Of a DNA stretch of 64,000 bases, positions 1 through 64,000 are shown in pieces; positions within the stretch are counted from its first letter, which is position 1; the number at the start of each line of letters is the position of its first letter. The notes under the pieces are model-generated. The model saw only the letters and a program-made list of their open reading frames with translations, was not told the origin of the DNA and ran no database searches. Source of the stretch: a virus. The stretch lies in the IMG/VR virus record IMGVR_UViG_3300046501_000460, positions 23,575 to 87,574 of that record. The stretch is one strand, 5' to 3'. Position numbers and translations under genes: made by a program.

Positions 1-15
1 TGCCCAAGGACTGAC

Positions 16-243
16 ATGCCCTACATCACACTCACCGAGATCAGTAACCCCAGCCAGCCGCGCGCGGTCCTCGTGAACATCGCCCACATCCAGATCATCA
101 GCACGCGCAAGGTCGCGAATTACGGCGACACGCACCACACGCTGAAGACCTATATCGAGATCGCCGGCCGCGCCGACGTGCTGGACGTGGCTGAGACGCC
201 GACCGACATCCTGCGTGCGATCGAGGAGGCCGGCCATGCATGA
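16..243 (+). CDS. Hypothetical early protein (75 aa)
   Basis: AAGGA RBS, ATG, coupled to next ORF. Confidence 0.75.
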   Translation: MPYITLTEISNPSQPRAVLVNIAHIQIISTRKVANYGDTHHTLKTYIEIAGRADVLDVAETPTDILRAIEEAGHA

Positions 244-601
244 CATCTACCCCTTCGTCCTGCAGCGCCAGGCCGGCGAAGAGCTCTGGGGCCGCTTCTG
301 GGTCGAGAACCCGGACCGCCGCGTGGCATGGTCTCATGTGCGCGTCGCGGTGCGCAGCCCGATACACATCGAATTTGCCGTGTACGACTACCGCGGGCTG
401 ATCGCCGAGATCAGCCACAGCTACAGCGACACCACCCTGTACCCATTCGTCAACGAGGAGCAGCTGCGCGTTGCCGGCCGCGTGCTGGCCGAGCGCGAGC
501 GACTTGCGGCCGCGCGTGAACTGGAGGCCAAACTGGCCGCCATCCACCTCGAACTTTTCGGAGAACCACCCCAATGCGAATCGACCGACTCCAACGACTG
601 A
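236..601 (+). CDS. Hypothetical protein
   Basis: GGAGG RBS, ATG at 236, GC3-rich codons. Confidence 0.75.
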   Translation: MHDIYPFVLQRQAGEELWGRFWVENPDRRVAWSHVRVAVRSPIHIEFAVYDYRGLIAEISHSYSDTTLYPFVNEEQLRVAGRVLAERERLAAARELEAKLAAIHLELFGEPPQCESTDSND

Positions 602-945
602 CCCAGATCCTAGCCCGTGTGCCGGAAGATCAGTTCGACCTGTCCACGTGGCAGTGCGGCACCGCTGCGTGTGCGGTCGGGCATGCAGCCAGAGACCCGC
701 AATTTCAGATCGAGGGCCTGCGCCTGTCGAGTCCGCTCGCTGGCTATCCGACCATCGTCATCGACGGCGAGGAGCTCAAGCACTGGGACGCCGTGCAGGT
801 GTTCTTCGAGCTGCGCGAGGATCAGGCGTATGCGCTGTTCAATGAGGACGCCTACCGGTACAACGGCATCCCGAATCCGCGCGCGATGCATGTCGTCGCC
901 CGCATCAACGACATGATCGCACGGCACCAGCAGGAGGCAGCATGA
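574..945 (+). CDS. Hypothetical protein (W.CGT.AC.vGH motif)
   Basis: GGAG RBS; Cys motif typical of small phage proteins. Confidence 0.8.
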   Translation: MRIDRLQRLTQILARVPEDQFDLSTWQCGTAACAVGHAARDPQFQIEGLRLSSPLAGYPTIVIDGEELKHWDAVQVFFELREDQAYALFNEDAYRYNGIPNPRAMHVVARINDMIARHQQEAA

Positions 946-1052
946 TTCGCTTCCTCTGCACCATCGCCGCCGCCATCCTGCTCGTCGCCGCCATCGGCGC
1001 CGAAATCTCGCGGCCCTATTTCAAACACGACCACATGGAGACCCGGAAATGA
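942..1052 (+). CDS. Small membrane/secreted peptide (36 aa, MIRFLCTIAAAILLVAAIG...)
   Basis: GGAGG RBS, ATGA overlaps at both ends; below ORF-track cutoff. Confidence 0.65.
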   Translation: MIRFLCTIAAAILLVAAIGAEISRPYFKHDHMETRK

Positions 1053-1522
1053 CCTCCGAAGAAATCGCTGCGCGCCTGCGCGCCGCGGCAAAAGATCCAG
1101 CCAGCCTGCTGTACGCCGAGGACGCCGAGTACGTGCTGCGCACGGCCGCCAACATGGTCGAGGGCTATCAGAAGTTCCTCAACAAGACCGACTGGGTGCA
1201 GATGGAGTACCTCGAAGGACGAGGCTTCTCGAACGCCAGCGGCCGGCACCGCGCCGACCTGCTGACCGAGGAGGTCGACCGGCTGCGCGCCGAGGTGGCG
1301 CGGCTGCGTGGCGTCATGCCGGACCCGGCATGCACCTACTATCTAGCGCGTGCGCGCGGTGCCGTGGTCCTGCGCCAGACGCGCTACCGTGACCTGCTGC
1401 TGGCTGGCGAGCCGCATCCGCACGACGTGTGCGCCGTAGCAGGCAGCAAGCAGCAGATGCGCCAGACGGCTATGGCCCTGCAGGGCACCATCGACTGGTC
1501 CAGCATTCCGGAGGATGAATGA
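1049..1522 (+). CDS. Hypothetical protein
   Basis: ATGA coupling, GGAG RBS. Confidence 0.75.
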   Translation: MTSEEIAARLRAAAKDPASLLYAEDAEYVLRTAANMVEGYQKFLNKTDWVQMEYLEGRGFSNASGRHRADLLTEEVDRLRAEVARLRGVMPDPACTYYLARARGAVVLRQTRYRDLLLAGEPHPHDVCAVAGSKQQMRQTAMALQGTIDWSSIPEDE

Positions 1523-1995
1523 AATCGACTGTTGCAGAAGTGCGCACCGAGTACCGCAGCGATGACGCTGTGATTGAGGCTGCCCGGCGCATCCTAGTCA
1601 AGCGCCTGAAGCAGCCCGGCGCGGCGTTCTCCTCGCCGAATGACGTCAAGGCCTACTTGACGCTGCAGCTGGCACAGCTTGAATCTGAGCGATTCGACGT
1701 CCTGTTTCTCGATGTCAAGAATCGAATGATTCGGCATGAGGCCATGTTCGCCGGCACCGTTACCAGCAGCACCGTGCATCCGCGTGAGGTGGTCAAGCTG
1801 GCGCTGGCCCTGAACGCCACCGGCGTGATCCTGGCGCACAACCACCCATCCGGCGTGGCCGAGCCAAGTGACGCCGACCACCGCCTGACGCGCGCGCTGA
1901 CTCAGGCCCTGGGATTGATTGACGTTCGCGTGCTGGACCATATCATCGTGGCCGGCGTGACCACGTATTCGTTTGCCGAACATGGCCTGGTCTAG
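1519..1995 (+). CDS. radC: RadC-like JAB/JAMM-domain protein
   Basis: E..F.VLFLD, VHPREVVK.AL, HNHPSG..EPS.AD and RVLDHIIV motifs. Confidence 0.93.
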   Translation: MKSTVAEVRTEYRSDDAVIEAARRILVKRLKQPGAAFSSPNDVKAYLTLQLAQLESERFDVLFLDVKNRMIRHEAMFAGTVTSSTVHPREVVKLALALNATGVILAHNHPSGVAEPSDADHRLTRALTQALGLIDVRVLDHIIVAGVTTYSFAEHGLV

Positions 1996-2004
1996 AGGGT
2001 ACGA

Positions 2005-2175
2005 ATGAAGATCCTCACCCTGCACGAGAAGATCACCCTCAAGGGCGAGCTGGCGCGCCGTGGCGCGCCGCCGTCCCTGCTGGTGCGTCTCACCGCGGCG
2101 ACCGCTGCGTGCCTGCACTGGCGCGGCTACGGCCGGCCAATGTCCACCCGTTGTTCACCCACACCCAAGGAGTAA
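2005..2175 (+). CDS. Hypothetical protein (56 aa)
   Basis: GAGGG RBS, fills gap between radC and exonuclease. Confidence 0.55.
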   Translation: MKILTLHEKITLKGELARRGAPPSLLVRLTAATAACLHWRGYGRPMSTRCSPTPKE

Positions 2176-2177
2176 CT

Positions 2178-2714
2178 ATGCCTCACGTAATGATTGACAT
2201 CGAAACGCTCGGCACCGCGCCGGGCTCCGTCATCCTCTCGATTGGCGCCGTCTGCTTCGACCAGCGTGGCGTCCACCACGACAAGAAGGCCCACTGGACT
2301 ATCGATCCCAAAAGCTGTGTGGCGCAGGGCCTGACCATTGATCCAGACACCGTGGCCTGGTGGATGCGCCAGAGCGACGCTGCGCGCGTTGCGGCATTTG
2401 CCGTCGAGCCGCTGCACCTGATCCGCGCCCTGAGCAGCCTGCACGAGTGGTACGAAATGCAGGCTGGCGAGAAGGTCTGGTGCCACGGTGCCACGTTCGA
2501 CGTGCCGCTACTGGACGCTGCATATCGTGCAGTCTATGTGCAGGCGCCGTGGCACTTCTCCGCGGTCCGCTGCACCCGCACGCTGTACGAGCTGGCCGAT
2601 GTCTGGCCGGATCGCACGAAGGGTACGCACCACAACGCGCTGGATGACGCCATCGCACAAGCCGAAGCCGCAGTGCTGGCGCACCAGAAGCTGGGCATCT
2701 GGGAGGCAGCATGA
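2178..2714 (+). CDS. DEDD 3'-5' exonuclease (Rv2179c/ExoVIII-like)
   Basis: VMIDIETLG, W..GATFD, HNALDDA..QA motifs; AAGGAG RBS. Confidence 0.9.
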   Translation: MPHVMIDIETLGTAPGSVILSIGAVCFDQRGVHHDKKAHWTIDPKSCVAQGLTIDPDTVAWWMRQSDAARVAAFAVEPLHLIRALSSLHEWYEMQAGEKVWCHGATFDVPLLDAAYRAVYVQAPWHFSAVRCTRTLYELADVWPDRTKGTHHNALDDAIAQAEAAVLAHQKLGIWEAA

Positions 2715-2923
2715 GCTACGTCCTCATCGTCCTGATGCTCAACAGCGTCTGGTATCAGGCCAGCGCAAACTCGCCGCGCAGCCAGCCGGCACCGACCGTG
2801 ACCATGCAGGAGTTCGATAGCGAGAAGGCCTGCCTGTTTGCCGGCAACGCGATCCTGCGCCGTGCTGGCGAAGCCGCCGGCCATCTGCGCGCGGTGTGCG
2901 TGCCGAAGGGAGACCGGAAGTGA
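2711..2923 (+). CDS. Small protein with N-terminal hydrophobic segment
   Basis: ATGA overlap; YVLIVLML...QEF.SE.AC...CVPK pattern. Confidence 0.75.
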   Translation: MSYVLIVLMLNSVWYQASANSPRSQPAPTVTMQEFDSEKACLFAGNAILRRAGEAAGHLRAVCVPKGDRK

Positions 2924-3252
2924 ACCTCTACTGGGCCTACCACGGCACCGAGTTCAAGCCGCTGGGCCGCCACGCCAGTTGGGACGACGCTGCGCATTAC
3001 GCCGACGGCGCGCTGCCCGGCTGGCACAGCGTCGTCTCGATCGACGAGCTGCGCACGCTGCACACCCAGATCGGCCTGCAACTTGGGCAGCGCATCCCGT
3101 CCGACCAGCTGGGTCAGCACGCCGAAGCATATCTCGACACGCTCCAGCGGCTGGGCCCGCAGGATCCGGAATACTGGCCGGCGCGCCGGCGCACGACGTC
3201 AGCCAAGGCGCGGCTGGAAGCCTTCATCCGCCAATTTGCGAAAGGAAACTGA
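2920..3252 (+). CDS. Hypothetical protein
   Basis: GTGA overlap, GGAG RBS. Confidence 0.7.
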   Translation: MNLYWAYHGTEFKPLGRHASWDDAAHYADGALPGWHSVVSIDELRTLHTQIGLQLGQRIPSDQLGQHAEAYLDTLQRLGPQDPEYWPARRRTTSAKARLEAFIRQFAKGN

Positions 3253-3443
3253 TGATCTCCAAACCCGATCCCGCAGCAGAGCGCCGCGCACGCCAGCAGC
3301 ACGCCCTGTCCATGCTGCAGATCGCCATCGAAGAGGCAAGGGCCTGCGGCCTGCTCGAACGCATCGCCAACACCTGCATCCGGTACCGCAGTGTCGACGA
3401 CGTCTGCCACGTGCTTGACCATTTCGCGAAAGGAAACCTGTAA
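3252..3443 (+). CDS. Hypothetical protein
   Basis: TGATG coupling, AAAGGA RBS. Confidence 0.7.
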   Translation: MISKPDPAAERRARQQHALSMLQIAIEEARACGLLERIANTCIRYRSVDDVCHVLDHFAKGNL

Positions 3444-3628
3444 TGCAACTCGAAATCAAAATCGTTATCGACTTCGGCGAGGACGGCCCGCCGACGGGCG
3501 ACATGAACGACATCTTCCGCTACTCCATGGAGCGTCTGCAGGAGGCAACCACGCCGATCTGCAACACGTACGGCGCCTCGGCCACGATGCACACAGGCTG
3601 GACCTCGTCCGGCGACGACGAGGAGTGA
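3443..3628 (+). CDS. Hypothetical protein
   Basis: TAATG coupling, AAAGGA RBS. Confidence 0.7.
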   Translation: MQLEIKIVIDFGEDGPPTGDMNDIFRYSMERLQEATTPICNTYGASATMHTGWTSSGDDEE

Positions 3629-3630
3629 CC

Positions 3631-4023
3631 ATGCACCGCTACAGGCTGACCATCAAGCATGACAAGGGCACCGTCCACATCGACACGCACGCCATCAACG
3701 AGGCCAAGGCGCGCGAGATCATCATGGCCGCCGAGCTCTGCCCGTCCCGGGCGATCCGCCGCGTGCGCGCCGTCGACGAGCACGGCTTCGAGATGCAGCC
3801 CTCCAACCCGAGCCAGCGCCGCGTGATCGCGCCGCCAGCCGCCAACGTGCGCATCACCGATTTCCCGGGCTACCGACTCTCGGCCGCCAAGACCCCGACG
3901 CGCTACGAGGTGCTCCTCGACGGGCGCTGGCGCCGCGTCTTTACGACACGAGACACTGGCCTGCGCTACTGCGTCCATGACAACCTGAACGTGGTCGTGG
4001 ACCTGCCGGGAGATTTGACATGA
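3631..4023 (+). CDS. Hypothetical protein
   Basis: AGGAG RBS, ATG 3631. Confidence 0.7.
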   Translation: MHRYRLTIKHDKGTVHIDTHAINEAKAREIIMAAELCPSRAIRRVRAVDEHGFEMQPSNPSQRRVIAPPAANVRITDFPGYRLSAAKTPTRYEVLLDGRWRRVFTTRDTGLRYCVHDNLNVVVDLPGDLT

Positions 4024-4205
4024 AAGAGTTGACCCATTACGGCTTGACGCGCGAGGAGTTCGCCTCCCGGGTCGGCAAACATCCGTCCTGCTTCGAGGAC
4101 CGCTTACGGCCGCTGTGCGGCAACGGCAGCTATCACGCGAAGTGCGTCCGAAATGAGAAAGTGGTCGACTGCCCAGTATGCCGACAGATGCGAGGCATGC
4201 CATGA
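4020..4205 (+). CDS. Hypothetical Cys-rich protein
   Basis: ATGA coupling; CPVC. Confidence 0.65.
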   Translation: MKELTHYGLTREEFASRVGKHPSCFEDRLRPLCGNGSYHAKCVRNEKVVDCPVCRQMRGMP

Positions 4206-4309
4206 GAGCCCTGCGCGCCGCCATGGAGACCGTCGGCTGGATGACCTCCATCCTCTTCCTTCTCGGTACTCTCGGCATCGGGAAATTCGTCATGACCTAT
4301 CACCTGTAA
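4202..4309 (+). CDS. Small membrane peptide (35 aa)
   Basis: ATGA overlap; hydrophobic SILFLLGTLGIG. Confidence 0.55.
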   Translation: MRALRAAMETVGWMTSILFLLGTLGIGKFVMTYHL

Positions 4310-4320
4310 AGGAAATCAAA

Positions 4321-4554
4321 ATGCTGAACCGCTCGAAAGTAGATCTGCTCGGCCGCGCCGCGGCCGACGTGGCCAAGTCGGCCACCGAAGTGCTGGCCCT
4401 GAACGCCAAGATGCGCCACGCCGAGACGCAGGTGGCCGCCGTCGACTGGCACCCGTCGGCTGTGACCCGTGCGCGGGAGGATCTCGACGAGGCCGAGGCA
4501 ACCCTCCGCGGCATGGTCGAGGTGCTCAAGCTGCAGATCGCGGGGCTGGAATGA
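4321..4554 (+). CDS. Hypothetical helical protein
   Basis: AAAGGA RBS. Confidence 0.7.
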   Translation: MLNRSKVDLLGRAAADVAKSATEVLALNAKMRHAETQVAAVDWHPSAVTRAREDLDEAEATLRGMVEVLKLQIAGLE

Positions 4555-4736
4555 GCTACCCGCCCGAACTTGCACGCGCTGATCAGCTGCTGACGGCCGA
4601 AGAACTGCGTCAGAAATACGAGACCGAGCACCCACAACACCTCCGCTGGATGTGGCGGCAGGCGGTCGTCGATGACAAGACGATCCGCAGCTACTGGGAT
4701 TGGGTGCAGGCCCAGCTCGAGGAGGAGGAGCCGTGA
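4551..4736 (+). CDS. Hypothetical protein (EHP...W...V...T..SYWDWV)
   Basis: ATGA coupling; motif common in small phage proteins. Confidence 0.75.
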   Translation: MSYPPELARADQLLTAEELRQKYETEHPQHLRWMWRQAVVDDKTIRSYWDWVQAQLEEEEP

Positions 4737-4918
4737 GCCTCCTCGCCCACGCCACCGCCGGCGCCGCCGGTGCACATCTCGAGCGCGAAACTCGTGCGCT
4801 CGCCGACCTCGCCCAGCACGAAGTCGCCGAGGCGCGCCGGATCCAGGCCCAGACCGGCTGCACGTGGACCGAAGCCCTGCGCATCGCCTACCAGAACAAC
4901 CGAAAGGAAAACCCATGA
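4733..4918 (+). CDS. Hypothetical protein
   Basis: GTGA overlap, GGAGG RBS. Confidence 0.65.
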   Translation: MSLLAHATAGAAGAHLERETRALADLAQHEVAEARRIQAQTGCTWTEALRIAYQNNRKENP

Positions 4919-5103
4919 CCCGCAAGACCCTGAGCCTCACGCTCGACGTCACCTACGAGCTGAATGACGCCCACCCGGGCGATCTGATCGACAACCTGCT
5001 GGCGCTCGCTACGCGTGCCAGCGCCGAAGGTTGGCTGACCGAAGGCACCGATGCCGAAGTCGTCGTCGCCGATCCCACCGTCCGATATGGAGTTGAACCA
5101 TGA
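4915..5103 (+). CDS. Hypothetical protein
   Basis: AAAGGA RBS, ATGA overlap. Confidence 0.7.
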   Translation: MTRKTLSLTLDVTYELNDAHPGDLIDNLLALATRASAEGWLTEGTDAEVVVADPTVRYGVEP

Positions 5104-5507
5104 CCCAAGCACTCTACGCCCTCAACGACGCCCAGCACGCCACCGTGCTGGCCGCGCTGCGTTACTACCAGCAGGCCCGTGCAGTGCTGCAGGACGTTCC
5201 CTTCAATGTCCGCGACATCGCCACCAACAGCGATACCGTCACGCCGCTCACGGCCGTCGAGGTGGGCCAGCTGTGTGACAACCTGAACCACCACGGCCTG
5301 ACGTTCGGCGAGATCGTCAACATCCTCGGCGCCGACAGCGGGCCGTACGTGGAGGCCGCGCACGAGCACCGGCTGCTCTCCGAAGGCACGCTCGAGGTCG
5401 ACGGCAAGACGATCGTCAGCGAGAGCGAGGGCGGCGCCTACGTCATGGCCTGGCTGTGGGTGGACGTCCCGGGCGGAGATGAGGATGGCGAGGAGGATGA
5501 CGAATGA
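5100..5507 (+). CDS. Hypothetical protein (ATVLAALRYYQ; GAYVMAWLWV)
   Basis: ATGA coupling. Confidence 0.8.
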   Translation: MTQALYALNDAQHATVLAALRYYQQARAVLQDVPFNVRDIATNSDTVTPLTAVEVGQLCDNLNHHGLTFGEIVNILGADSGPYVEAAHEHRLLSEGTLEVDGKTIVSESEGGAYVMAWLWVDVPGGDEDGEEDDE

Positions 5508-5698
5508 ACCACGACTACACCCTCGACACATGGCGCTTCGCCAAGGATCGCTACTGCGGCAAGGTGGATCCGCTTACCGAGCGCCTGCCCAAGCTGCTGG
5601 AAGACCCCGACATCGCGGCGGCCGTCTCGGCCATCCGCAACGCCGAGCGTGCCATCGAGGCGCGCGTCACCGAACTGCTGGAGGACGACGGACAATGA
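5504..5698 (+). CDS. Hypothetical protein
   Basis: ATGA coupling, GGAGG RBS. Confidence 0.7.
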   Translation: MNHDYTLDTWRFAKDRYCGKVDPLTERLPKLLEDPDIAAAVSAIRNAERAIEARVTELLEDDGQ

Positions 5699-5904
5699 AC
5701 GGCATTACCACCCGCGACATCGAACACTACAACCCCAGCTGCAACGCCCGCGGCACGATCAAAGCCGGCACGCCGGTACGCCATGTCCGGAAGGATGGTT
5801 GGGCTGGCTGGGTGCTCACGACCCGCCCCGACTGGATGTGGGACTGGGACTGGCAGCACCACTTCGTCGACGTGCCGGCCGACGCCGTACAGGAGACACC
5901 ATGA
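5695..5904 (+). CDS. Hypothetical Trp-rich protein
   Basis: ATGA coupling. Confidence 0.7.
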   Translation: MNGITTRDIEHYNPSCNARGTIKAGTPVRHVRKDGWAGWVLTTRPDWMWDWDWQHHFVDVPADAVQETP

Positions 5905-6092
5905 GCTGCACTATCTGCGGCAAGCCGATCGTGCTGGTGCCATCGGCGGCCGAGCGCGCCGCCAAGGACGTCACCGGCAGGCCGGCCAGTTATTACACCG
6001 GGCTGTTCCGCCAGCATAGCGACTGCTTTCTCGAGCAGCGCGCCCACGACACCACGGCGCTGATGCGCCGCCTCAACAAGGAGAAATCATGA
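5901..6092 (+). CDS. Hypothetical Zn-finger-like protein (CxxC...HxxC)
   Basis: AGGAG RBS; CTICGKP...HSDC. Confidence 0.75.
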   Translation: MSCTICGKPIVLVPSAAERAAKDVTGRPASYYTGLFRQHSDCFLEQRAHDTTALMRRLNKEKS

Positions 6093-6493
6093 TCATCGCA
6101 CTACCCAACGACGGCCGCGGCCTGCTGTACCACGTCACCGATTTGGACGGCCGCACCGTGCACGCCTATCGCGACCTCGACGCCGCCATTCGGTCGCGCG
6201 AGGGCGACCAGCGCATCTTCATCCAGTGCGAGGCCGATGGTAGCTGGCTGACTGGCCCGCCGACGCCGGTGGTTCGCCCGCTGGGCGACGTGCTGGCCGG
6301 CGAGACGCCAGCGATGGCGCGCACGTACGCCCAGTATCGCGATCTGCTGGAAGCTGCGCCCGGCGCGGCCGAGCTCGACCGCATCCGCGCCAATATCACC
6401 TGCGCGACCCGCGCCAGCCAGCTGAACCTTGTGCAGGCGGGCCGGCTGTACGACCGCGCTGACGCCATCCAACGCAGCAAGGAGGCGTCATGA
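6089..6493 (+). CDS. Hypothetical protein
   Basis: AAGGAG RBS, ATGA overlap. Confidence 0.75.
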   Translation: MIIALPNDGRGLLYHVTDLDGRTVHAYRDLDAAIRSREGDQRIFIQCEADGSWLTGPPTPVVRPLGDVLAGETPAMARTYAQYRDLLEAAPGAAELDRIRANITCATRASQLNLVQAGRLYDRADAIQRSKEAS

Positions 6494-7242
6494 CCGAATA
6501 CATCGACAAGCAGGGCGGCCGCGTCCAGCCCATCGACGTGCTGGCCGACCCGGTCGAGTTCTACCCGTCCGGCGGCGGCTTCCTTCACAACATGCCGCGT
6601 GCACGCTTCCTCGAAGAGTTCCGGCCGGCGCCGACGAAGAAGTGGCGCCGCGCCACCACGTCGGCCGACTGGATCGATCTCGGCGCCGGCGACCAGATCT
6701 CGTACCTGCCCTGCTGGTCCGACGGCAGCTTGTGGAATGGCTGGGGCATGCCCGCCTTCGCCCGCGTCGAGGTCGACTATCAGATCGGGATCAGCAAGCA
6801 GGGCGGCCTGTTCCCGATGCGCTGGGAAGGCGACAACGTCGTCGTGACGGACGAGGACGGAGACTACGCCATCGCGCCGCTGACGATGCCGGACGGCTCG
6901 CTGGCGTGGGATATCGGCGCCGGCAGCTGGTGCTGGGACCGCTGCATGGTCGTGCCGACCCTGCCCGAGACCCTGGTGCGCATGCAGAAGGAGGTGCTGG
7001 ACTGCATCAGCATCGGGCAGGTGCCGGAGACGGTCGCCAGCCTGGAAGCGCTGGCCGACATCATCGACATCAACGAGCTGGGCGGCTTCTGTGAAGACGA
7101 GCTGGCCGACCGCCTGATCGCCCACTTCGGCGGTCGCGACGAACACGAGGGCATGCCGCAGGCGATGCTCGACTACATCAACGCCGCGCAGGCCCAGCTC
7201 GATGGCTGGCTCAAGGCCGGCGGCCACAAGGAGAAGAAATGA
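6490..7242 (+). CDS. Hypothetical multi-domain protein (250 aa)
   Basis: AAGGAGG RBS; WNGW..P.F and D.NELGG motifs. Confidence 0.8.
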   Translation: MTEYIDKQGGRVQPIDVLADPVEFYPSGGGFLHNMPRARFLEEFRPAPTKKWRRATTSADWIDLGAGDQISYLPCWSDGSLWNGWGMPAFARVEVDYQIGISKQGGLFPMRWEGDNVVVTDEDGDYAIAPLTMPDGSLAWDIGAGSWCWDRCMVVPTLPETLVRMQKEVLDCISIGQVPETVASLEALADIIDINELGGFCEDELADRLIAHFGGRDEHEGMPQAMLDYINAAQAQLDGWLKAGGHKEKK

Positions 7243-7445
7243 GAGTCATCAGCGATGCGCCCATACCAGGCACCGAGGACCTGTTTCACACACTTGTCGA
7301 GCGTGCCCCGGACGAAGACCTCCACACTTCCGTGGCCGACGGCTTCTACCAGATCGGTCACGTTGTCGTGCCTGGCCACTACCTCAACGACATGCGTCGC
7401 GTCGCATGGGACGTCGAGGCGCAGGAGTGGAAGGTGGTGCGATGA
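7239..7445 (+). CDS. Hypothetical protein
   Basis: AAGGAG RBS, ATGA overlap. Confidence 0.7.
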   Translation: MRVISDAPIPGTEDLFHTLVERAPDEDLHTSVADGFYQIGHVVVPGHYLNDMRRVAWDVEAQEWKVVR

Positions 7446-7729
7446 GCTACCCATGCACCATCTTTTTGCAGCCGCACGGCCGCCGCGACCAGATCATGAT
7501 CCAGGATATCGATCCGGACGATGAGGCCTGGTTCCGTACGAACAGCGTCAAGCTCTCGATGGAGGCGGGCGCTCCCGGCGAGGTCATCGTCTACGCCGAC
7601 ATCGGCCTCGTCGATGAAGACGGCGAGCCGGAAGAAATCATCGTGTTCTCGGACACGATGGACTGTATCGAAACCCTGCACAAGCTGCGCGAGGCGTGCG
7701 AGGAACGTAAAGCGAAGGAGCAGTCATGA
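7442..7729 (+). CDS. Hypothetical protein
   Basis: ATGA overlap. Confidence 0.75.
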   Translation: MSYPCTIFLQPHGRRDQIMIQDIDPDDEAWFRTNSVKLSMEAGAPGEVIVYADIGLVDEDGEPEEIIVFSDTMDCIETLHKLREACEERKAKEQS

Positions 7730-7992
7730 ACACCTCCAAACTACTTGCCCAATCGCAGCGCTTTGTCCAAGCACTCGACGAGCTGGGCTTCAACGCCGAC
7801 GCTGGTGTCAGCGGCGCCGACACCGTCGACGTCATCTGTTGGCACCTGCCGCTGCTCAACAAACTGCCGGCGCTGTGCGAGCTTGCGGATGCGGTCGGCA
7901 CGTTCCTGAGCGCCAAGGTGCCCGAGGACGGCAGCTACTCGCAGATCATCGAGCCGCTGCTCGCTGCGCACACAAAACTGAAAGGAGCCTGA
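7726..7992 (+). CDS. Hypothetical protein
   Basis: AAGGAG RBS. Confidence 0.7.
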   Translation: MNTSKLLAQSQRFVQALDELGFNADAGVSGADTVDVICWHLPLLNKLPALCELADAVGTFLSAKVPEDGSYSQIIEPLLAAHTKLKGA

Positions 7993-7993
7993 C

Positions 7994-8401
7994 ATGCCCT
8001 ACGAAACCGTTCGGGTCGACCCCGAACTTTTCTGCACGACGCACAACGGCGTCAACGTCTTCTGCACCTACAAGGACGACGAGATCGCGCAGGGTCGCCG
8101 GCGCTACTGGTACACGCTGCATGCGAGTGATGACGACCACGCTTTCGACGTGCGCGAATTCGACTCGGCCTACCATCTGGATCAGCATCCGCCCTACCTG
8201 CAGACGGCCAAGACGCCAGACGACATGAAGGCGCTGAAGGCCGCCTGGGACCACTGGTTCGATGTCGAAGAGCCAGACCACATCCGCGCCATCATCGAGG
8301 CGTCGATCGACGCCGGCCTGATCCCGCTGCCCGAGGACATGGCGGACAACACCATCGAGCCGGGCACCGCCGACGCCACTGATACGGTGCGTCTGGAATG
8401 A
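7994..8401 (+). CDS. Hypothetical protein
   Basis: AAAGGAG RBS. Confidence 0.8.
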   Translation: MPYETVRVDPELFCTTHNGVNVFCTYKDDEIAQGRRRYWYTLHASDDDHAFDVREFDSAYHLDQHPPYLQTAKTPDDMKALKAAWDHWFDVEEPDHIRAIIEASIDAGLIPLPEDMADNTIEPGTADATDTVRLE

Positions 8402-8596
8402 AAGAATCCGACATCGCCCACGAGAACAGCCGCTACTGGGTGCCGCGACGTGAAGCGCGCCGCGTACACCGTCTACGTCAGCGGCGCCACCCATTCCACC
8501 AGCGACAGCAGCTACCCGCTCACCGCGGACGGCCTATCGCTGGCCAAAGCCCGGGCCGATTATCTGGCCGGGCGCGACAAGGAGAAGACGAAATGA
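8398..8596 (+). pseudogene. Small gene apparently frameshifted at ~8443 (MKESDIAHENSRYWV / RDVKRAAYTVYVSGATHSTSDSSYPLTADGLSLAKARADYLAGRDKEKTK*)
   Basis: After codon 15 the +1 frame has normal codon bias and ends in TGA 8594-8596 overlapping the next ATG; the 0 frame turns Arg/Gln-rich. Confidence 0.6.
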
Positions 8597-8847
8597 CACG
8601 TGAGCGTGAAACCTACAACCAGGAGCTTGCGGCGATCGACCGGCAGACGCGCGCGGCCCGCAAGGAGCTGAACGCGTTGATTCGCGGCGCCGAGGCCTTC
8701 GACCTCGTGCTGACGATCGAGCAGTCGCCGCTGTGGCCGCCGGCCATGGGCAATTACGAGACCGTCGGCAAGGTGCGCCTGTCGCGTGAGCGGTACCAAC
8801 GACTTGCGGCGCTGAAGGCCGCGGCCGAGAAGTCCGAAACGAAATAA
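8593..8847 (+). CDS. Hypothetical protein
   Basis: AAGGAG RBS; P.MGNYET motif. Confidence 0.7.
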   Translation: MTRERETYNQELAAIDRQTRAARKELNALIRGAEAFDLVLTIEQSPLWPPAMGNYETVGKVRLSRERYQRLAALKAAAEKSETK

Positions 8848-8875
8848 CCCACCACCCACCCACAAAGGAACCCAC

Positions 8876-10918
8876 ATGTCCGACCAATTCCACCTCTTTT
8901 CCAAAGCCGTGCACGCCCAGTTTACCGAGATGATCAAGGGCGAGCTCTTCGTCGTCGACATCGACGGCGACACCCTGTACGAAGCCTACCAGGCGGCCTT
9001 TCCGGCCGGCACCAACGAGATCTTCCGCACGCGGCGCGAGCACGAGTGCAGCTGCTGTGAGAATTTCATCCGCAACATCGGCAACGTGGTGTCGATCCGC
9101 GACGGCAAGCTGGTGACGGTGTGGGATGTGACGGTGCTGGCGCTGCCGGTCCCGTACGGACAGGTGGCCAGCACACTTGCCGCGGCGGTCCGCGCCGGTA
9201 CGATCAAGTCCGTGTTCCGCAGCGAGATGCCGTCCTATGGCGCCGAGAAGACGGCCGAGCCGGCCAACGAAAAGAACGGCGGTTGCCAGATTATCTGGAA
9301 CCACTTCCACGGCAAGGTCGCCAAGGCGCACTATGCCGGCAAGGAAGCCGCGGCGCGCATCGGCGAGGCAGCCGCGCTGGCCCAGGTGCTGGGCCGCGGC
9401 TTGCGCGAGATCCGCCCGGACGATGTCCAGACCGTGCTCGAGCTGATCGACGCGAACGCGCTGTATCGCGGCGCCGAGAAGCGCCATGTCGTGCAGGGCT
9501 TCCAGCACCTGCAGGGTGACTTTCTGCTCACCGAGACCGAGCAGGAGGACCTGTTCATCTGGTCCAACATCTCCCACCCGGCTGCGCGCACCCGAAACGA
9601 CGTCATCGGCACGCTGCTGACAGACCTTGCGGAAGGCAAGCCGCTGGAACTGGCCGTCAAGTCCTACGAGGACAAGGTGTCGGGCACGAACTACAAGCGC
9701 CCGACGGCCTTGATCACGCCGCGCATGGTGGAAGACGCGATGAGGACCGTGCAGGAACTGGGCCTCGAGCCCGCGCTGCAGCGCCGCTTCGCGCGCATCG
9801 ACGACGTGTCCGTCAACGATATCCGCTTCGTCGACAACGCGGTGCGCGGCCGCATGAAGGGCGGCCTGTCCGATCTGCTGATGGCCGAGGCGAAGAAGAA
9901 CGTGACGGTCGACGCCGGCGCCGCGCAGGATATCGGCGTCGACGACTTCCTCGCGACCGTCGTGCCGAAGGCGAAGTCGATGTCGGTGCTGCTGAAGAAC
10001 CGGCACCTGCCGAACTTCGTCAGCCTGACGGCGCCTGTGCACGCCGACGCGCCGCCGCTGTTCAAATGGGACAACGGCTTCGCCTGGTCGTACGACGGCA
10101 ACGTGACCGATTCGATCAAGGATCGCGTGAAGGCGGCCGGCGGCGTTACTGACGCGGTGATGCGTGTGTCGCTGGCCTGGTTTAATTTCGACGACCTCGA
10201 CCTGCATGCGATCGAGCCGGGCGGCCATGAGATCTGCTTCCACCAGTACCGCAAGGGTCGTACCCCGGCCTTCTCCCCGAACGGCGGCCAGCTCGACGTC
10301 GACATGAATGCCGGCGGCGGCTCCACTCGTAACGCGGTCGAGAACATCATCTGGCAGAAGGTGCCCGGCGACGGCGAGTACCGCGTTGTCGTGCACAATT
10401 ATTCGAAGCGCGAGACCACCGATAACGGCTACACGCTGGAAGTCGAATTCGGCGGTGTCGTGCGCCAGTTCAGCTGCCCGGTCTCGCCGCGCAACAACGG
10501 CCAGGACCTCGCGCTGGTGATCACGATGAAGGGCGGCCGCATCGCGCAGATCCAGTGCGGCGTCGGCATCGAAGCCGGCGACAAGGCGCAGGAGAAGTGG
10601 GGCGTGCACACCGAGCAGTTCGTGAAGGTCGACACCCTGATGCTCTCGCCCAATCACTGGGGTGAGCAGGCCGTCGGCGCCAAGCACACGATCTTCATCC
10701 TCGACGGCTGCAAGAATCCGGCGCCGACGCGCGGCGTCTACAACGAGTTCCTGCGCAGCGACCTCGACAAGCACCGCAAGGTGTTCGAACTGCTGGGCGC
10801 GAAGACCATGTGCCAGCCCGCCGCCGACCAGCTGTCCGGCGTCGGCTTTACGGCGGCGCGCGGCGATGAAGTCGTCGTCCAGGTGGACGGCGGCCGGCAG
10901 TACAACGTGAAGTTCTAA
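8876..10918 (+). CDS. 680-aa phage protein with YfaP/DUF2135-like domain and N-terminal HxCxCC motif
   Basis: SLAW...DLDLH..EP...GGQLDVD.N...ENI....GEY.V.VHNY pattern; strong codon bias. Confidence 0.8.
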   Translation: MSDQFHLFSKAVHAQFTEMIKGELFVVDIDGDTLYEAYQAAFPAGTNEIFRTRREHECSCCENFIRNIGNVVSIRDGKLVTVWDVTVLALPVPYGQVASTLAAAVRAGTIKSVFRSEMPSYGAEKTAEPANEKNGGCQIIWNHFHGKVAKAHYAGKEAAARIGEAAALAQVLGRGLREIRPDDVQTVLELIDANALYRGAEKRHVVQGFQHLQGDFLLTETEQEDLFIWSNISHPAARTRNDVIGTLLTDLAEGKPLELAVKSYEDKVSGTNYKRPTALITPRMVEDAMRTVQELGLEPALQRRFARIDDVSVNDIRFVDNAVRGRMKGGLSDLLMAEAKKNVTVDAGAAQDIGVDDFLATVVPKAKSMSVLLKNRHLPNFVSLTAPVHADAPPLFKWDNGFAWSYDGNVTDSIKDRVKAAGGVTDAVMRVSLAWFNFDDLDLHAIEPGGHEICFHQYRKGRTPAFSPNGGQLDVDMNAGGGSTRNAVENIIWQKVPGDGEYRVVVHNYSKRETTDNGYTLEVEFGGVVRQFSCPVSPRNNGQDLALVITMKGGRIAQIQCGVGIEAGDKAQEKWGVHTEQFVKVDTLMLSPNHWGEQAVGAKHTIFILDGCKNPAPTRGVYNEFLRSDLDKHRKVFELLGAKTMCQPAADQLSGVGFTAARGDEVVVQVDGGRQYNVKF

Positions 10919-10946
10919 CCACCCACCCACCATGAAAGGAAATACC

Positions 10947-11384
10947 ATGTCTGAAAACACCGTCAACATCTTCGAGCAAGCGACCCGCCAGAAGCTGCGC
11001 TTCGATACGCCCACGCACTCCGGCCTCTCCATCGAGCAGCTGTGGGATCTGCCGCTGCAGACCACCCGCACCAACCAGTCCGACCTCGACGGCGCCGGCC
11101 GTGTGCTGATCAAGGCGCTGCGCGAGCTCGACGACGACAGCCTCGTCACGCCGCGCAACACCGATGCGCATGCCGAACTGGAACTGAAGCTGGCCGTCGT
11201 CAAGCACATCATCGGCGTGCGCCAGGCCGAAGGTGCTGCCAAGGCGGCACGCGTCGCTGCAGCAGGCGAGGCCCAGCAGCTGGAATCCCTGCTTGCGACG
11301 AAGAAGGCGGCCGAGCTGCAGAACCTGCCGACCGAGGAAATCGAGAAGCGCCTGGCCGAGGCCCGCGCCCGCGCCGCCAGCTGA
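10947..11384 (+). CDS. Helical phage protein (IFEQATR.KLRF...LS.EQLWDLPL)
   Basis: AAAGGA RBS; C-terminal coiled coil. Confidence 0.85.
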   Translation: MSENTVNIFEQATRQKLRFDTPTHSGLSIEQLWDLPLQTTRTNQSDLDGAGRVLIKALRELDDDSLVTPRNTDAHAELELKLAVVKHIIGVRQAEGAAKAARVAAAGEAQQLESLLATKKAAELQNLPTEEIEKRLAEARARAAS

Positions 11385-11393
11385 TCAACGTGA

Positions 11394-11413
11394 CGGGAGG
11401 CTGCGGCCTCCCG
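11394..11413 (+). terminator. GC-rich stem-loop (CGGGAGGC-TGCG-GCCTCCCG); possible terminator or processing hairpin
   Basis: Perfect 8-bp stem just after stop 11384, but no U-tract. Confidence 0.45.
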
Positions 11414-11462
11414 CTGGAGAAACCTATGAAGAAACGCCGCATCGCCAAGCCGGAGGTCGAAG

Positions 11463-11699
11463 ATGCCTGACCGACGCTGGCACACCACCTGGTGGTGGTT
11501 CCTGATCGGCTGGGTCTGGCACGGCGAGCGCCGCTCCGGCTTCGACCGGCGCCAGCGCACCGCCGACCTGCCCGCCATCAACCGCACACTGCTCGGCCTG
11601 CCGATCGTCATCGACGACAGCGTGCCGCCCGGGCATGTCGAATTCCGCAGCGGCCGGCGCACGGTCGACATCGAAATTAATACGAAGGAAGAAAAATGA
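11463..11699 (+). CDS. Hypothetical protein
   Basis: GGAGG RBS; LLGLPIVIDDSVPPG.VEF. Confidence 0.65.
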   Translation: MPDRRWHTTWWWFLIGWVWHGERRSGFDRRQRTADLPAINRTLLGLPIVIDDSVPPGHVEFRSGRRTVDIEINTKEEK

Positions 11700-12004
11700 A
11701 AGTCCAACTGTACGCCTACCTGACCGAATTCGATATGCAGTACCTCAAGCCGGAAGACCTGCGCGATGTCGACAAGTTGGTTCCCCAGCTGCACTACTCC
11801 ACCGTGGATCCGGCCCGGATCAGCAACGTGACCGTCGGCACCGCCGAGATCGATGTCGAGCTGCTGCCGCCCGAGCAGATCATCGGCAATGCCGTGCTGT
11901 CCCTGCGCTCCAAGGCGGCTGGTGTTCGCGCCAAGGCGACGGCCGAGGCGGCCGTGTTGGAAGGTAAGGCGCAGCAGCTGCTGGCCATCGAGAACAAATC
12001 GTAG
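11696..12004 (+). CDS. Hypothetical protein
   Basis: AAGGA RBS, ATGA overlap. Confidence 0.8.
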   Translation: MKVQLYAYLTEFDMQYLKPEDLRDVDKLVPQLHYSTVDPARISNVTVGTAEIDVELLPPEQIIGNAVLSLRSKAAGVRAKATAEAAVLEGKAQQLLAIENKS

Positions 12005-12054
12005 AGCTATACACCTTTTACCTGTGGTAGAGTTCTGCTTTCGTTGGAGGAACT

Positions 12055-12744
12055 ATGCCGCAGAGAAAATACCTGATTGGCCAAAAATTTGGCCGTCTCA
12101 CCGTGGTAGCGATCGCTGCCGAATCCGAGTGGACGCCATCACCGTTCCGAAAGGGGCGGCAGCCTGTTCCCTGGAAGTGCCTTTGTGATTGCGGTAAGAC
12201 CGTATTCACGGACACCAGTCACCTGACCAAGGGGAACACACGAAGCTGTGGGTGCCTCCAGAGGGACGTGACAAGTGTTCGAGCCAGGTCCCATGGGCAT
12301 TCCACAGGCGGCAAGCTATCGCCAACCTACCACAGCTGGGCGGCCATGTGGACCCGAGTCACCAACCCGAGGCAGCGCAGTTTCAAGGACTACGGTGCGC
12401 GCGGAATTACTGTCTGCCCAGAGTGGAAATCCTTCGAGCGATTCCTTGCGGATATGGGCGAGAGGCCAAGCGGGCTGACCCTGGAAAGGTGCCGTGTGAA
12501 CGAAGGGTACAGACCGGACAACTGTTATTGGGCGGACGGCGAAACTCAGGGAAACAACCGGCAGGCGCAGCGTAAATACTTTGTGGATGGCCGATGGTAC
12601 GGACTACTGCAGCTTTCGAGGTACTGGGGCCTGAACCCGTATCAGACACGGAAGCGCATTTCGAATTCTTCAATTAAAGACAATACAGGAGGTGTTTATG
12701 GGCTGGCTCTGGATGCACAAGCCGAAAGGCATGAAGGTCGCTGA
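12055..12744 (+). CDS. HNH-type (putative homing) endonuclease
   Basis: GQKFGRLTV, CLCDCG, SCGC, YGARGITVC.EW..F..F..DMG, TLER..N.GY.PDNC.W; lower GC than flanks. Confidence 0.88.
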   Translation: MPQRKYLIGQKFGRLTVVAIAAESEWTPSPFRKGRQPVPWKCLCDCGKTVFTDTSHLTKGNTRSCGCLQRDVTSVRARSHGHSTGGKLSPTYHSWAAMWTRVTNPRQRSFKDYGARGITVCPEWKSFERFLADMGERPSGLTLERCRVNEGYRPDNCYWADGETQGNNRQAQRKYFVDGRWYGLLQLSRYWGLNPYQTRKRISNSSIKDNTGGVYGLALDAQAERHEGR

Positions 12745-13240
12745 TTTCTTGATCAACTATTCCGGTGCGTTGCGTTGGTCAGAGTCTCCGTACACGTATC
12801 GTGTGCTCGATCATTCAATAGTACGGTTGAGAACTGCGTATTTTGCAGTGGAGCAGGTCCACAAGGAGACCGGCGAGCGCCGCGTCTGGGCCGCCGTGTT
12901 CCTGCTTGGCTTCTGCCCGAAGAGCGAGCACAACTTCGGTTACAAGGACATGGATGAGAGCTGCGGACCTTGCGAGAGTGAGTGCCCCGAACGCATCCTC
13001 GACCTGCTCACGCCGACCGAATACGAGCACGCGATCGACTGGCGCGCTCGCTGCCGCGCGTACCACGAGCGGCGCCGCGCGCGGCCGAAGATCAAGGTCG
13101 GCGACACGTTGGTGTACGGCGGTCGCGATTATCGCGTCAGCAGCCGGGCTGGTCGCTCGTGGTTGATCGTCGGCACCGATGGCTGCCAGTATCGAATGAC
13201 CGATGCGCGCGCCCGCCGCGCGGAAGTGAGGCCGGCATGA
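12698..13240 (+). CDS. DUF6927-like protein
   Basis: MGW..., FGYKDMDES.GP...CP..ILDLLT...A..WR.RCR; AGGAGG RBS. Confidence 0.75.
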   Translation: MGWLWMHKPKGMKVADFLINYSGALRWSESPYTYRVLDHSIVRLRTAYFAVEQVHKETGERRVWAAVFLLGFCPKSEHNFGYKDMDESCGPCESECPERILDLLTPTEYEHAIDWRARCRAYHERRRARPKIKVGDTLVYGGRDYRVSSRAGRSWLIVGTDGCQYRMTDARARRAEVRPA

Positions 13241-13740
13241 GCACCCGACGCCGCGGCGTGCCGCACAACCCGGCCGCCGGCTACGCCTTCACCCTGCTCG
13301 ACGAGATCCGCGCCTCCAAAACCGACCCGCTGCCGCTGGCACAGCGGCAGGCGCGCGTGAAGGATGCACGCGACAACCTCGCCATGCTGACGCACGGCGC
13401 CGAACCGTCGCGCTTTCACTGGCGCGTGCTGGCCACGGTCGGCAACATCTTCGAGGTGATGCTCGAACTTGAGATGGTGAACGATCCGGAGGGCCTGCTG
13501 TGGAAGGCCCAGAACACGCTCAAGGCGGCCGCCGAATACTCGATCGAGCACGGCGTCGCTCCGCGGCTTGTGGGCGAGGAGGCCGAGACGATCGCGTCCC
13601 TGATCAACGCCTACGAGGAGGTGATGGCGGTGATCTCGCATCGCGAATTCATCCGGGTGCTGCGCGAGACCGACAAGCGCATGCGCGTGCTGCGGCCCGG
13701 CGACTACAACGCTAACCCTGCCAAGCGCCGCAAACCCTGA
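13237..13740 (+). CDS. Hypothetical helical protein
   Basis: ATGA overlap. Confidence 0.8.
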   Translation: MSTRRRGVPHNPAAGYAFTLLDEIRASKTDPLPLAQRQARVKDARDNLAMLTHGAEPSRFHWRVLATVGNIFEVMLELEMVNDPEGLLWKAQNTLKAAAEYSIEHGVAPRLVGEEAETIASLINAYEEVMAVISHREFIRVLRETDKRMRVLRPGDYNANPAKRRKP

Positions 13741-13741
13741 C

Positions 13742-14140
13742 ATGGCCGACTATCACATCCCTGTGTTCCTCGAACAGCCTGTCGTCGAGGAGCCGCCCAA
13801 ACCCCCACCGCGCCGCGTCCGGCCGCCTGTCGACACGTTCGAGACGGTCAGCGAGCGGATCGAAAGCCTCAGAGCGCACCTCGCCGTTTACCGGGCCCGG
13901 GTCACGAATCTGACCCAGCGTGCCGCTGTGCTGCGTGAGCAGGCGCGCCAGCTGGAGCTGCAGGCCGAAGAGCTCGATCCCATCATGCAGGACATCAGCC
14001 GGGTCCGCAACGTCCTGTACCAGAAGCGGCTGCGGCTGCGGCTGCGCCCACCACCCGAAGGAGAAACAACATGTTCCACCCCTACGTCATCAGCCTCGAC
14101 AACGACAAGTACCGCGTCATCAACGACAACGGAATCCTGA
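13742..14140 (+). CDS. Hypothetical coiled-coil protein
   Basis: ORF; 3' end overlaps next gene. Confidence 0.6.
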   Translation: MADYHIPVFLEQPVVEEPPKPPPRRVRPPVDTFETVSERIESLRAHLAVYRARVTNLTQRAAVLREQARQLELQAEELDPIMQDISRVRNVLYQKRLRLRLRPPPEGETTCSTPTSSASTTTSTASSTTTES

Positions 14141-14379
14141 CCTTTCTGCGCTACGGTGCCGCGTGGCCGTCAGCGCAGGAAAGCCTGGCGTTTTCGAAGG
14201 TCGTGCTGGCCATGGCCCAGCGCATCGAGGAGCTGGAGGTCGCGATCGGCGAGGTGCTGGGCGGTACCATGCAGGCGAATGGGCAGCGCGCTACGGATGG
14301 CATGAAGTATGCCGCCGTGATGGGCAAGCCAGTCGGGCACTGGCAGGAGCGCCTGCAGCGCGTGCTGGAGCAGAAATAA
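14071..14379 (+). CDS. Hypothetical protein
   Basis: AAGGAG RBS. Confidence 0.8.
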   Translation: MFHPYVISLDNDKYRVINDNGILTFLRYGAAWPSAQESLAFSKVVLAMAQRIEELEVAIGEVLGGTMQANGQRATDGMKYAAVMGKPVGHWQERLQRVLEQK

Positions 14380-14957
14380 TGCCCACCCCAACCCTCACCC
14401 GCAAGCAGTACCTCGGCCGCCGGCAGGAGATGTTCGAGAAGTGGCTGGTCGAGCGCGGCGCCGAATTGCTCACGCCCACCAACGAATGGGAGCTGCTGCG
14501 CTTCCGGACCGAGAAGGGCACCGGCATCATCTACACGAACAAGCACGGCCATCTGACGTGGATGGGCCCGGCTACTGAGGCATACCTTGCGCACGTCAGC
14601 AACCGGTCCAGCTGGCGCGCGGTGCCTAGGGAGGAGCGCAAGTACAAGTCGAGCCCGACGTGCCAGGCGCTGCGCCGGCGCGACGGCGATGCTTGCTTTT
14701 ACTGCCATCTGCCGGTCGCCGTCGAGGACGAGTCGGTCGAGCACCTCGTGAACCTGACGCATCAAGGTCCGGACCACATCGCCAACATGGCGCTGGCGCA
14801 CCGCGACTGCAACCGCGAGGCCGGCCATCTGTCGGTGATGGAGAAGATCCGCTTCCGCGAGACGTGCTGGCAGCGCCTGCACACGCATGGCACGCTGGCG
14901 AACCCTGCGCTGGAGATGGTCGAGGCGCCCGGCGAAATCACACCACCTTGGGACTGA
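14379..14957 (+). CDS. HNH endonuclease-domain protein
   Basis: RRDGDACFYC...SVEHL...NMALAHRDCN. Confidence 0.85.
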   Translation: MPTPTLTRKQYLGRRQEMFEKWLVERGAELLTPTNEWELLRFRTEKGTGIIYTNKHGHLTWMGPATEAYLAHVSNRSSWRAVPREERKYKSSPTCQALRRRDGDACFYCHLPVAVEDESVEHLVNLTHQGPDHIANMALAHRDCNREAGHLSVMEKIRFRETCWQRLHTHGTLANPALEMVEAPGEITPPWD

Positions 14958-14959
14958 AT

Positions 14960-15277
14960 ATGGAACACGGAAAACCACACACCACGAAGCACGTCGCCAT
15001 GTATTGCGACTGGAAGGGCGGTGGCCTGGGCGATCTGCTCAAGGTCCGGTTGGAAGGTATGACGCTGATCGACGATCGTGACCTCGCGCGGCTGCTGCAT
15101 TACCAGGCCGTGATGGAAGCTGAGCCGCTGCCATCGCATGTCGTCGACGTCCTACATCTGGCGCTCAAGGCGCTGGGCGGCCCGCGCGGCGCCAAGCCGA
15201 AAACGCAGAAGGGCATCGACGCGAGGGAGGCGATCCGCAACCTCCTTGCGACAGCGCCGATCGAGAGGGAGGCCTGA
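14960..15277 (+). CDS. Hypothetical protein
   Basis: ORF in operon. Confidence 0.65.
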   Translation: MEHGKPHTTKHVAMYCDWKGGGLGDLLKVRLEGMTLIDDRDLARLLHYQAVMEAEPLPSHVVDVLHLALKALGGPRGAKPKTQKGIDAREAIRNLLATAPIEREA

Positions 15278-15278
15278 T

Positions 15279-15521
15279 ATGAACCCACCAACCATCCGAG
15301 AAGCCCTCGACCACCTGAGCGAACACTACGGCCTGACGGCAGCCCAGGTGCGGGAACTGGTGCGCACGCCGCTGCATCCACGCGAGTTGCGTGATGAGTT
15401 TGCCGGTCGCGCCATGCAGACGCTCGTTGGTCAGGGCTGGCCTGATGCCGGCCGCATGGCCGAGGAGGTGTACAAGGTGGCCGATGCCATGCTCGCGGCC
15501 CGATTGCCCAAGGAGACCTGA
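15279..15521 (+). CDS. Hypothetical protein (LRDEFAGRAMQ...YKVADAMLAAR)
   Basis: Recurrent small-phage-protein motif; GGAGG RBS. Confidence 0.8.
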   Translation: MNPPTIREALDHLSEHYGLTAAQVRELVRTPLHPRELRDEFAGRAMQTLVGQGWPDAGRMAEEVYKVADAMLAARLPKET

Positions 15522-15522
15522 C

Positions 15523-15702
15523 ATGAACCTCTGGAGCGTCACCATCACGTTCACCGACGGCACCTACTACAGCGACATCTGGGCCACGACGCCCGGCGGC
15601 GCGCTGCAGCTGGCCCTGACGGACGCGCGCGGCGTCGAGACCACGCCGCTCTTCACCGGCGAGGTGCGCGACGTCGTCATCAACTGGAAGGAAAAATCAT
15701 GA
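15523..15702 (+). CDS. Hypothetical protein
   Basis: AAGGAG RBS. Confidence 0.7.
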   Translation: MNLWSVTITFTDGTYYSDIWATTPGGALQLALTDARGVETTPLFTGEVRDVVINWKEKS

Positions 15703-15953
15703 TGTATCTCTACGGCATGCGCGTCATCGAGTCGCCCTACGTTAATGACGCAGCCCGGTTCGAACTGGGTCCGGGCGTGCGCCAGTTCCTGACGCCGGAA
15801 TACCTCGCCCAGTTCGACATCTGGTCGCGCAGCTTCTTCGGCATCAAGCCCACCATCTACAAGGCGCAGGATCCCGCTGGCGACGTGCTGATCGTCTCGC
15901 CGTACGGCTATGAGATCTTATGCCGCGCCGCACCGAAAGAATACCTGCCATGA
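15699..15953 (+). CDS. Hypothetical protein
   Basis: AAGGA RBS, ATGA overlap. Confidence 0.75.
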   Translation: MMYLYGMRVIESPYVNDAARFELGPGVRQFLTPEYLAQFDIWSRSFFGIKPTIYKAQDPAGDVLIVSPYGYEILCRAAPKEYLP

Positions 15954-16174
15954 CTACCCACATCCTGCGCATCGACGCGCACTGCATGGACGTCGAGATG
16001 GAGGCCCTGTTCCTGCGCAACTACGACGTCCGGATCGCCGAGCGCCACAACGCCCCGTGGGAGTGGGCCTTCGTCGGCACTCGCCAGAACCTGGCCCAGA
16101 TGGTCACCGACCACTGGGGCTATCCGGAGGACGAGCTGCCTGGCGTCCTCGACCTGATTAAGGAGCAGACGTGA
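15950..16174 (+). CDS. Hypothetical protein
   Basis: ATGA overlap. Confidence 0.7.
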   Translation: MTTHILRIDAHCMDVEMEALFLRNYDVRIAERHNAPWEWAFVGTRQNLAQMVTDHWGYPEDELPGVLDLIKEQT

Positions 16175-16848
16175 CCACCCACACCGTCCACTTTTCGCGC
16201 ATCGCCAACAACGCCAAGACTGGGCCGATCCCGGTCACCACCAGCAGCCGCAGCACCTGCCCCACGACCTGCGCGTTCAAGAACAACGGCTGCTACGCCG
16301 AGAACTTCCCGCTCAAGCTGCACTGGGACCGCGTCTCGCGCGGCGAGCGCGGTATGGCCTGGGAGGGCCTCGTCGACGAGATCAGCCGGCTGCCGAAGGG
16401 CCAGCTGTGGCGACACAACCAGGCCGGCGATCTGCCGGGCGCGGACGACGTCATCGACGGCGCAGCGCTCAAGCAGCTGGTGCGCGCCAATCGCGGCCGC
16501 CGCGGCTTCACGTACACGCACTACCCGACGTCGCCGGCGAATCTGCGCGCGCTGCGCCACGCGAACAAGAACGGCTTCACGATCAATCTGTCGGCGGACT
16601 CACTGGCCGACGCGGACCGACTTGCTAAGCACCGCTTGCCGATGGTCGTGGTGGTGCCGCAAGGCTGGGAGGGCGGCACCACGCCGGCCGGGCGCAAGGT
16701 GACGCTGTGCCCGGCGCAGTTCATGGACGCCATGAACTGCGCCAACTGCGGGCTGTGTCAAAAAGCCGATAGGCATGCTATCGTCGCGTTTGAAGCGCAC
16801 GGGGCGCGCCGCGCCCATGTGTCGCGCATAGCGAACACGGGGGAATAG
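16171..16848 (+). CDS. Cys-rich putative Fe-S / radical-SAM-like phage protein (gp88/DUF7227-like)
   Basis: N.KTG, CPTTC.....GCYA, RHNQAGD, YTH, CPAQ...C..C.LC, F.AHG. Confidence 0.7.
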   Translation: MTTHTVHFSRIANNAKTGPIPVTTSSRSTCPTTCAFKNNGCYAENFPLKLHWDRVSRGERGMAWEGLVDEISRLPKGQLWRHNQAGDLPGADDVIDGAALKQLVRANRGRRGFTYTHYPTSPANLRALRHANKNGFTINLSADSLADADRLAKHRLPMVVVVPQGWEGGTTPAGRKVTLCPAQFMDAMNCANCGLCQKADRHAIVAFEAHGARRAHVSRIANTGE

Positions 16849-16850
16849 CC

Positions 16851-17039
16851 ATGCTACATACTGTCACCATCACGCATGTCGTCGAAGCCGACACGTGGGA
16901 CGGCGCCATCGAGAAGGTGCTGCGAAATCCGATCGCGCATGTGGCCGACTGCCGGGTCAAGACGCCCGGCAGGCAGCTGATGCACGTCATGGCCAGCGTA
17001 TTCAAGGAGGCGTACGAGCGCCTCCAGCTTACGGCTTGA
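16851..17039 (+). CDS. Hypothetical protein, last gene of early operon
   Basis: GGGGA RBS; converges on minus-strand module. Confidence 0.65.
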   Translation: MLHTVTITHVVEADTWDGAIEKVLRNPIAHVADCRVKTPGRQLMHVMASVFKEAYERLQLTA

Positions 17040-17187
17040 CCTTGATGTAGGTCGGCGCCTTCGCCGGGAGTGCTGGTGGTGACGGTGCTGCAGCCGGCTG
17101 TTCGGCCGACTGCTCTTCGGCCGCGGCCTGGGCGCGCTGCTGCGCGGCGACGAGCGCCGCTGCGCTGAACGTGACTTCCTGTGCCAT
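17029..17187 (-). CDS. Small Ala/Pro-rich protein (52 aa)
   Basis: TGATG coupling with upstream gene, GGAGG RBS. Confidence 0.65.
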   Translation of the reverse strand: MAQEVTFSAAALVAAQQRAQAAAEEQSAEQPAAAPSPPALPAKAPTYIKVKP

Positions 17188-17504
17188 CAATGGTCCTCCA
17201 GATTGAAGTAGATCGTCCGGTCGAAGCGCTCGCCGTTGGCGCAGGTGACGCGCGCCGTGCCGCACGGGCTGGTCGCGTTCGTCGTCCCGTTCGTCACCGA
17301 CAACAGGGCGATGACCGTGGTGCCCTGCACTGTGGGGCCCTGCGTGGCGGTCATGCCAACCAGGTTCAGCGCGGCGGTCGCCGCCGTCGTGGCGCGGTCG
17401 GACAGATCCTTCGTGACGTCCCAGACGACGAAGTTGATGTCGTCCGGATCGATGTCGATCGTCCAACCCTTGGCGCCCATATAAGGTGTGGTTGCGTTTG
17501 CCAT
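17187..17504 (-). CDS. Putative fibre adaptor protein
   Basis: DPDD....WD...L...RVT..NGE.FDRTI.F pattern of small phage fibre adaptors. Confidence 0.65.
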   Translation of the reverse strand: MANATTPYMGAKGWTIDIDPDDINFVVWDVTKDLSDRATTAATAALNLVGMTATQGPTVQGTTVIALLSVTNGTTNATSPCGTARVTCANGERFDRTIYFNLEDH

Positions 17505-17521
17505 GTGTGCCTCGAATAATG

Positions 17522-19138
17522 TTAAAAGACTACGGTCTTGATGCTGCCGCCGAACACGACACGCTTCACGCTGCCGTCGAAGGTGACGCGCTTCGTGCCG
17601 CCGGCGAAGGCGACACGCTTCGCGCCGCCGTCAAAGACGACTTTCTTTACGCCGCTGCCGCCGAACGTCACGACGCGCGTGCCGCCGCCAAACACGACCA
17701 CCTTGGTGCCGCCAGCGAACGACACGACGTGCGTGCCGCCAGCGAACGTGACCCAGTGCGCTTTCGTGATTGACGCCTTGTCGATCGTGACGGGTGGGAT
17801 CGCGCCAGCGAGGAATGCGGCCAGCACGTCGGTCGCGGCAAGGCTGTCGCTGGCGCTCGCGATCGCGGTCAGCAGCGAGCTCGTCGCGTCGGTCACGGTC
17901 ACGCTGTCGGCGCGCGTCGCGCTGGCGCTGCCGGCCGCGACGGCCTGATCGATCAGCCCCAGGCTGTCGATGTAGGCGGCAGCGGCCTGCGCGGCCGACG
18001 TGGTCGAATCCGACAGGCTCAAGCTGTCCGTGCGCGTCGCCGTGCCGGCGGCGCTGCTCGAAGCGCTGTCGTTCAGGGCAAGCGTGTCGACGAGGGCTGA
18101 CACGGCCTGCTGCAGGCTTGCGAAGGCTTCAGACGCGCTCAGGCTGTCGCTGGCAGCTGCCAGCGCCGAGAGCGCGCTGGAGACCGCGTCGCCGAGCGTG
18201 AGCGTGTCGGCCGCGGCGGCGGTGTTCGTTGCGGCCGCGCTGCCGCTCTCCGCGGCGGACAGGATGTCGGCCACCTGCGCGGCGCTAAAGTACGTGGCGC
18301 TGGTCAGGTCGGCCGCCGTGATGGCGTCCAGCCAGGCGGCACTGGTCTCAGTGCTGGGCGAGAACGCCGATGTGCGGCGGAAGCGCGGCCTGAACAGCTG
18401 CCACGGGTTGTCGGCCAACGACACCATCTCCGAATCGGCCAGCGTACGCCGCCATACTGCAACAAGCATCAGCGCGCCCGTACTCCATTGCTGGGCGCTG
18501 GTGACCCGCGCGCCTACGCTAATTGGTATGCCTATTCCCGGCGTCTTCATCGTGCCGCTACTGTATGTCGCGGTAGCCATGACACCGTTCTGGAAGCAGG
18601 CAGTTCGTCCGGGCATCGCGGTAGCGCCCATGGTGAATCCGCGCGACAGCTCTGTTACCGTCAATGCCGACGATGCCGTGACATTGCCGAGCAAGGCGGA
18701 CATGGCTGAATTGAACGGAAGGAATTCGACCTTGCCGTTGGCAACTCGAAACTGGAAATAGCGCTCCGAGCTGTTATCCATGTCAATCGCGCTCTGCGTG
18801 ACAGAGGCAGAGCCGCATGTGCCAACCGCAAACAGGCTGTAATTAGGCGAGGTGATAGCGCCGTTCGATGCCAGCGTGTACATTGGGTTGCTGCCGGTCG
18901 GGCACCCTCCCGTACCCTGCGGCGTGTTTGACTGCTTGCCAGCCGAGTAAGCCACATTGTTCATTGAGACGGCAGAGCCAGAACCGTCGAGAGCCGTCAC
19001 AAACCCGTACGCCTGGTCCGCGTGCATCAAGCATACGGTCATGTCTTTCGTGATTGGGTTGTCCCAATCAATCGATACAGCCTCCCCGGGGAGAGGCTGT
19101 GTCGTTCTTACGCGGCGCCTGGAAAACGGTGCAGTCAT
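17522..19138 (-). CDS. Putative virion fibre: N-terminal LamG/ConA-like lectin domain, 20-aa repeats, C-terminal 9-aa repeats
   Basis: IDWDNPIT...IGAR...VW.R.L.D.E..L..NPWQ; periodic DxL repeats; V.F.GG repeats. Confidence 0.7.
   Translation of the reverse strand: MTAPFSRRRVRTTQPLPGEAVSIDWDNPITKDMTVCLMHADQAYGFVTALDGSGSAVSMNNVAYSAGKQSNTPQGTGGCPTGSNPMYTLASNGAITSPNYSLFAVGTCGSASVTQSAIDMDNSSERYFQFRVANGKVEFLPFNSAMSALLGNVTASSALTVTELSRGFTMGATAMPGRTACFQNGVMATATYSSGTMKTPGIGIPISVGARVTSAQQWSTGALMLVAVWRRTLADSEMVSLADNPWQLFRPRFRRTSAFSPSTETSAAWLDAITAADLTSATYFSAAQVADILSAAESGSAAATNTAAAADTLTLGDAVSSALSALAAASDSLSASEAFASLQQAVSALVDTLALNDSASSSAAGTATRTDSLSLSDSTTSAAQAAAAYIDSLGLIDQAVAAGSASATRADSVTVTDATSSLLTAIASASDSLAATDVLAAFLAGAIPPVTIDKASITKAHWVTFAGGTHVVSFAGGTKVVVFGGGTRVVTFGGSGVKKVVFDGGAKRVAFAGGTKRVTFDGSVKRVVFGGSIKTVVF
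17525..17757 (-). repeat. Degenerate 27-nt (9-aa, xVxFxGGxK) tandem coding repeat, ~9 units
   Basis: WVTFAGGTH VVSFAGGTK VVVFGGGTR ... RVVFGGSIK TVVF. Confidence 0.9.
17806..18340 (-). repeat. Degenerate 60-nt (20-aa) coding repeat, ~9 units
   Basis: AAAADTLTLGD.. / AAASDSLSASE.. / ATRTDSLSLSD.. / ATRADSVTVTD.. spaced 20 aa apart. Confidence 0.85.
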
Positions 19139-19614
19139 TACGTGTACTGCTGCATCGCCGGCAGAGCCTTGAGCACCCAGCCCGAGTTCATCGATTGTGT
19201 GCTGCGGTTGATCAGGTAGACGTTGTAGATGACCGGGAATAGCTCACACTCGCCCGACTGGAACAGCAGGGCGGTATTGGCGACCGGCGTTTTCGGAAAC
19301 ACGAAAACGGCCTTGCGCATCGTGAACGGGATGATGCTCGCCCCTGCCGTGGTGTCGATGTCCGCGTAGTTGGTGCCGTCCAGCGACGGCACCAGATATA
19401 GGTCAGCCATGGTCGTCACGTTGGCGGTGATGCCCGTGATGGCGCTGACGGCCGCCGACAGCGAGAACGTTACGGCAAGCATATCGGCCGCGTTGCCGTT
19501 TGCACGGCAATCCAGTTTGGTGGTGGCCAGTACAGCCGAGCCGGAGGCTGCAGATGAGCCGCTGGACTCCAGCGTCAGGAGGGAACCTTCCTGCCATTTC
19601 ATAACGCCGGCCAT
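19138..19614 (-). CDS. Putative virion beta-sandwich protein
   Basis: TAATG coupling; LYLVPSLDGTNYAD. Confidence 0.7.
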   Translation of the reverse strand: MAGVMKWQEGSLLTLESSGSSAASGSAVLATTKLDCRANGNAADMLAVTFSLSAAVSAITGITANVTTMADLYLVPSLDGTNYADIDTTAGASIIPFTMRKAVFVFPKTPVANTALLFQSGECELFPVIYNVYLINRSTQSMNSGWVLKALPAMQQYT

Positions 19615-20060
19615 TATTCTTCACTCCATGCGGCAAGGATTTCGCTGTTGGATGGCGCCGGAATGCCTAGCTTCTCGACGCGGCTGGCAGGGATCGTCGC
19701 TAGCGCGTACAGGCCGTCGACCTCTTCCTGCGTTGCGATTTCGTGCTGAACCCAGGCTCGCAGCATGGCCTGCAGCCGCGGATCTTCCAGATGGATCGGG
19801 TCGCCGCACGCGAACGAGTCACGGATGACGAGGCAAGCGGCCCGGCACGGGTTGCTCGTGTCCAGGCTGGCGTCATAAATTTTGGCGTAGGGGCCCATTG
19901 CAGCCCACGCTTTAGCGGTGGTCGAGCGCAGGGGGCCGACCATGCTGAACGACTGCGCCGTCAGCAAGTCGTAAACGCGCTGCGGGTCGCCCGGAAGATG
20001 TTCGGCATAGCCGAGTCCTTCCGGGTCATTCCTCAGCTCAGAGGCAAGCAGGCTTTGCAC
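19614..20060 (-). CDS. Hypothetical protein of fibre module
   Basis: L..EL.NDP.GLGYA; GTG start with AAGGAG RBS. Confidence 0.75.
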   Translation of the reverse strand: MQSLLASELRNDPEGLGYAEHLPGDPQRVYDLLTAQSFSMVGPLRSTTAKAWAAMGPYAKIYDASLDTSNPCRAACLVIRDSFACGDPIHLEDPRLQAMLRAWVQHEIATQEEVDGLYALATIPASRVEKLGIPAPSNSEILAAWSEE

Positions 20061-20063
20061 GAC

Positions 20064-20243
20064 TCACTCCTTGATGCGGATCTCGTCTTCCGCGAAGAGA
20101 CGCTCGTGAGGCTCGCCGTCGGTGCCCACGTAGGCAACCCTGTACTTCACCTCGCCATCGACGATTTCCGGACCGACGACCTTGCCCTCGATCGGGGAGA
20201 TGTTCTGGACGACGTCGTCGTCCGCTTTGAATGCGACAGGCAT
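20064..20243 (-). CDS. Small SH3-like protein (59 aa, MPVAFKADDDVVQ...RLFAEDEI)
   Basis: TAAGGAG RBS; below ORF-track cutoff. Confidence 0.7.
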   Translation of the reverse strand: MPVAFKADDDVVQNISPIEGKVVGPEIVDGEVKYRVAYVGTDGEPHERLFAEDEIRIKE

Positions 20244-20252
20244 GTCGACTCC

Positions 20253-20834
20253 TTAGATGGACAGTTGATACGAGACGGTCAGCGTGCCGCCGTTGCTGAC
20301 CACCTGGTCGCCGCCGGAGAACAGGCCGGCACTGACCAAGGTGCCGGCGGTGCCGTCCTTGGTCGAGCTGGTGGTCACGAGCGAACCCTTGACGGTGCCG
20401 GCGCCGGTGAAGTTGAACGACGCGGCGGCGCTCATGGCCTTCGTGCGGCTGCCGGCGCCGCTGCCGGTCGCGGCCGACCAGCCGATCGACGGACGGGCGG
20501 TTTGCGAGAAGGTTGGCGCGTTGGTGCCGCCGGCTTCGGTCCACGTGGGATGTGACGCCATCGTGTCACCGGCAACGGGAGCCGACGTGTAGCTGACCGA
20601 GCTGATCAGGCCGAGGTAATGTGCGGCCGTATAGCCCGAACCGCCGAAATACTTGTCGAGGATGTCCTTGGCGCCGGCGTCGGTGACGAGGTTGTCGTAG
20701 CTTTCGGACCAGATCAGCTCACCGTCTTCGTAATAGCGCGCCTCGTAGTGTCCGTGCACCGGGGCGCAGTCGCCGTCGGCGGCGTGAGTGCCGGCCGCGG
20801 CCGTCGTGTTCGATTTGATGTTGAGGGAGTCCAT
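20253..20834 (-). CDS. Putative virion fibre/filament subunit (193 aa)
   Basis: AAGGA RBS; NLVT.AG, YLGLI, DTMASH..WTE, GTLTVSY; Gly/Ser/Thr/Ala-rich, beta-type. Confidence 0.7.
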   Translation of the reverse strand: MDSLNIKSNTTAAAGTHAADGDCAPVHGHYEARYYEDGELIWSESYDNLVTDAGAKDILDKYFGGSGYTAAHYLGLISSVSYTSAPVAGDTMASHPTWTEAGGTNAPTFSQTARPSIGWSAATGSGAGSRTKAMSAAASFNFTGAGTVKGSLVTTSSTKDGTAGTLVSAGLFSGGDQVVSNGGTLTVSYQLSI

Positions 20835-21039
20835 GGCGATCCTTGCGAGGAGAAGTGCAGGCCCCGCAAACGAACGCGCAGACCATGCCAGAATGCAATA
20901 ATTCTGGCATGCTTCTTGCCTGAAGTAAAGAAACAACTGATCCTTGTCAAGGAGGTATTGATTCGAGAAAATATTTTGACAGCGCACTAAAGTTTGCCTT
21001 AACCTGATGTTCCCTTTCCCTACAGAAAAAATCACAACC
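20835..21039. promoter_or_regulatory. AT-rich divergent promoter region with inverted repeats
   Basis: + strand TTGACA 20976-20981 with TTAACC/TAACCT 17-18 nt downstream; - strand TTGACA 20950-20945; IRs at 20884-20911 and 20941-20953. Confidence 0.75.
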
Positions 21040-21888
21040 ATGTGGCTCAAGAACGCAACCATCTACGGGATCTCCCCCAAAGCACAATTCCCCATCGAGC
21101 AGCTGCAGGCTGCTCGATTCGTTCCTGTCGACAGCCTGCAGCTGCAGTCGGTCGGCTTCTCGCCAGTCCGCGAGGGCGAACTTGCCTACAGGCAAGGTAA
21201 GCACATCCTGCTGCGTTTCACGATCGAGAAGAAGCACATCCCGGGCTCGGCCGTAGCTGTGCTGGTGGAAGACAAGGCCGCGGCGCTGGAGAAAGCGCAG
21301 GGCTTCCCGCCGGGCAAGAAGGCGCGCAAGGAGCTCAGGGAGCGTGCGATCGACGAACTGCTGCCGCGCGCGCTGTCGACCCGCCGCACGACGCAGGTCT
21401 GGATCGACCAGGACCAGCACCGCATCGTGATCGATTCGGCCTCGAACTCGACCTGCGACGAGATCATCAAGGCGATGATCAAGCTGTTCCCGACGATCGA
21501 GTTCCAGGACGTCAGCTGGCCGCGCGCCAAGGTCGTGACGGCGTGGGTGGCCGACGAGGAGCCGGACGACTTCACGATGGACGATTCGGTCGTGCTGCAG
21601 TACCCGGGCGAGAAGGGCAAGCGCGTGAAGTTTGAACGCGCGACGGCGCAGGGCGCGGACGTGATCAACCACCTGACGGCCGGCGCCCACGTCGACTCGG
21701 TCGCCATGACCTTCTCCAGCCGCCTGTCGTTCGTCATGACGGACAACATGCGCATCCGCCGCATCAAGGCGCTGGACATCGTGCAGGAGGGCCGCGACGC
21801 TGAGAACGACGACCGCTTCGACAGCGACGTCGCGCTGATGACGCGCGAACTGGGCTGCCTGATCGACGCTCTGGTGCGGGAGGCGTGA
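21040..21888 (+). CDS. rdgC: Recombination-associated protein RdgC
   Basis: MWLKNATIY, S.GF.P, EKK..PGS.V, ELLPRA, RFDSD.ALM..EL..L. Confidence 0.92.
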   Translation: MWLKNATIYGISPKAQFPIEQLQAARFVPVDSLQLQSVGFSPVREGELAYRQGKHILLRFTIEKKHIPGSAVAVLVEDKAAALEKAQGFPPGKKARKELRERAIDELLPRALSTRRTTQVWIDQDQHRIVIDSASNSTCDEIIKAMIKLFPTIEFQDVSWPRAKVVTAWVADEEPDDFTMDDSVVLQYPGEKGKRVKFERATAQGADVINHLTAGAHVDSVAMTFSSRLSFVMTDNMRIRRIKALDIVQEGRDAENDDRFDSDVALMTRELGCLIDALVREA

Positions 21889-22196
21889 TGGGCATCCGTA
21901 AAATTGGGCCCGTGACCGAGGTCACGCCCGGTCAGTGGATTCTGCAGACCCCGCTGCTGAACGACCACCTCGTGTCCGAGCCGCGCGAGGTTATCCGCCG
22001 CTCCGGCAAGCGCATCTACTATCGCAACCGCCACGGAGAGGACGATGGCACCTACTGCAGCATCGCGACGGTAGTGGCCCTGTGCGACACGAAGGCGGAT
22101 GCGGACACCGTGTACGCCGTCAGCAAGTCGCAGTTCGATGCCCTGCGCGCGGTGCGTCACGACCACCTCGGCCGTCTCAAGGCGCTGGTCGCATGA
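21888..22196 (+). CDS. Hypothetical protein
   Basis: TGATG coupling. Confidence 0.75.
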   Translation: MGIRKIGPVTEVTPGQWILQTPLLNDHLVSEPREVIRRSGKRIYYRNRHGEDDGTYCSIATVVALCDTKADADTVYAVSKSQFDALRAVRHDHLGRLKALVA

Positions 22197-23560
22197 CCGC
22201 GTACTACAACGAATTCAACCCCGCGGCGGCCGAGTGGCTGCGCAACCTGATCGCAGAAGGCCTGATCGCGCCGGGCGTGGTCGACGAAAGGAGCATTGCC
22301 GATGTCACACCCGGAGACCTTGCCGGACTTGACCAAGTACATTGGTTTGCCGGAATCGGAGGCTGGTCCCTCGCTCTCCGACTTGCAGGCGTCCCTGATA
22401 GCCGTCCAGTCTGGACGGGCAGCGCGCCTTGCCAGCCTTTCTCCTCGGCAGGCGCAGGCGGCGGGTTTGATGATGAGCGGCACCTGTGGCCCGCTCTCTT
22501 CCACCATGTCAGCGTCCGACGACCTGCAGAAATCTTTGGAGAGCAGGTTGCAAGCAAGCCTGTCGACCTGTGGATCGACGCTTTACAAGCTGACCTGGAA
22601 AGCGTGGGTTACGCCGTCGGGGCGGTTGCGTTCCCGTCTGCGGGCTGTGGCGCACCGCACATCCGAGACCGCTGCTACTGGGCTGGCCGGCTGGGTAACG
22701 CCGACGTCACGCGACTGGAAGGATTCGGGAGCGGACATTCGACCCCGCTCGGACAATGGCAAGGCTCGACTGGACCAGCTGCCACGCCAGGCGAACCTGT
22801 GTGGCTGGCCGACGCCGATCGCGAAGGAGGCCAAGGCGGGTCTGCACTGCTCGAATCAGGTGACGGTGAGCATGGCGGCCCAACTGGTTGCGGACGGTCC
22901 GGCCCGGTTGCTGGTTTCTGGCGAGACGCTGACTGGCTCAGTTGCCGGGACGGCAAGTGGCGGCCAGTTGAACCCATCCCACAGCAGATGGTTGATGGGC
23001 TACCCAAAAGCCTGGGACGATTGCGCTCCGAACAAACCCACGCGTTCGCGAAAGAGGTGATGGAGTATGCCGAGGCCTGCGAAATCGACGCCAGAGAAGC
23101 GCTGCACAATGTGTGGATGTCGCTTGCAGAGGAGACGCTTCGGCGAACGTCTGGAGGACTTTCAGGCGTTCATGAAGCGCCAGTTTTGCTCGCTTTCCTG
23201 CGCCAACTCGCGTACGAAGGGTGGGACGTCGCGCAGGGCTTACCAAGCCCAAGCCCGCAAACTCCGGAAGGAGGCCTGCGAGTGTTGTGGGAGCGTGAAG
23301 CTGCTGCACGTGCATCACATCAACGAGGACTGGTCGGACAATCGTCCGGAAAACACGCAGACGCTGTGCGTGTTTTGTCATCAGTTCTGGCACGCCACAC
23401 ACAGGCGTGCTGGGGTGAAGCCTTCGACCGCCATGCCTCCGATGCCGTTCCTCTCATCGGTGACGCAAGGTCTCGGGTGATTCGTCTGCACGGCTACGGC
23501 AACGCCATTAACCCGTACGCCGCGGCCGCCTTTCTCAAAGCATTTTACGGAGTAAACTGA
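22193..23560 (+). CDS. DNA (cytosine-5) methyltransferase, alpha polypeptide, with ~140-aa insertion
   Basis: Motif [41 protein letters not shown]; no motif IX in this frame. Confidence 0.92.
22302..23060 (+). CDS. Overlapping +1-frame methyltransferase beta polypeptide (motif IX)
   Basis: GAAAGGAG RBS 8 nt before ATG 22302; WVTP/WPTP..RD repeats; [16 protein letters not shown] matches motif IX. Confidence 0.8.
23067..23480 (+). CDS. HNH endonuclease overprinted within the MTase alpha gene
   Basis: GAGGTG/GGAG RBS; CxxC...FCSLSC; CECCG...[25 protein letters not shown]. Confidence 0.88.
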   Translation: MPRPAKSTPEKRCTMCGCRLQRRRFGERLEDFQAFMKRQFCSLSCANSRTKGGTSRRAYQAQARKLRKEACECCGSVKLLHVHHINEDWSDNRPENTQTLCVFCHQFWHATHRRAGVKPSTAMPPMPFLSSVTQGLG

Positions 23561-23902
23561 ATGACCGCCGGAATCCTGGGCCCCTGTGCCCGCCGCGTTG
23601 TCCGCTGCACCCTGATCACGCCCGGCGGCCACGCCATCATCGGCGAGAACTGGTGCATGAACCCACAGCCCGCGTGCCCGCGCGCCGAGGGCGAAGGGTA
23701 CGAGAAGTGCCAGACGATCTGCCATCAGGTCGGCCACGCCGAGGAAGTCGCGGTGCTGCTGGCCGGGCCGTCAGCGGTCGGTGCCCACGCCTATGTCGAG
23801 AACCACACGTACGCCTGCCGCAACTGCCAGGAAGTCCTGTTTGCTGCCGGCGTCGCCGCGCTGACGATCGGCGCGCCACCTGATCGGAGGGAAGATGTTT
23901 GA
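23561..23902 (+). CDS. dCMP-deaminase-like Zn deaminase
   Basis: HAE and Y.CRNC motifs. Confidence 0.8.
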   Translation: MTAGILGPCARRVVRCTLITPGGHAIIGENWCMNPQPACPRAEGEGYEKCQTICHQVGHAEEVAVLLAGPSAVGAHAYVENHTYACRNCQEVLFAAGVAALTIGAPPDRREDV

Positions 23903-24119
23903 CAACGAAATTTTCAACGCAGGCCTGCACCATGTGGTTGCGGGTCTGCCGGGCGCGCTGTTGCTGTGGATCGGCGTCTGGATGGGGCGCCGCTCGCGCG
24001 ACATCGAAGTCCACGGCTACAGGCTGACGAACAGGTTCCTCGAGAACCTCGCGGTCATGAACGCGAAGATCGCGGACAAGGCACTTGCCGAGATCAGCAA
24101 GTCGCGGAAGGATACTTGA
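23895..24119 (+). CDS. Small membrane protein
   Basis: One hydrophobic segment; GGAGG RBS. Confidence 0.7.
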   Translation: MFDNEIFNAGLHHVVAGLPGALLLWIGVWMGRRSRDIEVHGYRLTNRFLENLAVMNAKIADKALAEISKSRKDT

Positions 24120-24553
24120 TGCCCTCGACCCCTGACTTCAACGTCGCCCGGGATCTCGAAAAAGTGCGCGCCTTAACGGCGCGCATTTCGTATCCCCACT
24201 GGATGCATCGGCCCGGGACCTGGACGTGGACGCGCCCCGACGGCATGTCGCAGGGCTTCTCGTCGATGATCTACACCCAGCCTGGCCTGTGCAATCTGCT
24301 GTGGCTGGCGATGGATCTGGACCGGCCGCCCGAGGCGTACAACGCGCTGGCCAACCCGCTGTACATGCTGCTGGTGGTCAATCGCGATGCGAAGCTGCGC
24401 GGCGAGCCGCTGACGGATATGGCGGCCCTGCTGACGCTGCGCCAATTCCACGACCTGCTGCCGGAATCGACAGCGGCCGTGAACCCGGTCGAGCACGCCT
24501 ACCCGCTGCTACGACTGCTTGCGGAAAGGAGGCTCGATCATGCTCACCCTTGA
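24119..24553 (+). CDS. Hypothetical protein
   Basis: TGATG coupling, AAGGA RBS. Confidence 0.75.
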   Translation: MPSTPDFNVARDLEKVRALTARISYPHWMHRPGTWTWTRPDGMSQGFSSMIYTQPGLCNLLWLAMDLDRPPEAYNALANPLYMLLVVNRDAKLRGEPLTDMAALLTLRQFHDLLPESTAAVNPVEHAYPLLRLLAERRLDHAHP

Positions 24554-25148
24554 GCAGGCGCAGGCTGCTGGACTGCGGCGTTTCTTTACGGGTCAGCCCT
24601 GCCGTAATGGCCACGCCGCAGAGCGATATGTCGCTGGCGGCGCATGCGTGCAGTGTGCAGCGGTTCGAATGGCGAAAGCGTCAAAAAAGTGGAAGGACGC
24701 ACATCGAGAGTTGATGCGCCAGGCCAGCAAATCATGGAGGGGTTCCAATGCAGATAAGGTGAGGGCGACCAACGCTGCCTGGGCCGCTGCGAATCCGACC
24801 CTGAAAGCCGAGATGCACAGGGCCTGGCGAGAAGCTAACCCGGAGTATCACCGTCGATACTCTGCCGCACGCCGTCAAAAGCAGTCCGAGGATCAGCTGT
24901 CACGAGGCATCGTGGAGAGACTGTGGCAGCTCCAAGCTGGCCGCTGCGCCTGCCCCTGCCGGCAGCACCTGCTGCGGAATGATTTTCACATTGACCATAT
25001 CGTCGCGCTCTCCCGTGGCGGGCGGAACATCGACAGCAACGTGCAATTGCTAACTCCGGAATGCAACCTGAAGAAGTACAACAAGGACAATTCGGAATTT
25101 TTCGTTGAGCAGGCTGCGAGATTCGGAGGGCGGCATGCTCACACTTGA
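24540..25148 (+). CDS. HNH homing endonuclease
   Basis: FFTG.PC..GH...RYV..G.CV.C; HIDHIVALSRGG.N..SN.QLL...CN. Confidence 0.9.
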   Translation: MLTLEQAQAAGLRRFFTGQPCRNGHAAERYVAGGACVQCAAVRMAKASKKWKDAHRELMRQASKSWRGSNADKVRATNAAWAAANPTLKAEMHRAWREANPEYHRRYSAARRQKQSEDQLSRGIVERLWQLQAGRCACPCRQHLLRNDFHIDHIVALSRGGRNIDSNVQLLTPECNLKKYNKDNSEFFVEQAARFGGRHAHT

Positions 25149-26583
25149 GCAGGCTATCGAGAGGTACCCGCTGCCGCACCCGCTGGGTGGCACGATGGTG
25201 CTGGAGGAGCTTCAAAAGCAGGACATCGTGCGCGCCGCCATGTGGCGCCGCGCGCTGCTCGATCTGCCTGTCGGCTATGGCAAGACGGTGATCGGCACCT
25301 GCATCTCACTGATGTTGCAGCCGGACGTCACTGTCGTGCTGGTGCCGCCGATCCTGATCGCGCAATGGGTCGCATGGCTCAACAGCATCCCGGGCGCCGG
25401 CACGGCTATCGCGTACAACGGCTCGCCGAAGGCGCGCGCGGCGATGCCAGTGGCAAGCGTGCGTTGGATCGTGACGTCATATCAGGTATTCAATAACGAC
25501 ATCGCGCGCCTGACGAAGGATCTGGCGCACCACGCAGTGATGCTGATGGTCGACGAGGTGCAGGCCCTGAAGGGCCGCGGCGTGCTCTTCAAGAACGTGC
25601 GGACGTTCACGGCCGGCGGCCGCGACCTGATCATGATGTCGGGCACGATCATGAGCAAGCCGGGTGATGGCTACGCGTACGTCAAGCTGAACACGCCGGA
25701 CGTCTACGCCAGCTACACCCAGTTCGAGAACATCCACGTCGAGAAGCGCGACCCGATGTTCAACCAGCCAACCGCCTGGCACAACCTCGATCTGCTGCAG
25801 ACGAACCTGAGCATGCGGCGCGTGCGCCGCACGAAGGAGGAAGTGCACAGCGCGCTGCCCAAGGCAAACTACATCCCGATCTACTACGACCTGTCGAAGG
25901 AGCACATGGCGCTGTACAAGCGCCTGATGAAGGAGCAGCTGCTGCTGCTCGACGACGGAAGCAAGATCGATGCCACGACGGCCACGCGGCTGTACCACGC
26001 CGCGCAGCAGATCGTGCTGGACTTCGGCCACTTCGCCGGTGACCCTGACAAGCGCAGCGCGATCTTCGACCTGGTCGACGGCATCGCCGCCGAGATCAAT
26101 CTCGGCGGCGAAATCATGATCGACAACGAGACGAGGCCGGCCAGCAAGCTGATCCTGTGGACCGCGCACCGCAGCGTGACGCGCCTGATCGGCGAGCACA
26201 TGTCGGCCCGGCTTGCACCACTTGGGAAGCGCGCGGTGATGGCGTATTCCGAGGTGGACTCGAAGAAGTCGGTGCGCGAGTTCATGAAGGACCCGAACAC
26301 GGTCAACCTGACAGCCCAGCCGGGCAGCGCGGGCGTCGGGCTGAACCCCCAGTACCTGTGCTGGGAATGCGCCTTCGTACAGATCCCGACGACCACGATC
26401 CCGTTCATCCAGGCATCTGGCCGGATCGACCGCAAGGGCCAGCGTTACAACCCGAACATCAGGTTGCTGGTCGCGCGCGGTACGATCCAGGAACAGCTGT
26501 TGAAGAACCTTTTCGACAATGACGACCTCGTGAACCGGGCGTCCGGGTCGAAAGCCGGGATCAGAAATTTGATTTTCCCGTAG
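25135..26583 (+). CDS. SNF2-like superfamily 2 helicase
   Basis: GYGKT, DEVQ, SGT, GVGLN, QASGRIDRKGQ. Confidence 0.9.
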   Translation: MLTLEQAIERYPLPHPLGGTMVLEELQKQDIVRAAMWRRALLDLPVGYGKTVIGTCISLMLQPDVTVVLVPPILIAQWVAWLNSIPGAGTAIAYNGSPKARAAMPVASVRWIVTSYQVFNNDIARLTKDLAHHAVMLMVDEVQALKGRGVLFKNVRTFTAGGRDLIMMSGTIMSKPGDGYAYVKLNTPDVYASYTQFENIHVEKRDPMFNQPTAWHNLDLLQTNLSMRRVRRTKEEVHSALPKANYIPIYYDLSKEHMALYKRLMKEQLLLLDDGSKIDATTATRLYHAAQQIVLDFGHFAGDPDKRSAIFDLVDGIAAEINLGGEIMIDNETRPASKLILWTAHRSVTRLIGEHMSARLAPLGKRAVMAYSEVDSKKSVREFMKDPNTVNLTAQPGSAGVGLNPQYLCWECAFVQIPTTTIPFIQASGRIDRKGQRYNPNIRLLVARGTIQEQLLKNLFDNDDLVNRASGSKAGIRNLIFP

Positions 26584-26641
26584 GAAATAGCTGTAGAATT
26601 CCCGCTTCATGTCGTATCACCACCGTATAAGGAATTGCAAC

Positions 26642-27124
26642 ATGGATAACCCATCCACAGCGCGGGCGCACAAGCTCGCGCTGCAGGCCAAGTGGCTCAA
26701 CCAGCGCATGGTCGACAACGACCGCTGGACGCTGGACATGCCCAGCCCGCGCGTGGTCAAGGTGAGCGACCGGAAGACCTTCATTGCCTGGCGCAGGGAC
26801 GCTGCCGGCAAGGTGGAGGTCGTTGATATGTTGCGTGTTAACGACGTCGAGATTTCGTTTACCCGCGGCATCACTGTCAAGTTCAGCGCTGGCGCCACTT
26901 CCAACACCATCTGCATCACCGCGCACCCGCGCGAGATCGTCCCGGGCGTCTTCGCCTGGATCCCACCGCACGCCGAGCTCCGCTACGGCCCGCACAATCC
27001 CGAGGACGCGACGTCGCGCTGGCGCCTCACCTTGCCGATGCTCGTTCGGCAGATGACCACCAGTTCGACTGTCCTGTCGACGCTCAAGGAATTTCAGGAC
27101 CTCCACCCCAACATTAGCCTGTGA
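26642..27124 (+). CDS. Hypothetical protein
   Basis: TAAGGA RBS; possible promoter upstream (TAGAAT 26594-26599). Confidence 0.75.
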   Translation: MDNPSTARAHKLALQAKWLNQRMVDNDRWTLDMPSPRVVKVSDRKTFIAWRRDAAGKVEVVDMLRVNDVEISFTRGITVKFSAGATSNTICITAHPREIVPGVFAWIPPHAELRYGPHNPEDATSRWRLTLPMLVRQMTTSSTVLSTLKEFQDLHPNISL

Positions 27125-27131
27125 GGCCCGC

Positions 27132-30071
27132 ATGAGCGCATTCCACTACTACCAGATCAAGGGTGGCGAAGAGGCATGGCAGGCCGTGCCGGTATCCCAC
27201 CGCGACCAGATTCTGCAGGACGTGCGCCCGGTCTTCATGACCGTGCTGTCCGTCTCCAAGCTGGTTGACGAATTGTCCTACGAGGAGAAGCTGAAGCTGG
27301 CGTACGCCGGCCCGTTCTATTCCGATTTCGACTCGGAAGACGAGACGCTCGTGATCGTCAAGGTCAATGAATACCTCGACAAGCTCGAAGGCCTGGGCGT
27401 CGACCTCGAGATGTGTCGCCTGTTCGCCACCGGCGGGCGCGGCTTTCACATCGAGGTGCCGCCCGAGGTCTTCATGGAGAAGGTGCCCAAGGGCGGCGTC
27501 GTCGGTCTGCCGTCGGTCTATCGCGAGATGGCGCTGGCGCTGGCCGTCGACACCCTCGACCTGAAGATCTATTCGACCGGGCGCGGCCGCATGTGGCGCA
27601 CGCCCAACGTCAAGCGTCAGAACGGCCGCTACAAGGTACCCATCACGGTCGCCGAGATGCGGGAGATGACCCCCGAACTTGCGATCCTTCTGTCGTCGCA
27701 ACCGCGCGAGAGCGTGCCGGTCAAGTCGCCGGCCTTCTGCGTCAAGCTGTCGATCGAATTCTCCAAGGCGTCCCAGAAGGTCGAGGATCTGCTGAAGAAG
27801 CGCGCGCGCTTCAAGCCGGATCCGGCGATGCGTGAACGTGCGTCGGCCGAGTCGGTGCACTTCATGATGGCCGGCCTGGGCATCAAGGAGTCCGCCGGCT
27901 TTCAGGAGATCGCCACGCAGCTGGCCATCGCCGCGGTGACCGCGGGCCTGAACGAGGACCGCTTCATCGTCGAGTGCGAGGGGCTGATCAACAACCACAA
28001 GGGCGATAGCAGCCGCTACGGCTCGCCGGCGAAGCGCACCGAAGAGCTGCGCCGCATGCACCGCTACATGGACGGTAACGCCTGCTACGAATTCTCGGTC
28101 GGCGCAATCAAGACGCTGCTGAATCATGCCGCGCCCGATCTCGACGGCATTGCCGTCACGAAGGAAGAAGTCCTCGAAGAGATCGAGAGCGCGGCCCAGC
28201 AGACCGAGGACGAAGCGGAGCTGCAGGACGAGTATGCGGACGTGGCCAAGGGCGTGACGCTGTCGAAATACGGCGTCTACATGGACGGCGAGTTCGGCAA
28301 GAAGCGGATCTGCGCGGTGTCGTTCGACGCGGCCTCGATTCTCATGTCGAGCGAGACGGACCAGATCATCGGCTACGACGCCACGGTGCTGGTCAACGGC
28401 AAGTCGGTGGGCAACGTCACGCTGGAGGTCGACATGTTCAGCGGGCTGGTGCCTTTCAACCGGTTCGTGGCGAAATACGGGCACGCCTTTCAGGGCAATG
28501 ACGCCCAGGTAAGGACGGTAATGATGCGTTTTGTAGAGCAGGCAAAGAAGAAGGGCAACATCAGCTACATCGTGACGCGCGAGGGTCTCGACATCGTCAA
28601 CATCCCGAACCACCCGGACCCGGCGCTGCATGAGCCGTTCATGGTGTGGGCGGACAACCACGGCGTCCGCCTGGAACCGCGCGTGGCCGACCTTGGGCTG
28701 AAGATCAAGTTCGCCGGCTACCCGGACCCGCGCGGGATGTTCAAGACCGACATCTCGAACGCGCCTGCGCTGGCCCAGTGGCTGGCCGAGCCAGGCAACA
28801 AGGCGCTGCTGGCCGACACCTTGGGCAACCTGCTGGCGTGCCAGCGGCCTGAGGTGCTGGGCAAGGTGTTGGGCTGGTACACGGCCTGCTTCTGGAAGCA
28901 GCTGTTCCAGAAGCACTACGGCAAGTTCCCGCTGCTGCACGTGAATGGGCCGGCCGGCATGGGCAAGACCGAGATGCAGATCGGCATCTCGAACCTGTTC
29001 TACTGGCGCGGCGAGCCGCGGCCGCTGTCGCCCGGGTCGACCAACTTCGCGCTGCTGCAGCACCTGATGGCGTCGTCGTCGATCCCGCTGATACTTGACG
29101 AGTACAAGCCGCACGTGATGCTCAAGCAGCGCGTCGACCAGCTCAAGGGTCTGTTCCGCGATGCCTACAACCAGCGTGACCAGGCGCGTGGTGGCGGCTC
29201 GCGCGAGAGCGACGACTACCGTGTGCTGCAGTTCTCGCAGATGGCCGCGCCGATGGCGTTCATCGCCGAGGCGGCCGAGGAAGAGGCGGCCGTCATGGAG
29301 CGCGTCGTGCTGGTCACGCTGGCGCGTCCGGCGCAGAGCCAGGGCCTGAAGAACCACGCGCACTGGCAGGCGTTCTGGCGCAATCGTCATCTGCTGGGGA
29401 TTCTCGGGCAATACCTCGCCATGAGTGTTTTGGAGGAGGCAAATGCTGAAAAGTTCACGGCCGAGTTCGACGATCTGTACAAGGAAGCCAAGGATCGCTT
29501 CATGCTGTCCGAGGCCGACTTGAGTGGCAACCTGAGCGAGGAGGAGTTGAAGGACAAGCAGAACACGAAGGAGCGCCCGGTGTTCAACCACTCGGTCGCG
29601 CGCTTCGGGTTCCGCCAGCTGCGGCGCCTGATCAACGATGCCGTCGGCACCCAGTTCGACGACCGCATGGCCGAGATGGAAGAAGGCGTCTTCGCCCGCC
29701 TGCACGATCTGCACGCGGCGACCACGCCGGAATACGTCAAGGTGCTGTCCGAGATCTCCAGCATGAGCCACCACATCGAGGTCGACCGGCCCGACGCGGT
29801 GCGCAAAAACCACGAGTACGCGTTCTCGCGCATCGGTGGGCGGGACTGTATCGAGATCGCGATCCGGCCGGCGTACCATCGCTACCGCATGCACTGCCGG
29901 TCCACCGGGCTGGAGGCGCTGTTCGGCGGCTTCGAGAGCTTCGCGCACTCGATCCAGGATTGCTCGGCCTTCATCAAGCGCGGTACCGGCGAGGTGCTGC
30001 AGATGCCGGGCGTCTACACGTTCGACCTGCACGAGCTTGCGCGGATGGGGGTTGATACCTTCAAGAATTAA
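27132..30071 (+). CDS. AEP-type primase fused to P-loop helicase
   Basis: DFD, TGGRGFH, RMWRTPN; GPAGMGKT Walker A, LILDE Walker B. Confidence 0.85.
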   Translation: MSAFHYYQIKGGEEAWQAVPVSHRDQILQDVRPVFMTVLSVSKLVDELSYEEKLKLAYAGPFYSDFDSEDETLVIVKVNEYLDKLEGLGVDLEMCRLFATGGRGFHIEVPPEVFMEKVPKGGVVGLPSVYREMALALAVDTLDLKIYSTGRGRMWRTPNVKRQNGRYKVPITVAEMREMTPELAILLSSQPRESVPVKSPAFCVKLSIEFSKASQKVEDLLKKRARFKPDPAMRERASAESVHFMMAGLGIKESAGFQEIATQLAIAAVTAGLNEDRFIVECEGLINNHKGDSSRYGSPAKRTEELRRMHRYMDGNACYEFSVGAIKTLLNHAAPDLDGIAVTKEEVLEEIESAAQQTEDEAELQDEYADVAKGVTLSKYGVYMDGEFGKKRICAVSFDAASILMSSETDQIIGYDATVLVNGKSVGNVTLEVDMFSGLVPFNRFVAKYGHAFQGNDAQVRTVMMRFVEQAKKKGNISYIVTREGLDIVNIPNHPDPALHEPFMVWADNHGVRLEPRVADLGLKIKFAGYPDPRGMFKTDISNAPALAQWLAEPGNKALLADTLGNLLACQRPEVLGKVLGWYTACFWKQLFQKHYGKFPLLHVNGPAGMGKTEMQIGISNLFYWRGEPRPLSPGSTNFALLQHLMASSSIPLILDEYKPHVMLKQRVDQLKGLFRDAYNQRDQARGGGSRESDDYRVLQFSQMAAPMAFIAEAAEEEAAVMERVVLVTLARPAQSQGLKNHAHWQAFWRNRHLLGILGQYLAMSVLEEANAEKFTAEFDDLYKEAKDRFMLSEADLSGNLSEEELKDKQNTKERPVFNHSVARFGFRQLRRLINDAVGTQFDDRMAEMEEGVFARLHDLHAATTPEYVKVLSEISSMSHHIEVDRPDAVRKNHEYAFSRIGGRDCIEIAIRPAYHRYRMHCRSTGLEALFGGFESFAHSIQDCSAFIKRGTGEVLQMPGVYTFDLHELARMGVDTFKN

Positions 30072-30100
30072 TTGACACAGGTAAAGAAGTTTGCCATACT
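30072..30100 (+). promoter_or_regulatory. Sigma70-like promoter TTGACA-17-CATACT with extended -10 TG
   Basis: Near-consensus hexamers, 17-nt spacer, intergenic. Confidence 0.8.
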
Positions 30101-30165
30101 GAATTTTCCCCAAGCCGGGCGGGGATCCATGCCCCGGCAATCCGATGATGATAGAGGTAATGAAA

Positions 30166-30951
30166 ATGGCACTGAATCAAAAAGCAAACACCCAGACCGC
30201 AGACTTCGAAGCTCCGGACGACGACACCGTCGGCAACGAGCAGGATCAGGCAGCGGCGATCCGCGCGAAAGCGCAGGAACGTCTGACAGCTGCGGCAACT
30301 GCGCATCAGGCTACCAAGCCGGCCGAGAATGCCGTCGCAACCGCCAAGCCGCAAGGCGGTCAGGTTGCACTGCGCAAGGCTCTGGTGAATCCGCTGGCGC
30401 CGCTGAAGGGCGCTTTCACGGTCGAGTGGGACACCCTGCGCAGCCTGAAGGTCACCAACGGCAACGTGCTGGACAACCAGTCGGGCAAGACTCTGGGCGA
30501 CGTCGTCGGCCTGGAACTGCTGTCCTTCCAGGACCAGTGGGTGATCTCGCCGGGCGTGGATGGTGACGAAGCGAAGGAACACGTGCGCTACTCGAACGAC
30601 GGTGAGACGACCACCAACGGCGAGGACTGCAACGAGTATCTCGAGCAGCTGAAGAAGGCGGACTTCCCGGACGCCAAGATGTCGAAGCGTACCGTGATCT
30701 GCGGCTCGCTGTTCGATATCGGCGACAAGGGTCGCAAGGACTGCAAGGACATCCAAGACTGCCTCGTGCAGCTGTCGCTGGCGCCGACTTCGAAAGCGTC
30801 GTTCGATCGCTACATGATGGACCAGGCCTTCAAGATCGGCAAAGCGCTGATCTCGCCGGAAGGCGCGGAACGTCTGAAGCTGGAATGCACTGTCGTGACG
30901 AAGGGCAAGAACAGCTGGACCGTCGTCAACTTCAGCCGCTACGACGCGTAA
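30166..30951 (+). CDS. Probably abundant replication protein, putative ssDNA-binding protein
   Basis: Own promoter and terminator, located after primase; function inferred only. Confidence 0.5.
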   Translation: MALNQKANTQTADFEAPDDDTVGNEQDQAAAIRAKAQERLTAAATAHQATKPAENAVATAKPQGGQVALRKALVNPLAPLKGAFTVEWDTLRSLKVTNGNVLDNQSGKTLGDVVGLELLSFQDQWVISPGVDGDEAKEHVRYSNDGETTTNGEDCNEYLEQLKKADFPDAKMSKRTVICGSLFDIGDKGRKDCKDIQDCLVQLSLAPTSKASFDRYMMDQAFKIGKALISPEGAERLKLECTVVTKGKNSWTVVNFSRYDA

Positions 30952-30969
30952 TCGTCGTCGCCACCACCC

Positions 30970-30997
30970 AAAAGGGACCTCTTCGGAGGTCCCTTTT
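30970..30997 (+). terminator. Rho-independent terminator (likely bidirectional)
   Basis: AAAAGGGACCTC-TTCG-GAGGTCCCTTTT; cUUCGg loop. Confidence 0.9.
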
Positions 30998-31019
30998 CTA
31001 CAGGAGAAACACCTTGGAC

Positions 31020-31730
31020 ATGCAACAACCACAAGAAGAAGTCCGCGAGATCGCCTGGGTCATCGCTGATACCGAAACCACCGGCCTGACGGGCCCGGCC
31101 TGCGAGGTCGCCTTCCGCGAGATCTGCCCGGATACGCTGGAGACGATCCGCGAGATCCAGTCGCTGATCGATCCGGAGTGCCCGATCGAGCCGGGCGCGC
31201 AGGATGTGCACGGCATTACGCAGGAAATGGTCGCCAACGCGCCGACGATGGACGAGTTCTTGACGGTGCCGGGTTATCTGGACGGCGCCTTCGACGGCCG
31301 CGACATCGTCCTGATCGCGCACAACGCCCCGTTCGACGAGAAGCGCCTGCGCAAGGTCGGCAGCATCGTGTCGTCAGTCTGCACGCTGTTCCACGCCCGC
31401 CGCCTGATCCCTGAAGCCGAAAACCACAAGCTGCCGACATTGCGTGAGCACTTCGGCTTTCCGAAGAACGAGGCGCACCGCGCGATGGCCGACGTGGCCA
31501 CGACGCACCGCCTGCTCAAGGAGGTTATGGCTCGCGCCGGCCGGCGCTCCTTGCGCGACTTCCACGCCACGCAGGAAACGACGATCCATCGCTGGGTGTT
31601 CGGCAAGTACCGCGGCCGTCTGCTGATCGACACGCCGCGCGAATACCTCGAGTGGTTCAAGAAGCAGCCTGACGTCGAGGCGAACCTGAAAGCGTCGATC
31701 GTCAAGGCGCTCAAAGTCATCCCCAAATAA
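31020..31730 (+). CDS. DnaQ-family 3'-5' exonuclease (ExoX-like)
   Basis: DTETTG, VHGIT, AHNAPFD, AHRAMADV; C-terminal FGKYRG...YLEW. Confidence 0.92.
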   Translation: MQQPQEEVREIAWVIADTETTGLTGPACEVAFREICPDTLETIREIQSLIDPECPIEPGAQDVHGITQEMVANAPTMDEFLTVPGYLDGAFDGRDIVLIAHNAPFDEKRLRKVGSIVSSVCTLFHARRLIPEAENHKLPTLREHFGFPKNEAHRAMADVATTHRLLKEVMARAGRRSLRDFHATQETTIHRWVFGKYRGRLLIDTPREYLEWFKKQPDVEANLKASIVKALKVIPK

Positions 31731-31748
31731 CAACGAAAGGAACCACCC

Positions 31749-32381
31749 ATGAATTTCGCACAATACCCCGCCCTCGCCGCCCGCACCGAAAAAGAGCTGC
31801 CGACCCGCCTCGATCGCCTGGAACACGCCGCGCTCGGCCTGGTCACCGAGACCGGCGAAATCGCCACCATCGTCAAGCGCATCAAGATCTACGGCAAGTC
31901 GCTCGACAGCCTCGTCGAGAAGGGTCCGGACGCCGGCAAGTCGTTCCGCGCGCTGATCGCCGAAGAGATGGGCGACGTGCTCTGGTACCTCCCGATCGTC
32001 ACGCGCGAGTTCGGCGTCAGCGACGAAGTGTTCGGTACCATGGACAGCGCCGAGTTCCTCGAGCCGCAGGAAGGCCTGCCGGCTATCGCGCTGGACAAGG
32101 CCTTGGCCAGCGTGTCGCGTCGCCTGAGCATCGCCGCCGCTACGGTCGCCAACTTCGTCGAGGACGAGTTTATCGCGCAGCAGACCCAGGTGGACCTTGG
32201 TCTGGCTGTCGGCACGATCACCACCAGCTTGGCAAACCTCGCGTGGCTGATCGGCGCCGACCTGCGCCAGGTCGCGGCCGACAACATCGCCAAGCTGAAG
32301 CTGCGCTATCCGGAGAAGTACAGCGATGTGGCGGCCGAGGCGCGCGCTGACAAGGGTGGCGAAGACGCGCGGAATAGCTGA
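31749..32381 (+). CDS. MazG-like nucleotide pyrophosphohydrolase
   Basis: LGL..E.GE, EEMGDVLWY, NIAKL..RYP. Confidence 0.88.
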   Translation: MNFAQYPALAARTEKELPTRLDRLEHAALGLVTETGEIATIVKRIKIYGKSLDSLVEKGPDAGKSFRALIAEEMGDVLWYLPIVTREFGVSDEVFGTMDSAEFLEPQEGLPAIALDKALASVSRRLSIAAATVANFVEDEFIAQQTQVDLGLAVGTITTSLANLAWLIGADLRQVAADNIAKLKLRYPEKYSDVAAEARADKGGEDARNS

Positions 32382-32382
32382 T

Positions 32383-33453
32383 ATGGCATCCCACCTGATC
32401 AGCGCCGCGGCGCAGGTCCGGTCTCTGGCAAAAGCGGTTTCGGCCGCTTTTGCCGCGTCTGCGCTCACCGACGAGGAGCGCAACCCGGACCGCATCGAGA
32501 TCCCCGACCTGCCGTGGACGGCCCCGCCGTTGCGCTGCAGCGCGACCTTGGGCGGCGTGCCGCTGTCCGATTACCTGAACGTGCCGATGGCGCTGGACGA
32601 AACGCTGCTGCATCGCTTCTGGGTCAAGACGCTGGACGACCTGTGGCACCGGCCGTCGTCGGCGATCCGCCGCGGCGCGTTCGCCAACTGCGCGCAGGGC
32701 ATGCCGAAGCTGAAGGTCGGCCAGCGTGCATTCCTGTTCTCGACGCCGGCGGGCTTCCCAGCGCAGCTCGACTCCAGCGCGGGCGCCATGCTCTCGATCG
32801 AGGTGGCGCACGCGGCGGCCCAGTCGTTACCCATCCTCGACGTCGTCTCGGACGAGGACAACTACTACGTTGTCATGCCGGACGAGAGGATCATCGGCGT
32901 GCGCGCCGGCAAGCCGGCCTGCGACTCTCCCTGGGGCGATCGCGTTTCGGGCATGGTGCAGGAGATGCTGGAGATGAGCCGCGGCGAGCCGGACTACACC
33001 CTGCGCTTCGACCAGCTTGCGGCAATGCGCTCGGTGGTGAACGTGCACCGCAGGCGCTTCCCTGAGTTTCAGGGCCTCGACTGGGGCCTGCAGGCGCTGC
33101 GCATCCTGACGCTGGGCGGCCACTGCCCGGAGCTGATGACCCAGATGCGCATGACATCGATGGAGCTGCCGCAGCTGCGCCGCAACGAGCAGATCCTGCG
33201 TGACTGCCTGGCGATCGTCGACGACTTGTCCCTGTCGGATCGCAGCAAGCTGCAGATCTGGCAGAACTATCTCGTGCCTGAAGTGATCAGCGTCTCGCGC
33301 TTCAAGCAGGTGATCTACGGCGGGGCCCAGTGGCCGTTCTCGCTGCCGCTGGCGAAACTCGAATCGATCCGTACCTGGCTGGAGGAGCGCTACCGCGCGC
33401 TGCCGGCCAACATCCAGAAGGAGGGCGTATGCAGACCCATCGCCACACCCTGA
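32383..33453 (+). CDS. Hypothetical protein (356 aa)
   Basis: Long ORF with typical codon bias. Confidence 0.8.
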   Translation: MASHLISAAAQVRSLAKAVSAAFAASALTDEERNPDRIEIPDLPWTAPPLRCSATLGGVPLSDYLNVPMALDETLLHRFWVKTLDDLWHRPSSAIRRGAFANCAQGMPKLKVGQRAFLFSTPAGFPAQLDSSAGAMLSIEVAHAAAQSLPILDVVSDEDNYYVVMPDERIIGVRAGKPACDSPWGDRVSGMVQEMLEMSRGEPDYTLRFDQLAAMRSVVNVHRRRFPEFQGLDWGLQALRILTLGGHCPELMTQMRMTSMELPQLRRNEQILRDCLAIVDDLSLSDRSKLQIWQNYLVPEVISVSRFKQVIYGGAQWPFSLPLAKLESIRTWLEERYRALPANIQKEGVCRPIATP

Positions 33454-33617
33454 TCGAAGTGGTGATCTCCACCGGTGCCGCGTTTGTTATCAGCGCGCTG
33501 CTGCAGCACTACTTCGTCAACCCGCACTGGCACCTGCACTCGTCGCCGGCGGACAGTGTCGGCATCACCGTGTTCTTCACCGTCGTCTCACTGGTGCGGA
33601 GCTACATTTTCAGATGA
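33429..33617 (+). CDS. DUF7220-like small membrane protein, possibly truncated by a premature TGA
   Basis: MQT.RH.LIE...FT.VSLVRSY.FR; AAGGAGG RBS. Confidence 0.7.
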   Translation: MQTHRHTLIEVVISTGAAFVISALLQHYFVNPHWHLHSSPADSVGITVFFTVVSLVRSYIFR

Positions 33618-33643
33618 ATGTTCAATAAATTGGGAGTCAAGAA

Positions 33644-33988
33644 ATGAAGATGGAACAAGATCCGAACGGCGTCGCAGCAAGTCAGCCGGGCGCAAAACTC
33701 GACGCCGGCAAGTCGCCGGTCCGCCGTGGCCTGCTGGAATACTTTCCGCGCGCATGTCTTGCAGTCGCGGAAGTGAGCGCCGCCGGCGCCAACAAGTACA
33801 CGTGGGGCGGCTGGCAGACGGTGCAGGGCGGCGTGGACCGATACGGCGACGCTGAGGCGCGCCACATCTGCAAGGCGGCGATCGAGGGTGAGATCGACAA
33901 GGACTTTGGCCTGTTGCATGCGGCCCACGAGGCGTGGAACGCGCTGGCGCGCCTGGAGCTGATCCTGCGCGAGAAGGAACGGGCATGA
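33644..33988 (+). CDS. DUF5664 dATP/dGTP diphosphohydrolase-domain protein
   Basis: GAKLDAGK, GA.KY..GW, RY.DA..RH, D.D.GL.H.AH.AWNALA. Confidence 0.85.
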   Translation: MKMEQDPNGVAASQPGAKLDAGKSPVRRGLLEYFPRACLAVAEVSAAGANKYTWGGWQTVQGGVDRYGDAEARHICKAAIEGEIDKDFGLLHAAHEAWNALARLELILREKERA

Positions 33989-34227
33989 GCGAGCGCACCG
34001 CAGACGAACTTGAGACGGCCGAGAAGCTGCGACAGGAGTCCTCCGACTTCGGCCTGGCCCAGGTGCGTGAGCACCTGAAGGCCGAGCACCACCCGGAGTT
34101 CAATGGCAAGGACTGCGTCGGCTGTGGCGACGAGCTGGCACCGGTGCGCATCGCGTATAAGCGCGTGCGTTGCGCGGCCTGCCAGACCGAGATCGAAAAA
34201 CGACAGAAGCAGATGCGGAGGGCCTGA
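33985..34227 (+). CDS. TraR/DksA C4 zinc-finger protein
   Basis: CVGCG..L...R......RCAACQT..E. Confidence 0.85.
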   Translation: MSERTADELETAEKLRQESSDFGLAQVREHLKAEHHPEFNGKDCVGCGDELAPVRIAYKRVRCAACQTEIEKRQKQMRRA

Positions 34228-37200
34228 TGAAAAGATACCGTCGCGGCGGCTTTGACATGTCGTCCTTCATGTGGACGATGATGTCGTGGGGGAAGGACAA
34301 AGAAAACGGCTACGAGGTCGAGCACGAAGGGAAAACGGTTTACATCAATTCGGGCCAGTACGGCTACGACAATACGCTCGGCCGCATGCTCGACTGCATG
34401 AAGGCTTACAGGCTGAACCCGATCGACGTGATCCTCGTGTTCGAAGGCCAGAACAGCAAGGGCAAGCGCCTGCTGATCGACAACCAGTACAAGGGCGGCG
34501 ACAAGAGTAGCCGCCCACCCGAGGCGTACGCGGAATTCGAGAAGTGCCGCGAGATGCTGAAGACGACGTTCCGCGAGCTCGGCGCCCAGCTGCTGTGGCA
34601 GGACTTCGCCGAGGGCGACGATACGCTCGGCTGGCTGGCGCACAATACCGAGGACGACCTGATCGTCTTCACGTTCGATAACGACCTGACGGTGTTGAAC
34701 CTGCACCCGAACACCCACGGCGCGCGTGTCTCGACGTGGATCAACGAGATGTTCGAGTTCAACAAGTACGGCGTGTTCGACTACCACCTCGTCACCACCT
34801 ATAAGGCGTTGGTCGGCGACAGCTCGGACAACATCAAGGGTTGCCCGGGTTTCGGCCCGAAGAAGTTCGAGGCGCTGTGCGAGCAGTACGGCTTCGACGG
34901 CCTGGCCGAGATCCACCAGATGCTGGTGAACAGCAACCTGTCGCCGCTGGCCGACTACATCTCAGGTCCGCAGGACAAGCTGCTGCAGATGATCCTGGAC
35001 AACGCATCGCAGGTGATCCGCTGCTTCGACCTTGCGCGTATCCGCCCCGAGTGGGTGAACACCATGCGCAACCCGCTGCACTGGGAAGCCGGCATGGTGC
35101 GCCAGCTGCAGCCAACCGACCGCGACCCGCGGCTGAAAGCCTGGTACGGCCGTACGCGGCTTATCACCGGCACCACGTTTGCCCAGGCCTGCGAGTGGGC
35201 CATGCCGCACATCGCCGCATCGCGCGAGGTGGCGCTGGACATCGAGACCTCGACGCCGGACGAGTCCGACGAGTGGCTGGCCGCGCTGGGCGACCCGGAC
35301 GGCGTCGACGTGTTCGGCTCCGAGCTGACTGGCCTTGCGCTCACGTTCGGTCCGAACAACCAGTACACGCTCTACTTCTCGGTCGACCACGCCGACACGG
35401 ACAACATCGCCAGCGAGGATCTGCGCCAGTTCATCGCGTCGATCCCGCAGTCGATCCCGCTCGTCATCCAGAACGTGTCGTTCGAGCTGGCTGTGCTCTT
35501 CAACGAGTGGGGCGCGCGCCAGATGGACAACGGCTACCACGGCTTCCTGCCGAACGTGCTGGACACGAAGATCGAGGCCAACTACGTCGACGAGAACATC
35601 CCGACCGGCCTGAAGCAGCGCTCGCACGGCACCCTGGGATACCGCCAGCAGACGTACGAAGAGACGTGCGTGATCACGGCGCACCCGTCCGAGCTGTTCA
35701 AGGGCGGCAAGTTCGTGCGCGAGGACTACGTCTATGAGACGGTCGGCACTGGCCGTTTCGAGCCGCTGACGGCCGAAGAGGACGCCGCCGGCATCGTGCC
35801 GACCGAACTCACGAAGGTGCAGCTGAAGCTGGTACCAACTGGTGAAGTCGACGAAGCCGGCGAGCCGGTGATGGAGCCAGTCGTGGCCACCCAGACGCGC
35901 CGCTACAAGATGCGCGAGCTGCCGGCGGCCTACGTCCTTGGGTATGGCGCTGATGACACGATCTGCACGATCGCGCTGCACAACTACTACAAGCTGTTCA
36001 TGCAGCTGGAGCACACGTGGGACGTGTACCGCGAGGTGGAGATCGACGCGGCCTACCAGCACGCGAAGAACTTCATCGACGGTACCGAGATTTCGGTCGC
36101 GCGCTGCAAGGCGCTCGAGCGCGAGGACGACATCACGTACGACAACGCCTGGGAGGTGGTGCGCCAGTACCTGATCGAGCAGGGCTGGGCCGGCACGGCG
36201 CCGCCGACCTACACGATCGACATCACGCCGGCGCAGATCAAGGAGGCGTACACGATCGTGACCGGCGAGGTGCTGGACACGATGATGCGCACGAACTCGA
36301 AGATCGTGAAGTTCATCGAGACCGAGACGGAGCATCTGCAGTTCGCGCGCATGCTGGATCGGCTGGTGCAGGCCGGCGCGGCCGTGCGCGGCGAGAAGCA
36401 CGATCTGCCGGATGGCACCGTGCCGGCCGAGATCGAGAAGGAATTCACCGCGTACGTCCGTGGCTATTTCGAGGGCGAGCCGCAGTTCAACAAGGGTTCG
36501 CCGCTGCAGATGCAACGTCTGATGTACGGGGTGATGGGCCTGCCGATCCGTGTCCGGAACATGCCGACCGACACGATGAAGAGGGCCGGCATCCGCGAAG
36601 GCACGCCGAAGACGGACGCACTGGCCGTGGCCTACGCCTTGCAGGACTGCATGCCCGAGCAGAAGCCCGTGCTGGAAGCCCTCAAGCTGATGGGCATGGT
36701 CACGACGCGCCGCTCGCTGTATTACTCGAAGTACCCGTACTACCCGCACTGGAAGGACGGCCGCGTGCGCTCGCAGCACAATCAGGCGGCAACCGTTACG
36801 CGCCGCGCCAGCGAATCCAAGCCCAACAAGCAGCAGCTGCCCAAGCACGCGAAGATCGAGGGGCAGGAGGCCAAGTTCCGCGAGGTGATCGTGCCGCACA
36901 AGCCGGGCGCCGTCATTGTCTCCATGGACTTCGACTCGCAGGAGATGGTGCTGATCGCATTCCAGTCGCAGGACCCGAACGCACTGTCGTGCTTCCAGGG
37001 CGAGAAGCGCAAGTCGCCGCACACCATCACGGCGCTGGGTATCGTCCGCGAGGAGAACAAGCTCGACTGGACGTACGAGGACTACGAGGCGGCGCTGGAA
37101 AAAGCGCTGGGCGACGAGATGGCGCACCTCGCCAAGGAGACCCGCAAGCTGGGCAAGAAGGTGAATTTCACGGCCGAATATGGCGCGATGGCCGAGAAGG

Positions 37201-37811
37201 TCGCCGCCACGCTCATGATCTCGGTTGAGCGTGCCCAGCTGTTCCTCGATGCGCGCGCGGCGATGTACCCGGTCGCCGAGCAATGGAAGGCCGCCATCCG
37301 CGAGGAGGTGAAGCAGAACGGTGTCGTCCGGACCATGGGCGGCGCTGTGCGCCATCTGGGCGACATCCTGCAGAACGGCACCAGCTTCGAGAAGAGCAAG
37401 GCCGAGCGCCAGGCTGTCAACTTCAAGGTGCAGGGCCCGGCCGGCGAGCAGACGAAGCTTGCAGAAGGTCGCATGTGGCGCGACAACCTGTCGTACGACT
37501 TCGACGCGATCTGTTACGGGCCGATTCACGATGAAGTGGTCTGGTCGGTGATGCTGGAAGACCTGTACGAGTTTCTGCCGCGCTGCCATGCGGCGATGAC
37601 GGCGCCGTACGCCAACATGGACCTCGAGGTGGTGTCCACCATCTCGTTCGGCCCGAACTTCTACCGCCAGACCGAGATCGGCCCGTACCCGACCCGTGAG
37701 GCGATCGAGGCCGGCATGCTGGAGATGCATCTGCAGATGGTCGCCCGCGGCGAGACCACGTGGGAGCAGTCGTGGATTTCGAATGATGAACAATGGAAGG
37801 AGGCAGCATGA
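34227..37811 (+). CDS. polA: Family A DNA polymerase with 5'-3' and 3'-5' exonuclease domains
   Basis: EGDD, D.D, GDSSDNIKGC.G.GPK; DIET, YGADD; motif A DFDSQE, B RKLGKKVNF..YG, C HDE. Confidence 0.93.
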   Translation: MKRYRRGGFDMSSFMWTMMSWGKDKENGYEVEHEGKTVYINSGQYGYDNTLGRMLDCMKAYRLNPIDVILVFEGQNSKGKRLLIDNQYKGGDKSSRPPEAYAEFEKCREMLKTTFRELGAQLLWQDFAEGDDTLGWLAHNTEDDLIVFTFDNDLTVLNLHPNTHGARVSTWINEMFEFNKYGVFDYHLVTTYKALVGDSSDNIKGCPGFGPKKFEALCEQYGFDGLAEIHQMLVNSNLSPLADYISGPQDKLLQMILDNASQVIRCFDLARIRPEWVNTMRNPLHWEAGMVRQLQPTDRDPRLKAWYGRTRLITGTTFAQACEWAMPHIAASREVALDIETSTPDESDEWLAALGDPDGVDVFGSELTGLALTFGPNNQYTLYFSVDHADTDNIASEDLRQFIASIPQSIPLVIQNVSFELAVLFNEWGARQMDNGYHGFLPNVLDTKIEANYVDENIPTGLKQRSHGTLGYRQQTYEETCVITAHPSELFKGGKFVREDYVYETVGTGRFEPLTAEEDAAGIVPTELTKVQLKLVPTGEVDEAGEPVMEPVVATQTRRYKMRELPAAYVLGYGADDTICTIALHNYYKLFMQLEHTWDVYREVEIDAAYQHAKNFIDGTEISVARCKALEREDDITYDNAWEVVRQYLIEQGWAGTAPPTYTIDITPAQIKEAYTIVTGEVLDTMMRTNSKIVKFIETETEHLQFARMLDRLVQAGAAVRGEKHDLPDGTVPAEIEKEFTAYVRGYFEGEPQFNKGSPLQMQRLMYGVMGLPIRVRNMPTDTMKRAGIREGTPKTDALAVAYALQDCMPEQKPVLEALKLMGMVTTRRSLYYSKYPYYPHWKDGRVRSQHNQAATVTRRASESKPNKQQLPKHAKIEGQEAKFREVIVPHKPGAVIVSMDFDSQEMVLIAFQSQDPNALSCFQGEKRKSPHTITALGIVREENKLDWTYEDYEAALEKALGDEMAHLAKETRKLGKKVNFTAEYGAMAEKVAATLMISVERAQLFLDARAAMYPVAEQWKAAIREEVKQNGVVRTMGGAVRHLGDILQNGTSFEKSKAERQAVNFKVQGPAGEQTKLAEGRMWRDNLSYDFDAICYGPIHDEVVWSVMLEDLYEFLPRCHAAMTAPYANMDLEVVSTISFGPNFYRQTEIGPYPTREAIEAGMLEMHLQMVARGETTWEQSWISNDEQWKEAA

Positions 37812-38092
37812 AGGCAGCAGTAACGAAGGACGAAGTGTTCACCCTGACCGTCGGCGACGTGAAGTTTGCAGACATGCGCGCCGTGTCGCGATGGGAAGGC
37901 CTGACGAAGCTGCAGAACGGCCGCGGCGAGGCGCTGGTCGTGTCAGGTCTCGGCGACGGCCGCAGCTTCGGCGCCGCGTTCGACACGATCTTCGGCGGCA
38001 TCTTCCGCACCGGAGACCAGACTGACGAGGCTGGCGTGCTGATCGTGATGGGCTCGCCGTGCCTGCTCGCGCAGATGAGGGAGAAAATATGA
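37808..38092 (+). CDS. Hypothetical protein
   Basis: ATGA coupling. Confidence 0.7.
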   Translation: MKAAVTKDEVFTLTVGDVKFADMRAVSRWEGLTKLQNGRGEALVVSGLGDGRSFGAAFDTIFGGIFRTGDQTDEAGVLIVMGSPCLLAQMREKI

Positions 38093-38439
38093 GGGACCTT
38101 GTCGCACTGGCGGTCGCCCGAACCTTGGGCGTCTCGTCGAAGATGATCTTCGGCTGGGAGCTGAACGCGCTGCAGCGCGGCATTCGCGGTGCACCGGGCA
38201 TGCTGGAGACGCAGTTACAGGTTCACCTGTTCAGCGACCTAGAGATGCTGCGCCGGCTCCAGAACGGCGAGCGGCGCGGCAGCTGGGCGCTACACGGCGT
38301 TAGCGCGGAGGCGGGCGGTCCGCTGGATGTTCCAGCGCGACTCGATGTCGTGCTCCTGTACGGTAAGGAGACGCAGCACATCTTCAAGGCGCTGGCGCAG
38401 CAGATGGTTTACCGCAAACCGGCGAAGCGCCGGAAATAA
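38089..38439 (+). CDS. Hypothetical protein
   Basis: GGAG RBS, ATGA overlap. Confidence 0.65.
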   Translation: MRDLVALAVARTLGVSSKMIFGWELNALQRGIRGAPGMLETQLQVHLFSDLEMLRRLQNGERRGSWALHGVSAEAGGPLDVPARLDVVLLYGKETQHIFKALAQQMVYRKPAKRRK

Positions 38440-38487
38440 CAACCCCGCCCGGCCGCCGCGCCGGGCACAACCCTGAAAGGAAATGCC

Positions 38488-38775
38488 GTGGGAATTTCTT
38501 ACGAGGCCAAACTGATCGTCGGCCTGCCGCAGGACGAGATTGAGTGTGACGACGAAGACCGGCGCGAGGACCTGCTGGAGGAGCTGGACCGCGCGTCCAG
38601 CCATTACGATTGCGACAGCGACGCCCGGATTTCTGGCATCGAGATTGAGCATTCCGGCGATTACAGCTTCAAGGAGATCACGCTCGACTGGGCAAAAATT
38701 GAAGCGGCCAAGGCTCGATTCCGCGAGCTGACTGGTCAGGAAGGCAGGCTGTACCTCTCACTGCACAGCAGCTGA
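38488..38775 (+). CDS. Hypothetical protein
   Basis: AAAGGA RBS, GTG start. Confidence 0.75.
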   Translation: MGISYEAKLIVGLPQDEIECDDEDRREDLLEELDRASSHYDCDSDARISGIEIEHSGDYSFKEITLDWAKIEAAKARFRELTGQEGRLYLSLHSS

Positions 38776-38801
38776 TTACAAAACCACCCTGAAAGGCAAG
38801 C

Positions 38802-39014
38802 ATGAAACGAGAAATCACCATCACCATCGACGGCCCGGCAGGCGCCGGCAAGACCACGCTGGCGCGCTACCTAGCCACCGACTTGAAGATCCGCCACGGC
38901 GTGCAGGTCAAACTGATCGACGACGGCAACCGCCCTGTGTCGGTCCCGGACGTGCACGAAACGCTGGAAAACTACTTCGACGCCAACGTCACCATCATCG
39001 TGGAGCAAAAATAA
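38802..39014 (+). CDS. Very small P-loop protein
   Basis: IDGPAGAGKTT Walker A in 70 aa. Confidence 0.7.
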   Translation: MKREITITIDGPAGAGKTTLARYLATDLKIRHGVQVKLIDDGNRPVSVPDVHETLENYFDANVTIIVEQK

Positions 39015-39556
39015 TGCCGGAGGCGACACCGAAACGCTTGACCTTAGAGCAGCTGAAATCGTGGCTTGATTACTGCCCCGACACCGGCGTGTTCACGTGG
39101 CGGTGTCGCCGCGGCCGGCAGGCGGCTGGCAGTATTGCTGGCCGGCCGCACAAGTCGGAAGGCGGCAAGCTGTATTGGGCTGTCCGCGTCGGGGGCGAGC
39201 AGATCCTTGCGCATCGATTGGCATGGTTCTATGTGGCGGGGCGCTGGCCTTCAGCTGAAATCGATCACGAGGACGGCAACGGCCAGAACAACAGCTTTGT
39301 CAATCTGAAGGAAGCGACACGCCTCAGTAACAGCAAGAATCTGTCACTTCACCGGAAGTCTCGGACCGGAGTGACAGGCGTCCGGCCCCGACCAGGAGGT
39401 CGTTTTGAAGCCGCGATCTTCTGTAACGGGCAGCATCATCACCTGGGCATGCATGACACATTCGACGCGGCAGTTGCCGCGCGTCGAAAGGCTGAGCAGG
39501 ACCTTAATTTTCATCCACACCACGGGAACCTCCCGCAATCTGAAAGAAGAAGATGA
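39014..39556 (+). CDS. HNH homing endonuclease with AP2-like C-terminus
   Basis: Y.PDTGVFTW, AHRLAW, IDHEDG...NN...NL, LG..F..AVAAR..AE. Confidence 0.92.
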   Translation: MPEATPKRLTLEQLKSWLDYCPDTGVFTWRCRRGRQAAGSIAGRPHKSEGGKLYWAVRVGGEQILAHRLAWFYVAGRWPSAEIDHEDGNGQNNSFVNLKEATRLSNSKNLSLHRKSRTGVTGVRPRPGGRFEAAIFCNGQHHHLGMHDTFDAAVAARRKAEQDLNFHPHHGNLPQSERRR

Positions 39557-40422
39557 CCTTCAAACCTCTCCTGGCCGTCGAGGCCGACTTCGACATCCTG
39601 ACCTACCCTAAGCTGGCCAGCATTAAGCTGGACGGCATCCGCTGCGTCATCGTCGACGGTCAGGCCGTGACGCGCAGCCTGAAGCCGATCCCGAACGCGC
39701 ACATCCGCGGCATCCTGTCGCGTGCCGAGCTGGACGGCCTGGACGGCGAGATTCTGTGCGCTGAGCCGACCGACCCGGACTGCTACCGGAAGACCAACAG
39801 CGCCGTCATGGGGCGCGACGGCGAGCCGGAATTCACCTTCTACGTGTTCGACAAACACGACGAGGCGGCTGACTTCCGCGAGCGTCTCGGCCGTGCCCAC
39901 GACCTAGTGCAACGTCTCGGCGGCTGCCTCCTGCTGCTGGAACACACTGTCGTCACCTGCAAGGAGGAACTTGACGAGTTCGAGCAGCAGGCTGTTGATG
40001 CTGGCCACGAAGGCATCATGCTGCGCTGCCCGCAGGGCCGATATAAGCAGGGCCGCTCGACAGCGAAAGAGCAGATCCTGCTTAAGGTGAAGCGTTTCGT
40101 TGATGGCGAGGCCGAGGTGATCGGCGTGCAGGAGGAGATGGCCAACATGAACGAAGCGACGAAGAACGCCTTGGGCCAGACCGAGCGCTCGTCACATGCT
40201 GCCGGCAAGGTGGGCAAGGGTACGATGGGCGCGCTGCTGGTGCGTGACCTGATGACCGGCGTCGAATTTTCGATCGGTAGCGGCTTCACCCGGGCCGATC
40301 GCGAGGCGGGTTGGCCGGTCGGCACGCTCGTGAAGTACAAGTCGTTCCCGGTCGGCGTGAAGGACAAGCCGCGCTTTCCGATTTTTCTCGGTCTCCGCTC
40401 GCGCGAAGACATGGCAGCCTAA
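39553..40422 (+). CDS. ATP-dependent DNA ligase
   Basis: KLDGIR, DGEI, FYVFD, EGIM, LLKVK, KPRFP. Confidence 0.93.
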   Translation: MTFKPLLAVEADFDILTYPKLASIKLDGIRCVIVDGQAVTRSLKPIPNAHIRGILSRAELDGLDGEILCAEPTDPDCYRKTNSAVMGRDGEPEFTFYVFDKHDEAADFRERLGRAHDLVQRLGGCLLLLEHTVVTCKEELDEFEQQAVDAGHEGIMLRCPQGRYKQGRSTAKEQILLKVKRFVDGEAEVIGVQEEMANMNEATKNALGQTERSSHAAGKVGKGTMGALLVRDLMTGVEFSIGSGFTRADREAGWPVGTLVKYKSFPVGVKDKPRFPIFLGLRSREDMAA

Positions 40423-40444
40423 CCATTACCGAAAGACGAATAAC

Positions 40445-41344
40445 ATGGAAGACAACTACCTGAACCTCCTGCGCGAGATCCTCGCCAAGGGCATCCGCCA
40501 GTCCAACCGCACCGGCATCGACACCCTGACGCTGCCCGGCGCCATGCTGCGCTTCGACCTGCGCGAAGGCTTCCCGGCCCTCACCACGAAGAAGCTGTTC
40601 TTCGATAGCGTCAAGGGCGAGCTGATCGGCTTCCTGCGCGGCGCCACGTCGGCGGCCGACTTTCGCGCGCTGGGCTGCCGGATCTGGGACCAGAACGCGA
40701 ACGAGAACAAGGCGTGGCTGGCGTCGCCGTATCGCCAGGGCGAGGATGACCTGGGGCGCCTCGGCTACAGCTTCGGCTGGCGCCACTACGGTGCGACTGA
40801 CGCATGGCGCAACGAGCAGGGCCCTGTCGACTACGCCGGTGTCGACCAGATCGCCGCCGCTCTCGACACGTTGCGCCGCGATCCGCACAGCCGCCGCATC
40901 CTCGTCAACGCCTGGAATCCGGCCGACGTCAACGCTGGCATGGCCGCGCTGCCGCCGTGCCACGTGCTGTTCCAGCTGCTGCCGCACGTCGACGACAAGG
41001 TGCTGCACATGACGATGTACCAGCGCAGCGCTGACATGTTCCTCGGCGTGCCCTTCAACATCGCGTCCTACGCCTTGCTGCTGGAGCTGTTCGCGGCGTG
41101 GAGCGGCTACCGCGCTGGCACGCTCACGATGTTCTTCGCTGATGCCCACATCTACGAGAACCACATCGATCAGGTGCACGAGCAGCTGGCGCGCGAGCCG
41201 TATCCGCTGCCTCGGCTGGGGCTGAGCATCCCGGGCGCCACGACGCGCTCGCTGGATGATCTGCTCGGGCTGCTGGAGCCGGAAGACATCTGGCTGAACG
41301 ACTATCAATCCCACCCGGCGATCAAAGCGCCGATGGCCGTATGA
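40445..41344 (+). CDS. thyA: Thymidylate synthase
   Basis: RTG, FP.LTTKK, SRR....WNP, LPPCH, YQRSADMFLGVPFN, HIYENH. Confidence 0.97.
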   Translation: MEDNYLNLLREILAKGIRQSNRTGIDTLTLPGAMLRFDLREGFPALTTKKLFFDSVKGELIGFLRGATSAADFRALGCRIWDQNANENKAWLASPYRQGEDDLGRLGYSFGWRHYGATDAWRNEQGPVDYAGVDQIAAALDTLRRDPHSRRILVNAWNPADVNAGMAALPPCHVLFQLLPHVDDKVLHMTMYQRSADMFLGVPFNIASYALLLELFAAWSGYRAGTLTMFFADAHIYENHIDQVHEQLAREPYPLPRLGLSIPGATTRSLDDLLGLLEPEDIWLNDYQSHPAIKAPMAV

Positions 41345-41502
41345 GCGCCCGGACCTATCTCGACGACGTCGAGGAGCAGCTGGTGCAGACGCAGCGCAAA
41401 CTGCGGGACCTGAAGGCCAAGGTGCAGGACCCTTGGCTGGTGCGGGAACTCGAACTGCTTGAGGACCGCGTATTCAACGCCTTGAGCAAACTGGGAGACT
41501 GA
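41341..41502 (+). CDS. Small helical protein (53 aa)
   Basis: ATGA overlap with thyA. Confidence 0.6.
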   Translation: MSARTYLDDVEEQLVQTQRKLRDLKAKVQDPWLVRELELLEDRVFNALSKLGD

Positions 41503-41503
41503 C

Positions 41504-41956
41504 ATGGCAACAGTAGGACAACGCGGCAAGTGGGCTGAGAAGCAGGTAGCTGACTGGATGCGAAAACGTAGTGATGAGGAGGCTACCTATGCGTGGCTTC
41601 GGTACCCTGATGCACGGGCTGGATCCTTGCAGCCGGCACCGTCGGATTTTGAGGCGTCGCACCGCGGCGCGCACTTCAAGATCGAGGTCAAGGAGGTGAA
41701 GATCACGACCGTCTCCAGCCGGCGGCTGCCGGCGGCGAACTTCTCGGCCGACAAGGTAGCGCGCATGCGCAAGTGGCATCTGGCTGGTGATGAGTGCTGG
41801 GTGGTGGTCTGCCACCTGACCGAGGGGCGCGGAGGCGTGCGCGAGTGGCGCCTCATACCGGCCGCGCACTTCTACGAGCGGCAACCCTCTTGGGACCTGC
41901 TGCCTTATCAGGCCTATCGCAAGGTCGACGATGTGATGATCCAGCTGTTTCCCTGA
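41504..41956 (+). CDS. PD-(D/E)xK nuclease, putative Holliday junction resolvase
   Basis: RGK.AE, PSDF, IEVK. Confidence 0.75.
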   Translation: MATVGQRGKWAEKQVADWMRKRSDEEATYAWLRYPDARAGSLQPAPSDFEASHRGAHFKIEVKEVKITTVSSRRLPAANFSADKVARMRKWHLAGDECWVVVCHLTEGRGGVREWRLIPAAHFYERQPSWDLLPYQAYRKVDDVMIQLFP

Positions 41957-41973
41957 TTGTTGCTGAAAGGCTA

Positions 41974-42011
41974 CAAAAGCCCTGCAGACTGGAAAGTTTG
42001 CAGGGCTTTTG
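41974..42011 (+). terminator. 17-bp hairpin with GGAA loop (terminator/attenuator)
   Basis: CAAAAGCCCTGCAGACT-GGAA-AGTTTGCAGGGCTTTTG, one G-U pair. Confidence 0.75.
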
Positions 42012-42040
42012 CTATTCTTCAGTTTCCATGAAGGGAATCG

Positions 42041-42703
42041 ATGATGGAGAGAAACTTTACATATCTGGTCGGTCAGGTGTTCGGGCGCCTTACGGTGCAG
42101 TCTGTGGGTCGGCGCGGTAATCGGCACATTGCGAATTGCCTCTGCTCCTGTGGCCGCGAGAAGCCGGTGCTGGTGTACGGTCTGCTGCGAGGAACAAAGT
42201 CCTGCGGATGCCTGACAGCGGAAGCTGTCCGTGCACGCAGAACGATCCACGGAGCCACAGCGTCTGGCAGCTCTGAGGCCGAGCGACGCACCCACTATGT
42301 CTGGATGGGCATGTGGGAACGCTGCACCAACCCGAACAATAAGCGGCACCACGTCTACGGCGCCAGAGGGATTACGGTCGATCCGGCCTGGCAAACGTAT
42401 CAACAGTTCGTCGCGGATATGGGGCTATGCCCGAAAGGCTACAGCATTGAGCGCGAGCGCAACGACGAAGGTTACAGCAAAGACAACTGCTATTGGCTGC
42501 CGAGAGCCAGGCAGTCGCTGAACCGGCAGGACTCTATTCGGATCAGGTATCTAGGCCAGGAGTGGTGTCTGAAGATGCTGTGTGCGCACCTGGAGAGGCC
42601 TTACTTAAAAACCTATAAACGTTACGTGATGCGCGGCTGGGATTTGGCGCGCGCACTGGACCTCACGAAAGAAAACACCCATGACCTTGTACGTATTGAA
42701 TGA
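42041..42703 (+). CDS. HNH-type homing endonuclease (same family as 12055-12744)
   Basis: GQVFGRLTV, CLCSCG, KSCGC, YGARGITV, SIER..ND.GY..DNC.W. Confidence 0.88.
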   Translation: MMERNFTYLVGQVFGRLTVQSVGRRGNRHIANCLCSCGREKPVLVYGLLRGTKSCGCLTAEAVRARRTIHGATASGSSEAERRTHYVWMGMWERCTNPNNKRHHVYGARGITVDPAWQTYQQFVADMGLCPKGYSIERERNDEGYSKDNCYWLPRARQSLNRQDSIRIRYLGQEWCLKMLCAHLERPYLKTYKRYVMRGWDLARALDLTKENTHDLVRIE

Positions 42704-43712
42704 CCTACACCTCGGCGCTCAGCGAAGCGCTGGGACCACACCGGCTACAGCGTACCAGCTGCGGCAATATCTGCTCGATGGTACGCGCGAAATGCTCGAG
42801 CAGATCAACGGCGATCTGCTGATCAACGGCGATCTGTTCGACGGCCCGGACATCCCGCGCAGTGACCTGCTGGAAGCCGTACGCATGTTCAGCGCGTGGA
42901 TTGAGCGCGATGTCGGCGACCTGTTTCTCGCGAACGGAAATCACGACGTCGATCGCAACAGCACGCGCCTGTCGTCCTTCCAGTTCTTCGCGCAGTTGCT
43001 GTGCGGCCTGTATCCGGAGCGTGTTGCGCACATCACGGAAGGCACATATCTCGATCAGCATGACGCTTACGTGCTGCCGCATGTGCCGAATCAGGATCTG
43101 GCGAACCTGGAGCTGGCCAAGGTGCCGCCGTGCCGAGCACTGTTCGTGCACATGAATTACGACAACCAGTTTGCGGTCGAGATGGACCACAGCCTGAACC
43201 TGTCGAAGGAAGTGGCCGAGCAGCTGCCAGTCGAGTACATCATCTTCGGGCATGAGCACCAAGCCCGCACAGAGCTGGGCGGCAAGGTCGTGATTGTCGG
43301 AAACCAGATCAGCTCTAGCATCAGCGACTGCCTTGGGCCGGCCCAGAAATACCGCCTCGAGTTGGCGCCCAGCGGCCTGAAGTTCCACCAGACTTGGGAC
43401 GCCGAGGGCACGTTTTCTCAGCAGGACTGGCGCGACCTCGAGGACGAGGGTCAGTTTGTTAGGGTCACCGGCACGGCCACGGCCGAGGAAGCCGACAAGG
43501 TCGTGTCGGCGCTGGGTCGCTTCCGGCGCGAGGCCGCCGCGCTGGTCATCACCAACGCGGTGAAGATCGAGGGCGTCGTCGACGGCGAGGCGCTGCAGAT
43601 GTCGCACGAGGACGTCACGTCGTTCAACGTGATGGAAGCACTGCGCGAATACCTTGGGCCCGTGGACGCGGCCGAGGTCGACCAGATCATGAAAGAGGAG
43701 GATGCGCAATGA
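42681..43712 (+). CDS. SbcD/Mre11-like nuclease
   Basis: DLH, GDLFD, GNHD, GHEH; adjacent to SbcC-like gene. Confidence 0.9.
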   Translation: MTLYVLNDLHLGAQRSAGTTPATAYQLRQYLLDGTREMLEQINGDLLINGDLFDGPDIPRSDLLEAVRMFSAWIERDVGDLFLANGNHDVDRNSTRLSSFQFFAQLLCGLYPERVAHITEGTYLDQHDAYVLPHVPNQDLANLELAKVPPCRALFVHMNYDNQFAVEMDHSLNLSKEVAEQLPVEYIIFGHEHQARTELGGKVVIVGNQISSSISDCLGPAQKYRLELAPSGLKFHQTWDAEGTFSQQDWRDLEDEGQFVRVTGTATAEEADKVVSALGRFRREAAALVITNAVKIEGVVDGEALQMSHEDVTSFNVMEALREYLGPVDAAEVDQIMKEEDAQ

Positions 43713-43906
43713 CGCAGCTGCTTTATCGCTGCCGCGCCTGCGGCGAGCAGTTCACCCGCGGGGCTGCTGCAGAATTTGGGTACTCACTGCGCAGGCACGC
43801 CGCAGGTAACGCCCTGTACGCAGTCCACGTCTGCTGCGAGAACCTGCAGCACGGACTTGCCGATCTGATCGGCGAACGCAAACCCCTGGAGCAGAACAAT
43901 GCTTAA
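43709..43906 (+). CDS. Small Zn-ribbon protein
   Basis: YRCRACG...HVC. Confidence 0.7.
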   Translation: MTQLLYRCRACGEQFTRGAAAEFGYSLRRHAAGNALYAVHVCCENLQHGLADLIGERKPLEQNNA

Positions 43907-46091
43907 GAAAATCACCCTGTCCCACTTCCGCCAGCACCTCGACCGTACGTTTGAATTCGGTCCGGGGCTGAACGCTATTCGCGGCGAAGTCGAGGCTGGA
44001 AAAACCACCATCACCGAAGGCTTCAACTACCTCGTGTTCGGCGTCGGCGCGCTGCGTGAGCGTCTGGAAGACATCGTTACCTACCACCAGCCGGTGTCGA
44101 AGCTGCGTGTCGACGGCGAGATTGAGCATCTGGGCGTCGTCTACAAGGCGCACCGGGCCAAGTCGGGCGCCGAGGTCAGCGCCGGCGGCAAGGTGCTGGT
44201 CACCGGCCAGCGCGAGGTGACGAAATTCTTCGAGCGCCTGTTCGGCACGTCGGCCGACATGGCCGGCAAGCTGATGTTCGCGTCGCAGAAGTCGCTGGCT
44301 GAGTCGCTCAAGGCGGGCCCGACCGAGGCCGGCCGCATGATCGAGGACCTGGCCAACTTCGACCTGATCGATCGCGTGGCGGACGCCATCGCAGCGCGGC
44401 GCCAGACCGGCAACACAGCCGGTGTCGAGGGCCGCATCGCGGCGCTGCAGGCGCAGCTGGTGGAGGAGCCGGCCGAAGACCTTGCGCCGCTGCGTGCCGA
44501 GGTCGAGCAGGCCCAGGCTGCCGTGACCGGCGCCGAGCAGGAACTGACGGCGCTGCGCGCCTCGCGTGCCGAGCTGAACATCGAGCAGGCGAAGCAGATC
44601 GAGCAGCGCAAGGTGCAGCTGGACCGCACGATCGAGGAAGCCACGTTCGAGATCGACGAGATCGACCGCGCACTGGCGCGGCCGGCCGTGCTGGGCCCGT
44701 CCGAGAGGGAACTTGCGGTGGCGCGCGCGGCGGTGGAAGAGGAGAAGCTCTACAGCCGCGCGGCCGCGCTGCACGCCGAGCTGGCGCGCACTGACACTGC
44801 TGAGATGTGGGACGAGTCGCTTGAAGCGCTGGAAGCGGAGATCGAGACGGTGCAGTTACGCATTGCGCTCGAAGGTCAAAATGTCAACAGCAGCGCGCAA
44901 TCGATGATGGACCTGGAGCGCCAGCATGCGGCGGCTGTGCGTGAGAGTGACGTTAAGGTCGCCCAGCTGGAGGGCCGCCTGATCAAGGAGACAACCTGTG
45001 CGCTGTGCCAGAAGGATCTGGCCGACGTGCCGGAAGTGGCGCGCACGAACAACGAGCTGCAGATCCAGATCAACGCGGTCAAGCTGGCGGCGGTCACCTC
45101 CGGCACTGCGCATCGTGAACGCTGGGACGAGCTGGAGGCTGAGCGCCGGACGGCCATGGGCAACTTGCGCGAACAGCAGCAATACCTGAAGGATCTGCAG
45201 GACGTCATCGCCGTCAACGCCAAGGTCGAGCAGCTGTACGCTCGCGCCACGGACTTTATCGCGGTCGACCGCAGCGGCGTCCCGGGCCGCTGGACGTGGA
45301 CCGGCCCGGCCATCTCGACCGAGCGCCCGGACGTCGCTGGCGCGCTGGCGAAGCTGGAGCGCGATCTGCGCGCCGCGACGGTGGACCTCGCCATGCGCAC
45401 CGAGAAGTATTCCCAGCGCGACCGCCTGAAGGCGCGCCGCGACACTGATATCGTCGAGCGTAACGGCCTGCAGCTGCAGGACGCGCTGGAGACGCTTACG
45501 ATGGCGGCGGACCTGGATCAGAAGATTCGTGACGTCGCCGCGCAGCTGTTCAGCCACCAGTCGGTGCTGCAGCGCCTGCAGGCGGACATCAACACCCGGG
45601 AAGCCCTTGCGGCGCAGGCCGCGCGCCAGCTGGAGCAGACGCGCCAGCAACTGGCCGCCGCGCAGGCCGAGCTGGCCGCGATGCAGCGCTACAACCTGCT
45701 GATCAAGAAAGTGCGCGCGGCGCGGCCGGTCATCACGAACAAGCTGTGGAACATCGTGCTGGGTGGTGTCTCGAAGCATCTGTCCGAGATCCGCGACACG
45801 CCGTCGACGATCACGCGTGCCGACGGCACATTCAAGTGCAACGGCTTCCCGGTCTCGGGCCTGTCCGGCTCGGCCGAGGACATGCTGGGCCTGGCCATGC
45901 GCATCACATTGACTCGCACTTTCCTCCCGGGCGCGAACATGCTGCACCTGGACGAGCCGGGCAGTGCGTGTTCCGATGCGCGCGAGACGCGCATGCTGGG
46001 CCTGCTCTCGAAATTGGACTTCGGCCAGATCGTCATGATCAGCCACAACCCGCTGGTCGACGCCGTCGCTGACCGCATCATCAACGTTTGA
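43899..46091 (+). CDS. SbcC/Rad50-like SMC ATPase
   Basis: GEVEAGKT, coiled coils, CALC hook, LSGSAE signature, LDEP, ISH. Confidence 0.92.
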   Translation: MLKKITLSHFRQHLDRTFEFGPGLNAIRGEVEAGKTTITEGFNYLVFGVGALRERLEDIVTYHQPVSKLRVDGEIEHLGVVYKAHRAKSGAEVSAGGKVLVTGQREVTKFFERLFGTSADMAGKLMFASQKSLAESLKAGPTEAGRMIEDLANFDLIDRVADAIAARRQTGNTAGVEGRIAALQAQLVEEPAEDLAPLRAEVEQAQAAVTGAEQELTALRASRAELNIEQAKQIEQRKVQLDRTIEEATFEIDEIDRALARPAVLGPSERELAVARAAVEEEKLYSRAAALHAELARTDTAEMWDESLEALEAEIETVQLRIALEGQNVNSSAQSMMDLERQHAAAVRESDVKVAQLEGRLIKETTCALCQKDLADVPEVARTNNELQIQINAVKLAAVTSGTAHRERWDELEAERRTAMGNLREQQQYLKDLQDVIAVNAKVEQLYARATDFIAVDRSGVPGRWTWTGPAISTERPDVAGALAKLERDLRAATVDLAMRTEKYSQRDRLKARRDTDIVERNGLQLQDALETLTMAADLDQKIRDVAAQLFSHQSVLQRLQADINTREALAAQAARQLEQTRQQLAAAQAELAAMQRYNLLIKKVRAARPVITNKLWNIVLGGVSKHLSEIRDTPSTITRADGTFKCNGFPVSGLSGSAEDMLGLAMRITLTRTFLPGANMLHLDEPGSACSDARETRMLGLLSKLDFGQIVMISHNPLVDAVADRIINV

Positions 46092-46102
46092 AGGAGAAGC
46101 AC

Positions 46103-46351
46103 ATGGAAATTTTCAACCACCCCGCCTGCACGCACACGATCGGCGCCCCATCCGACATGCAGGACGGCAGCTGTGACGCACTGCCGGTGCTGTATCACGA
46201 AAACGAGCATGGAGTGTTCGCCTGGTCGTTCTGGAAGCCGAGTGTCGAGGAACTGAGCGCGCTGAACGCAGGCGGCACCGTGGCGCTGGGCGTGCGCGCC
46301 GTGGGCCGGCAGCATCCAGTCGTCTCGATGGCCGTGGGAGCGCCGGTATGA
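46103..46351 (+). CDS. Hypothetical protein (GAP...C.ALPV...SFWKPS.EEL.ALN.GG)
   Basis: AAGGAG RBS. Confidence 0.8.
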   Translation: MEIFNHPACTHTIGAPSDMQDGSCDALPVLYHENEHGVFAWSFWKPSVEELSALNAGGTVALGVRAVGRQHPVVSMAVGAPV

Positions 46352-46566
46352 CGATCCGCAATTTCGACGGCTGGATCGAGCTGGACGCCTACTGCGAGAA
46401 GTATGGCGAGCGCAAGAACACGGTCCACAAGCGCGTGGCCGACGGCACCTGGGAACGCGGCGTCATCTACGCGTCGCCGTCCGGCAGCGTGACGTACGTG
46501 CACGAGGAGCGTGCCAAGGAATGGCTGGCGGCGCGACCGCCGAAGGGGGAGGGGGTGCAGGGTTAA
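46348..46566 (+). CDS. Excisionase-like winged-helix protein
   Basis: YCEKYGE...V..R...G.W..G; EW near C-terminus. Confidence 0.6.
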   Translation: MTIRNFDGWIELDAYCEKYGERKNTVHKRVADGTWERGVIYASPSGSVTYVHEERAKEWLAARPPKGEGVQG

Positions 46567-47360
46567 AACAGTCTGCCAAATGTCCGAGCGAACTCGTACG
46601 GGCATTTGGCATTCTTGCGCAGGTTGCAGGGTCCGCAGGCGATGACGAGGTTAGAGACGGCGTGCTTTCCACCTTTCGACAGCGGGACGTAGTGGTCGAC
46701 GTGGTATCCGGCAGTGCAGGGAATGCCGCACCAGTGGCATACCTTCGGTGCGGCGGCGACCCAGGCCGCAACAGCAGCCGTCGAATCGCCTCCAGCTTCC
46801 TGGGCGCGCCGGCGGGCTTTGTAGGTCATCGAGATGACTCTGCGCTTTTCAGGGTTCTCCGCAGCCCATCTCTTAGCGCGAGCTAGTGCCGCCTGACGGG
46901 CGGCAGTATTTGAGGCGTAGGCCGCGGTTATTCTGCTTTTGTTGGCTAATTCCCACTGTCGCTTCGATTTCTTTCTGGTCGGATCGGTCTGAGCAGCGAG
47001 TGTGCAATTTACGCACTGCCCATTGCTCGCGTACCGGACACTGCCCAGGCAGGTAGAGCAAACACTGCCAACAAACCGAACAGCACCGGTTAGCTTAGCT
47101 TTTTGCCTCTCTGTAAGTGGTTTGGGCGGTTTTGGTGGTAGAAGGGCGGCCTTTTCAGCCCGGAGCGAATTTGCTCTGGCTTTCTGTTCCGGAGTACGAT
47201 TCTTGCTGCGGAACTTCAAGCACTCTGCACAGCTGCCGGTAGTCACATAGCGACTGGATATGTGGCCTTTCGGGCAGGGATTTCCGGTGAAATACTGAGA
47301 AGCCCCTGCGACCTTCGCCGCGCTTCTGGCTTCACGATTTCGCAAACGTTCAGTAGTCAC
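46563..47360 (-). CDS. HNH homing endonuclease (same family as 24540-25148)
   Basis: YFTG.PC.KGH...RYV..G.C.EC; CHWC...HVDHYVPLSKGG.H..SNLVIAC..CN.RK. Confidence 0.92.
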   Translation of the reverse strand: MTTERLRNREARSAAKVAGASQYFTGNPCPKGHISSRYVTTGSCAECLKFRSKNRTPEQKARANSLRAEKAALLPPKPPKPLTERQKAKLTGAVRFVGSVCSTCLGSVRYASNGQCVNCTLAAQTDPTRKKSKRQWELANKSRITAAYASNTAARQAALARAKRWAAENPEKRRVISMTYKARRRAQEAGGDSTAAVAAWVAAAPKVCHWCGIPCTAGYHVDHYVPLSKGGKHAVSNLVIACGPCNLRKNAKCPYEFARTFGRLF

Positions 47361-48121
47361 TTTTTGTACTTTTCTTTTACGTCGCTCAGCGGAATAAAGT
47401 GCTCGTCAAACTGCCCGTTTTTGACGTTCCTCATCATCAGCAGACCGTGCCAATGTTTATTGCCCTGCGGGCCCAGATATTCTTCCTGTGCCTCGTAGCA
47501 GCTGCCGGCGATTACTGCTGTAATCTGCCTGCCGTCGGCGCAAAAGGCGGTCGCCATTTGGCGACCTTGTTGATGACCTGCCACCATGCTCATATGCCGC
47601 TTATTCAGCATAGCCTGGGCAGATGATGCCGGTCGGCCCATTGTACCGGAAACGAAATAATGGCTGAAACAAACCCCCTCGATTACAACAACCTCGAGGA
47701 AGGGGTACACCTCCCAACCGTAGTCGGAATATCTCAAATCCTCGGTAGAGATCGCCCCAGCGAGAAAAGGCTCACCCTGGATCGCACGATTAATGCGATT
47801 CTCGTGATTGCCCAAGGTCATCACCAGCCTCGGCCTGTAGATAGCGTGCTTGCTAGATAAGCGGCGCAGGTTGTACTCCCGCAGCGGCCCAAGCAGTGCT
47901 TCCATCGCCTGGTGCGTGGCCTCGACGTCGGCCCGGTAGCGGCGACCCTCAAAAGACAGCTTGCCGCGGTCGTAGCTGCTAAGTGACGGGACATCAGAGA
48001 AATCGCCAGCATGAACTACCACATCAGGCTTTTCGGCCACGATCATGCGACCGATACAGCGCAGGAATTCAAAATCCTGACCAGGCTTCACCTGCGTGTC
48101 CGGGATAAAGAGGATGTTCAT
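47357..48121 (-). CDS. Calcineurin-like metallophosphoesterase
   Basis: PDTQ, GDFSD, GNHE, SH, GHQQ. Confidence 0.9.
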   Translation of the reverse strand: MNILFIPDTQVKPGQDFEFLRCIGRMIVAEKPDVVVHAGDFSDVPSLSSYDRGKLSFEGRRYRADVEATHQAMEALLGPLREYNLRRLSSKHAIYRPRLVMTLGNHENRINRAIQGEPFLAGAISTEDLRYSDYGWEVYPFLEVVVIEGVCFSHYFVSGTMGRPASSAQAMLNKRHMSMVAGHQQGRQMATAFCADGRQITAVIAGSCYEAQEEYLGPQGNKHWHGLLMMRNVKNGQFDEHFIPLSDVKEKYKK

Positions 48122-48259
48122 TCAGTCGTCCGGAAAAGTGATGTGACCGTCGAACACGGTCCCGATCAGGATTGGCACCACCTCGATGGTGCCGTCCTCC
48201 TGGATCTGCGGCTCAAGGACGTACAGCTCCAGCGCGATACCAGTCTCCTGGCTTGCCAT
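48122..48259 (-). CDS. Small acidic protein (45 aa, MASQETGIALELYVLEPQ...)
   Basis: AGGAG RBS; stop abuts phosphoesterase start. Confidence 0.55.
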   Translation of the reverse strand: MASQETGIALELYVLEPQIQEDGTIEVVPILIGTVFDGHITFPDD

Positions 48260-48752
48260 TGAAGGTCTCCTGCTGGCGCGCGTAGAATTCGCGCCAGCCT
48301 AGTGCTTGCTCGCGCCAGACGCGGCAGCTTGCGGCGTTGTGGATTTCTGCGGCGGCAAGGTCAGTAAAACGAATTCCGGAGGGTTCTCCGTCAGCGTCGC
48401 TGGCGGGTCCAGCAGGATCGCCAGACCACCCGGCGACGGCGACGCGCACGAAGCCAACAGGAACAGCAAACTCAGCATCCACGCGAGGTGGAATGAAACG
48501 TGGGATGTCAGCTTCAACGGTTTTCTCCTGGACGTAGATCTTCTGGATGCGGTCCTTGTAGACGGTCTGGACCTGCGTCACCGTCTGCACCTCGTGCTTG
48601 ACGATGGTGACGACCTTGGCGGCCTTGGCGGCCTGCACGGCCGTCTCGTGGCGCGCCTCGTGCAGGGCTCCGGCGGCGTAGCTGGCGGCCGACAGCGCGG
48701 CGATGGCGCCCCAACGGGCCCAAGCCGGCACGACCATCGACAGGATGCTCAC
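48213..48752 (-). CDS. i-spanin (Rz-like)
   Basis: N-terminal TM segment, V.T.Y.DRI..I, VP.GFVR; follows endolysin. Confidence 0.8.
   Translation of the reverse strand: MSILSMVVPAWARWGAIAALSAASYAAGALHEARHETAVQAAKAAKVVTIVKHEVQTVTQVQTVYKDRIQKIYVQEKTVEADIPRFIPPRVDAEFAVPVGFVRVAVAGWSGDPAGPASDADGEPSGIRFTDLAAAEIHNAASCRVWREQALGWREFYARQQETFNGKPGDWYRAGAVRP
48299..48517 (-). CDS. o-spanin (Rz1-like lipoprotein) embedded in Rz
   Basis: AGGAG RBS + TTG; lipobox LLASC; Pro-rich. Confidence 0.75.
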   Translation of the reverse strand: MKLTSHVSFHLAWMLSLLFLLASCASPSPGGLAILLDPPATLTENPPEFVLLTLPPQKSTTPQAAASGASKH

Positions 48753-48841
48753 AGCACCCACCAGAAAACGGCAGCGGCGATGGCGCCGGCGGCAGCCAGC
48801 CCGATGTGAGCGCCGATCATGAAACAGGCGAAGAGGCTCAT
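48749..48841 (-). CDS. 30-aa single-TM peptide in lysis cassette
   Basis: ATGA/GTGA overlaps at both ends; AAGGAG RBS. Confidence 0.6.
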   Translation of the reverse strand: MSLFACFMIGAHIGLAAAGAIAAAVFWWVL

Positions 48842-49479
48842 GCGATCTCCTTGATGGTCGCGACCGTCAAGTCGAGCCGGGACTGCAGCCCGAGGTCGCC
48901 GCCGTTCACGCGCTGGCTGACCAGTGCGTACTGGCCGCGATTGGATAGTTCGCTCAGGCCGTTGGTCTGCCAGAACCAGGCGAAGGCCATGAGGCCAATC
49001 TCCAGCTGTGCGACCTGATCCGGGCTCGCCGCAAGGTCGAGGCCCAGCGCCTTGCCGCACAGCCGGTAATTGCTGGCACCAGTCAGCTGGCCCGGGCCGC
49101 GGCCGCGAAAGCGCCAGCCATCGCCCGACTCGACCGAGCCGTTGCCCATCCGGTTGGCGTACGCCACGTTGGCGATCATCTGCTGGTTGGCCGGCTTCCC
49201 CAGGCTATCGATGCGGCCGTACATGGCTGCCTGCTCGGGCGTGAAGCGCTTCGGCCAGATCTTCCGCAGTGCATCAGCCGTGTAATTCAGGTTCTCGACC
49301 ATGCGCGTAAAGCCGAGCGACTCGTGCAGCGCCTGGGCGATGAAGCTGCCCTGGTCCTGCAGCGTCTCAATCCCGAAACGGGGCATGATCTTGTTCAGTG
49401 CGGCGGCCGCGTCGATGGCGGTCGCCGGGCCGATGGTTCGGATGATGCGCTTGAGCGCTTCAGGCGTTACCGGCTTCAT
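48838..49479 (-). CDS. Endolysin, glycoside hydrolase family 19
   Basis: FIAQ..HES, ENLNY, YANRMGNG...SGDGW.FRGRG..QLTG..NY, VNGG..G...R. Confidence 0.93.
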   Translation of the reverse strand: MKPVTPEALKRIIRTIGPATAIDAAAALNKIMPRFGIETLQDQGSFIAQALHESLGFTRMVENLNYTADALRKIWPKRFTPEQAAMYGRIDSLGKPANQQMIANVAYANRMGNGSVESGDGWRFRGRGPGQLTGASNYRLCGKALGLDLAASPDQVAQLEIGLMAFAWFWQTNGLSELSNRGQYALVSQRVNGGDLGLQSRLDLTVATIKEIA

Positions 49480-49723
49480 TGCTGGCTTTCAGCAGGCGGT
49501 AGCGCACGGCGACGCTCAGCACGATGCTGGTAATGACGACAGCGGCGCCCATGGCTTTGTAGATGTTGTCCGGCAGGTACTCCCGCAGCGCCGGCAGCTG
49601 CGCGGCGACGGCGCCCTTGATCTCGGCGGCGAACGGCAGAGCCGCCAGCAGGGTCACCTTGACCCACGTGAGCGCCTTCTTGGCCTCGGCCTTGACGGCA
49701 TCCTTGAAGTTACGGAGATTCAT
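49460..49723 (-). CDS. Holin-like membrane protein
   Basis: Two hydrophobic segments, directly upstream of endolysin. Confidence 0.6.
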   Translation of the reverse strand: MNLRNFKDAVKAEAKKALTWVKVTLLAALPFAAEIKGAVAAQLPALREYLPDNIYKAMGAAVVITSIVLSVAVRYRLLKASNEAGNA

Positions 49724-49964
49724 TTGATTCCTCCTTCTTGGCGCGGCGCCGCGCCAGCCAGTTCTGCACCGCCTGCGTTTCGTAAAGCCGAATGCAGGAC
49801 CATGCGAATGTCGTAATTGTTGTCAGTACCGTCATCACTTCAGGCAGCAGCCTGAACAGGCTGGCGACAAAGGTACCGACAACTGCCACATCAAGATGTG
49901 GCTTGACTGGTGCGATCGTTTCCCAGGCATGGAGCCAGGAGTGTTTGAGTTCTGCCAGGCTCAT
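49710..49964 (-). CDS. Holin/antiholin-like membrane protein
   Basis: Hydrophobic core, W..IR.YET..VQ, basic C-tail. Confidence 0.65.
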   Translation of the reverse strand: MSLAELKHSWLHAWETIAPVKPHLDVAVVGTFVASLFRLLPEVMTVLTTITTFAWSCIRLYETQAVQNWLARRRAKKEESNESP

Positions 49965-50037
49965 GTATGTCCCAAAGTTGATTAGAGGAATTTTATAGAT
50001 TGGCGACAATGCCGTCCAGCAATAACCATGCCTGTGG

Positions 50038-50571
50038 TTAATTTCCGACAGGAAACTTCAGGGTGAGCTCCGCGCATAGGTCGCCCGGCGACAGCGTGCG
50101 GTCGTGCTCGACCCACGCTGTCGGCGGCGTTAGGCCGGCACGCGCCATCAGCGCGGCGGCCATCTCATAGATTTGGATCGAACCGCCGGAGCAGACGACC
50201 ACCTTGCGCCAGTGGATGAAGGCCTTCACGCCAAGCAGGCTCTTCAGCCCGATCAGGACGAACGCGGCGAAGCCGTACGAGATCGGGCTGGCCAGCCAGT
50301 TGAAAGTCGCCTGCTCGATGCTGTCGCGCTCCAGTCCGGCCGGCGGCGCGAACACGTCGAACTTCCCAAGTTGTGACAGCGGATGCAGGGCGTTGCGCCC
50401 GCTGTTCAGGTCGGCCATGAACAGCCGGTCGTCCAGCCACACGGCCACACCGGTGTGCGTGTAGGGTGAATGGGTGAAGAGCGTCGTCAGGCGGCCCAGC
50501 AGACCGTGCACATCGCGCACGCCGATCAGGTCGCCAGTCTGGATTTTGCTGCGCGCGGTCTGGTAGTCCAT
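50038..50571 (-). CDS. Permuted NlpC/P60 (YiiX/YebB-like) amidase/peptidase
   Basis: GDLI, YTHTGV (His precedes Cys), VCS, SPGDL. Confidence 0.8.
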   Translation of the reverse strand: MDYQTARSKIQTGDLIGVRDVHGLLGRLTTLFTHSPYTHTGVAVWLDDRLFMADLNSGRNALHPLSQLGKFDVFAPPAGLERDSIEQATFNWLASPISYGFAAFVLIGLKSLLGVKAFIHWRKVVVCSGGSIQIYEMAAALMARAGLTPPTAWVEHDRTLSPGDLCAELTLKFPVGN

Positions 50572-50578
50572 AGTGCCC

Positions 50579-51895
50579 TCAGATGGATTCGACCTCGACG
50601 GTTGCCGAGGCGATGTTGAAGTAGGGGAGGGCCATGGCTGGCAGTTGCACCAGCTTGCCGTAGACCTGGTGATCGCGCTCGAGCGCAAGGTCCGTGTGCC
50701 CGGGGAACATGCTCACGAAGATCGGGTAGCGCAAACCGCTGGAGCGCAGGATCGACCACAACGTGGCGCGGTCGGCTGGCGCCAGCTTGGACAGTGGTAG
50801 GCTGATGCGACGGCTGATGGTCCCAGCATCGCTGATCAGGTCGCCGGCGTCGTTGCGCGCATTCTTGGTCGAGTCGACCGGCGTGGCGCTGGCGCCATAA
50901 TCGAAGTTGATCGCTGGCTCCCAGTACAGGCCCGCCACCAGCTGCGAGACCTCGATGTATCCGACAAGGTTGTTGGTGTCCGTGATGTCGATCGCAAGTC
51001 CTGTGGCCTGCTGCGACGCCGGGATCCAGTGGCGTGCGCATGCGCCACCACCGAACGCGTAAGCGCTGGCAGCCTGCGCCGCGGTAAAGCCGCGCAGTGA
51101 TACCGCCGGCGCCGGGCAGGCCAGCACAGCGCCGCTGTCGTAGCTGTAGGTCTGCCAGGTATCGATGTAGCCGGTCGGTCGTGTGGCCTGTGCGCCGGAG
51201 GTCGGGTAGTGGCTGCTGGCAGAAGCCCCTAGCTCAAGCTGCGCGCCCCATATGTAAAAGGTCTGCGGCGCCGCGGCCACTCCGACCCAGTACGTCCCAG
51301 AGGAGCCGGGCGTAAAGGTTCGGGAGATCCGCTGCAGCGTGGCGCTCGCTGCGATCGTGGAAGCGGACGATGGGACGGCGACGTTCGACGTCCCAAAGCC
51401 GATACTCACTGAACCCGACGAGGCGACCCAGCATGAGAACGTGTACGTCAGACCGGCGGTCAGGGCCACCGCGTAGCCCACGCCCGAATTGCCGGACGAT
51501 ACAACGACCTTGTCGACAGTCACGGTGCCATCTGGCGCCGTGTAGGTTGCGTCATTGGCTGTCACCGTCGCAGATCCGCCCCAGCGCGTACCCCAGTTCA
51601 CGTGGTCGAACTGCGAGGAGAACGGCAGAAGATTTGTGACGGCTATCTCGTTCGTCGTGCGCACGCGCAGCGTGGCGGTCGGCGACAGGTTGCAGAAGGG
51701 TAAAGCCACTGCCTGGATCGGCTCGGCAGCCGCCCACACGGCTCGGACCGAAGCAAAAGTCCCGGCGACGGCGCGCCACACATCCGACTTGCGCTGACTT
51801 TGCAGATTGGTCACGCCGAAGTTCACCGCGGTGTACAGTGAGCTCAGGGTGGCACGGTCGATCGCGTTGTCGTGGATGACGCGGAGGTTGGGCAT
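50579..51895 (-). CDS. Tail-tip (distal-tail-like) protein with inserted carbohydrate-binding domain
   Basis: W.P..N.DYG; insert TNLL..S.QFD...APDGT...WGAQLE.G..A. Confidence 0.7.
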   Translation of the reverse strand: MPNLRVIHDNAIDRATLSSLYTAVNFGVTNLQSQRKSDVWRAVAGTFASVRAVWAAAEPIQAVALPFCNLSPTATLRVRTTNEIAVTNLLPFSSQFDHVNWGTRWGGSATVTANDATYTAPDGTVTVDKVVVSSGNSGVGYAVALTAGLTYTFSCWVASSGSVSIGFGTSNVAVPSSASTIAASATLQRISRTFTPGSSGTYWVGVAAAPQTFYIWGAQLELGASASSHYPTSGAQATRPTGYIDTWQTYSYDSGAVLACPAPAVSLRGFTAAQAASAYAFGGGACARHWIPASQQATGLAIDITDTNNLVGYIEVSQLVAGLYWEPAINFDYGASATPVDSTKNARNDAGDLISDAGTISRRISLPLSKLAPADRATLWSILRSSGLRYPIFVSMFPGHTDLALERDHQVYGKLVQLPAMALPYFNIASATVEVESI

Positions 51896-51951
51896 GGTAG
51901 TTCCGGCAGGAAAAATTTCCTACCGAAAATACCACAAGCCGGGCTGTTTGG

Positions 51952-52638
51952 CTATGTCGGCGTCAGGCCCCAGTAGATCGCGTCGACGTCATCCACCGTA
52001 CCCGCTGCTGCCACCTGCTGCTTCAGCCACTGCGAGTACAGAAAATTGCTTTGGCCCTGATTTACCATCGCAGCGTAGAAGGCCTTCCAGTCGTCGAGAG
52101 TCTCGATCGGCACGAAGCTGTTGTCGGCCGCCTTCCATTTCCCGACCCAGCCCGGCGGAAAGTCACCCATCAGGGCTACGTAACCATTGACGCCGTCAAT
52201 GTCGCCGCGGCTGAGCGCATCGCAGGCGATCGCCTTGTCCGCGTAGGTGAACGACGACGTGTTCGCGGCAAGCCGTGCCCGGTTGATCTCGGCAAGCCTT
52301 CGCGCCTTCGCAACGTCCAGATCTAGGTCAGCACTGTCTTCTAGTGCGTCCTGAACATACTGACCGACAAACGGCTCGTAGTTTTTCATCGCCGAATAAA
52401 AGCCGGGCATGGTGCCGTTTCTGGGGTCCGTCTGAAGATCCGAAAATGGAATATTTACACGGTATTGGCAGATTGGGTCTTTAACCGACACCCGGATATC
52501 CTGGTTAGCGTAAAAGCCTACCCATATTTCCCAGCGCGGCACGGGCTCACCCGGAGAGCAGATACCCTCAATTCGAAGGACGCGAAAGTAATTGCCTTTC
52601 GCCCCATTTGCGGCCGTGTGTTCCATTATAAGCGCCAT
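51952..52638 (-). CDS. DUF4376-type tail fibre assembly protein
   Basis: KA....EIN..R....F.Y, WK.ADN, LK..V.AA.T...V.AI.W. Confidence 0.75.
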   Translation of the reverse strand: MALIMEHTAANGAKGNYFRVLRIEGICSPGEPVPRWEIWVGFYANQDIRVSVKDPICQYRVNIPFSDLQTDPRNGTMPGFYSAMKNYEPFVGQYVQDALEDSADLDLDVAKARRLAEINRARLAANTSSFTYADKAIACDALSRGDIDGVNGYVALMGDFPPGWVGKWKAADNSFVPIETLDDWKAFYAAMVNQGQSNFLYSQWLKQQVAAAGTVDDVDAIYWGLTPT

Positions 52639-52647
52639 GCTATACCC

Positions 52648-53730
52648 TCAACTGGTGAAATTAAATGCCTGGGGAGAAAGTTGAGCAACGTCCACAACCA
52701 TCATCCCACCGCCCTGCTCGTTTCCGGACTGCGCATATTGCGTCGCGTTAGCGTCGTTTCGACCATTAACGGCCCCGTCGATTAGCTTTATCTGATAATA
52801 AATGGTCGACCCCTTGCGCTGGAAAACTCCAAGGTATCTTTCGTTTATGTATCCGGCCGGACTGACTGCACTCCAGGTCGCTTCATAGAATGGGGCGGCC
52901 ACTCCAGTCGTTGTCGGCAGTGCTAGCGCGTAACTCACAGCTGCGCCATTGTTCCCGTTAGTCTCGACCGTAGCGACATCCTTCACGGATACGTTCTCGG
53001 CAGACGAGTCGTATATCAGGGTTCCGGTGGCCCCGAAAAGCTGGATACCGAATGTGCCGCCACCGCTGATGGGCCCATCTAACGAGAATAGATGGACCGT
53101 CGGGACCTTGTGCTGGCTTGTTTGCGATACGCAATACACATACACATTCTCACCGCCTGACGGATTTGCGCTAAGAAAACCAGAGCAAGCGTACCAGGCG
53201 TCGTCACTCGTCGAATCTGGCAGATACAGCAGGGCGATTCGATTCGTGTTGTTTCTGGTAGTTGGGACTGTATAGGCTTTCTTAAACACAAATCCCGCCG
53301 GGCCGGTCACATAAGAAACGTTGCCCTGCGCGACAGCCTGCGGATTGGTGAGAGTGGCGACATATTGAGGGACCGGATATGTGTAATCTATCAGGGAGTC
53401 GCCAGAGTCGCCGGTAATGGAGACGCCGTAAGTACCTGATGGGGTTACTTTTCTAGCGAAAATCTGAACATACGTGGTCGTCTGAATAACGGCTTGGCTA
53501 TTGATAGCCCACGAAATTTTCGCATTACCCGCGCCATCGTTTGTAACCGTGATAATGTGCGTCCCGGTGCTGGATGCCACGAGGTAATAGAGATACCCGG
53601 CAGGGATGCTCGAATAGGTTTTACTCCCAGTCCCGCTAATGGAAAGCACCTCGATAAAAATCCCGGCCTTATTAGAGCCGTTCATTGCGACACTGCCGTC
53701 GGCTCGATATGTTTCAATCCCGAATGCCAT
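52648..53730 (-). CDS. Tail-tip/receptor-binding accessory protein, lower GC
   Basis: Repeated (F/Y)G(I/V) modules, e.g. FGIQLF..G.LIYDS. Confidence 0.7.
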   Translation of the reverse strand: MAFGIETYRADGSVAMNGSNKAGIFIEVLSISGTGSKTYSSIPAGYLYYLVASSTGTHIITVTNDGAGNAKISWAINSQAVIQTTTYVQIFARKVTPSGTYGVSITGDSGDSLIDYTYPVPQYVATLTNPQAVAQGNVSYVTGPAGFVFKKAYTVPTTRNNTNRIALLYLPDSTSDDAWYACSGFLSANPSGGENVYVYCVSQTSQHKVPTVHLFSLDGPISGGGTFGIQLFGATGTLIYDSSAENVSVKDVATVETNGNNGAAVSYALALPTTTGVAAPFYEATWSAVSPAGYINERYLGVFQRKGSTIYYQIKLIDGAVNGRNDANATQYAQSGNEQGGGMMVVDVAQLSPQAFNFTS

Positions 53731-53732
53731 AA

Positions 53733-55685
53733 TCAGAGGGTAAGGTCGCCAATTTTGATTCGAAGAGAGCTGGAGCTGTCAAACACCTTAATCACGTTGT
53801 CACGGATCTCGGTGCGGCCGCCCGTCGCTGCCGTACGGAATACGCCACCTGAGGACAGTACGGACAACTTCGAGATGTCGACGACCGTGCCGGCGTTGGT
53901 GTTGGTAATCTGGCCGCTGAGATTCACACCGATCGTGGCGCCCACCGTCGCGTTATCGGCCGGCTTGTTGGCGCCGCCGACGTTCGCCCAGTTGTTGGAC
54001 GACAGCGGGCCGAAGCGGACGTTCTTCAGGGTCCCGCCGACGGTGTTGAAGGCGCTATCGAAGAAGAGCTTCTGGCCGGGCGTCGCGGCCGCAGCCAGCA
54101 CCGACGTATAGAACACCGTACCGTTCTTCAGGTATTTGACCGAGGAGCCATCGTAGACGACCGCAAAGACGTCGCCGATCGCCCAGGCCCCGAACAGGGT
54201 GGAGATGGCCGAACCATTCTCGTACACCCGGATGTTGGGGCTACCGCTAGTCGCCTCGAAGTAGATCGCGTAATCGAGGCTGGTGTAGGACGCGTCCGTA
54301 GTGGGGTCGCTGTTCAGGCCGAACATCAGGTAGCTGGTCGTGTCGGCAGCCACGACCGAAGCGTAAGCGCCACCCGTGAAGCTGTCCGCCGAATAGGCGT
54401 CGCCAAGCCATGCTGCCGTGCCGGAAGTCTTCGCCGCGGTGTTGCCGGTAACCGTCACGCCACTGCGGCCGATCAGGACCAGATCCGAGCTGGCATTGTC
54501 CGCCGGCTTGCCAGTACCGCTAATGCTCGACCACACGTTCACGTTCGCCGCCGGGATGCCGTTGACCGTGCCGGTGATGTTGCCGGAGAAGGCGACGTTG
54601 GTGCTGGGCTGGTACGGGTTTTCCGCCGCAAGTGTAGGCTTGACGAGCAGCGACTTGACCGCGCCGGTCGGGTTGACATCCTTGTCGACCGCGCGGTACG
54701 CCTGCACCCCGAAGGTCGTGTACATCGTAGCCGCAGCGCCGAACAGGATGAAAGCCCGCTTCGCCGCTGGCACCGTGTACACGGTTTCGGCGGCCGGCGT
54801 CGTGCCGAACGAATACGCCGCGCTGCTGGAGGACTGGTACACATAGACCAGAAAGCCGTCGATGTCGCCCTCGTTGCCGGACCAGCTCCACTCGAACGAG
54901 ATGTCGGCCGCGCCGTCGCTTCGGAGCGTGTGGTCCACCGCCGTGCCGTCGGTCAGGACGGTCGGCGCCGTCACGGCCGCGCTGTTGCGGTCGTTCGACG
55001 AGTTGAAGTTCGTGGTGGCGGTGGCCACCGTCGACGCCGCTACGCCAGCCACAAGCGTGCCCGCCGGCGCGCCGACCGTCGCACTGTCGTCCGGCTTGCC
55101 CGAGCCAGTCACACCAGTCCACGTGGCGGTGGTCCCAAGACCAGCGCCGTCCGTCAGCTGGTTGGTGTTCGTGAAGTTGTTGCCCGCGGCCTGCCACGCG
55201 CCGCTCACCTTCTGGTAGAGGACCAGCGCGTCGGTCGCGAAATAGAAGTCGCCGTTGGCGCCAGTCGGCCGATTGGCCAGCAGACCCTGCGCCGTGTTGT
55301 TGCGGGTGGCGTCCAGCGCGCCCTGGTACCCAAGGCTGCCGATCGCCACCTGCGAGACGGTCTTCGTGTCCGTGTAGGTCAGGCCGTTGGATGTCAGCGT
55401 GACGGTCACCTGGACGCTGCTCGTACCCATGTTGGCGTACTGTAGCGTGGCGATCTTGCCGGTCGAGTCGATGGTGAGCGGGACGGTCGGCGACGTCGAC
55501 CAGGCGAGCGTGCCGGAGACGACGAACGGCGTGGCCACGAGCGTGATCACCGACGGCGTGCCGACGCTGCCGTTCACGAGGACGACGTTGGCTGTGGTCG
55601 ACAGATTGACGCCGCCGCGCGGCGCGAGCGTGCGTGGCGACTGCGCCTGCAGGCGGGTATCGAAATCGTTGACCGGTGCGACCAT
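53733..55685 (-). CDS. Tail fibre protein (650 aa)
   Basis: Gly/Thr/Ser-rich modules; C-terminal R.EI....IKVFD....RIKIG.L. Confidence 0.8.
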   Translation of the reverse strand: MVAPVNDFDTRLQAQSPRTLAPRGGVNLSTTANVVLVNGSVGTPSVITLVATPFVVSGTLAWSTSPTVPLTIDSTGKIATLQYANMGTSSVQVTVTLTSNGLTYTDTKTVSQVAIGSLGYQGALDATRNNTAQGLLANRPTGANGDFYFATDALVLYQKVSGAWQAAGNNFTNTNQLTDGAGLGTTATWTGVTGSGKPDDSATVGAPAGTLVAGVAASTVATATTNFNSSNDRNSAAVTAPTVLTDGTAVDHTLRSDGAADISFEWSWSGNEGDIDGFLVYVYQSSSSAAYSFGTTPAAETVYTVPAAKRAFILFGAAATMYTTFGVQAYRAVDKDVNPTGAVKSLLVKPTLAAENPYQPSTNVAFSGNITGTVNGIPAANVNVWSSISGTGKPADNASSDLVLIGRSGVTVTGNTAAKTSGTAAWLGDAYSADSFTGGAYASVVAADTTSYLMFGLNSDPTTDASYTSLDYAIYFEATSGSPNIRVYENGSAISTLFGAWAIGDVFAVVYDGSSVKYLKNGTVFYTSVLAAAATPGQKLFFDSAFNTVGGTLKNVRFGPLSSNNWANVGGANKPADNATVGATIGVNLSGQITNTNAGTVVDISKLSVLSSGGVFRTAATGGRTEIRDNVIKVFDSSSSLRIKIGDLTL

Positions 55686-57232
55686 CAGACCATCACTCCT
55701 ACGGTGGTGCGCCCGGCGGCCCAGTTCGTGGTCATCGAGACCACGATACCGACTACGCCACCGGCGAGGTTGTATCGGGGGTGTGCCAACGTGACGACCT
55801 GGCCAAGGGTCAGCTGCATCAGCGAGGCGAAGCCGTCGAACTGGTACGTCGTGCGCGGCACCTTGCGCAGGTTCAGCCGCCGCTGTGCCTCCGCGCTGGC
55901 GTCGGTGCGGCGCACCAGCACCGTGTCTTCCTGCGTCGGCTCGGCAGTGAGTTTATACAGTGTCTTGGTGGAAACGTCCACCGCTGTTGCTTTTTGGTAT
56001 GGTGTGCCCATCAGTGCCAGCGCTTCGGCCGGCAGGCTGGTCTGCAGCCCGGTCTGGACCGTCTGGTTCGGGCAGAACGTAAGCAGTACCGAGGCCTGCA
56101 CAAGTTCGCGCGCGGCCGGGTACAGGCTGTGCTCGACCATGTGCTGCGGCTTGATCGAGAAGGTCGCTTCCAGCCCCGTGAAATCAATCTGCTGCAGCTG
56201 GAGCAGGCCCGCGCGCGAGGTCGTCAGCTGGGCCTTCAGCGCGTTGGTGACCTGCTGCACCACGGACAGCGTGTTCGTGGTCCCGGTCACGCTGACCCCG
56301 ACCGGCTGCGGATGCGCGGCATCGAACGCGTTGAAGTTGGTCAGGTCGATCTCGCTGTCCGTGAACTGGTTGCCGGGCACCCCATAGCTCTTCACGATGC
56401 GCTTGACGATGCTTGCCACGGTGCCGGCGTAGACACCGCCCGTGGCGTCGCCCTGCAGCGAGCACGTGATGGTGCCGGCCGGCGGACTGGAAAGGCGGAA
56501 CGTGCCGAGCGTGCTGTTAATCGTAAGCGCCGCCCAGCCGATTGAATCGTTCGCGATCGGCACGCCGTTGTCGCGCACCTCGATCAGACCGTTGATCTGA
56601 CCGTCGTGCACCTGGTACTGCCATGTGGTCTGGTCGATCAGCAGTGGCGTGATGTTGACGAGTTCGCCGAACGCCAGCGGCACGGTCGAACCCTGGCTGG
56701 ATCCGGTGCCGCCGAGCAGGTGCTCGGTGATCGCGACGTTCAGCCGTTCCAATTTATCGCGGATTTTCAGATTGACCGACGTGCGCGACTTGGTCCCGAT
56801 GTCCGCGGTAACGCCCGTCAGGACCGGTACGAAGTTGGCGCGCGGCCAGCGCACGTCGCCCAGCAGCACCGTGATGGGCCGATTGGTCCAGACGTACGTG
56901 AGCCAGGAGTCGAACGCGCCGTCATCGTTGGAGATGCCGATGTCGCCCACTGTCATCGAGGCGCTGCCGTCGATCGAGAGCTGCTCGGTCGTCTGGATGT
57001 CGGAAGCGATCAGGACGGCACGATACGGCTGGTTCGCCGGTACATCTGTCGCACGACTCACGAACGGCAGGGTCGACAGGTAGAACGTCGTGTCGACGCC
57101 ACTCACACTGGCAACCGCTTCCACCAGCACCGTGCGAATGGAGGTCGGATCATCAAGCCATGCGGCAAACTGGGACGGTGTCAGGGTACTGCCGCCGTCC
57201 GGGCTGTCAAGGGTGGTATCGGGGTCGATCAT
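55685..57232 (-). CDS. Tail hub/baseplate-like protein
   Basis: Follows tape measure; PLAFG...NI.P, VRDNG, LG.VV.L.HPRY.L. Confidence 0.75.
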   Translation of the reverse strand: MIDPDTTLDSPDGGSTLTPSQFAAWLDDPTSIRTVLVEAVASVSGVDTTFYLSTLPFVSRATDVPANQPYRAVLIASDIQTTEQLSIDGSASMTVGDIGISNDDGAFDSWLTYVWTNRPITVLLGDVRWPRANFVPVLTGVTADIGTKSRTSVNLKIRDKLERLNVAITEHLLGGTGSSQGSTVPLAFGELVNITPLLIDQTTWQYQVHDGQINGLIEVRDNGVPIANDSIGWAALTINSTLGTFRLSSPPAGTITCSLQGDATGGVYAGTVASIVKRIVKSYGVPGNQFTDSEIDLTNFNAFDAAHPQPVGVSVTGTTNTLSVVQQVTNALKAQLTTSRAGLLQLQQIDFTGLEATFSIKPQHMVEHSLYPAARELVQASVLLTFCPNQTVQTGLQTSLPAEALALMGTPYQKATAVDVSTKTLYKLTAEPTQEDTVLVRRTDASAEAQRRLNLRKVPRTTYQFDGFASLMQLTLGQVVTLAHPRYNLAGGVVGIVVSMTTNWAAGRTTVGVMV

Positions 57233-60200
57233 CGAAGAGCCGCCTTATTCTGAGAAGTCCATGCCGCGGCGCGCGCCGCGTCTTTCACTGCATCGGTCAC
57301 GTCCGCGCCCATGTCGGTGCCGGCCTGCATCGTAGCGGCAAGCTGGTTGTCGGATTGCGACTGCTGCTCATCGCGCAGGGTCGTGATCTGCTTGTTCAGC
57401 GTCGCCAGCTGGGCGACGATCTCTGCCGTTTGCGCCGTTGCTGCGGAATACGGGTCGACCGTAACCGCAGGGGCGACACTGGCGCTCGAGTTGCTGGCCG
57501 TGCCGACCTTGATGTGGTCCTTGTACTCGTCCGACTTCTTGAGCTCCTGCTCGATCGTCGACAGCGTCGAACCGCTCTGCATCTGCTGGACCCAGTAATC
57601 CAGGCCCGCCTGGTCTGCCGCGCGGCCCAGCACGTTCTGGTACAGCGCCGAGATCGCCGATGAGACGCTGGTCGTGTTGGTGTTGCCGATCGCGGTGCCG
57701 GCGTCCGTGCTGGGCGTGACCACCGTCGTCGCCGGCGTCTTGCCGATGTGGTCGGCGTACTCGGCCGAATTCTTGATGGCACCGATCACGTCCGTGAACG
57801 ACACGCCGTTCTGCAGCTGCGTGTTCCAGAAATCGAGCCCGGCCTGATCCGGGTCGCGGCCCAGCAGTTCCTTGTAGAGCGACGACAGCGCCACAGTGTT
57901 CGTGCCGGAATCCTTGCCGCCGGCCATGATCACTGCAAGGTTGTTGATGGCCGAGGCGACCGACGTCACGCCGGTGTCGATCTTGACCAGCTGCGAGACC
58001 TGATCATGCAGCACCGACAGGCTCGTTTGCGCGATCTTGACCTGGCTGTCCGTCGTGTCGGCCATGCCCGTCATCGTCGAGACGACGCGCTGGTAGTCCG
58101 ACTGGTAGGTGCTGTTGGACGCGTTGGCCGTCTTCGACGCCTGCAGGAAGGCCTGCGCAGCCGACTGCAGATTGCCCTGCGCGGCAGTGTCGCCGGCCTG
58201 GGCCTTCTGCAACGTGGTCTCGAACTGCGCGCGCGCCGCGCCGTATTGATCGGCCGGGTTCAGCGGCGACATGTTGCCGATCTGCAGGCCGTTGACGAAG
58301 CTGCGCAGCGACGTGCTGAGCGACTTCAGGCGGTCGATCGTGCTCTGGATCGCCGAGCTCTCGTTCTGGTATGCCGTCAGGAGGTCCTGCTTCGCCTGCG
58401 CGACCGCGCGTGCCTGCACCAGCTCGTCATACAGCTTCTGGTTCACCGGGTCCAGCTTCGCGCGCGCGGCCGCGTCCTTCTCGGCCTGCGACATGAGCAG
58501 GTCGTCGATCTGGTCCTGCAGGTCGGTGGCCACGTCGGTGACCGACTTGAACGCCTGGGCGATGCCCATCAGCTCGGTGTACGCCTGCGCGCCCGCGCTG
58601 CCCATCGCACCCATGGCGATGGTCAGGTCGGTGAACTTCTGGACGGCGTCAGCGCCCTGCGTGGACAGGCCGTACTTCGCGAGCGTCGGCTGGATCGCCG
58701 CGCTCGTCGCCGCGGTCTGCTGCGCCTTCGACATCATGTTCTCGAAGAACCAGCTCGCCTGGGACGTGAACTTGTCCAGCCCGCCGGCCATGTCGATCAG
58801 CTGCTCGCGCGCGGCGATCGAGGCCGTACCGACCTCGGCGTACGTGGTGCCGAACGACTTGAACACGGCGTCGATCGTGGCGTAGTCGTTGGCCACGCGC
58901 GTGAGCGTCTGCAGGTAGCCCTCACCAGCCTGCTGGAACTGCTCAAGCCCGCCGAATGCCGCCTGCGCCATCTGGTCGCCCAGCTTCGAGAACACGGCCG
59001 CGACCTTGGCCTGCGCGTCGGCGCTGGACAGCCCCTTCAGGTCGATCTTGCCGATGTCGATGACGAAGCCGTTGAGCTTGTCCTTGAAGTCGGCGCCATC
59101 CACGCCCAGCAGGCCGGCGGCCGCCGTGATGGCGTCGCCCATGCCCGTGATCACGCGCGTGATCTGCAGATTCGCCTCAGCACCCAGCGGAGCCGTCTTC
59201 GTGTCGAGGCTGGAGCTGCGGAACCAGCCACCGCTCGTCTTGACGTCGGCATACGACATGGCGCTGGCGCCGCCGGCGGCGACCTGGCCCAGCGTGGACC
59301 GGTCCATCGTGAAGCCCGAAGCCTCGACGGTCTGCTTGCCACCGAAGACAGCGTTACCGATCTTGCTGACCAGGCTGTTGATCACCGGGATCTTGTTTAC
59401 GGCGAACGACGCCAACCCCAGCACCGGATCGCCATAAGCCAGCGAACCGAGCGCGGACATGCCGCCGGACGCAAGCGTCGTGCCCAGCCCGTTGTTGGTG
59501 TTGAGGTGCACATCCGGATCGGTGATCTCGGAATTTTGCAGCAGCTGCGAGACGAAGCCCTTGATGTTCGAATCGATCGAGCGCAGCGACGCCAGCATGC
59601 TCTGCGCGACGATCAGATTGTTGTAGGTGTTCTTCTCGACTAGGTCGAGCGACTTGGCGTTCGACTCGCTCTTCGCGTCGCGATCACCCAGCACCGTGCC
59701 GGTCGCATTCTGCTGCTCTTTCTCGGCCTGCGTCTGCCCACCGCCATTGAAGCCGCCAGTCAGTTTGATGCCCAGCGCCACGAGGGCGGCCATCGTCGCC
59801 GCGCCAGCCGCAAGGTTTGCCGGGAACGGTAGCGACGCGATCGAACGCGCCACGGCAGTGATGCCCCACGCGGTGCCGGAGGCGCCGGCGTTGGCCACGT
59901 CAACCGCGGTCGCGGTCGTGCCGGACGCCATCTTGAGGCCGTCGCCGGCGACCGTCTGCGTGACCTCGGCGGCCTTGAAGAGGGTCTTCTTGATGAAGGA
60001 CTCCGCGGCCATGGCCAGCTCGACCGCGCGGTACGCCTTCTCGGTCGTCGCCAGGATCTTGTAGCCCTTCGAATTCTGGTCGAAGAAGCCCTTCGCCGCG
60101 CCGGCCATATTGCCGTAGGCGTTGATCTGCGCGGTGGCCATGTCATCGGCAGCCTTCTTCTTGGCGTCAGCGCCGCCGTCGCTCTCTTCCAGCTGCTTTT

Positions 60201-63200
60201 GGATATCCTGCACGCGCGCGTCGTACGTGGCGGCCGTGGTAATCAGACCACCCAGCGCGGCGCCGCCCTTGCCGAATGCGTCGGTCAGGGACTGGGCGAT
60301 GGCGTTGCCGATGTCGATGCCGACGTTACGCAGCGCCGTCATCTCAGCCTGAATCTCCTTCAGCTTCGCGGCTGCCGCCTTCAGTTTCACCGGGTCGTCG
60401 CCAGCGTCGTCCTTGGCGACTGCGTAGTCCTCCTGCAGCTGCGGCAACGAGGACTCGAGCAGTGACTTGCGGTCGAGAATCGCCCCGATCGCGCCGCCCA
60501 CGCCCGGGCCGGCGTGGTTGCGGATGTCGGCCAGCTTGGTCTTCAGGATCTGCAGGTCCTTGTCCAGGTCCGCCATGTCCATCTTGAAGATGGCGCTCTT
60601 CTCGCCCTCGACGCGCATCTGCTCAAGGAAGTTGCGGTACCGGATCAGGCCGTCCCGGTACTTGCCATTGTCCGCGCTCTCGATATCCAGGTTCAGGCGA
60701 TCCAGCACGTTGCTGTACTTGGCCTCCCATTCAAGGTTGAACGAGTCCTGAAGCTGCCCCTGGCTCTCTAGCGACTTGGCGCGGTACTGAAGCTCCTCGC
60801 CCGACATGCGATCGAATAGATCCTTAGTCGAACGTGTTGCTGCTGCCTTATCGTCGATGATCTGCTGGCGCGCCGTGGTCTCGGCGTTGGCGTACTTCTG
60901 GCGCTGGGCCTCGGTGATCGCGGTCGACTTCTGGCGCTGCGCCACCTCGATAGCCTTCTCGTCCAGCGCCAGCTTGATGGCCAGCTCGCGATTGATCAGC
61001 TGCAGATCGCCCAGCTCGCCGCGCTTATTCTGCGACTTCAGGTCGTCGATTTGCGACTTCGCCTGCATCTGCTTCAGGCGCAGGTCTTCCTGCATCTCCT
61101 CGATTGCGGCGCGCGCGCTGTCGCGATTCACCTCCGGACGCGACTGCAGCATCGAATTGCGCTGGTCCTGCAACTGCTTGAGATCGACGCTCAGGCGCTC
61201 GACCCGCTTCAGCTCATCCTCCGGACGCACTTCCTTCAGGCTCGAGTCCGTGATCTGGGCGGCGATGTCGGCGGCTTTCGCCGAGATCGCGCGCGCGGCC
61301 GCGTTCTTCTGGTAGAAATCACCGGCCGTGTTGGTCTGCATGCCCTCGCTGTAGAACTTTTCGAGGTTGGCCTCCAGCTGGGCCTTGGCGTCCTGCACGC
61401 GCTTGGCGGCCGCAGCCGGGTCGCGCACCTTCTCGGCGCGCTCCTGCTGCTCCAGCAAACCAGCCAGCGTGGCCTTGGCCTCGCGGTAATTCGCGGCCAG
61501 GCGCTCGCTGCCGTAAATCGAACTGGTCGTGATGCCGTTGATGCCGGTTGAGTGCGTGGTCGGGTTGAGCAGCTCCTTCGGATTGATATTCTTGGCACGC
61601 GCCTGATTTTCCAGCTCTGTCACACGCGCGCGGGCCGCGTCGATATCCGTCGGCGCGGGGGCGCCCTGTGGCATGTAGCGGTTGTTACGCTCATCCCACA
61701 ACTTGTTCGCCTTCTGCAACTGCTCGATCTCGCGGTCCAGTGCCTCGTGGATCACGTGCAGCGAATTCGACAGCTTCTCGCTCGCGCGGTCAGCTTCGCT
61801 CGTGTTGTCGCGGAACAGCAGCCAGGCGGCGGCGGCCACGCCGACGGCGATACCGACGGCGCCCAGCACCGGCAGGATGGCGGCTTCCCACGTGGCCGTT
61901 GCGGCCGTCGAGGCTTCAGTCGCGGCCGTCTGGGCGGCAACCGCGGTAGCGACCTGCGCGGACGAGGCGCCCAGCCCAAGGTTCGCGGTCGTCACTGCGC
62001 CGATCGCCGCGGCTTCCGCAACCTGCGCCGACGTCAGCGCCATGCTGGCGGTCACGGCAGCCTTGATGAACTCGATCGTCGGGCCTAGCGCGCGCAGCGC
62101 CACATAGCCGGTCGCAAGCATCGTCACGACGTCAAGGTTCTCCACCAGCACGCCGGTCAGGCGCGCGACGTTGGTCGAGAAGTTACGCAGGCCGTTCGAA
62201 GCCGTGCCGCCGTCCTTGAATGCGTCGCCCAGCGTCAGGGCGATGTGCTGGATGAAGGGCGACGCCTCCTGGAAGGAGCGCACGAACGAATTCTGGACCA
62301 CGACACCCAGGCGCTGGAAGCCGCCGGTCGTGTCGTCTTCGAGCTGACGCACCACGCCGGCCATAAAGCCGGTGGCCGTGGCGGCCTCCTCGGTCTTCTG
62401 CTTGAAGTCCTTGATGTTGTCCAGCGCAAGCTGCGCCGACTTGACGCCGCGCACCGTGAAGATGCTGCCGAGCAGATCGACCTTGGCGCTATCGGTGAAG
62501 CCTGCCATCGCGCCGCGCAGTTCTTCGAGCAGTTGGGTCAGCGGCTTGAGCGCGCCGGACGCCGTCTGCGTTTCGACACCCAGATCCTTCAACGCACGCT
62601 TGCCCTTGTCGGTCGGCTCGTACAGGCCGGTCAGCATGTTCGTCAGGGACGTGCCGGCGGCCCCGCCGGTGACGTTGATCTTGGCCAGCAGGCCCAGCAT
62701 CGCGGCGGTTTCCTCGATCGAGACCTTGAATAGCGATGCGACCGTCGACGCCTGTTTCATCGACTCGGTCATGGCCAGCACGGACGTGTTCGAGTTCGCC
62801 GCGGTCACAGCGAAGATATCGGCGATGCGGCCGGCTTCGCTGAAGCCCAGACCGAATGCGCTGGCCGCACCGGTGGCCGCCAGCGCGGCCTGGCCGACCG
62901 ACATTTCGCCCACGGTAGCAAGGTCGAGAATCGCAGGCAGCACCTGCAGCGACTGCGCGGCGTTCAGGCCGTTCTGCGCCAGCATGCGCATCGCGTTCGC
63001 GCCCTCGGTCAGCGAGCGCAGCGAGCCGTCTGACACGGACAGGAACTGGTCGAGGTTGACGCTGCTCTTCGTCAGTGCCAGCACGTTGGTCAGCTGATGC
63101 TCAACCTCGGCGCCAACGGACACGACGTTCTTCAGTGCGGCCGCGATAGCTGCACCAGCCGCCAGCGGCACGAGCGAACCGTACGTCAACCACAGCCCGC

Positions 63201-64000
63201 CAAGCGAGCCGGCCAGGCCGCGTGCAAGGCTGTGGGCCTCGTTCATTGCGTGGCTGTGGTCAGTGACGGCAGCCGCCGAATTGCGTACAGCCGGCACTAG
63301 AGCCTCGTGCGCGGCGCGCAGGGCATTGATGTCGGCGCTGGCCGCCGCGCTGCCGAAGCGCGTGGCGGCGCCTTCCGGGCTGGAGCCGGGCTGTTGCAGA
63401 TACGTCTGCACCTCGCCGGCGCGGCGCAGCTGCGCCGCCGGGTTGGCGTTCAGGAAGCTGGCGTTCAGGCCGCGCTGACGCTCGGCAGCCTGCTCAGCCT
63501 CGACGGCCTCGCGCAGCTGCGCGGCGATGCGCCGGCCCGCGGAACGCACCTCGCTCTCGGACGGCAGACCCAGCAGCGTGCGCGCGTCGACCGTCGACGC
63601 GGAGCGTGCACGCAGATTCTCGGCCGTGACGGATTCGCGGATCTGCGCCGCGATCTGCTGGCCGGCAGCACGTGCCTCGGCCTGCGACGGCAAACCCAGC
63701 AGAGCACGAGGATCGACCGACGACGCGGAGCGTGCGCGCAGGTTCTCCTGCTCGACGGACGTGCGCATCTGGACCGCCAGCTGACTGGCGAAGCCGCGCA
63801 TGACGTTCTCCGACGGGAGGCCGAGCAGCGCGCGCGGGTCGACAACAGGTGCGGCCTTTTCGGCCTCCACACCGGCACGCAGCTGCGCGGCGATCTGGCG
63901 GCCAATCGACCGCGACGACTCCTCGCTCGGCAGGCCGAGGAGCGCGCGGGCGTCGATGGGCGAGGCCGACTTAACGCGCAGCGCGGCGTCGCGCGCGGCG
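57229..64000 (-). CDS. Tape measure protein (5' end beyond window) with two C-terminal DUF4214-like repeats
   Basis: >2250 aa, Ala-rich helical; TP901-type core (A..SNT.V..M.E..K, EET.A.LG.LA...G..AGT.L); frame open to 64000. Confidence 0.95.
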   Translation of the reverse strand, partial: AARDAALRVKSASPIDARALLGLPSEESSRSIGRQIAAQLRAGVEAEKAAPVVDPRALLGLPSENVMRGFASQLAVQMRTSVEQENLRARSASSVDPRALLGLPSQAEARAAGQQIAAQIRESVTAENLRARSASTVDARTLLGLPSESEVRSAGRRIAAQLREAVEAEQAAERQRGLNASFLNANPAAQLRRAGEVQTYLQQPGSSPEGAATRFGSAAASADINALRAAHEALVPAVRNSAAAVTDHSHAMNEAHSLARGLAGSLGGLWLTYGSLVPLAAGAAIAAALKNVVSVGAEVEHQLTNVLALTKSSVNLDQFLSVSDGSLRSLTEGANAMRMLAQNGLNAAQSLQVLPAILDLATVGEMSVGQAALAATGAASAFGLGFSEAGRIADIFAVTAANSNTSVLAMTESMKQASTVASLFKVSIEETAAMLGLLAKINVTGGAAGTSLTNMLTGLYEPTDKGKRALKDLGVETQTASGALKPLTQLLEELRGAMAGFTDSAKVDLLGSIFTVRGVKSAQLALDNIKDFKQKTEEAATATGFMAGVVRQLEDDTTGGFQRLGVVVQNSFVRSFQEASPFIQHIALTLGDAFKDGGTASNGLRNFSTNVARLTGVLVENLDVVTMLATGYVALRALGPTIEFIKAAVTASMALTSAQVAEAAAIGAVTTANLGLGASSAQVATAVAAQTAATEASTAATATWEAAILPVLGAVGIAVGVAAAAWLLFRDNTSEADRASEKLSNSLHVIHEALDREIEQLQKANKLWDERNNRYMPQGAPAPTDIDAARARVTELENQARAKNINPKELLNPTTHSTGINGITTSSIYGSERLAANYREAKATLAGLLEQQERAEKVRDPAAAAKRVQDAKAQLEANLEKFYSEGMQTNTAGDFYQKNAAARAISAKAADIAAQITDSSLKEVRPEDELKRVERLSVDLKQLQDQRNSMLQSRPEVNRDSARAAIEEMQEDLRLKQMQAKSQIDDLKSQNKRGELGDLQLINRELAIKLALDEKAIEVAQRQKSTAITEAQRQKYANAETTARQQIIDDKAAATRSTKDLFDRMSGEELQYRAKSLESQGQLQDSFNLEWEAKYSNVLDRLNLDIESADNGKYRDGLIRYRNFLEQMRVEGEKSAIFKMDMADLDKDLQILKTKLADIRNHAGPGVGGAIGAILDRKSLLESSLPQLQEDYAVAKDDAGDDPVKLKAAAAKLKEIQAEMTALRNVGIDIGNAIAQSLTDAFGKGGAALGGLITTAATYDARVQDIQKQLEESDGGADAKKKAADDMATAQINAYGNMAGAAKGFFDQNSKGYKILATTEKAYRAVELAMAAESFIKKTLFKAAEVTQTVAGDGLKMASGTTATAVDVANAGASGTAWGITAVARSIASLPFPANLAAGAATMAALVALGIKLTGGFNGGGQTQAEKEQQNATGTVLGDRDAKSESNAKSLDLVEKNTYNNLIVAQSMLASLRSIDSNIKGFVSQLLQNSEITDPDVHLNTNNGLGTTLASGGMSALGSLAYGDPVLGLASFAVNKIPVINSLVSKIGNAVFGGKQTVEASGFTMDRSTLGQVAAGGASAMSYADVKTSGGWFRSSSLDTKTAPLGAEANLQITRVITGMGDAITAAAGLLGVDGADFKDKLNGFVIDIGKIDLKGLSSADAQAKVAAVFSKLGDQMAQAAFGGLEQFQQAGEGYLQTLTRVANDYATIDAVFKSFGTTYAEVGTASIAAREQLIDMAGGLDKFTSQASWFFENMMSKAQQTAATSAAIQPTLAKYGLSTQGADAVQKFTDLTIAMGAMGSAGAQAYTELMGIAQAFKSVTDVATDLQDQIDDLLMSQAEKDAAARAKLDPVNQKLYDELVQARAVAQAKQDLLTAYQNESSAIQSTIDRLKSLSTSLRSFVNGLQIGNMSPLNPADQYGAARAQFETTLQKAQAGDTAAQGNLQSAAQAFLQASKTANASNSTYQSDYQRVVSTMTGMADTTDSQVKIAQTSLSVLHDQVSQLVKIDTGVTSVASAINNLAVIMAGGKDSGTNTVALSSLYKELLGRDPDQAGLDFWNTQLQNGVSFTDVIGAIKNSAEYADHIGKTPATTVVTPSTDAGTAIGNTNTTSVSSAISALYQNVLGRAADQAGLDYWVQQMQSGSTLSTIEQELKKSDEYKDHIKVGTASNSSASVAPAVTVDPYSAATAQTAEIVAQLATLNKQITTLRDEQQSQSDNQLAATMQAGTDMGADVTDAVKDAARAAAWTSQNKAALR
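63490..63960 (-). repeat. 38-42-aa repeats (VDPRALLGLPS...) in tape measure N-terminal region
   Basis: Four copies at 114-126 nt spacing. Confidence 0.85.

Follow-up and report, generated by a model that had tools for sequence, protein, structure and literature searches.

The window, a 64,000 nt stretch of viral DNA (positions 23,575 to 87,574 of IMG/VR record IMGVR_UViG_3300046501_000460), very probably contains a promoter-less, selfish HNH homing cassette inside a two-polypeptide C5 DNA methyltransferase gene, arranged so that all three proteins are kept whole without splicing. In the proposed mechanism, a cassette of about 471 nt would have entered the 3′ part of the alpha/beta methyltransferase gene, at a stretch that codes in two frames, and its 5′ end would supply a substitute C-terminus for beta with a stop codon of its own. 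The HNH gene would be read in the beta frame, 6 nt past the beta stop and behind a Shine-Dalgarno-like run, so that its translation by coupling or re-initiation is possible. The choice of HNH codons would keep the alpha frame, which is the -1 frame of HNH, free of stops; alpha ribosomes would thus pass through 157 additional codons before returning to the original copy of motif X. We infer that the HNH protein is an active nuclease and that it homes, cutting insert-free alleles at or near the entry site and spreading by repair, and that the enlarged alpha keeps working with beta; the extra alpha-frame peptide would then be a tolerated passenger.

The locus encodes three proteins (alpha, beta and HNH) in two frames within 1.37 kb of the forward strand. 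The alpha subunit is a C5 DNA methyltransferase of 455 aa (22193..23560, with its ATG at 22193 and its stop at 23558-23560) that matches Pfam DNA_methylase at 2e-10 and PHROG family phrog_363 at 8e-72. Its motifs I, IV, VI and VIII lie 5′ of the insert and motif X (GYGNAI) lies 3′ of it; in the alignment of alpha relatives, the catalytic columns are invariant. The beta subunit (22302..23060; 252 aa) is encoded in the alpha +1 frame, starting with an ATG at 22302 or an alternative TTG at 22296, and contains W-x-T-P repeats and a segment resembling motif IX. It matches a PHROG family annotated as 'DNA methyltransferase' (phrog_1008, 2.7e-29) and no family in Pfam or NCBIfam; all related methyltransferase loci that were compared have a +1-frame beta homologue. 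The HNH endonuclease gene (23067..23480; 137 aa) also occupies the alpha +1 frame, which is the beta frame. Re-reading of the ORFs bore out the original prediction's coordinates for two alpha segments and for the HNH ORF, as well as the 141 open codons that it had counted. Its picture of a nuclease overprinted in the +1 frame of alpha was correct, but it had missed that the HNH gene shares the frame of the overlapping beta, a spare C-terminus of which lies just ahead of it.

The next gene abuts the alpha stop (TGAATG), and the alpha/HNH region has a G+C content of about 60%. A promoter scan of the locus found no promoter-like site, and a terminator scan found four terminator-like sites against 1.9 expected, a difference that is not meaningful. 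Of two rhizosphere DNA runs, one is the likely source, and a single contig from it covers the full stretch with no joints.

The extent of the cassette is given by a comparison of loci with and without it, as the original prediction had proposed. In particular, loci L060 and L039, which share an IMG dataset number in the names of their contigs, have flanks that are 92-94% identical, and 477 nt in L060 stand in place of 6 nt in L039, for a net gain of 471 nt. Transferred to the window, these boundaries place the inserted cassette at 22976..23446 (471 nt, or 157 alpha codons), to within a few bases. At the entry site, as defined by the junctions only, the alpha sequence is VEPG|TFPL and the beta sequence is that of motif IX (LNP|xHSRWLMG). 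The 5′ part of the cassette (22976..23060), which is also read in the alpha frame, encodes the spare, recoded beta C-terminus and ends in the stop TGA at 23058-23060; the original 3′ copy (23447..23560) encodes alpha from motif X to the stop, and the end of the HNH ORF at 23480 lies inside it. The original prediction had described the alpha segments at 22982-23026 and 23450-23509 as similar, with the insert lying between them. Aligned by eye, the two are identical to each other at only 2 of 15 positions; they are linked because each matches a single segment of insert-free alleles, FPLAHGAPSRVGRLR, at 6/15 and 8/15 positions, respectively. The insertion is indeed in frame, but it is best bounded at about 22976-23446, and the first segment therefore lies inside an insert of 157 codons, instead of bordering one of 141.

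That the cassette takes the spare beta tail along with it is further indicated by the codons for the motif IX serine of beta: of the 20 left copies with an HNH gene, 17 use AGC or AGT, and of the 62 alleles that lack the insert, 58 use TCC. No insert is present in L025, whose methyltransferase is the closest to that of the window (81% over 172 columns, support 100); the same holds for 75 of the 80 nearest methyltransferase loci, and the other five carry the HNH gene. Two short contigs diverge from the window at 22969 and then resemble insert-free alleles; with 7-8 differences in 57 letters, they come from other organisms and are too dissimilar to be counted as polymorphism at this locus. Many insert-free alleles have a variable linker of 10-25 aa between DGxxxRxG and RVGRLxGYGNAI (for example, the epsilon15 group, L054, L055, L074, L089, L099 and L103), and these short linkers might be the scars of lost cassettes.

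The start of the HNH gene directly follows the beta stop, and its translation signal is visible. A Shine-Dalgarno-like sequence, AAGAGGTGA (23052..23060), overlaps the beta stop and ends 6 nt 5′ of the HNH ATG; its purine run, GAGGTGA, is 6-7 nt 5′ of the ATG, in agreement with the earlier claim that the nuclease has its own ribosome binding site. Across 22 loci of the alpha/beta type, the gap between the beta stop and the HNH start is 0-6 nt in 19, and in three loci (L007, L009 and L109) beta and HNH are fused into a single ORF. Near the HNH start, the predicted RNA fold does not exceed those of shuffled sequences (z = 0.68), so a hairpin sequestering the start is unsupported.

An unrecognised RNA or protein splicing element that excises the insert, leaving a mature alpha without it, is highly improbable. 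Two copies of the same methyltransferase segment flank the insert, and Arsenault, Gosselin and Gogarten (2025; PMC11855218), in the available text, initially considered a similar feature a possible sign of an intron. Yet Rfam models had no match at E<=1 within 21500-24500; further, the HNH ORF starts inside the 471 nt insert and overruns its end, so that the ORF covers all of the insert except about 91 nt at the 5′ end, leaving scant room for a ribozyme. A group I or group II intron was rejected on these grounds and on the fold of the start region (z = 0.68). An intein was rejected as well: Pfam finds only DNA_methylase in alpha and no Intein_splicing match, although the same library detects Intein_splicing in L018-L022, and past the insert comes V or F and then P, where an intein would need C, S or T. 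The alpha-frame peptide of the insert matches no PHROG family. Moreover, if the element were spliced out, stops in the host frame would do no harm, but codon pairs that would create a stop in that frame are absent from the HNH genes, as quantified below.

Between the alpha segments at 22982-23026 and 23450-23509, the alpha frame runs for 423 nt, or 141 codons, with zero stops. When the synonymous codons of the window's HNH gene were shuffled, the alpha frame was stop-free in 0.80% of 20,000 shuffles and in 0.60% of 5,000, with a mean of 3.8 stops; a chance open frame is ruled out at this probability of 0.006-0.008, and the alpha frame is open beyond chance. The methyltransferase frame is also stop-free across the HNH gene in 32 of 32 embedded copies, about 28 of them distinct (the window, L004-L017, L050, L051, L060, L076, L092 and L106-L117), and T-ending HNH codons stand before AA-, AG- or GA-starting codons in 0 of 1013 cases and before other codons in 682 of 3197, although neither the 32/32 count nor the Fisher test represents independent trials because the loci are related. 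Shuffles on 27 loci gave probabilities of no stop from <0.0002 to 0.064 (0.006 for the window), and for the G+C-poor loci L005 and L116 none of 5,000 shuffles was stop-free. In four relatives that lie neither in methyltransferases nor in out-of-frame inteins (L021, L023, L024 and L118), the equivalent frame has 14-41 stops. The comparative evidence thus agrees with the original prediction of a nuclease that leaves its host intact by occupying a different frame of an in-frame insertion that has no splicing element: the frame that it expected to be stop-free across diverged inserts is so in all 32 embedded relatives, and the Rfam and Pfam searches were negative.

A different reading of the open frame is that it is a by-product of G+C content, or that it only avoids polarity on downstream genes, with the part of alpha past the insert being non-functional. 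A G+C content of about 60% favours long open frames, the next gene begins at the alpha stop, and the frame stays open in L014 and L108, which have no alpha N-terminal catalytic part. The shuffles in the window and in the two G+C-poor loci go against this reading, as do the features of alpha past the insert: motif X is present 3′ of the insert in 23 of 23 HNH-bearing loci, and substitutions in the alpha frame there are of the coding type, with differences at the three codon positions (d1, d2, d3) of 0.31, 0.30 and 0.55. This reading is accordingly most unlikely. Besides L014 and L108, two more loci keep the open frame although their methyltransferases look damaged: L107 is an odd fusion of beta-like to alpha sequence, and L113 switches frame at the left junction. 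Judging from these four loci, it may be the travelling cassette that maintains the lack of stops, rather than current selection on alpha in every host; alternatively, the loci may reflect recent decay or assembly errors.

The HNH frame gives d1, d2 and d3 of 0.31, 0.32 and 0.49 across 48 pairs below 70% identity. Purifying selection, which the original prediction had expected in the HNH frame, is thus indicated by the substitution patterns both there and in motif X past the insert. Identity at synonymous third positions is 0.59 in HNH, compared with 0.57 in the N-terminal part of alpha. Within the insert, the first position of the alpha frame, which is the third position of HNH, is the most variable, and the comparison of HNH codon positions gives no sign of amino-acid constraint on the alpha-frame peptide past the avoidance of stops; apparent motifs in that peptide (LRx...) are so explained as by-products of the CxxC and of a second motif in the HNH frame.

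The HNH protein has an N-terminal four-Cys ribbon, followed by a CxxC...HH...N...N...CxxCH...H core. Its best PHROG match to an HNH family is at 5.8e-08, PADLOC matches the ZorE HNH model at 7.8e-08, and NCBIfam HNH is also matched; Pfam scores fall under the gathering cut-offs (HNH_3, 18.5 versus 24.8 bits; HNH, 16.5 versus 21.4 bits). In the alignment of 14 relatives, all eight Cys and residues H83, H84, N92, N96, H105 and H109 are invariant, and a profile of this alignment matches a DotN HNH-like fold (1.8e-05) and the HNH region of IscB (0.013). These matches and invariant residues uphold the earlier description of a canonical HNH protein and support its assignment, by its core with two CxxC pairs, to the HNH (beta-beta-alpha-metal) superfamily as a putative nuclease. 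Of 13 genome hits to relatives of the HNH, which come from several phyla, 12 lie within C5 methyltransferase genes; one such host gene, in Staphylococcus phage CUB-EPI_14, is annotated as the long ORF only. Relatives of the same core also occur in inteins of the genes for terminase and DNA polymerase, where homing endonucleases typically reside, and weaker relatives lie out of frame in inteins (L018-L020 and L022). A second HNH type occupies the same site in L076.

Another explanation is that the HNH protein and the methyltransferase form a working unit, with HNH tethered to, or made together with, the DNA-binding beta; such a unit could work like a restriction system or exclude other phages, leaving DNA that is methylated or carries the cassette untouched. 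It would account for the coupling of the HNH start to the beta stop at 19 of 22 loci and for the three fusions, for HNH genes that are intact and keep their catalytic residues in 14 of 14 aligned copies, and for the recurrence of HNH relatives in C5 methyltransferase genes. Against it, 75 of the 80 nearest methyltransferase loci do without the HNH, a single dataset number covers near-identical alleles that have it and that lack it, and relatives with the same core reside in terminase and DNA polymerase inteins; when the three proteins were searched with PADLOC, generic type II methyltransferase and HNH models were matched, and otherwise nothing. A working unit is therefore unlikely, and the alternative raised in the original prediction, a three-protein system of a nuclease and a protective methyltransferase, fits poorly with the first two of these observations. 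A selfish homing cassette remains the favoured reading. On a tree of the alpha N-terminal part (92 rows), HNH presence changes at least eight times, with strongly supported branches forcing at least four changes, indicating that its distribution across methyltransferases is patchy.

The original prediction had presented the locus as an undescribed system, but one of the same kind is in print: PMC11855218 describes the 'ShiLan domain', a hidden out-of-frame HNH in DNA methylases of mycobacteriophages. According to the available text of that paper, the two share a methylase frame free of stops, a zinc-finger HNH in another frame, an absence of intron or intein features, a patchy distribution and a short repeat of flanking methylase sequence at the insert edge. 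They differ in frame relation, the ShiLan HNH being in the 'third frame' and the one here in +1, and the HNH lineage here is probably unrelated, as judged by this frame relation and by phage record names (of 17 phage records matched at E<=1e-3, none is under a Mycobacterium phage name). The available text also reports that no ribosome binding site was found for the ShiLan HNH and proposes leaderless initiation, whereas a ribosome binding site and stop-start coupling are visible here. Moreover, the host enzyme here is a two-polypeptide C5 methyltransferase with an overlapping beta gene, its cassette carries a spare beta tail, and the hosts are Proteobacteria and other phyla. The locus is thus of the same kind as ShiLan and probably of independent origin; its new features are an HNH lineage that is probably unrelated and has another frame relation, an overlap of three genes that includes a spare beta tail, a translation signal that can be seen in the sequence, and an occurrence in several bacterial phyla. 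The literature search, which lay outside the survey tables of PMC11855218, found no earlier account of the alpha/beta variant, its results being limited to the papers on ShiLan, two preprints on inteins and one genome announcement; no paper was found that combines 'homing endonuclease' with 'overprinting'.

Other known systems share single features with the locus. M.EcoHK31I (PMC2836561) is a natural alpha/beta C5 methyltransferase with the same gene layout, in which alpha has motifs I-VIII as well as X, and beta, with motif IX, is read from a different frame within the alpha gene; the available part of that paper mentions no nuclease insert, and beta here is 252 aa long and contains W-x-T-P repeats. 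Edgell et al. (2010; PMC2988022), in the text available, describe mobE in nrdA of Aeromonas phage Aeh1 and the free-standing mob/seg endonucleases of T4. Like the cassette here, mobE belongs to a promoter-less HNH cassette in or beside a conserved phage gene, with a stop-start overlap that suggests coupling and with no intron or intein; there, the host is split into two polypeptides, whereas the host frame here is continuous. Inteins with an out-of-frame homing endonuclease (bioRxiv 10.1101/2025.01.02.630785 and bioRxiv 10.64898/2026.09.14.751524) likewise hold the endonuclease in another frame of an insert that is open in the host frame, but, as far as the accessible text of these preprints describes, the host-frame peptide is spliced out, and no splicing domain is found here. 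In fungal mitochondria, free-standing homing endonuclease ORFs lie beside C-terminal duplications of atp6 and cob (PMC6279837), where a partial copy of the host C-terminus lies beyond the endonuclease ORFs, comparable to the spare beta tail and the displaced original; in the portion of that paper available, the endonucleases belong to other families, and neither a second overlapping host frame nor read-through is described.

A broader reading is that stop-free, frame-shifted HNH cassettes are a widespread third niche for homing endonucleases beside introns and inteins, one in which the cassette itself evolves towards readability in the host frame and so colonises both alpha/beta and single-chain C5 methyltransferases in Proteobacteria, Verrucomicrobia, Bacillota, Acidobacteria and Lentisphaerae. 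In the alpha/beta type, the cassette may also use beta, by coupling or fusion, as a DNA-targeting partner, and the locus would be a selfish methylase-nuclease unit that removes cassette-free rivals in co-infection. Taken jointly, these proposals are speculative and rather doubtful.

Since hidden HNH genes were described in 2025, how such a nuclease is translated and how its host enzyme survives have been open questions, and the lineage here offers testable answers: a ribosome binding site at the stop-start junction with beta, a spare beta C-terminus that would travel with the cassette, and a ban on codon pairs that create stops. The frame-shifted HNH strategy is not peculiar to mycobacteriophages, as its relatives are housed by C5 methyltransferase genes in both phages and prophages of several phyla. 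Gene callers report one long 'methyltransferase' at such loci and miss the nuclease, as in Staphylococcus phage CUB-EPI_14. Overall, by packing three proteins, including that of a mobile guest, into two frames of 1.37 kb, the locus provides a compact model for the mutual constraint of overlapping genes.

The virus IMGVR_UViG_3300046501_000460 has a complete 87.6-kb genome with direct terminal repeats, and an HNH gene within a stop-free methyltransferase frame is confirmed in the window. In particular, the alpha subunit of a C5 DNA methyltransferase (22193-23560, + strand) has 455 open codons, C5 methyltransferase motifs and matches to Pfam DNA_methylase (2e-10) and PHROG phrog_363 (8e-72); beta (22302-23060, +) is read in the alpha +1 frame, matches PHROG 'DNA methyltransferase' families (2.7e-29) and has a motif IX-like end; and the 137-aa HNH nuclease ORF (23067-23480, +) lies in the frame of beta, starting 6 bases past its stop. 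The coordinates of the original prediction proved exact on re-reading of the window, and its identification of the nuclease is borne out by matches to PHROG HNH families (down to 5.8e-08) and PADLOC ZorE HNH (7.8e-08), and by residues invariant in 14 relatives (eight Cys, H83, H84, N92, N96, H105 and H109); YajD and IscB HNH models match weakly, and Pfam HNH models score under their gathering cut-offs.

The alpha/beta overlap in the window (22193-23060) spans about 760 nt, and its layout is that of M.EcoHK31I (PMC2836561). The +1-frame beta ORF is kept in all 80 related viral loci (the best 80 of at least 600), and also in epsilon15, BcepC6B and PMG1; PMG1 has an intact beta and an alpha N-terminal part in a different frame; GenBank records of such loci mostly annotate one of the two genes. 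Downstream, the next gene (23561-23902) starts at the alpha stop (TGAATG), and its product weakly matches a cytidine/deoxycytidylate deaminase zinc site (Pfam 0.018, under cut-off). A second HNH-type ORF (24519-25148, 209 aa, with HIDHIVALSRGGxNxxxNxQLLxxxCNxxK) is directly followed by a helicase-like gene (25105-26583).

Synonymous-codon shuffling of the window HNH introduces a mean of 3.8 alpha-frame stops and leaves that frame stop-free in 0.80% of 20,000 and 0.60% of 5,000 shuffles, ruling out chance as the source of the open frame; for the G+C-poor loci L005 and L116, the value is 0 of 5,000. Such stops need a T-ending HNH codon directly ahead of one that begins with AA, AG or GA. Across 27 loci, T-ending codons occur at 0 of 1013 such positions and at 682 of 3197 positions before other codons (nominal Fisher value 9e-91, which overstates independence because the loci are related). 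Further, when diverged inserts were compared, as had been proposed, the methyltransferase frame (HNH -1) contained no stop across the HNH in 32 of 32 embedded copies, about 28 of them distinct (L011 = L012, L051 = L050, L106 = L007, and L017 is close to L016). Four control relatives found neither in methyltransferases nor in out-of-frame inteins (L021, L023, L024 and L118) hold 14-41 stops in the equivalent frame.

The insert's anatomy is visible in the pair L060 (with HNH) and L039 (without), whose flanks are 92-94% identical and whose contig names carry a common IMG dataset number. L060 has 477 nt in place of 6 nt in L039, a net gain of 471 nt. At the left junction, the break comes after GTTGAACCCGG (VEPG in alpha, LNP in beta); next, the 5′ part of the cassette supplies a new beta C-terminus (xxSRWLMGxPxxWDxCAP...) and its stop, which the HNH ATG abuts or closely trails. 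At the right junction, host sequence picks up at the alpha F-P-L codons, followed by RVxRLRxYGNAI. The HNH ORF extends into the displaced original beta tail, and the L060 HNH end, ...PTATQLTRKQRKPSSKV, is the end of L039 beta. Transferred to the window, these bounds place the 471-nt cassette at ~22976-23446 (+); thus, the two similar segments previously noted in the methyltransferase stand as located, with the first now assigned to the cassette as a spare copy and the second as the original.

Of 62 insert-free alleles, 58 use TCC for the Ser of beta motif IX, where it doubles as coding for alpha F-P-L; in left copies that accompany an HNH, this codon is AGC or AGT in 17 of 20. By this codon pattern, the spare beta copy seems to move together with the cassette. 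Among insert-free alleles, only L025, the sister of the window, has AGC; this allele may have arisen through cassette loss. Many insert-free alleles (L001 (epsilon15), L029, L033, L054, L055, L074, L089, L099 and L103) have a variable 10-25 aa linker between DGxxxRxG and RVGRLxGYGNAI, in the region that the cassette duplicates; they could be remnants of lost cassettes or serve to relax the alpha/beta overlap.

Of 22 alpha/beta-type loci, 19 have a beta stop 0-6 nt ahead of the HNH ATG, which mostly comes after a purine-rich run. At three loci, L007, L009 and L109, beta and HNH are merged into a single ORF; these fused ORFs, including L106, identical to L007, are 441-531 aa with no stop between. 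The arrangement is similar to that of the mob genes in T4-like phages, which lack promoters and are translationally coupled (PMC2988022). A scan of the locus found no promoter-like site near the HNH start, RNA folding there was unremarkable, Rfam returned 0 matches at E<=1, and alpha lacks an intein domain by the Pfam library that detects Intein_splicing in L018-L022. The first residues past the insert are V or F, then P.

The proposed check for selection gave HNH-frame differences of 0.31, 0.32 and 0.49 at codon positions 1, 2 and 3 (48 pairs below 70% identity), as expected of a coding frame. Across the HNH, the most variable site in alpha-frame terms is the first position, and synonymous third positions are no more alike (0.59 identity) than those of the alpha N-terminal part (0.57); the extra alpha peptide thus shows no sign of constraint other than stop avoidance. 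All 23 HNH-bearing loci keep motif X downstream of the insert, and the alpha-frame differences there are 0.31, 0.30 and 0.55, which argues that ribosomes reach motif X past the insert and that it matters. Overall, comparative evidence supports the main inference of the original prediction, that the host methyltransferase would be spared by a frame-shifted HNH with no splicing element; its claim of novelty was overstated.

A viral-contig scan with the HNH as query gave 19 loci, 12 at 55-76% identity; the species-genome scan gave 13, 12 of them within C5 methyltransferase genes, from hosts including Nitratireductor, Erythrobacter, Ralstonia and Burkholderia, and MAGs labelled Lacunisphaera, Bacillota, Lentisphaerae, Methylococcaceae and Solibacter. 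The alpha N-terminal scan found an HNH in 5 of the best 80 of at least 600 loci (L050 with its identical copy L051, plus L060, L076 and L092). GenBank phage matches include Komagataeibacter phage phiKX1 (57.5%) and Staphylococcus phage CUB-EPI_14 (37%; L005, record 36629-38434), where the sole annotation over the HNH is a 601-aa 'DNA-cytosine methyltransferase'; its 160-aa HNH ORF (locus 2501-2983) is unannotated, with AGGAGG 8 nt upstream. L005, L115, L116 and L117 encode single-chain C5 enzymes, and their insert lies directly ahead of motif IX.

On a quick-search tree of the alpha N-terminus (172 columns, 92 rows, omitting the too-short L002 and L013 and loci lacking an alpha N-terminal match), HNH presence changes at least 8 times, at least 4 of them forced by strongly supported branches; the tree places the window beside insert-free L025 (support 100), and L060 beside insert-free L039 (support 98). 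In L076 (2408-2872), an alpha/beta methyltransferase has the same site occupied, in the same frame, by an HNH of different build: a nuclease core precedes a Cys-rich ribbon like the one that ends the Staphylococcus phage HNH, and the alpha frame is open across this HNH. The frame is also open across the HNH in four of four disrupted loci, namely L014 and L108 (no alpha catalytic N-terminus), L107 (a beta-like part joined to the alpha C-terminal part) and L113 (a frame switch at the left junction). The travelling cassette may thus itself maintain stop-freeness; on another reading, these loci have recently decayed or stem from errors in MAG assembly.

Inteins (Pfam Intein_splicing) hold weaker relatives of the HNH core, read in the +1 frame, at L019:1066-3786, L020:970-3657 and L018:2-1465 (terminase large subunit), and likewise in a DNA polymerase A intein (L022:721-3525). 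The host/intein frame is stop-free across all four; stop-free shuffles number 0 of 5,000 for L020 and L022, while P is 0.026 at L019 and 0.33 at L018, which is short. In these inteins the endonuclease is read out of frame, an arrangement reported in two preprints (10.1101/2025.01.02.630785, 10.64898/2026.09.14.751524), for an endonuclease VII-like type in the first of them (bioRxiv).

Calling the locus an undescribed system was an overstatement, as the hidden-HNH insertion in methylases is already in print. Arsenault, Gosselin and Gogarten 2025 (PMC11855218) describe the 'ShiLan domain' of mycobacteriophage methylases as an in-frame-open insert with an HNH in another frame, a patchy distribution, no intron or intein features, and an edge repeating a little flanking sequence; no ribosome-binding site was found for its HNH, and leaderless initiation was proposed. 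A literature search whose scope excluded that paper's survey tables found no description of the alpha/beta variant. In contrast to ShiLan, the window HNH belongs to a different lineage (0 of 17 phage matches are listed under a Mycobacterium phage name), is in the +1 frame rather than the 'third frame' of PMC11855218, and sits in a different host enzyme; its combination of spare beta tail and stop-start coupling was not found in print.
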